A stretch of 64,000 nucleotides of DNA from Anolis carolinensis (lineage: Eukaryota): the NCBI RefSeq assembly GCF_035594765.1, contig NC_085845.1:192898897-192962896 (forward strand), written 5' to 3'. Positions 1 through 64,000 of this stretch are shown piece after piece. The notes beneath the pieces are model-generated. The model was not told the origin of the DNA and did not search any database. It saw only the letters and a program-made list of their open reading frames with translations. The position numbers and the translations under genes are program-made. Numbering within the stretch: position 1 is the stretch's first letter; the number at the start of each line of letters is the position of its first letter.

Positions 1-1688
1 CACCGAGAGGTCCCTGACTCTTCCTTTCGGCTTGAAGTCAGTGCTGCAATTGCTGCTGCTTTGCCAGCCAAACAACTTCCCAGCAGAGCCCCACTGGGTA
101 AGTTGCATGCTCAGAGCCATGAGATCTATGCGGAGGGAATCAATTGGGGTTGCCTTCTCATTGGTGATCACTTGGCTGGGAACCTCATTTTGATACTATT
201 TGGCCAGGAAGGCAGCAGCAGGAAAATCACTTCAGAGGAGAAATAAAAACAGTATTGAGTCAAATGTGGGGTGTGGACAGCGAGACAATTTCAATGTGAC
301 CTATTGCAGGGAGGTGTGGTGCTAGCAGGGTCAATCCAGGGCAGCTCCAGGGCTAAGTAATAGGAATTGCAGCTGGATTATTTTGGTAGACAGAAGCCCC
401 ATGGGAGTTATTGTGTAAGTGTGGGGCAAGTCCCTTCTCCCCACTGCTAGAACCATGAACTGGTGCTACTGCTAACCCTTGTAGTCTTGTAGCAAGAAAT
501 ATTCCTGAATTCCCAACTTTCCACATTTTTCAAAGATTGCCATGTTAAAGCTTTTGCGTACAAGTGACTCATGGAGGCAAATGAAGGCACTTCAGAATTT
601 CCACATAAAACAATGCAGATTTTTTTTCCTAGCATCTTCCAACATTTGCGTTTGTCATTAGAAGGAAACTCATCCAAAGGAAATATAAGGGTAATTTTTA
701 TAACATTGTTTCTTCCATCTTAAATAGAACATTTCTATACAGAAGTGTCTAGTTGGTACTCTCTAAATGGTAAATCTTAACTGACCCATATAGCCACCAT
801 TTACTGTGATGTGACTTGGGAACAAAGTTCAACTGAGTAAGGTTTTCAGGTTCTTGCTGCAAGGATATCCTGTTACTTCTCTGCCATCCACAGTCATCAT
901 ATTTTCTTTCTCTCCCACTGACTAACAAAAAAATGATTGAAATACCACTTGGGCTCCAGTAGCTAAAGAGTCTTGAATGCCAAAGACAAATGTTTAATCT
1001 GTTTTTGTCATGTTTCCCCAATAAAAAGCCACAAAGAAGTAGCATGCAATTGGGATCTGTTTCCTTTTTCCTCTCTGAACCTTGACATGATCTAAAATTG
1101 GAATTGTTTCCTAAATTACAATTTCTGGTGCACATCATGGGTGTGTATTGTCTCTTGTATTACACCATTTAGTAGTAGTGGTATTGTTGTTACTGAGGAC
1201 TGGCTCCCTTCTTGCCATGTACTTGCTACATTTACAAGCTTTTTCTTATTTTATCTTTGCAACAGCCCTGTGGGGTAAGTCAGGCTGATCACCTCATCAC
1301 ATGTAGTTATGGAAATATCCTAGCACGCTGCCGGAGCAAATTCCTCCATGGAGTCCAGTAGATGTCATCTGATGATGTAAGGCAACTTGTGGCGGGGCTC
1401 CTTAGAGAAAGCATCCTGGCAGCATGCTAGGACACTTCCATGGGAACACGGGAGGCTTCCCGTGTTCCATAGGGAAGAATGGGGAAAAGCTGGTTGGCGA
1501 TGCTTCTCCCAATGGGATGGGATAAGGAGTGCAATTGGTGATGTGAGGTGCAGGGCAATGGTTTTCCCCTCACTGCCCCACAGATCCAAACTTTGGTGTG
1601 ATGAGGTTCTGAGAGAAGCTTCCTGATCCAAGGTTTCCCAATGTGAATACATTAACACACTGTTTCAGTGGTATTCAGACTATTACTA

Positions 1689-2053
1689 CCATGTTTCCCC
1701 GAAAATAAGACAGTGTCTTATATTAATGTTTGCTCCCAAAGATGCTCTAGGTCTTATTTTCAGGGGATGTCTTATTTTCCCACGAAGAAGAATTCACATT
1801 TCTTGTTGAACAAAAAAAATGAACATTTATTATATACTGTACAGTAGTTGTCATCACAAACCAGCATAACCAGACAAACTGTGCCTCCTATCAAAAATTT
1901 CTTGTTCCTACTAATATTTCCATGTACAGCACTCTAGGGTACGTACATTTACCAATCCTGCATGCTCGGGTGTTCTGTTCGTTGGGCATGCTTCCAAACA
2001 AACCATTGCTGTGTCTTACTTTCGGGGGATGTCTTATTTTCGGGGAAACAGGG
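1689..2053. mobile_element. Non-autonomous Tc1/mariner-superfamily (pogo/Tc2-like) MITE
   Basis: TIRs CCATGTTTCCCCGAAAATAAGACA ... TGTCTTATTTTCGGGGAAACAGGG; TA on both sides; related to the inverted copy at 12880-13304. Confidence 0.85.
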
Positions 2054-2125
2054 TATTACATTCTGACAATCCAAATAAGGCATTTCAGTTGACTAATAAT
2101 GTGATTAACTGAGTGGTTAAATATA

Positions 2126-2439
2126 AGATAAAAAAACAAAGGTTTTTCCATGACATTAAGTCTAGTTGTGTTTGATTCTGGGCTCATTTCCATTTCTAAG
2201 CCAAAGAGCCGGCATTGTCCATAAACCCCTCCTAGGTCATGTGGCTGGTATGACTGCATGGAGAACTGTTACTTTCCCACCGGAGCGGTACCTATTGATC
2301 TACTTACATTTGCATGTTTTCAAACTGTTAGGTTGGCAGAAGCTGGGACTAACCCCACTCCCCAGATATGAACCGCCAACCTTTCGGTCAGCATGTTTAG
2401 CACTCAGCGGTTTAACCCTCTGTGCCACTGGGGGCTCCC
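2126..2439 (-). mobile_element. Sauria SINE
   Basis: Body matches the other Sauria SINE copies in the window; 13-bp TSD GTGGTTAAATATA at 2113-2125 and 2440-2452. Confidence 0.9.
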
Positions 2440-3257
2440 GTGGTTAAATATATTTGCACAATTGTATGGAAGTGGTTAAATATATTTCCATACAATTCCG
2501 TATACAATTGCAAACAGGAATAATTTTGAAGCTTTTCCCATACTTTAGGTTATTTTTAGTAATGATTAATTCAATGGGAGAAATTACTCAAAGATGCCTC
2601 CAAAATCCACAATCGGCAGTAACTGGGCAGCTTCCATTTTGTTGTGGGTGCTTTGGGTTTCAGTTTGAATTTTAAAGGTATCCTCCAAGGTGCTGAACCT
2701 TGAGAGGATTGAATTCATAGTACAGTCACCTCAGTACCAATTTTTTAAATAATAAAAAACCAAATACAGTATGATCCCTTTATCCTAAGGACCGGTATCC
2801 ACAGTATCATTAAGTCACATCTGAAAAAAATATGCCATGTCTAAGCATGTTCTTGGTCTTACAGCATGGTCCTATAGTATTCTAGGGCTAGAAGTCTTCA
2901 TGTCAGTAGGGTTCGCTACCATCTATGGTTTTGCATGTTAACACAAAGTCCAGGAACATATTCTCTGTTATCAGTTTCTATATTTAGCAAGATTGCAGTA
3001 GGAGATACAAACAGTTTAAAGCCAAACAAGCAAAACTGGAAGTGGTTCCACCATCTTTCAGTTTCATTTTTCTTCTGGTTTGTTTGCTGCTTTCATCTTA
3101 AAGCAAGTAGTGAGGATGGAAATTTTGTAATCCCAAAATTCTTTATTTGTATCTTGGGTTGCCAGATCTCAGGGTCTGCCCCTGAGTCCTTAGTTGTAGT
3201 GGGTCATCTCCAAGCAGGAGAGAAAGGTACAAATTTGCCTGTTTTGGGTTAGCTCAT

Positions 3258-3295
<38 letters not shown>

Positions 3296-3485
3296 TTAAT
3301 TATTTATTAATCACCCTCCACCCAAGATGCTCTAGGTGATTTACAAGCTAAATTGTAAAGGATAAAAATACATACAAACAAATATTGATAAAATTAACAT
3401 AGATCAAAAAGCTCTAATAAAAAGCCAGGTCTTAAGTGCTAGGGTAAAAGGCCCTAACTCACGCATGGCTCTCATATAGGGTGAA
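3258..3485 (-). mobile_element. L2 LINE 3' fragment with (CAT)n microsatellite tail
   Basis: Tail pattern TTTATTAATCACCCTCC..GATGCTCTAGGTGATTTACA plus AAAAGCCAGGTCTT (KTWLF on the minus strand), as in the L2 at 22070-22925. Confidence 0.6.
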
Positions 3486-4526
3486 AGAGGAAAGAGGAAG
3501 GGCTGCATGGAAATCTGCAGATCATCTGGTACAGCAGAAGCTTACAAGGGTAATCTGATTTTTGCTCCAACTTCCAAAGATTTACTGGAGTGTGTGTGTA
3601 TATTATATATACTTACTAGCATTTTTCTTCCCTCCCAGTTGTTCTAGCACTTGAGCTCACCCTCAACTCCGTTTTGCATCCACCTGCTGACAAGAAGCAA
3701 GTGGGCTAGTTTAATTGGTCCTTATTCCATCTTCATAAGTAGACGAGAAGTAATGTACTGCCAATTTCATGTTGACTTGGGAACAGCCTTATTAGCTAAC
3801 TTTTCTCTTTTACTTTCCAAACAGGAAAATATGTTGTGTGTATGTTTAAATTACAAGCAGTTGGGCCTCTGCGGTTGGCACTCAATATATAGTTCTTAAT
3901 GACATCACCAAGGGCCAATCCTAGGTCTCAGGTTTTGACCCAGAACCATCAGGCCTGGGATGATCCTGAATTGGCAATCAAATGAGATCGAGAGCCCTAA
4001 ATAAACTATATTTTAGGTTAGGAACCTCCCAAAAAGGAAAATTTAAAAATGGCAGGTGGAACAATATCCTTTTCAGACTTGTAACAGATTGGAGACAGTG
4101 ACAGATTTTCTCCCTGGATACAACGTCTGCGGAGTTCACTGTTCACTAGACAGGACCCCAAATGTATTGTGCGTGCTTTATCTTGTTCTTGGCTTATGTA
4201 AACCTCACTTGAGGAACACAAAGCAAAATTGGGGTTGAAGTCCCCATTGTGTCAATACACTCAAATGATGTGGCAACTCTAGGTTGCAAAATTTGATTTG
4301 TTCCAAAGAAGAAAAGGACCGGCCCTGGGGTTAGAAGGGCCTTGGCTTGACAAGAGAAGCAGCAATTGCTGTCTGTGGAGAGATCGTCCTCTGTGTGAGA
4401 TTTCCGTCAATCTCGCTTGCCTGCACCGGTGTTGCTCATGTCGCTGTTGTCGTCTCCTGTGACAGATCAGAACAAAGCAACAAGAAACATATTCGGTACT
4501 CCTTGCTTATCCTCCATTCTTTACAG

Positions 4527-4553
4527 ATAAAAAGAGAGGAGAAAGCCACAAAG
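4527..4553 (+). other. Candidate 27-nt microexon (or 3' part of an 88-nt exon, 4466-4553) of an unidentified host gene
   Basis: Pyrimidine tract and TTTACAG acceptor, AAG|GTAATG donor, frame-preserving length, CpG-retaining unique flank; no homology recognised. Confidence 0.25.
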
Positions 4554-7500
4554 GTAATGTTGTGGTTTGTTTAGTAAAGATGGGAATGTTGCTTGGTTTG
4601 TTTATAAGATGTGGCCGATGGGATAAAGAAGACGTTTGTTACATATTTCCAGGACTGATGGCACCTTGTCCTCTAGATAGCAATGAACATTCACTCCCAT
4701 AATCTCTTGGCTAAGCTAGCTGGGGCTGATGGGAATTGAAGTCCAGTAGAATTTGGATAATTTGGCCAGTTTTGTAGTAAGCCTTCTTCTGTGGAAAACC
4801 AGTGTTGAAGATACTTGCTATTTAAATCATGTGTTTTAACATTTGAAATAGATCATGCATAAATATTGTTGTGATGTTGAAAGGCAGAATAATGTTTTTA
4901 TACCTTGACTGCAGATGTGAAGCAGAATAGTAGAGATAACAATATGTTTCAGTTTCTGGCAGAAGAGGGTTTTGTTAGACTGGTATCTCAGTCACTTCTC
5001 AGCAAATCTTCTACCATCTTTGTCATGGATATGGATGGGTATTGGAGTGGTGGTAACTAACTAGGGAAGGTAATACACATTCTTAGTGAACATTTGCAAC
5101 ATTTCTGGCACAGATTGCTCACTTGATTATGTGTGATTGACCTGTGTCATTAAAAGTGGCTTCTTTTTGAGTCTCCATAATGTTTTCCAAAGGGGAAGGA
5201 GAACTTCAACACTCCTTTGCCGGATGGCTTATTGGTCAAGTGCAGGCAAAACTATGACTGACTTGAGTTTCTTAGGATTTGTGGATAAATGATAAGAGAG
5301 AGCTGGAAATAATTAATGATCCATTATTTTAAAAAGTTGCTCTATAGAGTTGAATGTTATGCTTGTCATATTCTTAGAAAATCAAGGTAATCACGTTTGA
5401 TAATGACACAATAAAATAACAAATATTGATGGAAATCCTCTTTAGCCTTATTGGGATGATGATCTTCCTTAAATATTTTTTTTATTGTTGTGAACCACCA
5501 AGGCTTAACTCAAGATTCAAAATCAAATGGAGCAAATGTGTATTAAAAGTTGTTCATGATGGGTCTTCAAATTTGGAGAGGAGGAATAATAATAATAATA
5601 ATACCTAAACACTGAACCAAGGCCTAATATTAGTAATTGATTTTAATCAATTAATTAGTCAGAAGGCTGGTGATGCATTTGACTTTTCAAACCTTTTTAT
5701 ATTAGACGTAATAGCCAGAATGTGAATTCTGAGTTCTATGTTTTTCAAATGGTTCCTAAATTTATTTTTAAGACAAATGAGAGAAGAGAATTACTTTTCA
5801 ATACATATTCTGAGAATACCATGGCTCAGCATGGATAACACTACAGTTCAGTGCAGGTATGAAGACAGCTTCTGGCTGGATATGTGATAGCAAGAAATGT
5901 CACGTACTTTCTTTCAGGCACTCAATGTCAATCACTTCCATGTTCTCACTGTTTTCAGAAGTAGCAATAGCTGAGTACACTTTTTACTATCTAACTGTTA
6001 CAGTACTTTCATAACTTCTGGGTGGTGTGAGATATTGTAATGAAACTTTGTAAAAATTATTCCTATCAGCAGGAAAAGACTCCTGCTCTTTGGGGTCAAC
6101 GTATCTCTTTCTTTCTAACTATAAAACTCATAACAGGTGGCCTGTGAATTACAAGTAAAGAACCATTAATCTAGAACACTCCTAACTCTATGAAACAATT
6201 GGTCTTGGTTTTTGGATTTCAATGAAAAAGCTCTTTCCAGTTTGAAATAAGTTGTAATGAGTAAGTTAAAATGAGGGACACATTTAACTGATCCAGATGG
6301 ACTTTGTGCTGGCTACAGAATCTGTAGAATCAGGTTCTATAGAGCTGTGTCACCATGCTATCCATTTGGGTCAGAGTTTCAACATCAGTATCCAATGTCA
6401 GAATTGCTAGTGGGCATTTGCAGATGTGGACTTCAAATGGGTTGCAGAGCACCAACCACTTCATCTCAAGTCTGTCTTTGTAGCTTATGTTTGAACAACA
6501 GTGGTGATACTTGATGGTCAAGGACAAGGATCCTTTGTGTCTGTGGGTGCATACCTAAGGCACCCAACTCTGATTTGCTTCATTACAGTTAGACATCAAT
6601 ATTGCATTTCTTTCACACAGTTTTAACCATTCAAATTGCTCATAGTTTCCACTGTGTTTCTTCTAGCTTCACAAGAATCATGCAATGCAGCAGATAATGG
6701 GCAAAGTTGCTCCTGGATTCCCACAGTCAGGTTCTCTGTGACATTCTGAACCTTATGGTCAAGAATGTTGTGTCAGAGGTGCTGACATAGTAATTGGCAA
6801 GACCAGAAGCAAAAAGAAGCAAGATTTAATGAGGTAGGGCAGGCTAAGGAAGAGTGATTAACTTGAGTTTACCCAATGAGTTTCATGAATGATAGAAGAT
6901 TTGAACCTGGGCCTCCAGAATTCAAGTCCAACACTCTCTTTACCAACCCTCCCATGACTAGAGTGACATGGATACTCATTCAGTAGATTTTGAAATGTCA
7001 GAAAAGGGGCAGAAAATTGTTAGTTCTCCATTAGTTGTTGCTGTATTGCTTCTTCTGGAATTGTCTTCCTTGTCTGAGAAATATAACTGCGCTGGTGTTG
7101 GGTTGCTGTTCATTTTGGCTTGGTCATTTGTTCCTTTGGTTCAGGTGTCCATATTTCTTGAATCTGCCTTGCTTTTAGGAGTCGTCTTCTTAGTTCAGAG
7201 TGGGAAAACCTTGTTATGTTTTTTGGGGGGCCGTAACATTCATGGTGACCATAGTCCAAAATAGGCAAACCATTTCCTCCCTCCCTCCCAGTGGCATTTC
7301 CTCCTCTTTTTCCTTTCCTCATACCACTTACAATTCATTTAGTTTGAAAAGGAACACATTGATCTTGCATTTGGCATGAACAGATTGATTGCAAAAGGAT
7401 CTTAAAATTAACCAAAGGAGTTTGGGCCAAAATTACATGAAGCTATGAAGCCACAGTTCTTGCCCTGCATTTGTTGTGTTGCACCTCTGGCCTCGTTGTA

Positions 7501-9254
7501 TTGGTGTGGTAAGCTACTCTGGGCTCTGTTCCTTTGGTGTTCTGCTACATCTTGAGGAAATTTACAGCTTTTCTGGATCTGAGAGAGAAAGAGAACATGG
7601 GCAATCGACAGCCTATAAATTTATCCCAGTGATGACATCTTAACTGAAATGCTCTAGATTGTTAACCTTTTTTTTTTGCATCTATTGTAATAGTCCCTTT
7701 GGAATAAACCTTCATTGCATTGCCAAGCAATTTTTCTGAACCTTTCATTCAATAAGGATGGAACACAGTGAGAGGTTGAATCTGGCTGGCAATGTGCATC
7801 TGTTTGCCTTCTTTTAAAAAAAATTGGTGTCAGATTTTGAAACATAACCCAATAGGCTGGAGCAAAATCCAGACAGTCAGTAACTTTTTAAGAACTTTAG
7901 ATTGCTGACTTCTCATTTAAATTAGGAAGATTTATTTCCAAGGTGGCAACCCCCACCCCACCCCGACTACTGCTTCGTGTTCCAGTCCAAACTAGCTGGC
8001 TGATTCCTGTCTTTTTTGCAGCCAGTCGGAAGGTAGGCTAATTTAGAGCAATCCTACCAATTCACAAAGAGGTCATTAGGCAGACGGAAGTCCATAGCAG
8101 GTTATGAACCAGACAGTCTCTATGAAGGAAGGTCACAGGGTGAGCTTACTGTTTACTGAGTCTGTAAATGGTAATCGTCTGGCTGGATGTATGGTCATTA
8201 TCCACCGCGAGACCCAAATCCTTAGCAGTACAAGATCACCGCACCAAATACATGCTCCCTTGGATTCCGGGGGGAGGGCATCCATGCCAATAAGAACTCC
8301 CTTTTTTGCTTTTCCACTTGGAAATGAATTGACTATCCCTTTAAAATGCTGGAGAATTTTACTGCTGGAAGCTGTTTAACAGGCAGAGTGCCGGGTGCTT
8401 AATTGTGTCAACAATTATTCACACATTAGCACCAGCTCTTCCTTCAGGTTTGTATAGCAATGACTCGTGAAAGTAAGTTGATCATACTCATCATAAATAA
8501 AATTAGCTTTGGGCAAAGTTAGCATTTGACAGAGGGGGAAAATGAAATTAAATCCTCGACAGTTATATACTTAGTTTCCTGCTGAAATCTGTTAACTGAA
8601 AAATGTGTCATTATATGAAAGTAAATTGGGAAGTGTGTGTGTGTTTGTTTATGGTACAAGGGCACATCCAGGCAGAATGCAACTCAATTTGCAAAATAAT
8701 AAAATAATCACAATAATGTGCTAAAGAATAATTACTTTGGGAACCACTTTCCCTGTTTACTTTTTCAGCAGCTTACACTCTCAGATGTCTTTTACTTCAG
8801 CAGTGACTTGAGTGGTAAAGCTGTTCTGTTCTATGAATTCATTTGATGCCCCAATGAACTGCTGAATCTTTCAGGTGAGAGAAATTTGAAAATGTTGTAT
8901 CATGTTACAAGCTTTCTTTCCCCAAGTTAAACATGCCCAGCTCCTTCAAGTGTTTCTCATAAATTCTCTCAGATATTACCACTTCAGTCCCATTGAAGTC
9001 AAAGGGAGAATTTAGTTGTGATTCCACTGTCACAGATTTTAGTGGAAAAAGGTCTGGATTCAACCATCTGTGTCTGACAGCTCAAGTGTGAACATACTGT
9101 TTTATCCTTAATATGAACAAAATATGTGAATTCTCATGAATTCTTCAAAAACAACTGAAATGAAATCTTCTTTTACACTGGCCAAATCCCATAAATAAGC
9201 TATTCCCAGCATGGAAATGACCGTATTGTATCTGCCTTAAATATTCTAAAGATG

Positions 9255-9518
9255 GGGTCTTTTTTCCGTGTCAGGAGCGACTTGAGAAACTGCAAGTCAC
9301 TTCTGGTGTGAGAGAATTGGCTATCTGCAAGGATGTTGCCCATTTTGGGAGAACACAAGGATGTTGGGAGAACACTGATTGTTTATAGGAAAGTAGGAAA
9401 TAAGATATAAAAAGAAGAGGGGAAAAATGATAAGTAAAAAAATATTATTAATAATAATAATTAAAAAAGACAAAAAATAGAATTTGTTGACTTCCATCTA
9501 ACTTTAACTGGTTCATCA

Positions 9519-9568
<50 letters not shown>

Positions 9569-10330
9569 ATTTATTTATATAACTGAATGTTTGTAAAAAT
9601 TGGTAAATCACCACATCCCCTTCGTCCTCAACAGTCACGAAGATTGTATCTGATTCAGCAGATAGGGTCCAATTTCATTTGTTTTAAATAATCCTTTACC
9701 AGGTCCCAATTGGTTTCTTTCTTTGGTAAACCTTGGCTTGGAGATAACCAATATGTAAGTTTGTCCATGTTCATCACCTCCATGACTTTATTTAACCATT
9801 CCTCTTTATTCTGATTCTCCTTTCGTCTCCAGAGCCTAGCATATGTTATTCTCGTGGCAGTGACCAAATAACTGAACAAGATCTCTTTATTTTTATCCTG
9901 ATCAATGTCTAACATTCCTAGTAAGAAATACTCTGGTTCTCTTTTAATTTTTATCTTTAAAATTGCTTGTATAGCTTCGTTTATATCTTTCCAATAAAGT
10001 TGAGCTTTTGGACATGTCCACCATAAATGAAAAAAAAAGTGCCCGTCTGATGCTCATACTTCCAGCATTTGTCAGATGTATTCTGATAAAATTTAGAAAT
10101 TTTATAGGGGGTAATATACCACCTATATTGCATTTTTAGCCAATTCTCTCGCATATCATATGCAGATATGTTATGTTTTGCCATCCTGTGGGAAGCTTCT
10201 CTCATGTCCTCGCATAGGGAGCTAGAGCTGACAGACAGGAGCTCACTCCACCCCCTGGATTAGAACTGCCGACCTTTCGGTCAGTAGTCCTCCTGGCACA
10301 AGTGTTTAACCCATCATGCCATTGGGGGCT
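9255..10330 (-). mobile_element. tRNA-head SINE (family ending TGACACG-An) split by an L1 insertion
   Basis: One part at 9255-9342 (GTGTCAGGAGCGACTTGAGAAACTGC...), the rest at ~10166-10330; matches intact copies at 15379-15651 and 57045-57300. Confidence 0.85.
9343..10165 (-). mobile_element. 5'-truncated L1 (ORF2 C-terminus plus 3' UTR)
   Basis: Minus-strand peptides RENWLKMQYRWYITPYKISKFY..CWK..GTFF and YLVTATRITYARLWR..EEWLNKVMEVMNMDKLT match the non-mammalian L1 ORF2 C-terminus; frameshifted; (TA)n in the UTR. Confidence 0.85.
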
Positions 10331-11694
10331 TCTTCTGAAAATGTTGATTAAAGCATAATTTTGATGGTTATGCTTTGAAAGACAGATCTTTCCCCCATAA
10401 GTTAGCTGTTCTTTCCCAATAGCACAAGGGTTGAAATTGTTTTATTTAGTAAAAATAAGCCAGTATTTGTGCAAAAATGATGTACTCTTATATGATCACT
10501 TCTTTGCTAATTATCCAGAGACTTTTGGATAATTAACCTCCCTCCGGGTGCCATTTTGCCAGCAAGTATATCTTTTCTCCAGCGTGCCAACACTTCCCCC
10601 ATCACATAGGGGAAGCATCTCCCAAATTGGGCAGAAGTGTGCTGGTTCCAAAGATGCTTCCACCCCAGTTGGAGTGCGGCCTCCACCGAAAGTCACATGA
10701 CATTGTGTGATGGCAGGTGTGGGGCTCCATCCTTGATGCAAGCTGGAAACGTCCTAGGACACTTGCTTTGGTCAAAGCGATGAAGTCTTTTGTTCAGTGG
10801 AAATATTCTTTGCAGTACAGGTTGGGCTTGTAGCAGTCTCACTGTGGTATAACTAAGAGTTGCAAAAGAAGGAGGATAGAGAAAATATGTCAAATTCCTC
10901 ACTGTGAAAATGGAAGTTGAATACAGAATACAGGGGCAATATGGTGTGCCTGATAACAGAGAGAAAAGGAGGGCAATTAAATGAAAATCTATGCTGAGAT
11001 TTTCAAGACAATTCTGTTCTAGCTTTACTCTTTGTGTTGTCTGTTGACCAGTGCTGGTCTGTTAAACCATGCCAAACTTGTCAGGCATTGATCTAGAGTT
11101 TTCAAATGCACCTTGCTGGGGAAAGGATCTTCTTTGTGGTTCAAGCTTATTGCTTTCCATAGGGAGATTAGCCTGTTGTTGTTATCTAGCTGTTTATGCT
11201 GTTGTTGTTTCCTATTTATCACAGGGATTTCTGGTAATGGGAGTGCTCAGGGCTTTCCAGTGGTTTCCATGGCCAAGTGGTGATTAGAACCCTGGTTGCC
11301 AAAGTCATAGTCCAATGCTCAAACCACAATGCCACACTTGTACCAACCCTGATATCATTTCACTGCCAAATACTTTTTACTTCTTTCTTTCATTGAATAA
11401 CTGAGTAAGGTATTTTAATATCTGGTAGGAACTGAATGTTCTGTTCTTAAATGATTAGGGATACTGGAGCTCCATGTTTGAATTTGAGTATAGGTCTCGG
11501 ATGTTCTTCAAGGACAATATGGCATTGAGAGGGGGCAATTTTGCAGCAGAGATAAGCTTTATCCCTCCAGTGTTCTCTCCTCTCTTCTACCTTTCCTATA
11601 GCTGTTGTTCTAGGAAATGGGTTTAGCCACTTTAGGGAAGTAATTCATGCCAGAAAGGATAAGAGAGATGCTTTTACTCCTCGCCCTCCAATTT

Positions 11695-12310
11695 CACTAA
11701 GAAACAAAATTTGAAAACTTTTCTGTTTCTGGTTTGAAAGTGTTATTCCTGTTTAATAGTATGGCAATTACTTTGAAAATAGTTATTATACTCCAGAAAC
11801 TTCATTTTTTTACTTTATATATATAATGTTTATTTATTTTCATTCATTCAAATATACATACATTGCAAGTGTTTGTTGTATACAGTGCAATACTTTCATT
11901 TATTAGTCTTTCATAATCATTTCTCAGACAATATATTTTCAATAAGGGGTCACAGGCTTCTATTTGTATAGTGCATATAAAAATATTATAAGTTCCAAAT
12001 TTATATCCGTTTCCTCCTTGCCTTCAGTCTATTAACTTCCTCTATGCACATTTTTAGATTAATTTTACATTGAAATGTTGGATCATTGGTTGCCATTCAT
12101 TAACAAAGTTCTCTAAAGGTTCTCCTCTTAAATGCATTGTTATTTTGTCCAGAAACTTCATTTTTGTGGCTGTCAAAAAACTATGTTGAGTGGGTTGAAA
12201 CCCAATGAGATATGCACTAAAAACTATAGCAAAATATCCTGCAGGCTAAACTTTTTCCATGTTTATGTGATAGAACCAATTAGGAAATGACATTATAACC
12301 CAGGAACATA
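11695..12310. mobile_element. Non-autonomous DNA transposon with a CACT.. terminus (Chapaev-like), interrupted by L1
   Basis: Starts CACTAAGAAACAAAATTTG; similar sequence recurs at ~35610-35730; superfamily assigned from memory. Confidence 0.5.
11810..12147 (-). mobile_element. 5'-truncated L1 3' end
   Basis: 18-bp TSD TCCAGAAACTTCATTTTT at 11792-11809 and 12148-12165; homologous to 63055-63360 on the opposite strand. Confidence 0.85.
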
Positions 12311-12879
12311 CAACCTCAACACATTGATGAGGTAGCACAGGGTGATTTGCAAGCCTCTGTGGTGAATCAGCGGGGCAACAGGGCAATATCAGTGCCCTAT
12401 GCCCCTTCTCACCCACAGCTACACTTCCCCATCACATGTAAGGAAGTGTCAATTTTCCCCGCATTGGTGCCATTGTTCCTTGTGGAACATGGGAAGCCTC
12501 CCATGTTCTGGGCACAGTGTCATAGAGTGCTTGCACCCCATCTCATTGCTAGAGTCCCACCAGAAATCAGAGTGCATCATGTGATGGGCAGTGTGAGACT
12601 CCATGGATCAACTGGGGCACAAGAGGCCTGTGATGCTTGTAGCCCTCCATGGGATGAAGTCCATAGTCTTATTTTTTCTTCTCTGCTCTTCTCCAACATC
12701 AATGAATCTCAGAAAGGTTAAGCACCAAAGCTGACCACTTCTTTCTGAAAACAGTCCTTTCTAGTATTTGATTATCCACATAGCATGGAGTTCTAGACGA
12801 CTCCCTATCAGTCCCAGCCAGTAGAGCCAGCATTGATGGTATTATGGGGACTATAGTCAAAAATATTTAGAATGTACTA

Positions 12880-13304
12880 CTCTGTTTCCCCGAAAATAAG
12901 ACATCCCCCAAAAATAGGACCTAGTAGAGGTTTTGATGAATTGCTAAATATAAGGCCTCCCCCGAAAGTAAGAATTAGCAAAGTTTTTGTTTGGAAGTGT
13001 GCCTGGCGCCCGCCAAACAAAACACCAGAGCATGCAGGATTGGTAAATGTGCATACCAGTTGTACATGGAAATAATGGTAGTAACAAGAAAGTCTTGACA
13101 GGAGTTACAGTTTGTCTGGTTTGGTTATGTTGGTTTGTGATGACAACTACTGTACAGTATATAATAAATGTTTATTTTTTTGTTCAACAATAAATGTTAA
13201 TTCTTCTTCATGGAAAAATAAGACATCCCCTGAAAATAAGACCTAGCACATCTTTGGGAGGAAAAAATAATATACGACACTGTCTTATTTTCGGGAAAAC
13301 ACGG
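12880..13304. mobile_element. pogo/Tc2-like MITE (same family as 1689-2053, inverted)
   Basis: TIRs CTCTGTTTCCCCGAAAATAAGACA / TGTCTTATTTTCGGGAAAACACGG; TA TSD. Confidence 0.85.
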
Positions 13305-13471
13305 TATGCTGTTTGTTTTTGCATTGATTGTCTACTGATGATATCTATCTATCTATCTATTTATCTATCTATTATTCATCCAGTAATGATATCTATTTAT
13401 CAATCTATTTATCTGGAGTTATTTGATTTCATATTCCTACATGGCAAAGGGGTTGAACTGAATCTGATCTC

Positions 13472-13619
13472 NNNNNNNNNNNNNNNNNNNNNNNNNNNNN
13501 NNNNNNNNNNNNNNNNNNNNNNNNNNNNNNNNNNNNNNNNNNNNNNNNNNNNNNNNNNNNNNNNNNNNNNNNNNNNNNNNNNNNNNNNNNNNNNNNNNNN
13601 NNNNNNNNNNNNNNNNNNN
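13472..13619. other. Assembly gap (N run)
   Basis: Run of N; right flank is G-rich. Confidence 0.99.
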
Positions 13620-14289
13620 GGGAGAGAGGGGAGCGCACATACAGTTTTGCTCCCAGTGAAATGAAGAAGGCTAAAGAGTCCACCCTTTGGAGGGTGGGGG
13701 CTGCATTGTGCCCAAAATGTTTGTGTTCTTGTTGCTTTGCACTTCCAAGAACAGAGCTGGTTGAAAGTTCAGAGAATTATGAAGAAAAATCTGGTGGTGC
13801 TTGTTGTTAAAATCTCAGGCAGCTCTTAGAAGCCACTTGATGCAAGTACGGAAGCAAAGAAGCCAAAGATAAATAAAAATGTGTGGTCCTCCCGAGAGTC
13901 ATAATTGTGTACATTTTGCATCCTTTCCCTGTACAGTTTATTCTGATAATTCTGATGCCTGTCCTCCCTAGTGTACATATAAACACACACTCACACATGA
14001 TCTGCTCTCGTAGATAAAAATGCTACGGGTCTCTAATATTATCAGGCAAGAAGGGGAGGGGAAGGGAATTACGGACATCTGTTTAACAATTCTCTTTTGT
14101 TGGAAGGATCATAGAGACACTATTGCCTGCCTGTTGCACTCAATCAAAATGAATAAAATGCTGATTTGGAAAAAAAAAATGTCAGGGGAGGAGAGAGAAA
14201 AAAATCAGGCGGAAGGGAGCCTTAAAGTATTTGCTTACACTTTTCTGTTTTAATTTCAGCTGTGTGATGATGAGGGAGAATCCCTAGGG

Positions 14290-14890
14290 CTTGTTGGGGC
14301 ACGCGGAGTGGGTGGGTAGATGTTTCAGTAATGGTAAAAGCAAGGGTTTTGTTTTATTTCCTTGCGACAGGCCCGGGAGAGCTAAACAGCAGTCGGAACT
14401 AATTGTAGCTCACTTAGGAAAGTCTTCATTAGCGCTTGCCACACATGGTCGCCAGATGTGCTGGACAGAGGGAGGGGGAAAGGGGGGGGGCGCATGTGAA
14501 GAACATGCTAACATACTTAAACCTAATAATCTGCCTTTTGTTTCCTGGCCTATTGTGTTGGGGAGGGCAGGAATGGGGGGGGAAACCCTGCCTGCCGCTT
14601 TTTTTTTGGATGCACTCAGTTCCCTGTTGGCTGAATGGAATGCTTTGTCTACTGTTCCTTCCGAGGGAAACACACACACACACACAATCCCAGTCCCAGT
14701 GAAAGGATATTTTTATAGCTATCAGTGACCTATTCTTCTGTTGGACGAGGGCAAAATTATCCGGGGCTTGGAAAGTGGCAAAGTGCTGCCCCCGCTGGCT
14801 GCTTTGAGGTGGCAAACTTGCCGTTCAGTAAAGATATCAATTCGTACAATATTGCTTGGGCACAACAACCGCCGACCCAGTGCCCTTTCA
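14290..14890. promoter_or_regulatory. GC/CpG-enriched unique region, candidate enhancer or promoter
   Basis: Retained CpGs, G-runs, E-boxes CACATG-N5-CAGATG at 14442-14458; no repeat recognised. Confidence 0.3.
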
Positions 14891-15043
14891 TACTAAACAA
14901 CTAGAGCCACATGATTCTGCTTTTTAAGTAGCATGGCTCTTTGGTGAGCTGACTCAAGGAAGTTGTCTTTCTGAGAATTCTGAATAACTCTCCCTAAACT
15001 GCAAATCAGAGGATTTGATTGGATGGAACTAGGGTGATTAAGT

Positions 15044-15377
15044 GGAGCCCCGGTGGTGAAGTGTGTTAAAGCGCTGAGGTGCTGAACTTGCAGACCGGAA
15101 GGTCCCAGCTTCAAAACCCCGGAGCGGCTTGAGCACCCGCTGTTAGCCCCAGCTCCTGCCAACGTAGCAGTTCGAAAACATGCAAATGTGAGTAGATCAA
15201 CAGGTACCGCACCGGCGGGAAGGTAACGGCGCTCCATGCAGTCATGCCAGCCACATGACCTTGGAGGTATCTACAGACAACGCCGGCTCTTCAGCTTAGA
15301 AATGGAGATGAGCACCAACCCCCAGAGTCAGACATGACTGGACTTGACATCAGTGGAAATCTCTATCTTTACCTTTA
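15044..15377 (+). mobile_element. Sauria SINE, full length
   Basis: tRNA-like head GGAGCCCCGGTGGTGAAGTGTGTTAAAGCG, conserved body, (ACCTTT)-type tail. Confidence 0.92.
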
Positions 15378-15378
15378 T

Positions 15379-15651
15379 GGGGTTTTTTCCCCTCATGTCA
15401 GGAGCAACCAGAGTTGCTTCTGGAGTAAGAGAATTGGCTGTCTGCAAGGACGTTGCCCAGGGGATGCCCGGATGTTTTGATGTTTTACCATCCTTGTGGG
15501 AGGCTTCTCTCATGTCCCCGCATGGAGCTGGAGTTGATAGAGGGAGCTCATCCGCGCTCTCCCCGGGCGGGATTCGAACCTGGCAGCTTTCAGGTCAGCA
15601 ACCCAACCTTCAAGTCACGAGGATTTTATCCCCTAGGCCACCGGAGGCTCC
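15379..15651 (-). mobile_element. tRNA-head SINE (TGACAYG-An family) inserted in the Sauria SINE tail
   Basis: B-box GGTTCGAATCC on the minus strand; TSD TACCTTTA at 15370-15377 and 15652-15659. Confidence 0.88.
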
Positions 15652-15671
15652 TACCTTTACGATGATTAAAG

Positions 15672-15925
15672 CAGAATCATAGAAGTCAAAGAGACCACAG
15701 GGGCAATCCACTCCACACCCTTGCCATCCAAGAAAATACAACCTAAACACTTATGATAGATGGCCATCCAGGCTCTGCTTAAAAACCTCCAGACAAGGAG
15801 ACTTCACTACACTCTCAAGGCAGCATATTCCACTGATAAACAGCTCTTAGTCAGGAAGGTCGTCCTAATGTTTAGATGGAATCTCTTATTCTGCAATTTT
15901 ACTCCATTTGAGTCCCAGCTCTAGA
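15672..15925 (-). mobile_element. CR1 LINE 3' fragment
   Basis: GAATCATAGAA tail and ATGGCCATCCAG..CTCTGCTTAAAAACCTCC..CCTAATGTTTAGATGGAATCTC, the reverse complement of a CR1 ORF2 end. Confidence 0.8.
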
Positions 15926-16964
15926 GCAGCTGAATCACCCTTCTGTAATTCCCAGATTAAATGCAATAATCATATGTATTGACCAAGTTGAGAGCTGCCA
16001 AAAGAATGGAAACAACTTTGACACCCATCTATTTTCCTGCCTTCCTTAGTTCTTCGGTACCTGTGGCCCTCTAGATGTTACTGGACTGCAAAAATTATAA
16101 TCCCTAACTATACTGGTTGGCAGTGATGGGTATTTGGGTTGAATAAGAAAGAAAGCAAATAAACCAGTGCACTTTCATTAATATTCTCAACGAATCAGAC
16201 CAAAAAAATGATAACTTCTTTTTCAAAACCTTTGTAAGGCAGTTACCTTCAAAGGGTCCTGGCTCAGGAGGGAAATCAGGCAGAAAACCCAGTCTCGTGA
16301 GAGATGCAAAAAGCAAAGTTTATTTTCACCACAGCCGTGAGAAGGCGACAACTGTACATACCCCAGAGGGCTGTATCATGCAAATGGCCATCGCAAAAGC
16401 ATGTTGCAGCAAACAAAGAATTTAAACCTTTGGCTTATCTAAAATTGACCAATGGCTGAGGGTCTTCCTCACCTTCCACACCCACTTGGCTTAAGTGATA
16501 CCTGTGATCTCACTTTTAATTTCAAGCTAACATTTGGTCTTGGAACTTTCTGGAGAAAGGCACCAGCTCACAGGAAGGGAGGGGCATATGCAGAGGCAAA
16601 ACTACATAGGCAAAAGTTTACTATTTTCTGGCTTATGGTCCCTTCACCTTGATAGTTGTTTATTTCTTTTCCAGTCTCACCTTGAGCATATCCAGACTAG
16701 CCTTGGGAACTTGTATAAAAGATCTCTGGTTGTACTGGGATCGCAGAGAAAATAGAGCATTCTGGGATAAAAAGCATGTGTGAATCTCCAAAATAAAATT
16801 GAAATGAATAGAAATGAGCTTACTTAAATAAGTTTTGAAGCAGCCTCAAAGAGAGGTGGAGAAAGTGTCTCCCCCCCCCCCAAAGAAGTCTTATGATTTT
16901 GTTAAATTAAAAATGTTCGTTATGCCCTTTAACAAGCATGAGGTACATTTTGACTTCATTATTG

Positions 16965-17009
<45 letters not shown>

Positions 17010-18189
17010 CAAAAAAAGGTGTGTAAAGGAGCATGAAGGTGCTACACTTTGACGGATCCCTCAGGAGACAATGTAGACCCCTAATCTCTGGCATAAGGTC
17101 AACGGCTGCAGCTCTCCAGTATCACAAATCTGGTAGTTGGACCTTCCATTTGGATGAAACAACCCTCAATTTATTTTGGTAATTTATTCTTTTTATTATT
17201 ATTTTTAAATACAGTACAACTGAACTGGTCTTCTCATCCATGGATTCCATTTCTACGATTTCACTTACTTATGCTCCCCACCCCCAACAGAGGTGTTTGT
17301 GGACCTCTCTAGGTCTTCCAGTGTGATTCCATGGTATACTTTATGCTCAAATATAGTCAAAATATAGGATTTGCCATTATCCAAAATTTCAGGAATTCAA
17401 ACAGGATCTTAGAGCATATTCCATGTGGATACAGGGGACATCGTGTATATCCCTCTGGTCTGTGGAGAAGAAAGGAAGGGGTAAAACCGGAACTTGGAAA
17501 CATAATTCTTTGGACTACAATTCCCAGTATCACCAGCTATGGGGATGATCCTTGAGGATTTATTCCCACTCCCAAATAAACTCCCCCAAGCATTGAATTA
17601 AAGGGCTTCATTTCCAAAACTTCTCTCCACAGGAATAGTTTAAAGGAAGCCTTTGGTTGTTTACAGAGCTGATATTTTTCCTCTCCTCTTACCACCTCCC
17701 TGAAAAGTTGGCAAGTTTGTGAAAGTTTGGAAAGAGACACTGGCAATGGAGGAAAGCTGGTGGCGAGCATTACTGAGCTGCGGCAAAATGCCAAAGGGAG
17801 GTTGGGCTCAGCTCACAATGGCCTGGAGATTTGTAAGCCGGGGGAGATTTGTTTCCAGCCATCCTTGTTATGAAATCCTCCTCCTCCTCCTTCCATATTT
17901 CCAAATGGCCATGTGAAGTGATCGTTCATCAAAAAAAAGGGGAAATAAGGCTAAATTCAAGGGAAAATTCTGTGCTGCTTTTCTGAAGCCAGCATACACT
18001 TTCTATTGATTTTTTTTGAAGTTCCTTGAATCCTTAACTGGGAGCACCCTTATGTGGATTTGACCTTGGGGCTTCAGTCTAAGCACATATTAACTTAAAG
18101 GAAATTTGTCAGTCTAATGAAGTCCATTTAATCCTTGCAATTTCAAATATCAGGCTTATTTCTCTTTTTTCCCTCTTCTACTTTTTTTG

Positions 18190-18500
18190 GCAGCAAAGGA
18201 ACATACGCTCGACAGACAATGAAAGCCGTTTTAAACTTGCTAAACTCTCTGAAAGAGATGTGTACTGCTAATTAATGTATGTGTTGAATTGTAATTATGT
18301 CATCCTGAGGGATTTACAAAATAGAATCTAGTTAAAATTTGATTCAATCTTCAATCATTCACAGGAGGTGCACAAATTATCATTCATTTAGTGCGCTCTG
18401 ATTTCACTTCTGAAGGTAATCTAGAAAAATGGGAAAGGGATTTTTTTTTTGTTCTCCTCGGCATTGTTTAAAGACTAATATCCCTTAATTATTGTATTGT
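18190..18500. promoter_or_regulatory. Candidate conserved non-coding element (enhancer-like)
   Basis: Repeat-free; three TAATTA homeodomain sites; SOX-type ACAATG and CATTGT; retained CpGs; conservation not testable here. Confidence 0.3.
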
Positions 18501-18830
18501 ACCACCAAAGGAGCTTCAATCAGAGCAGAGCAAGAAGTTCAGGAGTGAATGTGAGATTCCTGCACCCTGTTCATCTCTGGGGTTTGCAAAGTAGAGGTGG
18601 GAAGGGGCATTTGAAGGACAGCAATGATGGGCGGTGCGTAACCCTCTCCCCACGTTTTATTTACCCTCCCTCCCAGAGCTCCTTTTCTGCTTTGTCTTTT
18701 CTGGTCATTTCTCCCCAGAACCCCAATATGTACAAAATTCCCCAGAAGTGGGAATTTTGTACAGATTTCACACCTCTAGAGTGTGTATAAATAAGCGTGT
18801 GGAGACCGTGTGTGTGAGCATGGTATAGTT

Positions 18831-19035
18831 TGTGTTGTTGAAGGCTTTCATGGCTGGAATCACAGGGTTGTTGTGTGTTTTCCGGGATGTATGGTCATGT
18901 TCCAGAAGCATTCTCTCCTGATGTTTCACCCACATTTATGGCGGGCATCTTCAGAGGTTTTGAGGTCTGTTGGAAACTAGGCAAGTGTGGTTTATATATC
19001 TGTGGAAAGTCCAGGTTGGGAGAAAGAACTCTTGT
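18831..19035 (-). mobile_element. Penelope-like element terminal repeat (pLTR) fragment
   Basis: Homologous to 28635-28858 and 42193-42462; carries a hammerhead motif at 18913-18958. Confidence 0.8.
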
Positions 19036-19267
19036 GTTTTAGCATACAATGGTGGTAGTGTTATTGTTGTTGTTCCTTTGCAGAAAAGCCACTATAAAAT
19101 GTTCAGTCGGCCCTGTATATCCGCAGGTTCTGCACACACAGTTAGAACCATCCACTGTTTGAAAAATTCATCTAGCCCACATTGAAATTTAATTAAACAA
19201 TCCTAGCTGGCTGGAACTACAGTCAGGTGTCTGTATCTATGAATTCTGTATCCATTATTCAATAATA

Positions 19268-19540
19268 GGAGCTGCAGTGGCGCAATGGGTTAAACCCTTG
19301 TGCCGGCTGGACCACTGATCTGAAGGTTGGGTTGCTGACCTGAAGGTTGCCAGTTCAAATCTATGAGATGGGGTGAGCTCCCATCTGTCAACTCTAGCTT
19401 GCAGGGACATGAGGGAAGCCTCCCAGCAGGATGGTAGCACATCCAGGCGTCCCCTGGGTAATGTCTCTGTAGACAGCCAATTCTCTCACACCAGAATCAA
19501 CTTGCAGTATGTTCTCACATCACTTCTGACACAATAAAAA
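19268..19540 (+). mobile_element. tRNA-head SINE (TGACAC-An family) inside an older Tigger-like MITE (~19103-19750)
   Basis: GGAGCTGCAGTGGCGCAATGGGTTAAACCC head; ends CTTCTGACACAATAAAAAA. Confidence 0.85.
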
Positions 19541-21325
19541 ATAATCCATGGCTTGAAATGGTTCTTTAAAAATCCAAACATTGATTTTTTACCATTTTTT
19601 ATAAAGTACACAATTTTACTACATTCATACTCAGTCATGTGGGATCGCCTATGATGACACCATTGGATATGACAGGAAGTGAGCAACCACGGATTTTGGT
19701 ATCCATGGAAGGTACTAGAACTAAATCCCAGTGGATAACAAGGGCATATCTTATTTACAAAGTTTTTTAAATGCAGCTGGTATTTTATTCTGCAAAATAT
19801 CCCACGGCTGAAAATGGGTTTTTGAAATAGTGGGATTTTGTGCCAAAATACTAATTTGGCCAGAAAAAAGTATGCGATTCCACCCATCATTGTTACAGAG
19901 AGAAATTGTGCATTTCTGGAAATTCCTGGTATCATTTCCTAAGTAGTTTCCTAGGCAAATACTAACCAGGCCTAATCCTGCATTGCTCCCATCATCAGGT
20001 ATGTTCAGCATGTATTGATGGTCTGATAGACTCATTGCAGAAAGGTAGAACATCCAAGGAGGGAACAAGTCTTTGCCCCAGAATCCTCCAAAACCTGGAG
20101 GCATCATTGTATGTGAACACACTGGAATAATTTTCCAGACTGGAACTTTTGAGTTGGCCTTCTGGATGAATTGCTTGGAGACCGGTCTAAAATAACATAT
20201 TTCCAGTGAGAGAGGGGGAAGAGAGAGTGAGTGTGTGTGTGCATGCATGTGTCAGATGGACTGATGGATAGATGTTTGCAACAGATGCCAACTACATGTT
20301 GGGATGACCTTTCCAAGGGAGAGGTCCCCAGCAGGAAGTTGCACAGAAGCTGAAAAGTGGAATGCAAACTTTAAGTAAGCTCAACACCTCCCCACAGCTC
20401 TAGCTCTGAATGCTGCAGCTGCTCTACTGTGATTAGAGTTGCCAGCTAATTTTTCTTTAATGTGAACTTAAGAGTGAATCTGAGGGTTCTTCTTCTGGAA
20501 AAACTATTAAGGAATTTCTATGGAAACCAAAATTATTTCGACAAGACTAGCAGCATTTCTCAGGTGAGGTCTAACAACCTCAACTCTTGCCAGTTCCCTA
20601 TGCCTACCACATTGTTTCCCACCTTACAATATTAGAGTGGCTCAGATGAATGGGTACATTTTCATTTGGGAGTCTTCATGTTTGCCAGATTGCTACACGG
20701 ACCACAAAATTCAGTTGGATACCAACTGAGCAATTTAGAAAACACTAGTCCACCTTGGCTAAGACCATTGTGGAGACCATCCAGTTCAAATGGGATCCAA
20801 TTCCAAATCTCAGTTTGGAAGCCTACATCCTTTTTTCTATAATTAATTATCATTGGCAGTTAGCAAATTTCTTCCCCCATATTTGTTAAAACTAGATACT
20901 GGCATCGTGGAACCGTAGGAGAGAATTGTACCTTCCAAAGTTCAACATGTTTATTGCTACATGTTGAGTGCCTTTAATTTTTTGGTTACTTTTTCTGATT
21001 AGAGGTGAAATTGTATATTTTATAAGAAATATTCATGTTGTAAACTTCTTAATAGATTGGGTGAAATTTTCAAGGGGCATTTTCTACTGTGAATTATAAA
21101 GATTAATTTCTTGTTGTGGTTTTTGTGGTCGTCATCATCATCATCATCATCATCTATTTCGGTGATTGATACCTACAGAATGCATGCAGTCAATTTTATG
21201 AAAAATGAATATTTACAATTTGGAGTTTTACCCCACCAAAATGAAGGAAACATCTGCCTACTAAATTGTTTTTTTTAAATTCCACCACTACTCCCAGCCC
21301 CCAGGTTTTCCTGATATGAAGAGCT

Positions 21326-21540
21326 TGGGGAGATATGTAGCATCTACACTGGATAATTAATGCAGTTTGACATAACTTTAACCTTCATGGTTGAATGCTG
21401 TGGAATCATGGAAATCGTAGTTTTGCAAGCTCGTTAGCCATCTCTAACAAAGAGTTCTGGTGTCTCACCAAACTACAACTCCTAAGATTTCATAGCATTG
21501 ATCCATGAAAATTTAATTTTACAGTGCGGATCCACTCCGT
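21326..21540. mobile_element. Degraded PIF/Harbinger-like MITE
   Basis: GCATCTACACTG...CAGTGCGGAT ends; homologous to the host MITE at 24460-25152. Confidence 0.6.
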
Positions 21541-21563
21541 GTCTGCATTTCTATATAATACAC

Positions 21564-21597
<34 letters not shown>

Positions 21598-21601
<4 letters not shown>

Positions 21602-22068
21602 GTATTGGGAAATGAGCACGCAAAGATACTGTGGGACTTCCGAATCCAGACTGATGAAGTTCTGGAACACAACACACCAGACATCACAGTTGTGGAAAAG
21701 AAAAAGGTCTGGATCATTGATGTCGCCATCCCAGGTGACAGTTACATTGACAAAAACAACAGGAAAAACTCAGCCGCTATCAGGACCTCAAGATTGAACT
21801 TCAAAGACTCTGGCAGAAACCAGTGCAGGTGGTCCTGGTGGTGATCGGCACATTGGGTGCCGTGTCAAAAGATCTCAGCTGGCCTTCGGAAACAATAGAC
21901 ATTGACAAAATCACGATCTGCCAACTGCAAAAGGCGACCCTACTGGGATCTGCACGCATCATCCGAAAATACATCACATAGTCCTAGACACTTGGGAAGT
22001 GTTTGACTTGTGATTTTGTGATATGAAATCCAGCATGTCTATCTTGTTTGCTGTGTCATACAATAAAA
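21598..22068 (+). mobile_element. 5'-truncated Dong/R4-clade non-LTR retrotransposon (RLE endonuclease domain plus 3' UTR)
   Basis: KILWDFRIQTD..HNTPDITVVEKKKVWIIDVAIPGD..SRYQDLKIELQRLW..VVIGTLG..LQKATLLGSARIIRK is a PD-(D/E)xK restriction-like endonuclease; directly follows an (AAT)n tract. Confidence 0.88.
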
Positions 22069-22069
22069 T

Positions 22070-22116
<47 letters not shown>

Positions 22117-22925
22117 CTTTATTCTTGTATCCCACCACCATCTCCCCGAAGGGACTCGGGGTGGCTTACACAAGGCACAAGGTGCCTAAAAAGCAGGACA
22201 TGAAATAAAACACAATATAAAATACAATTGAATAAAACATATAAGCATATAAACAACAAAATATAGCTCAGAATAAAATAGCGCTCATCCATCAATGACT
22301 GTAGCTGATGTAAACATGGCCAGGTTATAAACAATAGGGCAAGGGAATGGGAATAAGTGCAGAGTTGTAACCATGGGACAGGGGCATGGGATAAAGTGCA
22401 AGCCTGCATAACAAATTCGTAGATCGACTAGGGACTAGGTTTCCCCTGACGTTAAGTCTAGTCATATCCGACTCTGGGGGTTGGTGCTCATCTCCATTTC
22501 TAAGCCGAAGAGCCAACATTGTTCATAGACACCTCCAAGGTAATGTGACCGGCATGACTGCATGGAGCACTATTACCTTCCCGCCAGAGCGGTACATATT
22601 GATCTACTCACATTTGCATATTTTTGAACTGCTAGGTTGGCAGGAGCTGGGGCTAACAGCGGGCGCTCATTCCGCTCCCGGGATTTGAACCTGGCACCTT
22701 TTGGTCCACAAGTTCAGCAGCTCAGCGCTTTAACACACTGTGCCATCAGGGGCCCCTTGGCTAGGGACTAGGTGTTCTCAAAAGCTTGTTTGAAAAGCCA
22801 GGTCTTCAGGTCCCTATGGAAGGAAGACAGTGTGGGGGCTTGTCTAATCTCCCTGGGGAGAGCTTTGCAAAGCCAGGGAGCCACCACTGAAAATGCCCTC
22901 TTCCTCATGTCCACCAACAAATCTG
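22070..22925 (-). mobile_element. L2 LINE 3' end, interrupted by a Sauria SINE
   Basis: (CAA)n/TTTATT tail and stem-loop at 22070-22170; minus-strand peptide AFSVVAPWLCKALPREIRQAPTLSSFHRDLKTWLFKQAF at 22775-22900. Confidence 0.8.
22441..22757 (-). mobile_element. Sauria SINE
   Basis: Full body; 13-bp TSD CTAGGGACTAGGT at 22428-22440 and 22761-22773. Confidence 0.92.
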
Positions 22926-24015
22926 CAGGCATGCTCATATTTGGATTCAGTCACTTCAGAGGAATCGTGATTCAGTTGGGACATTTCCCAAATCATCCCA
23001 ATTTTAATTTGGGATTTATCCAAATCTGAAGTGCACCTCTAGTATTTAAAAACATTACTATCTTACATCAGGGTGCTATGGCTGTAGAAAGAAGCATGCA
23101 GCTAATTTTGTGGAAATGTTTCTTTTTTATTATTTAGACAAGCTTATCATCCTTCATTGGCCTCCTCATTGTCCCCAAAGAGTCATTCTTCTTTTTATTC
23201 TTGGGGGATAATTACTGCACCTTAGAAAACGTGTGTATGAAGCAGTGCATTTTTAATTTGCCTCTATTTATGGCCAAGTGGAGCAATAGTGGTGATAAAA
23301 GACATTCTGGACAAATCTCCCTTTTTCTGACTCTTCTAATCTTTAGGAAATGAGATCCAGTCATTCTGCCCAGCTTCTCATTTTAGTTTTCATCAATGCT
23401 GATCTTATATCCCTTGGCACACAGTGATGATGGTTGGAGGAGCAGTAGTGGTAATTGTTCTACTCTGTGTTTGGAAAGTTCCTTTTTTGGACTACAAATT
23501 TCAGAATTCCCATTCAGTACGAATCAGAAACTTTATTATAGGTATCCTGAGGATTTTATAATATAAGACATGTAACATCAAGAAAAAAAAAGAAATAGAA
23601 ATAAATATTCTAAATTATTAGACTATATTTCAAAGCATTTTACATTCTCCTATAAAACTAATGAACAAGAAAGTTTCAGATTAATACTTATACTGTAATA
23701 TGTCCCTTAATGAAATGAGAATGTGGTTTCTTAGCTGCCAATGAAAATCAGGCTACTGAATGTGTGAAAAACAGCTGAGTGTCAGCTATTCTACTACTTT
23801 CCTGCAGTCTGTATATAAGTGAGTAAGGGGTGACAAAAATCTTGGTCTATGAATCCTTGGTCTTTGTAGTTCTGAATAAAGGGAGCAGGATGACAAGCAT
23901 GGAACTATGTCATATGTCAACTAACTAGACATTTTCTTTCTGCAACTGGGAATCCTAAAAACGCCATTCCATAAAGGGAGAAGACAACTGCTGGAATATG
24001 TGTTCTATAAAAGCT

Positions 24016-24308
24016 CTGCCCAACTGCTCACTGGAGGGAAGGATATTAGAGGTGAAGATGAAGTACTTTGGCAACATAATGAGAAGACAGGAAAGCTTAG
24101 AGAAGACAATGATGCTGGGGAAAGTGGAAGGAAAAAGGAAGAGGGGCCGACCAAGGGTAAAATGGATAGATGGTATCCTTGAAGTGACTAGGTTGACCTT
24201 GAAGGAGCTGGGAGTGGCCACGGCTGACAGGGAGCTCTGGTGTGGGCTAGTCCATGAGTTCACAAAGAGACGGCAGCAACTGAATGATTAACAACAAACA
24301 ACAAACAA
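24016..24308 (+). mobile_element. RTE/BovB LINE 3' fragment
   Basis: SLEGRILEVKMKYFGNIMRRQESLEKTMMLGKVEGKRKRGRPRVKWIDGI..WCGLVHE matches the BovB ORF C-terminus; (CAA)-rich tail. Confidence 0.9.
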
Positions 24309-24557
24309 AAGAGCTCTTCAAAACTGATCAAAACCCACAGCTTAAAAAGACCATGTCCTTGCATGATTGATCTAGATGTGTGGATACCAAATGAAAAGCT
24401 CTGCCTCATTGATGGCTGTTGTGACAAATAATGTACTTTTGTAAAGTTGTAAGAATTGAGGGTGCATCTACACTGTAGAATTGATATAGTTTGACACCAC
24501 ATTAACTGTCAAGGACTAATGCTATGGAATTTTGGGCTTTGTAGCCAGCACTCTTTA

Positions 24558-24894
24558 GTAAAGGTAAAGGTAAAGGTCTTCCCCTGACGTTAAGTCCAGT
24601 CGTGTCCGACTCTGGGGGTTGGTGCTCATCTCCATTTCTAAGCCAAAGAGCCGGCGCTGTCCGTAGACACCTCCAAGGTCATGTGGCCATAGGCATGACT
24701 GCATGGAGCACCATTACCTTCCTGCCGAAGCAGTACCTATTGATCTACTTACATTTGCATGTTTTCTAACTGCTAGGTTGGCAGGAGCTGGGTCTAACAG
24801 CGGGTGCTCATTCTGCTCCCGGTACTTGAACCTGGGACCTTTTGGTCCGCAAGTTCAGCAGCTCAGCACTTTAACGCACTGTGCCACCAGGGGC
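24558..24894 (-). mobile_element. Sauria SINE
   Basis: (AAAGGT)3 tail on the plus strand, full body and head. Confidence 0.92.
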
Positions 24895-25003
24895 ACAGTA
24901 GAAAAGGCTAAAGTCCTTGTAAAATGGCACCTTCCATGTGTCCATAGAATTGATCCATGGCAGTTGAAATGTTGTTAAACTGCATTACTTCTTCAGTGTA
25001 GAT

Positions 25004-25138
25004 CAGTGGTTCTCAACCTGTGAGTCCCCAGGTGTTTTGGCCTACAACTCCCAGAAATCCCAGCCAGTTTACCAGCTGTTAGGACTTCTGGGAGTTGAAG
25101 GCCAAAACATCTGGGGACCCACAAGCTGAGAACCACTG
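25004..25138. mobile_element. Palindromic hAT (Charlie-type) MITE
   Basis: CAGTGGTTCTCAACCTG...GAGAACCACTG near-palindrome; perfect 8-bp TSD GTGTAGAT. Confidence 0.9.
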
Positions 25139-26037
25139 GTGTAGATGCTCCCTTAGATAACAGTGTTGAGGTTGTAGACCTTTAATTTACTCAGATTAGT
25201 GAGTGTGCTAGGTGGGAGATTCTGGTAAGGGTTGTCTTTAAAAGGAAAGTTAATAAACTCTGGACTTGCAAATGTATTTTTTAAAAAAACCAACTACACA
25301 CACATGCACATTCCTTTCAGCAACTTTTTCATGGTTGACGTCTTCATCTTCCTGGACATTGGTGTGTTTGTGTGTGTGTGTGTGTGTATGTTGGGGGAGG
25401 ATGATTTATTGTAGAGGAAATAATATGGGAAATCATTGTGCACCCCATTCCCCACTGCCCCGACTCATTTCCAATCAGCCAAGGAAGGAACCCCCTGTGG
25501 CATTTGGGTCCAATTTTGCTACTACCAATGTCAGATTGAGTGCCAAGACCTTGCATTAAGAGTCAGGCAATGCAGCAGCTCGGCTCAACCTGTCTGGCTT
25601 ACTTTGTCTCCCTGCCGTGTGATGCCCTTGGGGCAATTGCAGGCACCTAGACAATACCTACAACCTGACAGTCTTTGGCTTCTGCTGGGAGGGAAGCACC
25701 CCACTGAAATCAGGGGCAGGCCATGCATCTGCATCGGGAGGGAAACAAGGGGGAAGCGCAAATCCATGGGCCAGCAACCACAAAGACAGTTTTCTCTTGT
25801 GTGAGAGTCTTATCCTCTCACCATTATTAGCTCATAATTAGGGTAGGAGGCTTGGGGGTATCTTTTTTAAGATAAAAGGGGGTTGCAGGGGTAGCTGCAG
25901 GGTGTAGGGGGGAGAGAAGGCCAAAAAAGATGAGGAATAGTTGGGATTATCACTGTTCAGTCTCCCAGGTCCGGTGACAATGCAGCGACAATGGGCAGCT
26001 TTGAGAACTGCATATGGTCTTCCTTCCGCGGGAGTTG

Positions 26038-26193
26038 NNNNNNNNNNNNNNNNNNNNNNNNNNNNNNNNNNNNNNNNNNNNNNNNNNNNNNNNNNNNNNN
26101 NNNNNNNNNNNNNNNNNNNNNNNNNNNNNNNNNNNNNNNNNNNNNNNNNNNNNNNNNNNNNNNNNNNNNNNNNNNNNNNNNNNNNNNNNNNNN
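26038..26193. other. Assembly gap (N run) in GC/CpG-enriched unique sequence
   Basis: N run; flanks contain CCGCGG, CCCGG and CT-rich tracts. Confidence 0.99.
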
Positions 26194-27336
26194 TCTCTCT
26201 CCCCCGTCCTCCTCCTCCGTTTTCTTTCTTCTAATTCACAGCTCCACCGCTTGTGTCTTTTTTAATTAAGGCCAAACGATAGCAGGCCCGGAGCCCCCTG
26301 ATTGCTGCACTTACCAACCACACATTGAGGGATGAAGAGGCTAAATAAGCAGTATGAGATTACTTCAAGGTTTCGTTTAATTGTTTTCTTCTTCCTTTTA
26401 GTAAAAAAGAGAATTGGAGGGACATTCTGAATCCCAGGGCTTGGGGAGCCGTTTCCTTTATTATGCCTGTGTTTGTCTTTGTCTCAGTTTGGGAGGGGTT
26501 TAGGATGGTTACACTGTGGATTTTGAACCCTAATAGCTTAAGCGTTTCTAAAATTGCCAGCCGCAAGTCACTGATTTAAACCATACTTCCTCCATTCCAG
26601 AAGTGTGGCTGCATTGGGGGAACAGGATGTGAGAAGAAGAGAGAATAGTCAGACGTTTAAACTTTGTTTAGCTACATGGTTTTGTTTGGGACAACTGATA
26701 CACACACTTAATGCCCCTCTGCTTCTGTCTGGATTGCTCAGTTAAGTGTCGGCTAAATATTTGTGCAAAGCCAAATAGTAAAGGGAGACTGGTGGTTCAA
26801 GGCCTGCTTATGATGACACTGTAAGGTAGGACATCGGGAGGGAAATGCTGCATGTGCCAACCTTCTCCAGCCATGGGTCCAGTCAGTCATGGGTATGCAC
26901 CAACCTGTTGCAGTGTCAGCTATTCTAAATACTGAAAAAGCTCATGTTCACCTTGATATTCCAAAACAAGAGACAGTGAGCCTATGGGACAGTCAAACCT
27001 CAGAACTACAGTAAACATTTTTCATTCAAAATGTACCAGGCATGATCCTCTTTATCTCTCATTAGAGACAGAAGAAGAGAGAGTCAAGTAGACCCTTTGG
27101 GGGAGTCTATAGCATCTGAAGGCCACCAACACATAGCAATATGTGCACATGCACATGCATGCACATCAGTTTCAAGTTACTGTTCTCACCTTGAGATTCC
27201 TTCTGCTCTCCTGAGTAGAGGGTCCAGGTCCTGAGGCCTCAAGCCGAATCCTGAAATGTAAGAGCCCAGGACAGTAGACAGGCTGATAAGTTACGTGGGC
27301 CAATGGTTTTACTCAAGTTAATGTATTCTCCTATGT

Positions 27337-27357
27337 TGTGTGTGTGTGTGTGTGTGT

Positions 27358-27392
<35 letters not shown>
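27337..27392. repeat. (TG)11-TA-(CA)16 self-complementary dinucleotide repeat
   Basis: Read directly from the sequence. Confidence 0.95.
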
Positions 27393-27395
<3 letters not shown>

Positions 27396-27525
27396 TGAAG
27401 GGAAGCACCAAAAAGCCATTGCTACCATCTTCCCACAGACATTCAAAAAGGGCAGAATTTACATGCCAAGTACAAAGGTGGCTCTTTATTATCATCTGTG
27501 TGCTTCTCTGAGATCTTTTGATATT

Positions 27526-27860
27526 AGGTAAAGGTAAAGGTTTCCCCTGACGTTAAGTCCAGTTATGTCAGACTCTGGGGGTTGGTGCTCATCTCCATTT
27601 CTAAGCTGAAGAGCCAGCGTTGTCCATAGACACCTCCAAGGTCATGTGGCCACTGGCATGACTGCATGGAGTGCCGTTACCTTCCCGCCTGGAGCAGTAC
27701 CTATTGATCTACTCACATTGGCATGTTTTCGAACTGCTAGGTTGGCAGAAACTGGAGTTAACAGCGGGCGCTCACTCCGCTCCCGGGATTTGAACCTGCA
27801 ACCTTTCGGTGTGCAAGTTGAGCAGCTCAGTGCTTTAACACACTTCGCCACCGGGGCTCC
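27526..27860 (-). mobile_element. Sauria SINE
   Basis: Full-length body; flanked by the duplicated CTTTTGATATTAGG (TSD). Confidence 0.92.
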
Positions 27861-27917
27861 TTCCTTTTGATATTAGGGAGATAAAATGTCTGGGGCCTTT
27901 CAAGTAAAAACATACAG

Positions 27918-28042
27918 GTGCTGTTAGTTTTCCAGGCTGTATGGCCATGTTCCAGAAGCCTTCTTTCCTGGAGAGAATACAGCCCAGAAAACTCACAGTA
28001 ACCCAGTGATTCTGGCCTTGAAAGCCTTTGATGACACAACAC
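27918..28042. mobile_element. Short inverted pair of Penelope pLTR fragments
   Basis: Minus-orientation piece followed by a plus-orientation piece ending GAAAGCCTTTGATGACA. Confidence 0.65.
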
Positions 28043-28433
28043 ATTAAAAACATATAGTTTGCAAAGAACTTTTATTTCAACTTATCTATTACATTCATGA
28101 TTCCTTCAATGTTATTCCCTTTGCTTTTAAATGAACATTTTGGTGTTTGATCATTTTGTAATCTATCATTGTCTTTAATATAATATAATCTTTTAAGTAA
28201 AGGCCCAGTTGCATACAAAAGAAAGATGAACCTATAGTTACCATAGAGGGGAGGGGAAGATTTTAAGTGGACATTTACGCATCATAAAAAAGGAAGAAAA
28301 ATGTCATTAAAAGAACAGATTTGTGAGGAAATAAAACAGATTCCTGTTTGCATTTGCACACACATGCACACACGATGTAGTACCATACCTTCCAACTATC
28401 TCCATGAATCTTAGACAGCCCAGTGTAATCCTC

Positions 28434-28590
28434 TAAGGTAAAGGTAAAGGTTTTCCCCTGACATGAAGTCTAGTCATATCCGACTCCGAGGGTTGGTGCT
28501 CATCTCCATTTCTAAGTCAAAGAGCCAGTGTTGTCTGTAGACACCTCCAAGGTCACGTGGCTGGCATGACTGCATGGAGCGCCGTTACCC
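28434..28590 (-). mobile_element. Sauria SINE, partial (3' half)
   Basis: (AAGGTA)n tail and 3' body only. Confidence 0.85.
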
Positions 28591-28634
28591 TCCTAATTTT
28601 AAGATGCTTTTAAAATGCCCCAGTTTCTCTATCT

Positions 28635-28858
28635 ATGCTAATCATGGTGGCCAAATGAAACATTCACACTTGCCTCAAACTGACAAGAGTTCTTTCTCCC
28701 ACCCTGGACATTCCACAGATATATATAAACCCCACTTGCCTAGTTTCCAACAGACCTCACTACCTTTGAGGATGCCTGCCATAGATGTATGTGAAACATC
28801 AGGAGAGAATGCTTCTGGACCATGGCCATACTGCCTGGAAAACTCACAGCAGCCCAAT
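28635..28858 (+). mobile_element. Penelope pLTR fragment with a mutated hammerhead core
   Basis: Homologous to the other pLTR copies; core reads TTGAGGA instead of CTGAGGA. Confidence 0.8.
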
Positions 28859-29809
28859 GCTCATGTACTCTTGTAGAAATGGGAAAAGATTTAAGTGTAC
28901 TGGAGGAAGGAAGGAAGCAACTTAAAATGTATATACACATATGTAGTTTTCAGAAATAAACATGGAACAATATGGGATTCTTAGCATATCTATTCCAATT
29001 TGGGGGGAAAGCTAGGCAGTTTGTCAATCTAAAATCTTGGAAGTAAATCAGACCGACTCAGTTTGGGATGCATCCCTGCCCCAATCTCAGTGTATTACTC
29101 TCCAGGACACCAGCTGAACACATGCTTTTGTATTTGAATCTTGACAGGTAGTCTATACATTGGGATAACTAATTCTTAGTTATGCTTTATGGAGCATTGT
29201 GTTTTTTACATGGAAGCATGGCTCCCATTGATTACAACCTGGTGTTATTGTTCTCTTTAAAAAGCAAGCATACAGCTCTGTGGCAGGAAATGTACTGAAT
29301 AAAGTTGTGCAGGAACAAAGATATAGAGTAGGCGGCATGATTTTTATTTTAAAAAGGACATAATATGTCTATGCATGTGTGTGCGTTGAATTAGGAGATG
29401 GAGGCATGTCAATGGCAGAAAGACAGAAATAGAGGTCTGATTGTTTCCTATGAAAAGAATACTAGTTTCCCTAAATAGAGTGTTATCATTTTTGCCTCAA
29501 AAGCACTGGAATCTTAAAATGGATGAAATGAGAGGAAATGAACTCAGACAAAAAGTGTAAAACATGCTCTTTGGACATGAATCGTTGTGAATTTCATTTA
29601 AAAAATAGCTGGATCCAGAAGATGCCAACCAGAACTTTATTATGGAACTTTCCAAATGTATTGCTACATCCTATGAAAACCCATTTAGATATATAATCCA
29701 AGGAATGTGAATTTTAATACCTTTTTAAAAATGGAAACAAAATGGAAGAGATGTATGGCAGAATATGAAAACAAGATAAAATAGATGCAAATATTGGATG
29801 ATGGAATGG

Positions 29810-30115
29810 AGTGCATGCTTATCCTATTTGCAGATGACACGAATTAGAAGGAGTAACTAATAATCCGTAGGTCAGAATCAGAATTGGAGGGTTGGGCCAA
29901 AACTAACAAAATGTATCACATCAGGAATAAACAGAATGTACTACATTTTGGCAGAAAAAGGGTAATTCATGGAACTGGGATGAGTGACACCTGGCTTGAA
30001 AACAGTACACGTGGTAGATCACAAGCTAAACATGAAACAATAAAGTGTTGGAATGGCCAGAAAAGCCATCAACAGGAGCAAAATATCCAGATTAAAGGAA
30101 GTAATCCTATATCTC
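29810..30115 (+). mobile_element. Degraded CR1 fragment
   Basis: FADDT motif (TTTGCAGATGACAC) and WAKTNKM..VLHFG..WLENST. Confidence 0.7.
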
Positions 30116-30596
30116 TATTTATTTAATTTTTAATTTATTTACAGTATTTATATTCTGCCCTTCTTACCCCAAAGGGGACTCAGGGTGGATCACAATGCAC
30201 ATATGCATGGCAAACATTTAATGCCATTAGACATACGACATATATAGACAGACACAGAGGCAATTTAACATTCCAGCTTCATGAGGGTGTGATCGATTCC
30301 GGCCACAGGGGGAGCTGTCGCTTCACCATCCACTTGTGACACCAAGTCCTTGATGAAGTACTTCCTCATTCTTCCACACGCTGCTGGAAAGTTTTATGGT
30401 GTCGTAAATTAGTGAAATTAGCCTCCCCGAATAAAGCATTACCTAAATTTCCTACTCAACAGATGCAACTGTTTTTCGGGCTGCATAGCTCAACAGCAAG
30501 CTAGACTATTTAATGCTCGGGAGCTCACTCCGACCTGAGCAGGCTTCGAACTCATGACTTCTTGGTCAGTAGTGATTTATTGCAGCTGGCTACTAA
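30116..30596 (-). mobile_element. tRNA-derived SINE with L2-type tail (long form)
   Basis: (TTTA)n tail, L2-like 3' stem-loop, B-box GAGTTCGAAGCC on the minus strand. Confidence 0.75.
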
Positions 30597-30685
30597 GATT
30601 ATCCAGATTATCAAATCAGATCACATTGTCTGCTTTGAATTGGATTATATAAGTCTACACTGCCATAAAACCCAGTTCAAAGCAG

Positions 30686-30932
30686 TTTTTTTCATGTCAG
30701 GAGCAGCTTGAGAAACTGCAAGTCACTTCTGGTGTGAGAGAATGGGCTATCTGCAAGGGTGTTGTCCAGAGGACACCAGGATGTTTGATGTTTTTACCAT
30801 CTTTGTGGAAGGCTTCTCTCATGTCCCCGCATGGGGAGCTGGAGCTGATAGAGGGAGCTCACCTGTTCTCCCTGAATTTGAACCATCAGCCTATTGGTCA
30901 GCACAAGGGTTTAACCCACTATGACACCAAGG
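30686..30932 (-). mobile_element. tRNA-head SINE (TGACATG-An family) inside a Harbinger-like MITE (~30597-30958)
   Basis: Matches the family; host ends GGCAGTGTAGAAAGGGCC-TAA. Confidence 0.8.
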
Positions 30933-30999
30933 TTTTATATGGCAGTGTAGAAAGGGCCTAAATTCACAGTTCAAAAGTAGTTTGTATGTGCACCAGTGT

Positions 31000-31210
31000 G
31001 TGTTCCATTTGTATGTCAAGATATGGTGACCCCATGAATGCATGCATTTTCTTCAGCAAGAAATCCTCAGAGGTGTTTTTGCCAGTTTCCTCCTCTGAAG
31101 TACAACTTTCAGCATGTGCATTCATTGAAGGTCTCTATCCAAGTACTAACCGAGGCAAACCCTGCCTAGCTTCCAAGATCAGGCAAAATCTGGTGCCTTT
31201 AAAATGGTTA
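31000..31210 (-). mobile_element. Degraded 5S rRNA-derived SINE
   Basis: 31128-31205 GGTCTCTATCCAAGTACTAACCGAGGCAAACCCTGCCTAGCTTCCAAGATCAG resembles the reverse complement of the 5S rRNA internal promoter region. Confidence 0.6.
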
Positions 31211-31218
31211 GACTCTAA

Positions 31219-31738
31219 CGGCCCTTCCACACAGCCATATATTACAGAATATCAGGGCAGATAATCCCCAATATCTGCTTTGAACGGGAATATTGGAGTC
31301 CACACTGACATATAATCTAGTTCAATTTTTCCAGACAAGAACCAGACAAGCTTACAAGCTGAGATTTCATTACCTTCCATGTCACCACGTAGCCGGTACC
31401 TTATCAGACACAGATCTCCATGAAAGCTCCTGGCCATAATGAATGCTCCATTCTGACCGGTATCTGGATCGGTCTTCTGTCCACACGCATTACTACTACC
31501 CTCAATGTGGATTTTATAATGGCATGAAGCTTACAAGCTGAGATTTCATTGGCTTCACTGGAGTGTCACCTTACCTTCCATGTCACCACGTAGCCGGTAC
31601 CTTACCAGACACAGATCTCCATGAAAGCTCCTTGTCATAATGAATGCTGCATTTTGACCGGTATCTGGGTCGGTCTTCCTTCCACACACATTATTACTGC
31701 CCTCAATGTGGATTTTCTAATGGTGTGTGGAAGGGCCC
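31219..31738. mobile_element. Harbinger-like MITE with an internal tandem duplication
   Basis: TIRs GGCCCTTCCACAC / GTGTGGAAGGGCC; TAA on both sides; units at 31348-31526 and 31527-~31726. Confidence 0.75.
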
Positions 31739-32480
31739 TAAGTAGCTTGCACTCAATTAATTGAGTGGAGAAACAAGAGAAGGGAGCAGAATCTTTCCCA
31801 TCCCAGTAGGGCCGGGCAAATGCAAATGCTTGCCTGCTCTTCATCATTAATAACTTTGGTCATCTTCACCACACTCAGATGCTCTTTGGCCACACACAGC
31901 CCAGTCTTCATCTGTGAAATACTAGAGGATATGTGATTGCTAGTTGCAATCATGTGTAGAGGAGTCAAGTGATATCTTTGGACTCTCTCTTTCTCCCTAA
32001 CATATATACATATATTGGGCATGAAGCTCAGATGACTAGCAATGGTGCTTTCATTGGTTGATAGCTCCTCCCCTTCGTATTGCCTCCCCACGCTTCCGCC
32101 ACCAGCAGCCCAATCCACCTACCACTTTTTCTTCTTCTCTCATCCTCGTTCCCTCAAAATGCAGTCTTTGATGTCATGAATGAGAATTCTGTTGGCTAAC
32201 AAGAACCAGAAGCAGGGCTTCATAGGGGCTCACCACCACAGGACACGAAATGCAACCCACCATATTTCATTAACTATCTGCTCTCCTGTACAGCTGCCCT
32301 CCTTTTTTTTTTTGATGTCCGCACTGCATCCTGACAGGAATCACAAAGATACGTGTGATTAAGTCTCTCTAATAATACTTTCCCTCCCTCCACCTTCATT
32401 GTGTTGCATTGTAAATAACCTTTCTGGGCCCTGCTTCTTTATAAGCCCCACTGGCTTTGGCTCGGGTACATTTTTTTTGA

Positions 32481-33024
32481 NNNNNNNNNNNNNNNNNNNN
32501 NNNNNNNNNNNNNNNNNNNNNNNNNNNNNNNNNNNNNNNNNNNNNNNNNNNNNNNNNNNNNNNNNNNNNNNNNNNNNNNNNNNNNNNNNNNNNNNNNNNN
32601 NNNNNNNNNNNNNNNNNNNNNNNNNNNNNNNNNNNNNNNNNNNNNNNNNNNNNNNNNNNNNNNNNNNNNNNNNNNNNNNNNNNNNNNNNNNNNNNNNNNN
32701 NNNNNNNNNNNNNNNNNNNNNNNNNNNNNNNNNNNNNNNNNNNNNNNNNNNNNNNNNNNNNNNNNNNNNNNNNNNNNNNNNNNNNNNNNNNNNNNNNNNN
32801 NNNNNNNNNNNNNNNNNNNNNNNNNNNNACCCANNNNNNNNNNNNNNNNNNNNNNNNNNNNNNNNNNNNNNNNNNNNNNNNNNNNNNNNNNNNNNNNNNN
32901 NNNNNNNNNNNNNNNNNNNNNNNNNNNNNNNNNNNNNNNNNNNNNNNNNNNNNNNNNNNNNNNNNNNNNNNNNNNNNNNNNNNNNNNNNNNNNNNNNNNN
33001 NNNNNNNNNNNNNNNNNNNNNNNN
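32481..33024. other. Assembly gap (N run with a 5-nt called island at 32829-32833)
   Basis: Read directly. Confidence 0.99.
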
Positions 33025-34069
33025 AACAATGCCGAATTCTGTCTAGCCCCAGCTTACCGGCTTCGATTCCTCTGCAAGTTTGGGGTCTCCGGGGAGTGGA
33101 AAGATGAAAGAGATAAGCTCCAAAGTTGTCAAAGGTTGTGACCTTGCCACACAAAGCCAGCAGTTTTACTTCTAAATCCCCTTCTCCCGAAAAGCACTTA
33201 ATGAAATAATATACTGTGCTTCTCAACACCCTGTAGTCTTTATTAAGCAGCAAGGCCCCCTCGAGATAGTGAATTTAAAGAGTCATTCAAAACTTCTGAC
33301 GTGAACATACAGTGACTTCAGGCTCGGACAGGTAACTGTCCTCCCCCAAATGTCAAGAACACCTTCCGTGTTCACTCGGAAAGGTGAGGAAATTGATCAT
33401 AAACATACAGATGTGCTTTTGTCTTGTCCCCACTTGCTGCCTTTGCTTGCCATGAGTTTTTTTTTAATGGGATGGAAGTAGGGAATCTGTAATTCCTATT
33501 TCCTCAAGTGGATCAAAGTTTTGAGCGGCTTCAAAGCATGCCTTGTAGAGAGCACACCCACCATAATGCTGTCCTTATTTATCCAGCTTTCCACCGAAAA
33601 GAAAGAGCAGAGGCTGTAATCAAAGCTGACCAAGCCGAGCTAAAAGGCTCGGAAGGGCTTGTGAGTTCACCAAAGGAATCAACGAAACCCTATATCTCCT
33701 TTCTAAGTATAATGGTGTCTTCAGGTGTTGTGCCATTGTAGATAGCTGCTTCTTATTTGGTGCTGCTATGAACAATGACGGGGCAGTCACAAAAATCTAG
33801 GCATCATGGAAGTTTGCTTATATCAGTTTTACCAGCAAGGAGCATGGTAAAGCAAAAAGGATGACATTATGGTTGGTCTTTATTATCTTTTGCTTTCCGT
33901 GAAATGGAAATGTTTGTAAGAAACCAGAACAAACCTGCTTCAGGTCAACAAGCTCTTGAGGGCTCTCCTAATGGATGAGGAAGCCAACCGTATTAGTAAA
34001 GAAACTGTATAAGATGACAGTTTCTGGGTGTCACAAATGGGCAGAAATGATTATTTCATTATTCTTATA

Positions 34070-34720
34070 TAAGTTGAATATCCCTTATCCAGAATTCCAA
34101 AATTCAAGACTCCAAAATTTAAAATTGTCCACGTGAGTGATTGAGATAGTGAAAGCTTTGATTAGTGACAATTCAGTGTACACAGATTTTGTTTTATGCA
34201 CAAAATTATTTTCAAAAAATGTATAAAATTATGTACATGTTATGTGTATAAGGTGTATATGACACATACATGAACTTGGTGCTTAGATTTAGGTCCCACT
34301 TTCAAAATATCTCATTATGTGTATATATGCAAATACAGTAGAGTCTCACTTATCCAACGTTCTGGATTATCCAACTCATTTTTGTAGTCAATGTTTTCAA
34401 TACATCATGATATTTTGGTGCTAAATTCGTAAATACAGTAATTACTACATAGCATTACTGCATATTGAACTACTTTTTCTGTCAAATTTGTTGCATAACA
34501 TGATGTTTTGGTGCTTAATTTGTAAAATCATAACCTAATTTGATGTTTAATAGGCTTTTCCTTGATCCCTCCTTATTATCCAACATATTCGCTTATCTAA
34601 CGTTCTGCCGGCCCATTTATGTTGGATAAGTGAGACTCTACTGTAAAGACATTCCAAAGTCTGAGAAAAATCAAAATCCAAAACATTTCCCCAAGCATTT
34701 CAGATAAGAGATAGTCAACA
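34070..34720. mobile_element. Tigger-like MITE hosting a mariner-type MITE
   Basis: AAGTTGAATATCCCTTATCC ... GATAAGAGATAGTCAAC ends; inverted homologue at 58960-59290. Confidence 0.65.
34336..34643. mobile_element. Tc1/mariner-type MITE (CAGTAGAGTCTCACTTATCCAAC TIR family)
   Basis: 23-bp TIRs, TA TSD; six copies in the window. Confidence 0.9.
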
Positions 34721-35792
34721 TATAGGGTTTTCTGTCTCCCCCCAAAAACAACATTGATTGGATCTGGAGGAATAGAGTCACAGTACTGTAGAATTAGAAT
34801 GAATCCAAGAATCATCATATCCAATCCCTGCCAATGAAGGAAATCCATAGCTAAATCATCCCTAATAAATGATCATCCATCCCAATTTTTAAAATGCCAA
34901 AAAGGAGAACCTGCTTACTTAGGTCGCATCTGTTCCCTTTCAGAAGGTTGTTCTTAATGATTGATTAGAATCTTCTTTTTTATTTGGATCCACTGGTCCA
35001 GGTCCCAACCTCTGGAGCAGAAAACAAGTTTGTACCATCTTCTATGTGATAGTTCTTCAGATATTTGTAAATAATTACTGTATTATCACTCATAGAGCTT
35101 GGTTTCCAGTTTTTACTGGACACATTCCAGCTTCTTAAATACAGTAGAGTCTCACTTATCCAACATTCGCTTATCCAACGCATTTTTGTAGTCAATGTTT
35201 TCAATACATCATGATATTTTGGTGCTAAATTCATAAATACTAGGCTTGATCGATCCACGAAAAATTTGATTCTAAACTCGTTTCAAAACTAGAGGGGGGC
35301 AGCTTTTCGTTTCTGATGGTATTTCCGAATTTTGCCCCCCAAAAAATTCGAAATTAACGAAAATTCGTTATTTTCTAAATTAATTCGTTAATGGCGGACG
35401 CGCATGCGCAATTCCCAAAAACAGCACAGAGGGAGAGGACTTTACAGGACTCTCCCACCCTCATTTTTTGAGTGATCTTCTTCAAACATGGTACAGTGGT
35501 AGAACACATTTAACACTGATAGCTCACCAAAATTTGGAACGTTTCCCTTATCCTCTGATTTTTGGCGAATTTTCATAGCTTTTATAATAAACCATTTTTT
35601 TAATAATTGCAGAAATCTGTTCCTGCTTTGAAAGTCTTATTTCCTGTTAAATTGGGTTGTCTTTACTGTGAAAGTCATTGTTCTACTTCAGAAACTTTGT
35701 TTTTGTGGCTGAAACTTTGTTAAATTGGTGTGTGTGTGATATATACTGTGTATATAGTCCCTGCATAATGTGTGTGTGTGTGTGTGTGTATA

Positions 35793-36121
35793 GGTAAAGG
35801 TAAAGGTATCCCTTGACGTTAAGTTCAGTCATGTCTGACTCTGGGGGTTGGTGCTCATCTCCATTTCTAAGCCCAAGAGCCAGTGTTGTCCATAGACACC
35901 TCCAAGGTCATGTGGCCGGCATGACTACATGGAGTGCCATTACCTTCCCGCCAGAGCGGTACCTATTGATCTACTCACATTGGCATGTTTTCAAGCTGCT
36001 AGGTTGGCAGAAGCTGGAGCTAACAGCGGGCACTCACTCTGCTCCCGGGATTTGAACCTGGGACCTTTCGGTCTGCAAGTTCAGCAGCTCAGTGCTTTAA
36101 CACACTTCGCCATCGGGGCTC
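35793..36121 (-). mobile_element. Sauria SINE inside the hAT
   Basis: Full body with (GGTAAA)n tail. Confidence 0.92.
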
Positions 36122-36231
36122 ATGTATATATAATATACATACACATACACACAATGTGGAGAATATGTGGAAAGGTAGATAGATAGATAAGTTGGGAGCC
36201 ACAGCGAAGGCACCTTCCTGGGAGCAAGGTC

Positions 36232-36283
<52 letters not shown>

Positions 36284-36364
36284 TCCCTTACAATATCCAA
36301 GATGGGTACCATTATTGGCAGAGAAAGCCAAGCTGTAGGAGTTGAAATCCAATCATTTATCCTC

Positions 36365-36675
36365 CCTATAGAATCAATTTTATATGCATTTTTAGCTACA
36401 GAAAAGCTAAAATCAGGACAGTAAAAGAACAACACCCAGAAAATGGGAATTCCAGACAGGAAACAATCAGGGCCAGCTAATACCTCCCAACAAAGGATTC
36501 CCCCAGGTAGGAAGCAGCCAGGCTTTGAAGCTGCAAGGCTATTCAATGCTAATCAAGGTGACCAATTGCAACATTCACACTTGCCTCCCACAGACAAGAG
36601 TTCTTTCTCCCACCCTGGACCTTCCACAGATATATAAACCCCACTTGCCTAGCTTCGCACAGACGTCAAAACCTC
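36365..36675 (+). mobile_element. Penelope fragment inside the hAT
   Basis: Homologous to the 5' part of 28635-28858 and to 42290-42462; stops at the start of the hammerhead core. Confidence 0.8.
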
Positions 36676-36870
36676 ACCGCCGGGCCCCTCTCTGTCTCTC
36701 TCGGTCTCGGCTCCATCCGCCGCCTTCCCGCCTCAGAGAGACACCAGGCCTGAGCTGAGGCGAGGCGGCGGCGGCGGCGGCCATTTCCCCCCTCCGTCTT
36801 CCTCCTCCTCCTCCTCGGCCTCCTTCCCCCTCGCCCCCTCCCATTGGCTGAGCCCGTGACGCCCCTTTTG
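36676..36870 (-). promoter_or_regulatory. CpG-island-like promoter/first-exon cassette inside the hAT
   Basis: Very GC-rich with intact CpGs; minus-strand CCAAT (36843-36847), GA-rich leader, AAATGGCCGCC (YY1-like, with ATG), (GCC)n, GCG|GTGAG. Confidence 0.5.
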
Positions 36871-37861
36871 CTGAGGGGCAAAAGGAAAGGGCCTGAATGG
36901 TTTGGGTGATTTGCAAAAGCTTTTTTTTCCTAACGAAGAAAACGACGACATAACGAAAAACGGCCTCTCGCGATTCGAAACCGCGATATCAGACGTGTGG
37001 ACAACCAATGCTTCAAAATTGCTTCAAAACAAACGAAAATAACGAATTAATAACGGTTAACGGGGAAAACAAATTATTTGAGCAAGCCTAATAAATACAG
37101 TAATTACTTTGTAGCATTACTGCAAATTGAACTACTTTTTCTGCCAAATTTGTTGTATAACATGATGTTTTGGTGCTTAATTGGTAAAATCATAACCTAA
37201 TTTGATGTTTAATCGGCTTCTTCTTAATCTCTCCTTATTATCCAACATATTCACTTATCCAATGTTCTGCCGGCCTGTTTATGTTGGATAAGTGAGACTC
37301 TACTGTAGTGGTATCCAGAACTTGACATATTATTCTTGTTCATTTCTGACCAAAACAGAATTGAGTTGCACTATTGCTTTTCTTACAATGTTGACAAAGA
37401 TGTAACAGTTTTCATTTGGAATTGTATTTCTTCTCTATGTATATTTAAGGGATGTAATTTCAGTGTGTAGTTCTTGGAGTATGGGACATGCAATTTCAAG
37501 GGGGGTAAAAAGTTATCATGGGAGTGAAAGACCCATTCCGTCAAATGTATCTACGCACCATTCACAACTACAGTTTGCGTGTGTTTGAGATTTAGAACAT
37601 GGAAATGCCTGTCCTTCCTCCCTTCCACCCTCCCTTCCTTGTATTTATAGACAGCTTTATAACCAGGCTTTGTGACTCATGTATATGGTTTGCTTTAAAG
37701 TAATCGTGCTAGCAATGTATGCGAGTCTGTGCTAAGCCCTCTTTGTCCATGGCTTAAACTCTACAAGAACAAACCTCTTACTGGGGAATCTGTTTGTGGT
37801 CTGGGCTGACTGATTGTCATATTCTCTCCATAGCTTGTTCTCTCCAGTACTTGATCTCTCT

Positions 37862-38604
37862 CGGCAGAAAAAATGGAATGCAAAGATACAGAATGGGGGA
37901 CGCCTGGCTAGACAGCAGTACATGTGAAAAAGATCTTGGAGTCCTTGTGGACAACAAGTTAAACATGAGCCAGCAATGTGATGCAGCTGCTAAGAAAGCC
38001 AATGGGATTCTGGCCTGCATCAATAGGGGTATAGTGTCTAGATCCAGGGAAGTCATGCTCCCCCTCTATTCTGCCTTGGTCAGACCACACCTGGAATACT
38101 GTGTCCAATTCTGGGCACCACAGTTGAAGGGAGATGTTGACAAGCTGGAAGGTGTCCAGAGGAGGGCGACTAAAATGATCAAAGGTCTGGAGAACAAGCC
38201 CTATGAGGAGAGGCTTAAAGAACTGAGCATGTTTAGCCTGCAGAAGAGAAGGCTAAGAGGAGACATGATAGCCATGTACAAATATGTGAGGGGAAGTCAT
38301 AGGGTGGAGGGAGCAAGCTTGTTTTCTGCTGCCCTGCAGACTAGGACACGGAACAATGGCTTCAAACTACAGGAAAGGAGATTCCACCTGAACATCAGGA
38401 AGAACTTCCTCACTGTGAGAGCTGTTCGGCAGTGGAACTCTCTCCCCCGGACTGTGGTGGAGGCTCCTTCTTTGGAGGCTTTTAAGCAGAGGCTGGATGG
38501 CCATCTATCGGGGGTACTTTGAATGCGATTTCCTTCTTCTTGGCAGGGGGTTGGACTGGATGGCCCATGAGGTCTCTTCCAACTCTACTATTCTATGATT
38601 CTAT
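37862..38604 (+). mobile_element. Young 5'-truncated CR1 LINE (ORF2 C-terminus still open; ORF 37794-38522)
   Basis: EKDLGVLVDNKLNMSQQC..LYSALVRPHLEYCVQFWAP..QRRATKMIKGL..RRLRGDMI..WNSLP; ATTCTATGATTCTAT tail. Confidence 0.95.
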
Positions 38605-38609
38605 TATTT

Positions 38610-38611
<2 letters not shown>

Positions 38612-38657
<46 letters not shown>
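38612..38657. repeat. (CT)n microsatellite
   Basis: Read directly. Confidence 0.95.
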
Positions 38658-38660
<3 letters not shown>

Positions 38661-38868
38661 TCCTCCCCAACACTTTCTCATTCTCTCTCTGGAGTCCATG
38701 AAATTTCCCAGGTTCTGGAAGAGGTGAGAATGCCAGAAAATGAGATATAGTTTCTCAAACTTTATTTTGGATTTCACGTCCCAGAATTGGTCAAGGCAGT
38801 TGAGTCTTCTGGGAGCTGAGATCCAAAACACACTTATGACTGAAGTTTGGAAAATCACTAGTCAAGTT

Positions 38869-39003
38869 CAGTGGTTCTCAATCTGTGGGCCCCCAGATTT
38901 TTTCGCCTTCAACTCCCAGAAATCCTAACCGCTAGTAAACTGGCTGGAATTTCTGGGAGTTGCAGACCAAAACACCTGGGGACCCACATGTTGAGAACCA
39001 TTG
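38869..39003. mobile_element. Palindromic hAT MITE
   Basis: Same family as 25004-25138; TSD GTCAAGTT/GTCTAGTT. Confidence 0.85.
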
Positions 39004-40611
39004 GTCTAGTTGGATGGTAGGGTGGGGCTCTACCAGCAGGATCTTGGAGCATTTAAACAATTACTTCCATAGACATGGTGGAAGTCAATTGACTTGGAGT
39101 ATCACCCTACCCACCCTCCTCTGTTTAGGTAGATAATAATTTTTCAGGATGATAATTTTGTGTGGGAGTTTTCACCATGTGTAAGATTGATTGTGTCACA
39201 ACTTTGCCAGTTTTCACATCATTCTGGATTCCATTGTGATCACACTCTGTTTGTGGGGAGGTTTTCCTTAAGGGACTCTGTGGGGACAGCTGACAGGATT
39301 GTTCAGAGGTAGTTGGTTGTGCCCCATTTCCAGGTGGCAGGGAAAACATACAGTGGGTGTTGTCCATGTGGATTCCCATGTCTGTCATTCCAGGCACACC
39401 CAGAAAGGGGGATGCAGAAATTGGGATACATTTTTTTTGCTGGTGGGATTTCTGATGCCTGGGCTGTACATCATCAGCTGTAACCAATGAAGCAATGAAC
39501 TTCTTAATTCCAACAGTATTTGGTGTTCCATTTGCCAAGCAGAATCACTGGCTGGCTTCTGGATCTATTATATGACTTCCTTGTCCAAAGCTTGAAGTGA
39601 GTGAAGAGAACAAAAGGGGAAATACAGAGAGATCAGATAATGAGGAGAAAGGCTTTTTTCGAAGAAGGGTCTTTCACATCATTTGTAATTTTGCATTCAA
39701 CACAAAAGACTCTCCCAATATGCACTCAGGCTTAGTAATCATCCTTCCATCTGAGGATAAAGGTTTTATTTAGACCTGTGTGTTGATATATTATATGAAA
39801 TATTTAGTAAGGAAGCATGTAATATCTTACCTTACTACTTGAATCTGAAACCATATATGTTGTTGCCGTTGTTGTTATTATTGTTGATTGCTGTTAAAGT
39901 CAGTTTTGACCTGTGGGCCTTCAAGTCATTTCAGACCCATGAGTGACCCTAAGTCAAACCTATCATAGGGTATTCTTGGCAAAGTTTGTACTTTTTTCTG
40001 AGGTAGAGAGTGTGTGTCTTGTCCAAGGTTGCTACAGTGGGTTCTCACATTAGCTGGCCTAGATTTGTACCTTTCTTACTTTATTATTTTTATGTGTGTC
40101 TCCTTGTAGAAACAAAAAATACAAGACCAAATGTTATTCCGTTATCTTTAAGGTTTCCAACACCACAGGCGTATCATAGATCCTGAGACTTCAGCACTCC
40201 AACATGAGCTCTAGCGATGACTCCAGTGATGTCATTGAGCATGATACATTAGGCATCAACCATAATGGCACAGAGTAAATCAGACAAATAAAAAAGCACC
40301 ATGAATAATAAATGAGGAAAATATGTATATGCAGCATACCTTTCACAACAGTGCTCTCATCCTGAGATTTCTCCCCCTTATCCTAAGATGCAGAGAAGAG
40401 AAGCCAGGTCCTGAGAAAATTCCATAAGGAAAAAATAATCTATTCTCATATCCCATTTTTCAGCCAGTGAGGAAAAGTCATAGCCAACAAAAATGTGCTC
40501 AATTCTCTTGGACATAAGAATGGATGCGATATAGGATACTCACTTCTATATATAGTAAATAGTGGGTTGTGTCTGGGTAGTCAGGATGGCCTGGTTGAGG
40601 TAACAAACCTT

Positions 40612-40791
40612 AAGGTGAAGATAAAGGTTTCCCCTGACGTTAAGTCCAGTTGTGTCCGACTCTGGGGGTTGGTGCTCATCTCCATTTCTAAGCCGAAGAG
40701 CTGGCGTTGTCCGTAGACACCTCCAAGGTCATGTGGCCAGCATGACTGCATGGAGCGCACATTTGCATGTTTTTGAACTTCTAGGTTGGCA
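40612..40791 (-). mobile_element. Sauria SINE, partial, with an internal deletion
   Basis: 3' body only; head missing. Confidence 0.85.
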
Positions 40792-40809
40792 AACCTTAGA
40801 AGCATTTTA

Positions 40810-41051
40810 AATTTATTTATTTATTTATTTATTTATTTACAGCATTTATATTCCGCCCTTCTCACCCCGAAGGGGACTCAGGGCGGATCACATTACATAT
40901 ATAAGCAAACATTCAATGCCTTTTAACATAGAACAAAGACAAGACAAGCATAGGCTCTGAGCTGGCCTCGAACTCATGACCTCCTGGTCAGAGTGATTCA
41001 TTACAGTGATTCATTGCAGCTGCTCTCCAGCCTGCGCCACAGCCCGAGCCC
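40810..41051 (-). mobile_element. Short tRNA-derived SINE with L2-type tail
   Basis: Head GGGCTCGGGCTGTGGCGCAGGCTGG and B-box GAGTTCGAGGCC on the minus strand; tail shared with 30116-30596. Confidence 0.8.
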
Positions 41052-41419
41052 AACTGTAAGTGTAATTATCACTTACAGTCTTCCTTGCATCAGCCAAAAA
41101 GTAACTTTTCCCAAGTTCTGGTCAAGACAACCTGATAAATAGATAAGAGACTAGTTTTCCTTGTCTGACTAATGCTTGCCTGCTACTCTTTGAGTAAAGT
41201 TCATGTATGTAACTCTGGCTCTAGCTCAAGCATCCAAGCCCTGGGAAATGACCCTAAGGGTAAAGAACATGCACTCCAGATCTGGGTCAAGGAATAGCTT
41301 CCTCCTCACTATCCGCCTGGTCCCAAGAATCTTTGCAAGCCAGTTTAACTCTCCTTGTCTCCAGCTGCTGTGTGGCCTCAGCATAGCACAGCCTCTCCAC
41401 AGCACTTATGCAGATTATA

Positions 41420-41630
41420 GAGACTGGATATTCTGATTCATCACATCAGAACTGAGGCGGAGGATTACTGATGTGTAATCATGCACTGGTCGGCAAAGTT
41501 ACCACGTGGGGCCTTTTTGACAGAACTCTGTGAATTTGCTGCATTTTTCAAACAGCTGACAGCAACTCAACAAGGCAAAATGCATATGATGCTTTAATTT
41601 TATTCTTAACTGCACAGGAGTTTCCCCTTA
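41420..41630. promoter_or_regulatory. Candidate enhancer / conserved non-coding element
   Basis: Repeat-free; CACGTG, CAGCTG, two TGACAG, CATATG and TAAT sites. Confidence 0.25.
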
Positions 41631-42192
41631 CGTGCTCGCCTGCACACATACACGTATGCACAAAGCCATCTGTTGTTAGCGAGCAAGCAAATGCAGAGCG
41701 GGAGACACCTGTGTGCCAAATACGCACCAGCTGTGTGTTCTAATCCCTCACTAGACCAAAACACATGTCAGTGGATTGGCAAACGGAAGAATCTAGTTAA
41801 ACCTACAAAGCACAGTATTTTTCCCTTCCTTGTGTATCAGCTCTATTGTAGTTCCCTTTCTCTTGTACTTTTTTCCAGGCATATTTCCCAATTCCTCTTT
41901 GATCTTTGCATTTGTGTGTAAGCACAAAGATTTCGAACAACTGCATTTATAAATGCATTGCTTACAAGGACATCCCAATGAGAACAGCATACTCGAGCTT
42001 GAAGCTTCAACTCATGTGAACTCTTATCACAGGATTTGATCTACATGCTGATTCCATGTGTGCAACCAATATCACAAACCCCACCTATATACTGTATATA
42101 CTAATGTAAAACTCTAGGAATTTTCGACAAAAATCAACCTGAACTCTGACTAGAAATGAAGGTGACTAAATAAAAATGACTAAACTGAGGCT

Positions 42193-42462
42193 GGATTGTT
42201 GTATGTTTTCTGGGCTGTCTGGCCATGTTCCAGAACTATTCTCTCCTGACGTTTCGCCCACATCTATGGCAGGCATCCTCAGAGGTTGTGAGGTATGGAG
42301 AAACTAAGCAAGGAAGGTTTATATATCTGTGGAAAGTCCAGGGTGAGAGAAGAACTCTTGTCAGTTGGAGGCCAGTGTGAATGTTGTAATTAATCACCTT
42401 AATTGGCATTGAATAGCTTTATCTCCTAGCTTCTTCCTGCCTGGAAGCATTCTTTGTTCAGG
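42193..42462 (-). mobile_element. Penelope pLTR fragment
   Basis: Homologous to the other copies; best-preserved hammerhead. Confidence 0.82.
42241..42288 (-). ncRNA. Minimal type I hammerhead ribozyme (Penelope-associated)
   Basis: Minus strand CCT-CTGAGGA-TGCCTGC-CATAGAT-GTGGGC-GAAAC-GTC^AGG: CUGANGA core, stem II, GAAA, GUC cleavage triplet, CCT/AGG stem I. Confidence 0.7.
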
Positions 42463-42690
42463 CTGAGGCTGTCATACTTTGGACATATCATGAGATGAGA
42501 TGACTGGAAAAAATGAAAATGCTTGTTCAAATGAACGACAGTAAGAAAAAGAAGGAGACTGCACTACAGATGGAATTATTCAGTCAAGAAAGTGACAGCC
42601 ATGTCTTTGCAAGATGTCTGAGGCTCTTGGATTCTCTCCTTCATAGGGTCACTACAAGCCAAAGTCCACATGGCAACAAAAAACAACAAA
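42463..42690 (+). mobile_element. Degraded RTE/BovB 3' fragment
   Basis: LSYFGHIMR..LEKMKML and HRVT similarity; (CAA)-rich end. Confidence 0.6.
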
Positions 42691-44369
42691 TCAAAATTAG
42701 AAATAAAGTGGGTGTACCAAAATGTACTTTGTCTTTAAGATACATGCACAAGAGTTCAAAGTTAACTAAATATGAGACTCTTGCATATTGAATGAGACAT
42801 AGCTTGGTGGTCCATTGTAGGTTATTTCACATATTGTGTTGACCGAGAAAAACCTTCTCATTTTGCCACTTCAGGTGTACTTCTGCCATTAAGAACACGC
42901 TTTCTCTGGAGAAAGTGCTTTGTACTCCCTAAATCTTTTAACAGTCGTTGGTCACCAAGGTCAAGAAAAAACCCTATGCAAAGAATGTGTGTCTGCGTGA
43001 TGCATTCAACTTTGATGCATCCCAGAGAAAAATGATTAAGTTTTTAAAAGTTTGGATGACTTGACTCTAAGCACTGTTGACAGCTTCAAGACGCATCAGG
43101 CGGGCTGACATAATGCTCCTCTTGATGCTAGAGCTGTCAGAGTGGATCATGAATGGGAGCAGGATATAAAGTGAAGTGACATTTTTTGATGTGGGGCCTT
43201 GTGCCACAAAACTTGTGCTAATAATGAGTGTTTTGCAGTGAAAGCCCTGCTGCACAATACTGGGATAGTCTGGAGTCCATGCCCTTTAGCATGGCTTGAA
43301 TTACAGTTATGTCAGCTCCAGTTGGGGCATGTAACGTCAGTTCTGTATGGCAGATCTGCTCTGTTTTCCTTCAGGTAATGATAGTATGGAAGCATTGAAA
43401 AATCAAATTGATTGTGATAAAGAGATATTTTTGGAAACAGATACATGAAACAGGAGGCGCTACAAACTAATCCCCTGGTTGCATTCTTTTGCTTGACTCT
43501 ACTCAGCAACTTTAGTGACCCCATTGCCTTATAATAACTACTTGGAACCATTCCAGTAGAGCCATCTTTGGTGATATGTTTCTTAACCAGCGTAATGAAT
43601 ATAGGGGAGCAAATCTTGAACTTAACTTGTCCAGAGGGGCAAATAATTTAAGATCCAGATCTGTTTTCAGCATTATCCAAGGGCTTCAGTCTTTATCAAG
43701 ATTGGGCGAGTCATCCCCATAAAACTAGGTGTAGGGACCTCATCCCATGTATTCTGGGCTCCATTTCCATGCGCTTTGGAAATGGAGTCCCACGGAGCAC
43801 ATCACACAATATAAGGAATTGCATGGAAATGGAACCCTATCTAGTCATACACTTTGGATGAGTGAGAGGGACAGAAAGCATAAGGCATTCCACAGTTTTC
43901 AGTGGCTCATGTTTCAATGACCCATTCTTTTGACCCATTTGAATGATATTTAACATGTGACCCATTTGACATGTGGCCCATTTGAATTATATTTAACATG
44001 TGATCGGCTGTTTCATTATGCCTGCACAATGCCATTTTTTTTCTCACTATAATGTGAACAGGATTGTATTCTATAATTGTGATTTCTAATGTGTCTCTTT
44101 TCTTGTAATGTATTTTGGTCAAATACTTATATTTGTGCTTATAATACAGTAAATGCTCTTATAAGAAATGGGTAACCCATTCCAACAATTTCCCATTTTT
44201 GACAGTGTTTTGGTCCTTATCCTGTCAAATAAGTGAAGGGTGCATGTTTTAAAGACTTTTTAAAGATTCCTTTAATGCTTTTTATCAATGCATCCACAAA
44301 GTAGAATAAACACAGTTTGACACCACTTTAACTGCCCTGGCTCGATGCTATGGAATCCTAAAATATGTA

Positions 44370-44692
44370 CAGTAGAGTCTCACTTATCCAAGCCTCACTT
44401 ATCCAATGTTCTGGATTATCCAACGCATTTTTGTAGTCAATGTTTTCAATATATAGTGATATTTTGGTGCTAAATTCGTAAATACAGTAATTACTACTTA
44501 GCATTACTGCATATTGAACTACTTTTTCTGTCAAATTTGTTGTATAACATAATGTTTTGGTGCTTAATTTGTAAAATCATAACCTAATTTGATGTTTAAT
44601 AGGCTTTTCCTTAATCCCTCCTTATTATCCAACATATTCACTTATCCAACGTTCTGCTGGCCCGTTTATGTTGGATAAGTGAGACTGTACTG
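44370..44692. mobile_element. Mariner-type MITE inside a Harbinger-like MITE (~44288-44830)
   Basis: TIRs and TA TSD; host ends ATGCATCCACA / TGTGGATGCAT. Confidence 0.88.
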
Positions 44693-45384
44693 TAGTTTGG
44701 TGAGGCACCAGTATTTTTTGGTAGAGAATACCTTGTAAAACTACCATTCTCATGGTTCCATAGCTTTGAACTAATGCAGTTCAAGCAGTGTCCATTCCAA
44801 CTGCATTAATTTTACTGTGTGGATGCATCTTAAATCTAACCTTTTTTGTTCCAGCCAGAAGGTATATGTGGAGTGCAGGCAACATGCTGACTGGGTAGGG
44901 GAAAAGAAGCTATGTAAATAGAAAGACCACCTGGAATATCTTTGCAAGTTGAAACAATCAATTTATGAAACCTTGCAAAGTGTGGTATGCTGCTGCTACC
45001 TTGCTGAGATGGAGATCTGCACACAATCTTTTTTCTTGTCCAGACCTGAGGCCAAGAAATCTGGAAAATCTGTACTCTCATTTCCTACTAAAAAGTGATC
45101 CACAAAAACTGGAGATTTAGGGCCAGATCCAGAGATCTGGTAACCCTAAATTGAAATATCATACTTCGTTTCAGGTGCTCGGGCGTTTCTTCAGGTGGTA
45201 TCCCAGTACTTAATGGAGCAGGTCTGAACCCTTACATAATTTTTGTTTTTCTCTCAAGATCATACACCAAGTTTGGTGATACTGTGAAAAGGCATGCAAA
45301 TCTGTAAAACATGACCGAGAAAAACACTACAGTATAAATAACAGAAAAATACATGCAAAGCCACCAATAAATTTATTATAACTA

Positions 45385-45856
45385 CAGTAGAGTCTCACTT
45401 ATCCAACATAAATGGGCCAGCAGAATGTTGGATAAGTGAAAATGTTGGATAATAAGGAGGGATTAGGGAAATGCCTATTAAATGTCAAATTACGTTATGA
45501 TTTTACAATTTAAGCGCCAAAAACATTGTGTTTTACAACAAATTGACAGAAAAAGCAGTTCAACACACAGTAACGTTATGTAGTAATTACTGCATTTATA
45601 AATTTAGCACCAAAACATTGCAATACTGTATACTGAAAACATTGACTAAAAACATTGGCTACTGACAAATTGACAGCAAATATAGATAGAATTCCATAAA
45701 ATGAACTTACAGTAGCAACATTGTCGGAAATTATATCCATAAAAAGTTCAATCCTGGCTGCCTAGAGAAACAGCTGTGGATCAGGGCGGGAGGCAAACTG
45801 CATTAGATAATCCAGAACTTTGGATAAGCTAATGTTGGATAAGTGAGACTCTACTG
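45385..45856. mobile_element. Mariner-type MITE, longer variant, opposite orientation
   Basis: CAGTAGAGTCTCACTTATCCAAC TIRs, TA TSD. Confidence 0.88.
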
Positions 45857-46439
45857 TACATTGGGTTGGGGTTTGTAATGGGAAAACACTGAAAGATAGT
45901 TCACTGTTGTAAATGTACTGTGAAGATTGTGTTATGAGGCCATGTATGTGGTTTGCTCTTAAAGGATATATATTACTGTGTGGTCCAATTGTTGTAGACA
46001 TTTTGTCCATCAAACTAAGATCTTATACACATTGATAAAATAACATTTACATCCCTTTGGATCTCAAACAAACAAAGCCAAATGGCTTTTGATCCTTGAG
46101 GCCTTTTCATATATTTAATTCTTTTCAAGACAGTCTTTTGTGTTTTATATTATTATTGACTAAATTCAGCGGATTTGTGTACATTCTAGACCAAAAATTA
46201 ACAAAAGGCTCTTGTCATCACCCCCATCACATTGTACCTTTATTCGAGCACCTCTAGCTACAGGTGGAAGGATGAAGACGATTTATTTTATTTCTTCAAG
46301 CACACACACTCCTAGGGTGGGTTGGTGAGTTAACAAGGAATGACGGTTGGAGGCTATGGATTTAACGAAAAGGCAAACCCCTGGAAGGCAGAAGCGTGAG
46401 CCACAGCTTTTTGAAAAGTGCCCAGAGCTTGTAGCAAAT

Positions 46440-46580
46440 GATGGTCATCAGACTCTCTGCGCTCTGCTTCCTTCAGGGGACAATCCACTGCGTTTGACAA
46501 TTGATTGACAGCGTTTTTTCCATCGCCCGGTGGAGAAGGCCTTTCAAAGCAATGAACAGAAGTGGCAGGCAGCATGTCTT
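46440..46580. promoter_or_regulatory. Candidate enhancer with a PBX-MEIS/PREP decamer
   Basis: Exact TGATTGACAG at 46502-46511, TTCAAAG (TCF/LEF) nearby, several CpGs. Confidence 0.35.
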
Positions 46581-49185
46581 AAGGCACCAATATTACAGAT
46601 GCCAACAATTTATTTATTTATGTATGTATTTATGTATTGTATGGACAAGTATTCAATGCCACTGCACTTTTGCACAAATCCCAAAGCAATATGTAACAAT
46701 GCCACAGAACAATAGAAAAATCCAATACAAAAGTATACTGATAAGGGGAGGGGAACCATTGAATGCTGCCTTTATTGGACTTTATTAAAAATGGCTCAGC
46801 TTACAACCATGGCAAGTAGTCCACTTGTCATATGGCCAGTTTTGCAGTGAAAATGCTGATTCCAGCCATTAATCAGCACAAAGGGAACCACTAGTTACTC
46901 AATTCCAGAGTGACCCTGATGTTTTTGGGTATGGATAGCTGGATTGAACAGACTCACCAGTATATAGCTGGTTAGAAAGCTGATGAAATGGCCGGGTGCC
47001 CTTTTGTGACCTCATCAGAAATGTCCCAAAGCGCATACACATACAGTGTAATCATACATTGCCATCCGACCCTCAGTTTACACATGATCATTGAGCAGAA
47101 TGGTATCATTTTCCCATCCAGCCTTCTCTCCTAAATCTTTACATGAGGCCTTGATATCCATGGTGTTTGATATTCCCATAGATACCAAAATCCATTGATT
47201 CTCAAGCCCCATGATATACAATGGCATTGTAATATGATGTCCTTCATATCAAATGATAAAATCAAGGCTTACCTTTTGGATTTTTTAAAATATATATTTT
47301 CAAAGAATAGTTGGTTGACTCCATGGATACAGAGTCCATAAATATGGGCAGCCAACTATAGCTATAGCTAGTTTGGGTCATTTTAATTAAATTTCAAGGC
47401 GGGCTCTGAAGTAAGTAAGAAGGACTGGAGGAGGGAACAAACTGGTCATAACCAAAGAAAATGAAAGGTGACAAGTATGAGCCCTGTGGCAATATGTGTG
47501 TAAAAGTACAGCTTCAGTTGCCAGGGTGGGGTAAGAAAAACATGAAGGAATCGTGGTGGACCTTAGAGTCTAATAAGCTTTACTTGGCATAGGATTTAAT
47601 AGAGTATTGATTAATCAGTCTGTGGTCAGCATAAGGTTACGCCAAGTTAAACTTGTTAGTCTTTAAAGTGCCACAAGTGTCTATTTTATGGTTTCGGGTA
47701 TACTTTAAAAACTAACAAAAGACTACTCACAAAGTAGCCTGATGGTAGACAAAATATTCTAAATGGAGAGATACACAAAAGACACAACAAAACCAAACCG
47801 ATGCCATATAATTGTCATTAGTTCATGGTTCCTAGGGAGTTAGGATTTGTAGTTTGATGTTGTATCTTGAAGTAGCTACTAGAGTATCTCTAGTGATCTA
47901 GATGAGGAAGGCTCTAGACTAGAGATCTTAAGCAAAGTATTCTAAGTTCCTGGCCAAACTATAAATCTCAAGTTTCCATGGGATTATACCATAGCAGTTA
48001 ATGTGATGTCAACATGCTATCACTTTGTATTTTATATATATGTCAACATTTCAATTTTTTCCACCCTCATAGGAAGTGCTGTCAAGGAACTATCACTATG
48101 GGTGTAGGGAGGGGGGATGTTTTCTAATTGTATCCCAATAAACAAAAAATAAAGGAGAGTTACTAACAATGAGGATGGGCTCTTATTTCTTCGTAAAAGT
48201 CCTTCAGTGAAAACATATGCTCTCTGTTCAGAATGCAGAAAAAAGGAATTGTATTGCATTGTTCCCTTTGGTGCACTAGGGTGTAAATCACATCAGGTGA
48301 CACCAGTGATACCAAAATGAGTGTCTATAAAATTTCAGAAGAAATTTATTATTTTCAAAATACGTTTTAAAAATAAAAGTAGATATAATCCATAATGTTT
48401 TCATAAGCGCAGCTTACATGTACCGTTATCAATCAATATATCTAAACTCTAGGCTAATTTCCTTTTTGAGCTTTCTAATGTGCTCTGGTCAGAGCTGTAA
48501 TTATTATCCAGTTTTAAGATCACATGGTTTTGTCTGCAAATGTGCTTCACTGCTACTGGCATTTTATAGTTGTGGATTTTTTCAATTTGTCTGGTATTTT
48601 AGCTACAGTATTGTGGTATGGCCTGGTATGGGAAAAGCACATTGGGATGACCCCATGACTTGCCACACCCGATGACACCGACTTAGGGGCTGCCATTGTG
48701 CTAGAGCCTGCCAGACGTTTGTAGGAGCCTCTGTTTCATATCTGCATATCTAATAAATCTCTCCGCCTATCCACATGCTATGAAAGAATGCATCTCCTTC
48801 TCACTGCTAGAGAAGTCATATGAGAGGCAACCCTCAAATTCCTCAAGTAGCTGAGGTAAATAATTTAGCCTCTGTTGTAACTAGCATGCCTTTGAACACT
48901 TAGACTCCTATATTAGGCTCTGTTGCTTTGCTGTGTGCTTCTCCTCTTTTGTTTTCTTTCTCCATCATGGTTCTACAGTGTGGACTCTGGAATTCCTTCC
49001 TATCAAACCTTATCTATTTCAGATGTTCTCAGAGTTCATTAAAACATAACAGCTCTGTTTCCCATTCATGATGACCTTCTGTTGAATTACATAGTGAATT
49101 ATATAATGGGTTTGTGGTATCTGCTGGGTTTTGGTTCTAGAACCTGCCGTGGATACCAAAATCCATGGACATTCAAGTTCTATTA

Positions 49186-49508
49186 CAGTAGAGTCTCACT
49201 TACCCAACACTCACTTATCCAACGTTCTGGATTATCCAATGCATTTTTGTAGTCAATGTTTTCAAAGCATTGTGATATTTTGGTACTAAATTCGTAAATA
49301 CAGTAATTACTACATAGCATTAATGTGTGATGAACTACTTTTTCTGTTAAATTTGTTGTATAACATGATGTTTTGGTGCTTAATTTGTAAAATCATAACC
49401 TATTTTGATGTTTAAGAGGCTTTTTCTTTATCTCTCCTTATTATCCAACATATTCACTTATCCAACGTTCTGCTGGCCCGTTTATGTTGGATAAGTGAGA
49501 CTCTACTG
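49186..49508. mobile_element. Mariner-type MITE inside an older Tigger-like element (~49100-49630)
   Basis: TIRs and TA TSD. Confidence 0.88.
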
Positions 49509-49664
49509 TACATACAGTAACCTAATAAAATGCTTTCCCTTCTATGGAAAGCTTGTTTTTTGGTAATTTGTTTTGTGGAATATTTTGAAGCCATGAGTGG
49601 TTGAATCAATGGATGATTGAATCTGTGACCCTTTATTTATTTCATGTCAAAAGCATTGCATAAT

Positions 49665-50518
49665 TGTGATGTCTCATGGGCCTTGTAGTCCCGTTCCTAG
49701 TACTATTGTGGCAGATGAGGAGGAAAACATGGGATTTCCACCGGTTCAGCCTGAATCGGAGCCCCTGCACCTGCAGGATATTTGCCCTCAAGAAGTCAGC
49801 CAAACAAGCCTTGGGCAGAATTCTCCCCCGTTTTCTCGAAGAGACAATTATAATAGAGATAGAGGAAATAGGGAGGCGAATCGCCGGAGCGCCAGAATCG
49901 CAGCCAAACAATTAGCTGATTAGGTTTGCTTCCCTTGGGAAATTCTAAGGAGTCATGCATCTGGACAAAGTTGGGTTTCTCTTCTAGTTCTCCAGGGAAA
50001 GTGTTTTTCTGGCGGGAAACGAGACCCTATTTAGGTGTTTTGCCGCGAAGGAAACCTTGCGGAGTCAACTCGTCAGCTTGAGGAGTGAGATCGTGTGTGG
50101 ACTACGCAACTCCAGTTCCTTGTTTCCAGGACCAAGTTCCAAGCCTGCCTTGTTCCCCGAACCTCGCCACGGACCTTGTTCTTGCTTCTTGTTGCCTCGT
50201 ATCAAGTCTTGTTTGCCAAGAATCTAGTTTGTTTTCCAGCCTTGTTGTCAAGCTCCAACGGACTAAAGGACCTTGTCATTTCCCCACACTTTGTTTGGCA
50301 AAGTGTGTGTTTCGGTTATTGGATTATAACTTTACACTTTAATATCACATATTGGACATTAATTTCCTGGGCTAATTTTGACCTTTCCTGAAAGGTCTAC
50401 TTCTGAACTATATTCTTCACTTGTTTTTATTGACTTTATATATTCCTTTAATAAAGATATTAGATAGAATCTGGCCTCTGCGCATGGTTATTGGTGCTCT
50501 GTAGCCTGGGTCCTGACA
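49665..50518 (+). mobile_element. Solo LTR, Gypsy-type (854 bp)
   Basis: TG...CA ends (TGTGATG / CCTGACA); 5-bp TSD ATAAT at 49660-49664 and 50519-50523; AATAAA at 50450-50455; many intact CpGs. Confidence 0.88.
49669..49923 (+). CDS. LTR-encoded 84-aa ORF with an acidic N-terminus and C-terminal RRSARIAAK motif (hypothetical)
   Basis: Uninterrupted from the LTR's 5' edge to TAG at 49921-49923; motif resembles HMGN RRSARLSAK; no evidence of expression. Confidence 0.4.
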   Translation: MSHGPCSPVPSTIVADEEENMGFPPVQPESEPLHLQDICPQEVSQTSLGQNSPPFSRRDNYNRDRGNREANRRSARIAAKQLAD

Positions 50519-51676
50519 ATAATAAATAAATTTAAAAGTGATGAAATAAAGGAAATCACAAGCAGCTAAATAGTTTTAGACCAAAAACGAGCAACAGCGA
50601 CCGCATTGTCCGTAGCTTTAAACAACTCCTCCTCCGTACATGAGGCAGGGCATTGTGGGCAAGCATACTTATGCGGAGTTGTTTGTTCTGCTCCACAGTC
50701 ACACAAGGTGGAGGATTCCTCCAGGTAGTGCCACCTTGCCAAGTTGTCTTTAGATCTGCCCACTCCACTTCTGAGTCTATTTAGGGACTTCCAAGTTGCC
50801 CATTCTTGGTTTGCCCCTGAAGGAGGACCCAGGGTTTGGGTCAGGTTTGGCTGCCCAGAGAGATACTCTTGCTGTTGCTGGAGAAACATCAAGAGGAGTG
50901 GTGGCCCTTCATACCTATTGAATCCATGGGTACAGAGGGCCAACTGTACAAGCTTTAAAGTCTTGGGCTGTTTTGAAGCACACACAGTAAATAAACTTAG
51001 GACCCCATCATGTTGAGATCCTTAAGCTTGAGGACAGTAAGGGAATTCATTGGGCAGTGGGGGAAGCCATCCTTAAGTGCCTAGCATCATCCCTTTCCCC
51101 GTCACATGGAGGAAACTGTCACTGCCCGGCTTCCCCCATGCTGTCCCTGGCTTAGCTAATGAGAACATGGATAGCTGTTCTCAGGGCTCCATCCTACAAG
51201 GCTGCCAGGATGAAGCCCTGCCAGAAGTAGCCTTGTGATGGGCTCTGTCCTGGATACATCCTGGCAGCATCCTAGGCCAGAGCTCAAGCCCCATGCAATG
51301 AGGTCCTATGTCTCATTCTTCTTTCAGTTTAGTCGAAAACACAATTTCACACTATATGTGTGTGTGTGTGGCAGAGGGGAGGGGAGAGACATAAAGCACC
51401 ATAGATCTAACCTCACATGTAGGTTAAAAGGAAATTGCCCATAGCTGTGCATTTTAATCGTTTGTTGTGGCTACTTTTTCAATCCCTCACTGAAAAAACA
51501 GCTATAACTGTACTAAAAAGTAAACACATGGGATCTGAGGGCAGTATTTTGTGGGTAAATATGCATTTTGAATGTACCTTTTGATTTCAACCACCTTTCT
51601 TTTTCCCATTCCCCCCCCCCACCCCATTTCTTCCATTGCAATTGTTCCCTATTGTTTTATTGTGCTCTCTCATTTA

Positions 51677-52030
51677 CTGTATATACTCGAGTATAAGCCT
51701 AGTTTTTCAGCCCTTTTTTTAATACTGAAAAAGCCCCCCCCCTCGGCTTATACTCGGGTGAGGGTCCTAGTTGGCTTATATTTGGGTCAACTTATACTCG
51801 AGAATATATGGTACATTTATTCTTTTTTTCTATTATTATTGGTATTATTACATTTATTATTTTTCTCTATTATTGTTTCTACTATTACATTTATTTTACT
51901 CTATTATTATTATTATTAATAATAATAATAATAATACATTTATTATTTCACTCTGATCTTATTATTATTATTATTATTATTGCATTTATTATTTTACTCT
52001 ATTTATTATTACATGTATTATTTTCCTGTA

Positions 52031-52080
<50 letters not shown>

Positions 52081-52365
52081 ATGTATTATTTTACTCTATT
52101 ATTATTAAAAGGATACATAAGCACATTTACATTGAAGAAGATGAGAATAATGATTTAATCAGAGTTGGACAGTCTTATCTTAAATTTGAGCTTTATGTGA
52201 ATATTCAAAAACATTTAACCTACTGATGCCCCAATTAATGTAATTTTATTGGTATCTATTTTTATTTCTGAAATTTACCACTCTCGGCTTATACTGGAGT
52301 CAATGTTTTCCCAGGTTTTTTTGTGGTTAAAATAGGTGCCTCGGCTTATACTCGAGTATATACAG
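51677..52365. mobile_element. pogo/Tc2-like MITE with internal (TAT)n expansions
   Basis: TIRs CTGTATATACTCGAGTATAAGCC / GGCTTATACTCGAGTATATACAG; TA TSD. Confidence 0.9.
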
Positions 52366-53249
52366 TAAGTCTGCAAAACTTTCAAACTCCATCTGTGTGT
52401 GTGTGTTTGTGTGTTTGCGCCTGTGTGTGTGTGAGAGAAAAGCAGCAGCTTCAGACAGAAAATCTGTTCTAGCTACCAAAGCCTTGGGAGAGAGAAACTG
52501 GAGTATGGAGGGTGCAAACATTGACCCTCAGAGGTATCTAGGAGAAATACTTGGTGTGTTGACATACTGAGATGAAGCTGTCACGGTGGCAGTGTGGAAC
52601 CCCTTCTGAACTGACAGTATTTACCTTCCTGGCAGTTTTGCTTGAGAGAGAGAGAGAGAGCGAGAGAAAGAAAAAAAGAGTCCAGTGTCAAGGGAGTGAA
52701 TCTACTACTTTTAGCTTGGGCCTGGTGCACTTAAAACAAATGGGTTATTTCAAAGATAGATATTGAAATGGTTGCGTCTGTCATAAAAGACAACAAGTTC
52801 TTCTCTGTTTCCAGAATGTTTTCTCATGGGGGTCTGAGCTGTGGTCACATGGCACATCATGTCCAGCTGCTATATTTGAAAGCAGTTGACAATTTTCTCC
52901 TGTCTCTGACGTATTTACAAATTTGAAAAACCATTAGGAGAGTCTTCCTCAATATCTGTGGGTAAAAAATGAGGAATGCCCCAGTCTACAAAAGTAAAAT
53001 TAAGGTTAATCTGGATAATTTAGCACTAGTTTTATGAGCTTGATCTTCTCTGAATTATCCGTCTTTTCTCCCCTTATCCTCAGATTTTTAGCCTATAGTG
53101 AAAGATTTTCAACAAGGTTATCAAAAGCCTTTTATCAAGATTGGAAGAATGGGCATAAATATATTGGACTCAAAGTGATCACATCATATTGCTAAACCCA
53201 ATATGGTTATCTCCTGTGCAACTGTTTTTATTGAATTTTCTTGAATATA

Positions 53250-53583
53250 CAGTAGAGTCTCACTTATCCAATATAAATTGGCTGGCAGAATGTTGGATAA
53301 GCAAAGATGTTGGATAATAAGGAGGGATTAAGGAATTATCAAATTATGTTATGATTTTACAAATTAAACACCAAAACATCATGTTTTACAACAAATGGAC
53401 AGAAAAAGCAGTTCAATACATGATAACATTATGTAGTAATTACTGTATTTACAAATTTAGCACCAAAACATAACAATGTATTGAAAAAAAATGACTACAA
53501 AAACATTGACTACTAAAAGGCAGACTGTGTTGGATAATACAGAATGTTGGATGAGCAAAGGTTGGATAAGCAAGACTTTACCG
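53250..53583. mobile_element. Mariner-type MITE
   Basis: Same family; diverged right TIR; TA flanks. Confidence 0.85.
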
Positions 53584-54164
53584 TAGATATTTAATTCTTG
53601 AAATTTGAATTCTTCATTCATCAGAGAAAGCTAGAGTATTATTTTAGTAAAAGACAACAAAATACAAAATTCCACCAATAGACCATTGGCCAACCAAAAT
53701 ATAGAAAATACATCATGCTAGCTTTCAAAGCTTCACTCACTTTTTCATGAGGGAGAAGAAACAGTGATGAATTCAAAAGTAGATATTTTACTTTGTTGTG
53801 TTAAGAGTCCCAAAGAGAAGAGTGCATAGTCATCTTAATTCCCATGACCAGGCAAGAAAAAGTTACATGTGTGTAAAATAGATCAATAAATGTGGAATTT
53901 AGCAGAAAGGTGTGGGTTAGAAGGCATGGTTTTCCAGATTGGTGATTCCCAACTGTAATCCTAGCAAATACTAATATTGATGCAGTATAATATTTACCCC
54001 CCTTGTTTCTTGATGCCATTCCAGTGTATTAATTTACGCCACTGGTATAAAAACAGTGGAAACTTAGTTTGCAATCCTGGTGTAAAATGTCCTTACACAC
54101 AAGCAATCTGGCTTTCTTAGAATTTGTGGAAATGAGATCTGGTTTCATTTAAGAAAGTTATAGA

Positions 54165-54605
54165 TAAGGTGTACCAGGTTTGGAAAAGGGCAACAAGGGT
54201 AGTACAAGATATGGAGAACAATCCATATTAGGAAAGATTGAAGGAGCCGGGTGTGTTCAGCACGGTGAAGAGAAAACTGAGTGACATGATAGCATTCTTT
54301 ACATTCCTCAAAGGCTGTCAAGGAGAGAAGGATGCAGGCTTGTTCTCTGCTGCCATAGAGAATAACACCAGGTGTAATGGTTTGACGTTATAGGAGGGAA
54401 GATTTCAATTGTTCATTAGAAAGAGTCAGTGAGAGGGGTTTGGCAATGGAAGCAAATATCTAGAGAGGAAGTCTCATTCTCTGTCTTCGAAACGATGCTG
54501 GATGACTACCTGCCGAGAGTGCTCTAGCTGGAGATTATGCATTGAGCAAATGTTGGACTTGATGTTCATGGGGTCCCTTCCAACTCTATGATTCTATGAT
54601 AGTGT
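54165..54605 (+). mobile_element. Older CR1 3' fragment
   Basis: Collinear with 38140-38604; CCTTCCAACTCTATGATTCTATGAT tail. Confidence 0.85.
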
Positions 54606-55074
54606 GATTCCAAACTGGAAAAATTGGAGGACACCCCTCTTCTTTTTATATCAATAAGGCATTTGGGTGATTTTTTTTTTTTAAACTGGATTTTCTGTAA
54701 CCACACCAAAGAAATTATTCTTATAATTTCTAAATATTGAGAAATGCATTTTGTGGAACATCTAGGACAGCAATCTGAATTTAGGGAAGTTCTAGGTGCA
54801 TGTTAATAGAATCTGCATTACAATTTTCCAGACATACTTTATTGTAAAATCTCAAAATGGTGTCAAACCTATGTCTTGCGTTTGCATTTATAATGTGTTA
54901 TAGTTTCAAATGCAGTTATAAGATATTCATAATGATGCATTTGCATTGAAATGTGTTTCTCTGAAATCATTAAAATATTATTAAAATAAATATGGTTTCT
55001 TATAAAGAATCCCAGATGTTGTGGACTTCAACTCCTGGATATCCTAGGCAGCATAGGAAAAATTGATTTTAAAA

Positions 55075-55262
55075 ATTTGTGATTGTTTTTAGTAGAATTG
55101 TTTGTTTTTGTTTTATGTTGATGTTTACTTTGTTTACTATGTCTAACCTCATTGTATGGTGTCTTTTTGACAACTGAATGTTTTTTGTTTATGTTGGAAA
55201 CCGCCCTGAGTCCTCTCGAGGAGATGAAGCGATATATAAATAAAGTTTTATTATTATATTAT
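55075..55262 (+). mobile_element. L2-type 3' end
   Basis: AACCGCCCTGAGTCC..GATGAAGCGATATATAAATAAAG followed by (TAT)n. Confidence 0.6.
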
Positions 55263-55396
55263 TAAAACTGAATATCAAAGCATCTGAATATCAAAGATTG
55301 CCCAACATTTGAGGTTCTGGGATTTCCAGAAATTCAACTCCTTTACAGGAAAGGAGTTTTTTTTTCTCTTAGGCTGGAGTTTTTTTTTCTCTCTTA

Positions 55397-55545
55397 GGCT
55401 GGATTTACACTACCCTATATCCCAGGATCTGATCCTAGATTATCTGCTTTGAACAGGATAATATGAGTCTACATTGCCAGATAATCTGGGATAAGCAGAT
55501 AATCTGAGATCAGATCCTGGGATATAGAGCAGTGTAGATCCAGCC
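55397..55545. mobile_element. PIF/Harbinger MITE
   Basis: TIRs GGCTGGATTTACACT / AGTGTAGATCCAGCC, long palindrome, TTA TSD. Confidence 0.88.
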
Positions 55546-55997
55546 TTAGAATAAAAAGGCCATGAGAAGGTTGGACTAGATAGGTTTTTAGTCTGACCAT
55601 GCATGATTTGTGTTCTTGGAGTTTCTAAAGAGATTGTTAAGGCTTCCTAAGTGATGATAAGAGAGCCAGTATGGCATAGTGATTTAAGTGTTGTACTGGA
55701 AGACTAGGGGTCAAATACCTGTTCAGCCATGGGAAACCAGTGGGTGGCCTTGAGCAAATCTTTCACAGTCTGAGGAAAGCAATAGGAAATCTTCTCTAAA
55801 TAAATCTCCCCCCTAGCACCCCCACATTGATTGTGTTGTCATATGTTGGAGTCAGCTTGTAGACACAGAACAACAATATTGTAGGCACATAAAAATAACG
55901 ATGAACAAATTTTCCCCACATTTGACTTGTTCACCATTTTGAAATTCTGCTTTAATTGTCACCATATGAAAGTCTTGTACTTTCTGTTCATACATAG

Positions 55998-56130
55998 CAG
56001 TGGTTCTCAACCTGGTGCCTTTAGATGTTTTTGGCCTTCGACTCCCAGAAATCCTAACAGCTGGAAAACTGGCTGGGATTTCTTGGAGTTGTATGCCAAA
56101 AACATCTGGGGACCAAGTTGAGAACCACAG
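55998..56130. mobile_element. Palindromic hAT MITE
   Basis: Same family as 25004-25138. Confidence 0.85.
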
Positions 56131-57044
56131 ATCTATAGCAATGGAGATGTCCAATAGTTTGGATGAATACCTAAGTACATTTTTTATGTTGAAATATTCC
56201 CAGGAACTTCAGTATGTAGAGATAGAAAGTGGAAATGACTCTTTGAAAGTAGAAAGTTTAAAAGTTGGTGATTTAAAACTGATGTCTCCCTTCAATGAAT
56301 AAGAAACATTTGGAAAGATTGTACATGCATGACACTGGTTTTAAAAAGATTGCACTGACTACCAATATGCTTTAGATCTAAATTCAAGGTAGTAATTCAC
56401 AAAATCCTCAATGGCATGTCACCTCAGTACTTAAAGGAGTACCTCTTCTTGGCTATGCTTGCCAAAGTTTGAGGACCATTGAAGGGGTTGTATTTTATAC
56501 CCTATCAGTTGGATATGTGCCTTTCAACTGTCTGTTAATGTATGGCGACCACATAGATTTCATAGTGTTTTCTTACACAAGGAATATTTAAAGGTAGTGT
56601 GCCATTTCTGAAATATAGGTTGTTACTCCTTGGCAGCTTCTTATTCAAGTATTAATCATGTCTTGTCCTACTTAATTTCCAAAATTAAAGCAGGATCTGA
56701 TACATTCAAAGCAGGATCTGATATATCCTCTCCATTAGGGCAATACATTGTGGTGGAGGTGGAAGCAAACCCTTTTCTGCTTGGGCATTATAGTTTGGAA
56801 TACCCTTCCCTTAAAATCCCAGTGAGTAAAAACATAGTTGTTTACTAAAATTTTGGGGGCATGATTTGTCTTCTCCAAATTTGCACATGTGAGCATTTTT
56901 AAATGGTTTTTATTGCTTTTAATCTGTCCTAAGAAATGGAAGGTCAATGTGGTAGAGTGGTTTGAGCACTGGACTTTGACTCTGGAGATGGAAGATCAAA
57001 TCTCCACTTTATCATGGAAACCCACTGAGTTTTGTGTGTGTGTG

Positions 57045-57300
57045 TGTGTCAGGAGCAACCGGAGTTGCTTCTGGAGTGAGAGAATTGGCCGTCTGCAAGG
57101 ACATTGCCCTGGGGACGCCTGGATGTTTTGATGTTTTACCATCCTTATGGGAGGCTTCTCTCATGTCCCCGCATGGAGCTGGAGCTGATAGAGGGAGCTT
57201 GTCCGCGCTCTCCCCGGGTGGGATTCGAACCTGGCAGCCTTCAGGTCAGCAACCCAACCTTCAAGTCACGAGGCTTTTATCCCCTAGGCCACCAGAGGCT
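57045..57300 (-). mobile_element. tRNA-head SINE (TGACAC family) inside an older MIR-like SINE (56943-57030 and 57301-57452)
   Basis: Near-identical to 15379-15651; CTGAGT duplicated on both flanks. Confidence 0.85.
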
Positions 57301-58959
57301 GGCCTGAGTGACCTTAGGCAAGTCATGCTCATTCAGCCTCAGAAAAGGGCAGTGGCAAACTCCCTTTGAACAAGTCTTGCTGAGAAAAACCCATGATATG
57401 CTTGCCTTAGGATCCATAGAAAGTGGAAACAACTTCAAGGCACACAACAACAAGTACTAAATGGTTTGACATGTTTTTAGTCTTTAAGTTATTCTTATTG
57501 TTTTAAATTGTTTCAACTGTTCAAGTTGATTTTATTGCATTAATTGTTATATAAACTGCTGTTGAAAACAGAGTTCAAAATAGTGTCTAAAGCAGGATGT
57601 CCTGACCTGTATTGCTCCGTTTCACTCTGACATTCTGGAATCTTAATATCTGATCAGAATTGAACTATATTAAAGTCACAGTCCTCAAGCAATGACTGAA
57701 CAAAAATGTGTCATTCTGCTCATCCCTATTTGTTAGAAGATTAAAACTAGGATGGATTGTAGAATAGGTGCCAGATTTTTTTAAAGAGAGGATTAAAGAA
57801 TGATATGAAAACCACATTATTTTGGTAGAATTTCCCTTTAAAGCAAACAGCAAATTTCTGAACCTGGAGAAAGTGTAGGCTGGAGAAAGAAGGAAAATAA
57901 GAAAGGAAAAGAAATTACAAAAAACAGAGAAAGCAAAGTAGGACGCTTATTTATTATTCTATTTATATCTTATCTTTCTATCAAAAAATGAAACTCAATG
58001 TGACCAGAATCCTACTGAGACATCGTTCTAGCCTCATTAAAACATTTTGCAGTTCTGAAAACTCCTTTGACTGATCCTTGAAGTAGCTATTGCCCAAGCT
58101 GGACAATTCAGCTTCAAATTTCAAGTTTGGGCAAAATTTGGTAGCCTTCAAATATTCACAAGCCCCTTGAGAAATATTGCTCATCAAATAAAAACTCTTC
58201 TTCCCTTCCTCATAATTGATGGGGAGTTTTCCAGAGTGGGAATCTCCAAATTCAGCTTGAAATTTCCCTGTAGGCATCTCATGAAGGTTATTCTTAATTC
58301 CATGCAGTGCTTTCAGAATGGTCTCCTCGCATTTTGCTATCTTGAGCTTCCAAACTATCATCCATCAGCCACTATTCTTGTCATCAATCCATGAAAAGGC
58401 CTTGTTGCCCTTTCCCATATAGATGTGCTGTCTCCCAGTGTGCTGACACAATGAGATGTCTCAAGCAATTTGTCGGTGAGCAACTGATTACACAGACCCA
58501 TCACTTACAAACTGATAATTTCAATGTTTGGTTTTCACAAATAATGTGATGTTTTGTGTCTGGTCTTTTTGGTTTATGCCCTGTATTTATGCAATGTTTG
58601 AGCCATTTGCATTTTAGTTTTGACCTCTAGCCAGCATATTTTTTCTCAGAATACAATTATGCAATAATGTTGGGATGGTTCGTGCTAAACTGAATGGATC
58701 TAATATTTATCCCGATGGCTCTTTTAAAAGAAGAAAACTCACTTCTGAGACAGATGATGCAGAGGGTAACATTCTTGGGGGTAATTGGCACTGCAAATTA
58801 TCATCTTCTTTCTGTGGCAGTAAATCAACAAGATAAGGGAAGATAATATATGGCGTCAGAGATGAAATGCTCATCATCATGAGTTTTAAAGGCCCAAAAC
58901 ACTACACTTTGGGGAGGGGGGGAGAACTTTCAAGTCTGATGGTAGCCTTTAATCTACTA

Positions 58960-59290
58960 AAATGAATATCTTTTATTCAAAATGCTTGGGACCAGAAGAG
59001 TTTTGGATTTCATTTTCCACCTAGATTTTGGAATACCTGTGCATGTGTACGCATACATAATGGGATATCTTGGAGATGTGACTCAAGTCTAACCATCAAA
59101 TTCATCTGTGTTTCATATGCACTTTATGCACTTAGCCTAAAGATAATTTCATACTATATTTTTCAATAATTTTGGGTGTTAACATTGTACATTGAACAAT
59201 TAGAAAGCAAAGGTGCCAGTATCCGAGCCATCCATGTGGACAGTGTTGGAGTTTGTAGTATTTTGGATTTCAGAATTCCAGGTAATATCA
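58960..59290. mobile_element. Tigger-like MITE (resembles mammalian MER46-type elements)
   Basis: AATGCTTGGGACCAGAAG..CATAATGGGATATCTTGGAGATG..CAAGTCTAA; inverted homologue at 34070-34720. Confidence 0.6.
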
Positions 59291-59559
59291 TTGGAGTGAT
59301 GGGTCCAACCTTGGATGCAATTTTGTCCAGGCAGGAAAGGCTCATTCCAGCCCTCTGTTTTAAATAAAGGGCTCATTGTGTGAATATTTCATATGTGAAC
59401 AAATACTATCCAGTATGTTTCAGTGCTCACAAGATCTGTGTCTTTAAGCACTTGCCTAGTAGACACAGGTGATGAAGGTTTGCATGCAGGCTCATGAGTA
59501 GGATGGAGGAAATGGGGGAGAGATCAATTTGCCCCTTCTTAGCACTCAGCATAGAAAAC

Positions 59560-59890
59560 AACTTAGCTGCATGTAATCAACTGCTGGGCAAATGATGGTT
59601 AAAGATAGGTGAGAAGAAAAGAGCGCTGATCAATTGGCCACCTTTACCCTCACTTACATGTTCACTCTTTCCTCTTGATAAAGAGCTTGAACAGATACAT
59701 CAGGAACAGCACTTGCTCTCTGGGTAAATCAATACGTGAAGCCTTGGCTATTTGCGGGTACATGTAATCATCCATTTTTAATAAGAATCCTGTGATTAGC
59801 AACCTGCAACAAGAGCTTCATTTATGCTGTTGCAACTATTAGTGGCTCTGTAAACGCGCCAGGCTTGCATTAAATTGTCATCTAGAGTTA
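59560..59890. promoter_or_regulatory. Candidate conserved non-coding element
   Basis: Repeat-free; GTAAATCAATA (PBX-HOX/ONECUT-type), TAAT sites, RFX-like GCAAC sites, retained CpGs. Confidence 0.3.
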
Positions 59891-60476
59891 CAGGGTGAAC
59901 TGTGTGCCGTGCCTTGCCTTGTGGTGTGGAGAAAATTCACCTTGAAGTATTAGATGTCTCAAGCATGTGGAACATGTCCTACACTTGTAAGGAAGAGTGT
60001 TCACAGCACTTATGCGCAAGCAAGTGGAATTTAATCTCCTCTTCTCCTGCCTGCCCTGCCACATCCCTTTCATTCAATATCTTACTAATTTGCTTCTCTA
60101 TTCTCCTGCAGTGTCTGTGAGAGGCTGCTACTTGGAGAAACAGGTGATGTACTTAAAGGCATGGCTGTGTGCCCTGAGCAAATGTAGATGGGTTGCATTT
60201 AACCTTCTTGAATCATAGTGTCAATTAATCTCATACTGTAAGGTGATGGGAACCTTGAACCAAAGACTCCAGCACTGGAGGGCTTGAAGCCATTGCAACT
60301 CATGCAGTTTGTAGACTCTGGGAGACCTGCAGAGGTGACCATATTGGCACGACAGTGCCACCACCAAATTAAGCCAGGTAGATTATTGCAGTTTTCAGCC
60401 TAGCAGAAACTCGGTGACTTAAGTTCTAGGAAAGGTTTATCTAGACCAGTAGTTCCTAAACTCTGATCATCTAGAT

Positions 60477-60601
60477 CAGTGGTTCTCAACCTGTGGGTCT
60501 CCAGATGTTTTGGCTTCCAACTCCCAGAAATCCTAACAGCTGGTAAATTTCTGGGAGTTGTAGGCCAAAACACCTGGGGACCCACAAATTGAGAACCACT
60601 G
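60477..60601. mobile_element. Palindromic hAT MITE inside an older hAT-like MITE
   Basis: Same family; NTCTAGAN flanks ATCTAGAT / CTCTAGAG. Confidence 0.85.
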
Positions 60602-61131
60602 CTCTAGAGGGAATTCAGTTCCCAGAATTCCATAACTGTTGATGAAACTTCTGCAAGTTGGAGTTCAGAACATCTACAGGACCAAAGTCTGGGAACCTAC
60701 AGATCTGGACTTATAAATGTCAATAGTACAAGGCTCAGACCACACATGTTATGAATCTGCATCTGACATTTTTCCCTCCTCCTTTTGAAATGAAAACCAA
60801 GATTGTGATCAAAACCAAAGTAAGAAGCAAGGGGAACTTGACATTTTTCCTGCCAATAACTTTTCTAGCCCAGATAATCCACCACTCCTAACATTCAGAG
60901 GCAAGCTAAACATTTACCCAATGCATTCTTGGAACTTCCTTTTTGATCTCTTGATAGTGGAAGATCAAATTGAAAAACTCAAAGAGCATTATTAATTTTT
61001 TAAAAAGTATATTTATTTGCATGTACACAGGTATCTGGGGGAAATAGAACTGATTGCTTCCCATTACCAATATCTATGTTTCTGATGGTAAGATGTTTTC
61101 CAAGTTATCACACTACATTTTTATCATGTTA

Positions 61132-61373
61132 CTAGCTTTGCCCGGCCACGCGTTGCTGTGGTTTATGGGAATCCTTTGTTGGCCAGGTAGAATAGCAGTG
61201 AATAGCCTTGCAGTCTCAAAGCCTGGCCGTTTTCTGGAGTAGCTGGAGCTTTTTGTTGTATGAACGTAGAGGCATGGATGAGGGGTTGTGCTGCCAAGTT
61301 TAGTGTTTCTGGGATGTGTAGTTTTGTTGTTTTGTCCTAGGCCGAAATTTCATTACCCTTTTATATATATAGA
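61132..61373 (-). mobile_element. Non-autonomous Helitron
   Basis: Minus strand begins TC(TATATATATAAAA), ends with a short GC hairpin and CTAG, inserted between A and T, no TSD. Confidence 0.8.
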
Positions 61374-62474
61374 TTATTCTACTTTTAGTCTCGTCGTAGC
61401 ATCCTACAGGATCCTGGGATTTGCAATGTACAGAGGGACTTTTAGATTTCCCAACCAGAGAGTTTTTAGGCCTCATCAAACTACAATCCTCTGAATTCCA
61501 CATAATATTGCCATAGAAGTTAATATAATTGTGTATTACTGTGCTTTGTGGTAAGGACATTTGAATAGGATGTTAAAGGGAACAAACCTTTCCAAAAGGA
61601 AAACAGAGACTGGAAGTACAGAAGGAGGTGACTAATGTTAACAAATCATCTTCTGGACCCTGCAAAATGTTTTTCAGATTGGGATGTTGGCTACTGGAAG
61701 TTTCTCTCTTCCTGGCATAAACAGTACTGTAGGAGGGAAAATTATTAAGTCATCAATATAGAGTTTATGCAGGTCATTTGACTTCCAGAGTTAGACCTTC
61801 AAACAAGCCTGCAGCACTAAATATGTGTGCTTGATTTTTCACGGTTCCTACAATTCCTTTAGCTTTATCAAAAATATTCTATGTTCCAGATATCAAAAAA
61901 AAAAAAAAACAAAGCAAAATAAAAGTCTCTATTTCGCAATGAAATCTTGTGTTTTGTATCCTTTACAAAATGGATATGCAAAAATGATTTAAAGCACAGG
62001 AGTCTATAATAATATTGGCATAGATTTGTTCTTTTTTCTTCCTTTAAAAATCTCCTGCTATCTGCTTCCAAGGATTAATAACTTCTTTCCCCACATAACT
62101 GCTTCAAATAATGCTATATTTCTCGTATTATAATTCAAACTATAAAAAAGAGCGGTATGGATAAACATTCTTCATACAATTGAATCTATAGAAGGTGAAG
62201 TGATTTAGAGCTATTAATAGCAAGTGTGCAAGATATCTCCCCCATCCCTACACATGGATCATGAAAAATAGCTTTTTTATACACTAAAATGGAAAATAAG
62301 TCCTTTCCAAATGCAACAATTACAATGTTAGCTAGCTACATTCAAAATATATTATTTTCAGACTTGGACTAGACTGAAGGATTATTTAGGTGTTCATCCA
62401 CCATGTTTATACCAATGCCTGCTGGATCTGTCTTACATGATCATGTATTCTTCATTTGACCTTATCCCCTATAC

Positions 62475-62886
62475 CAGTGGTTCTTAACCTGTGGGTCCTC
62501 ATATGTTTTAGCCTTCAACTCCCAGAAATCATAACAGTTGAGGGGTTTTTTTTTGTATATCAGGAGTGACTTGAAAAACTCCAAGTCTTTTCTGGTGCGA
62601 GAAAATTGGCCGTCTGCAAAGACATTAAATGGCCCAGGAGACACCCGGATGTTTGATGTTTTACCATTCTTGTGGGAGGCTTCTCTCATGTCTTTGCACA
62701 GTGAGCTGGAGCTGACAGAGGGAGCTCACCCACTTTCCCCGGATTCAAACCACTAACCTTTCAGTCAGTAGTCCTGCCGGTACCAAAGTTTAACCCATTG
62801 CGCTATCGGGGGTGCTGGTAAACTGGCTGGGATTTCTGGAAGTTATCGGCCAAAACACCTGGGGACCCACAGGTTGAGAACCACTG
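62475..62886. mobile_element. Palindromic hAT MITE split by a SINE (62541-62812, minus strand)
   Basis: MITE halves at 62475-62540 and 62813-62886; the insert matches the TGACAY-An SINE family. Confidence 0.85.
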
Positions 62887-62989
62887 CCTTATATCCATGG
62901 AATTACATGCATTTAACTACCGGTAGAAGGTAGGAAAGCTTTGGTGACCTGGTAGTAAAGTAGGATTGGGATGGGGTCATGCCAGCCTC

Positions 62990-63360
62990 CCAAAATGAAA
63001 GCAAACAAAAATACCTCCCTTAGAAGAATGGGAAAAATACATTTTCTGATAATTGATAAAGTAACTGTACTCTTAAGAGGAGAACTTTTAGAGAACTTTG
63101 TTAATGAATGGTAACCAATGATCCAACATCTCAATGTAAAATTAATCTAAAAATGTACATAGGGGAATCTATAAGACTGTAGACAAGGAGGAAACGGGTT
63201 TAGAGGTTATGATACCTTTATATGTACTATTCAAATAGAAGACTGTGACCCCTTAAAAATATATTATCTGCGAAAAGATTATGGAACACTAATAGCTGGA
63301 AAGTATTGCACTGTATGCAACAAACACAAATATATGTCTATTTGAATAAATAAAAAAGAG
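62990..63360 (+). mobile_element. L1 3' fragment (same family as 11810-12147)
   Basis: Shares TTAAGAGGAGAAC.TTTAGAGAACTTTGTTAATGAATGG.AACCAATGATCCAACAT; AATAAA and A-rich tail. Confidence 0.8.
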
Positions 63361-64000
63361 GGGAAAAAAGAAAGCAAACAAAAATAAAGTCCACTATTTG
63401 GTGGTGACAGGACTCTTATGAGTACCACAAAAATATAGCAACTTCCACACTTACACTGCAAAACAATAGTACGCAAGCTTATGTTCTCCAAATATTTGAG
63501 GCTTCAACTCCCAGAAATCCTGAGCACTGTCTGTTCTGTCTGAGTCTTCTGGGATAGAAGTCTAAAACATCTGAAGAACTAAAGATTGATAACCACTCTT
63601 CTAATAACCTGAAATCACAGCATTCGTTCCTGCTCCATCCATTGGCTGTGGATCGTAGGAATGTCTCACGAATCAGTAATATGCTATCACATATTTTGTA
63701 ATACTTCAGGTGGCTATAGAGAACTAGTGAGAGGAGGTGATGTGGGAATGATATAATATTTCACTACTTTTTGTCAGTGCCATGAGTAATTTTAGGTATT
63801 TTCTTCCCACAGCAAAAAACCACACAAGGTTCGGAATCGATTTGTAATTTAGGACATATTCTATAAAAATTTGCATGTGGCTATATGCCACATAGAACAG
63901 CATTTTTACATAGAAAAGACCATAGAAAATACTATTTCAATCTAAAAGACATGCAAAAGGTTGTGTGGCAGATTACAAGACTGTGCATTGCGCATATTAT

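Follow-up and report, generated by a model that had tools for sequence, protein, structure and literature searches.

Little is known about the way in which vertebrate LTR retrotransposons reach chromatin, and a solo LTR in the genome of Anolis carolinensis raises the question in a concrete form. The LTR lies in a stretch of 64,000 nucleotides (contig NC_085845.1, positions 192,898,897 to 192,962,896 of the forward strand; hereafter the window, numbered from its first letter) and contains a frame, open from the edge of the LTR, whose translation ends in a motif resembling the nucleosome-binding motif of HMGN proteins. Does this LTR encode a small protein of its own, or is the frame the end of a longer one, and what would such an end do?

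The LTR in the window and its open frame

The 854-bp LTR (49665-50518, plus strand) has the termini TGTGAT and CTGACA, and because ATAAT flanks both of its edges it is a solo LTR. Its frame (49666-49923) offers GTG 49666 and ATG 49669 as possible starts, runs for 85 open codons and stops at TAG 49921-49923; the translation terminates in RRSARIAAKQLAD. The features of the LTR are as follows.

49660-49664, no strand: left target-site duplication ATAAT (sequence)
49665-50518, plus: 854-bp solo LTR from a Gypsy chromovirus of the Tf1/sushi type (full-length genome matches; the same LTR borders elements L031 and L032)
49666-49923, plus: last 85 codons and stop of pol, within U3, encoding P0001 residues 1162-1246 of the integrase tail that follows the chromodomain (continuity of the pol frame)
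49714-49737, plus: acidic DEEENMGF block of moderate conservation (pN/pS 0.21, nine motif-blind representatives)
49822-49842, plus: SPPFxR[RK] block at a constant distance ahead of the motif (gap-free alignment of 15 tails; pN/pS 0.36)
49882-49908, plus: RRSARIAAK, an HMGN/Dot5-like motif and predicted acidic-patch anchor (pN/pS 0.10; likeness to Dot5; complex model)
50027-50035, plus: TATA-like box (CTATTTAGG), about 25-32 nt 5' of the putative RNA start (AT-rich box at the same spacing in 18 representatives; putative function)
50059-50068, plus: GCGGAGTCAA, putative 5' end of the element RNA and self-primer (10-nt complement of the sequence that follows the 5' LTR)
50450-50455, plus: AATAAA polyadenylation signal (sequence)
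50519-50523, no strand: right target-site duplication ATAAT (sequence)

An earlier note on this DNA, made from the letters alone, had described a solo LTR with an ATAAT duplication, a frame open from GTG 49666 or ATG 49669 to TAG 49923, an acidic N-terminal half followed by a basic end, and the RRSARIAAK motif at 49882-49908. The sequence bears out this description, the net charge of the 85-residue tail being -8 over residues 1-51 and +5 over residues 52-85. RRSxR[IL] is present once across the six frames of the window, and when the last 34 residues were shuffled 200,000 times it appeared in 0.19% of the shuffles (RRSAR[IL] in 0.03%).

The LTR is inserted in an AT-rich, tail-like stretch beside a minus-strand frame of 151 codons (50519-51021) that contains a Cys/His knuckle and that we take to resemble the end of an RTE/Vingi-type LINE ORF, and contig joints that omit the LTR suggest that insertion-free copies of this neighboring LINE-like repeat exist. 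An interspersed repeat of 300 bp at 49184-49510, whose ends (TACAGTAGAGTCTCACTTA...) are inverted and of which the window has several copies, looks like a non-autonomous DNA transposon.

The frame is the C-terminal end of a chromoviral Pol

A first look through the 1.85-Gb Anolis genome gives 6495 candidate copies of the LTR, and all 40 that were scored are full length with 95-100% identity. Paired LTRs bound elements of 6175 and 6159 bp, which are flanked by the 5-bp duplications GAAGG and CCCAT and show 10 and 6 mismatches between their LTRs. These full-length elements hold gag and pol, with pol in a frame other than that of gag, and the pol frames of L031 and L032 (1246 and 1241 codons) both finish in the U3 tail. 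Pfam domains follow the order PR, RT, RH, IN, SH3, Chromo. The chromodomain (PF00385, Pol 1087-1135; E 2.3e-9, 37.5 bits against a cut-off of 25.1) has three aromatic cage positions, judged by eye, which we take to map to the HP1 cage. Pol extends 111 residues beyond it, 85 of them within the LTR: the frame crosses the polypurine tract (PPT), a Ser codon AG/T straddles the LTR border, and the stop is the same as that of the frame in the window. The exact PPT-LTR junction pattern has 4474 matches in the genome, compared to 2 for a control. In the first 30 PPT loci, taken blind to the motif, the chromodomain, the PPT and RRSxRI[AI]A[KR] share one open frame in 29, the thirtieth having lost the tail end. 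These loci and the two complete pol frames confirm what the earlier note had offered as a fallback, namely that the frame is the end of a longer ORF which crosses the PPT and continues into the 3' LTR. What had looked like a "small protein" consists of the final 85 residues of Pol and is not a stand-alone gene, and the parallel drawn with U3 genes of the nef/sag type fails, as the ORF is not separate from pol.

The 10-nt complement of GCGGAGTCAA lies directly at the 5' LTR junctions, several of these junctions being overlapping loci of the same copies; junctions of the 5' LTR end with this self-primer complement number 4019, compared to 0 for a control, and no TGG start of a tRNA-type primer binding site was seen behind the 5' LTR at the junctions examined. 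The basis for reading the LTR sequence as the 5' end of the RNA is the self-priming mechanism of Tf1 (PMC7175516). With TG..CA LTRs, a 5-bp duplication, gag-pol order, a chromodomain and self-priming, the element is a Tf1/sushi-group chromovirus, an assignment based on these features. The 100 of the 4474 PPT-LTR junctions that were listed are scattered over 32.5 Mb of C1, at 3.1 per Mb compared to a genome mean of 2.4 per Mb.

Several variants of the family were encountered. The L065-L076 subfamily is very young, since P0003 matches all 38 scored places at 100% identity along its 1212 aa, and carries the motif RRSARIIAK. At L033/L034 (G000:C1:329152200-329164400), a family member is nested in opposite orientation in another member. 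The older and distant family L137-L156 has an LTR start TGTTATA and the motif RRSQRLAAK; in 5 of 17 readable copies the fifth codon of the motif, which is a CpG site, reads TGA. No full-length L113-family element was present among the 17 readable of 20 loci, so that the connection of this family to a chromodomain is putative. P0004 was considered as a tail-less form and rejected: L187, a locus found with an amphisbaenian query and similar to P0004 behind the chromodomain, has the tail with RRSARIAAK in frame, but behind a stop.

Expression of the frame from the solo LTR

Given the self-primer at 50059-50068 and the spacing of the TATA-like box, the 5' end of the element RNA likely lies near 50059, which would place the frame wholly in U3 and upstream of the start of the element itself. 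It is thus very improbable that the solo LTR makes the frame as an independent, intact small protein from ATG 49669, as the earlier note had proposed. The frame is intact in the window LTR and in 19 of 20 solos of its subfamily, but young copies would be intact in any case, and in the older L113 family the frame or motif is gone in 10 of the 17 placeable copies (20 fetched). The ATG itself belongs to the TGTGATG terminus of the LTR and is missing in the L107 and L113 types, which retain the motif. Among singleton changes, the nonsynonymous share is 0.59 in 20 solos (p 0.16), 0.68 in 30 LTRs (p 0.65) and 0.65 in 17 old copies (p 0.12), compared to an expected 0.73-0.75, with few events and low power; private changes in solo copies therefore look neutral and fit decay without selection. 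Because the singleton changes are neutral, the pN/pS of 0.26 between nearest-neighbor pairs of young solos is read as differences inherited from selected source lineages. In favor of a small protein, three automated Anolis gene models terminate in the LTR tail (P0005, P0030 and P0045: a cation-transporting ATPase, LOC107983085 X2 and an RT-domain protein), and these may be annotation chimeras or real exonization. On the reading of the frame as a Pol end, the solo LTR in the window would hold it with no promoter of its own upstream, silent unless a host transcript reads in.

Selection on the tail and its terminal motif

We compared 18 single copies as subfamily representatives, with tail nucleotide identity down to 60%. 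Nine were chosen blind to the motif and nine were picked by it; the latter cannot show conservation, and all representatives, including the motif-blind ones, are related and hence not independent events. Within the motif-blind nine, pN/pS is 0.10 for the RRSxRIAAK motif (pN 0.07, pS 0.72), compared to 0.44 for the whole tail. The DEEENMGF and SPPFxRR blocks have 0.21 and 0.36, and the linker and the spacer 0.48 and 0.70, respectively. R1, R2, S3 and R5 are invariant in this set with two to four codons each, and I6 is also invariant with several codons; Ser3 and Ile/Leu6 are kept in all 18 representatives (9 of 9 motif-blind). In one subfamily the second residue of the motif is Ser (RSSARL). 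The last 34 residues of 15 tails, the distant L113 type included, align without gaps, whereas the acidic linker is long and of variable length (85-102 codons). Degenerate motif patterns, which also allow Ser at the Arg positions, match 11,915 sites in the Ile version (0 in the control) and 645 in the Leu version (4 in the control), and all 30 Leu-version loci that were inspected are LTR tails of sister families. Nucleotide gaps in pairwise alignments have lengths that are multiples of three in 437 of 1175 cases in the tail and 731 of 3586 in the rest, a difference in the expected direction that is not relied upon since the aligner splits gaps.

Judged by these substitution rates, the terminal motif is under protein-level purifying selection in the mobile lineage, and is the most strongly constrained part of the tail. 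The avoidance of stops relative to other frames, put forward earlier as a check, is borne out, with one stop in the pol frame over all 18 representatives compared to 2-5 and 6-13 per copy in the other plus frames. The expectation that sister copies keep the frame and motif holds across subfamilies, as the low pN/pS of the motif indicates; the private changes of solo copies look neutral. The motif is part of U3 and stands some 120 bp 5' of the TATA-like box, where its DNA might be conserved as an enhancer or RNA element with the protein likeness as a by-product. This is hardly credible: synonymous sites are more diverged in the motif than anywhere else in the tail, and the same residues are encoded by many codon strings, so that the constraint is on the protein and not on the DNA.

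Predicted docking of the motif on the nucleosome acidic patch

The closest likeness of the motif is to the yeast protein Dot5, whose motif RRSARIAT binds nucleosomes via R6, R7 and R10 and loses binding upon acidic-patch mutation (PMC13347269, partial text). The RRSARIAA of the element is identical to it at 7 of 8 positions and to the HMGN consensus (RRSARLSA) at 6 of 8. By cryo-EM, the RRSSR of Dsup and the RRSAR of HMGN2 sit on H2A E56/E61/E64/D90/E92 and H2B Q47/E113, and AlphaFold 3 modeled HMGN2 poorly (PMC12487698, partial text).

We modeled the last 34 residues of the tail with the host's own H2A and H2B. The complex scored 0.84, compared to 0.02 for the best of three controls, which were not Arg-rich, with a run agreement of at least 63% of contacts and a partner pLDDT of at least 58. 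Among microbial pairs, 51 of 78 with a solved structure and 2 of 108 mismatched ones attain the mark; among eukaryotic pairs these counts are 39 of 65 and 2 of 126. Peptides lie outside of this calibration, and the model may carry a memory of solved HMGN and Dsup complexes. The contacts with the least error join R22, R23, S24, R26 and I27 to H2A E61, E64 and L65 and to H2B Q47, V48, E105, L106 and H109 (converted mature numbering), and the modeled contacts of RRSARI are close to those of Dsup. H2A D90 is paired with K30, the last lysine of the motif, and not with the anchor arginine R26, and E92 is absent from the listed contacts. In this model the motif likely docks on the H2A-H2B acidic patch as a predicted HMGN-type arginine anchor. 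The acidic-patch reading of the earlier note thus survives for the motif, for which selection, the near identity with Dot5 and the complex model speak, but not in its form as a stand-alone peptide.

The likeness to HMGN proteins shows no sign of descent from HMGN genes. No Pfam family, the HMGN profile included, matched the 85-residue tail at E<=1, the 34-position tail profile had no match among PDB sequences at E<=10, and the ESM Atlas gave no usable match for the tail; with no trace of HMGN-gene ancestry, the similarity is presumably convergent. No precedent for an HMGN-like motif in a retrotransposon was found among the titles and abstract openings of the openly accessible literature searched, and the partial text of one review of acidic-patch binding contains no occurrence of 'retrotransposon' (PMC9040877).

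Tails of related chromoviruses

A profile of chromodomain plus tail found R[RS]SxR[IL] in one of its best 150 representatives, an Anolis LTR fragment; chimeric gene models and cellular proteins with chromodomains make up many of the 150. The tail-only profile found nine proteins, all from Anolis. In relatives from Rhineura, Salvator, Podarcis, Vipera and Crotalus, an acidic sequence follows a similar DS/DG-V junction, and the viper, lacertid and amphisbaenian tails are acidic and then basic, with ends unlike the motif: the Rhineura tail has the basic words KRGRP..LRPKR and the viper tails have RKRRRH-type ends. AT-hook-like RGRP words occur in 9 of the 150, and these include cellular proteins with several chromodomains. 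Long read-through of pol seems common to squamate chromoviruses, and the HMGN-like end is so far specific to anoles, although absence outside Anolis is weak evidence since transposon proteins are poorly represented in collections. Conservation of the motif in related families, which the earlier note had made a point of, is found in the sister families within Anolis, whereas viper, lacertid and amphisbaenian relatives have other ends.

Other tails were seen in the same searches. The viper chromoviruses P0069, P0107, P0179 and P0180 have in common a long acidic tail whose conserved end is rich in Arg and Gln and helix-like, so that another basic terminus occupies this slot. Tails of the fish-type P0051, P0090 and P0100 run shortly past a G-rich junction and end in SPEY, and two of them carry RPxGRPRR, presumably an AT-hook-like word. 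A Rhineura tail ending in KRGRPVSLRPKR and an unlabeled chromovirus ending in RRSKRVTN (P0040 and P0021) are possible further arginine-anchor-like ends behind chromodomains.

That other basic ends fill the same slot in vipers, in Rhineura and in proteins with RGRP words, and that the motif was confined to Anolis among the best 150 representatives and in the tail profile, would fit a nuclear localization signal or a generic basic DNA-binding end of the integrase, with the HMGN likeness incidental. We consider this unlikely, as a function of charge alone needs neither Ser3 nor the hydrophobic Ile/Leu6, both invariant in the 18 representatives, and the match to the tested acidic-patch motif of Dot5 and the placement of the motif on the acidic patch in the model also argue against it.

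A proposed role for the tail

The frame is probably best understood as the C-terminal tail, encoded in U3, of the Pol/integrase that an Anolis chromovirus of the Tf1/sushi type makes; it is passively copied into every LTR, and its conserved RRSxR[IL]AAK end would dock the integrase on the acidic patch. Pol would be processed so that the integrase retains the chromodomain, the acidic linker and the motif, and the motif would act as an arginine anchor of the HMGN/Dsup/Dot5 type on the H2A-H2B patch. Together, chromodomain and motif may tether the integration complex to chromatin, the job done in foamy virus by the arginine anchor of Gag. On the best reading, the integrase has two likely readers of chromatin, its chromodomain and an HMGN-type arginine anchor. 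Since U3 is copied to both ends of the element, the cassette is a passive passenger of each LTR, solo ones included.

The motif could also bind the acidic patch and yet work mainly in trans, if surplus Pol/integrase, a tail released by cleavage or a product of splicing competed with host patch binders and loosened the silencing of the element. This appears quite improbable, as Pol is generally made in small amounts and its frame differs from that of gag, even if the length and variability of the acidic linker could permit cleavage. No spliced form appeared in contigs of four presumed RNA runs, which pile up on the repeat and so could not reveal one, nor the start, strand, level or locus of a transcript. 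The tail is moreover fused to the integrase right after the targeting domain, which is the usual site of integration-targeting modules (PMC3059260, partial text). The precedents in its favor are that overexpressed Dot5 disrupts telomeric and mating-locus silencing via its motif and that Dsup raises Ty expression in yeast (PMC13347269, partial text). A bolder proposal extends the preferred reading of an integrase anchor: the Anolis lineage would have independently evolved an LTR-borne HMGN-type anchor and with it the first bivalent retrotransposon integrase (methyl-lysine cage and acidic patch), and the tail would also act, in trans or via host read-through of some of about 12,000 copies, as a silencing-loosening HMGN mimic, or be exapted into host proteins. 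We regard it as distinctly doubtful.

The location of the pol tail in U3 accounts for an open, exon-ready frame in thousands of lizard LTRs. If the tail binds, tethering to the acidic patch would be extended from viruses to retrotransposons, and a mobile element would join the cases of convergence on the HMGN motif; without such binding, it is an ordinary read-through of pol into the LTR. Proteins of yeast, tardigrades and humans point to the likely partner of the motif, which makes binding testable with a 34-residue peptide.

Comparison with known systems

The element shares with the Tf1/sushi chromoviruses (GyDB V-clade: Sushi-ichi, Amn-ichi/ni/san; PMC6317226, partial text) the common Gypsy domain order, a C-terminal chromodomain, self-priming in place of a tRNA primer binding site, TG..CA LTRs and a 5-bp duplication; LTR end motifs of Sushi have also been described (PMC3601003, partial text). 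It differs in that Pol runs so far past the chromodomain and mostly within the LTR, to an HMGN-like end, whereas fish-type relatives have only short read-through tails. An integrase end encoded in the LTR is also found in the plant CRM elements of group A, in which the CR motif replaces the chromodomain and whose partner was unidentified as of 2011 (PMC3059260, partial text). The Anolis element has both a chromodomain and a tail motif, and is dispersed along the stretch of listed junctions. CRM group A is concentrated at centromeres.

The Anolis tail has the RRSxR[IL] core, with its three essential arginines, in common with Dot5 (RRSARIAT), tardigrade Dsup (RRSSRLTS) and HMGN (RRSARLSA), and is modeled on the same H2A/H2B surface. 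Its position at the C-terminus of a retrotransposon polyprotein sets it apart from them, and its acidic-patch binding is a prediction. HMGN proteins, moreover, are small stand-alone chromatin proteins with their own gene, whereas the Anolis frame is the end of pol. The nef and MMTV sag genes overlap U3 as separate genes with their own mRNA; the Anolis tail resembles them in coding within U3, but as the in-frame end of pol and not as a separate ORF. Arginine anchors on the acidic patch are also known from the chromatin-binding sequence of prototype foamy virus Gag, from KSHV LANA and from HCMV IE1, and the anchor of foamy virus Gag steers integration sites (PMC9040877, PMC12125541; partial texts of both). 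In these viruses the anchor has another sequence and sits on Gag or on a viral nuclear protein, whereas the predicted anchor of the Anolis element sits on the integrase, beside the chromodomain.
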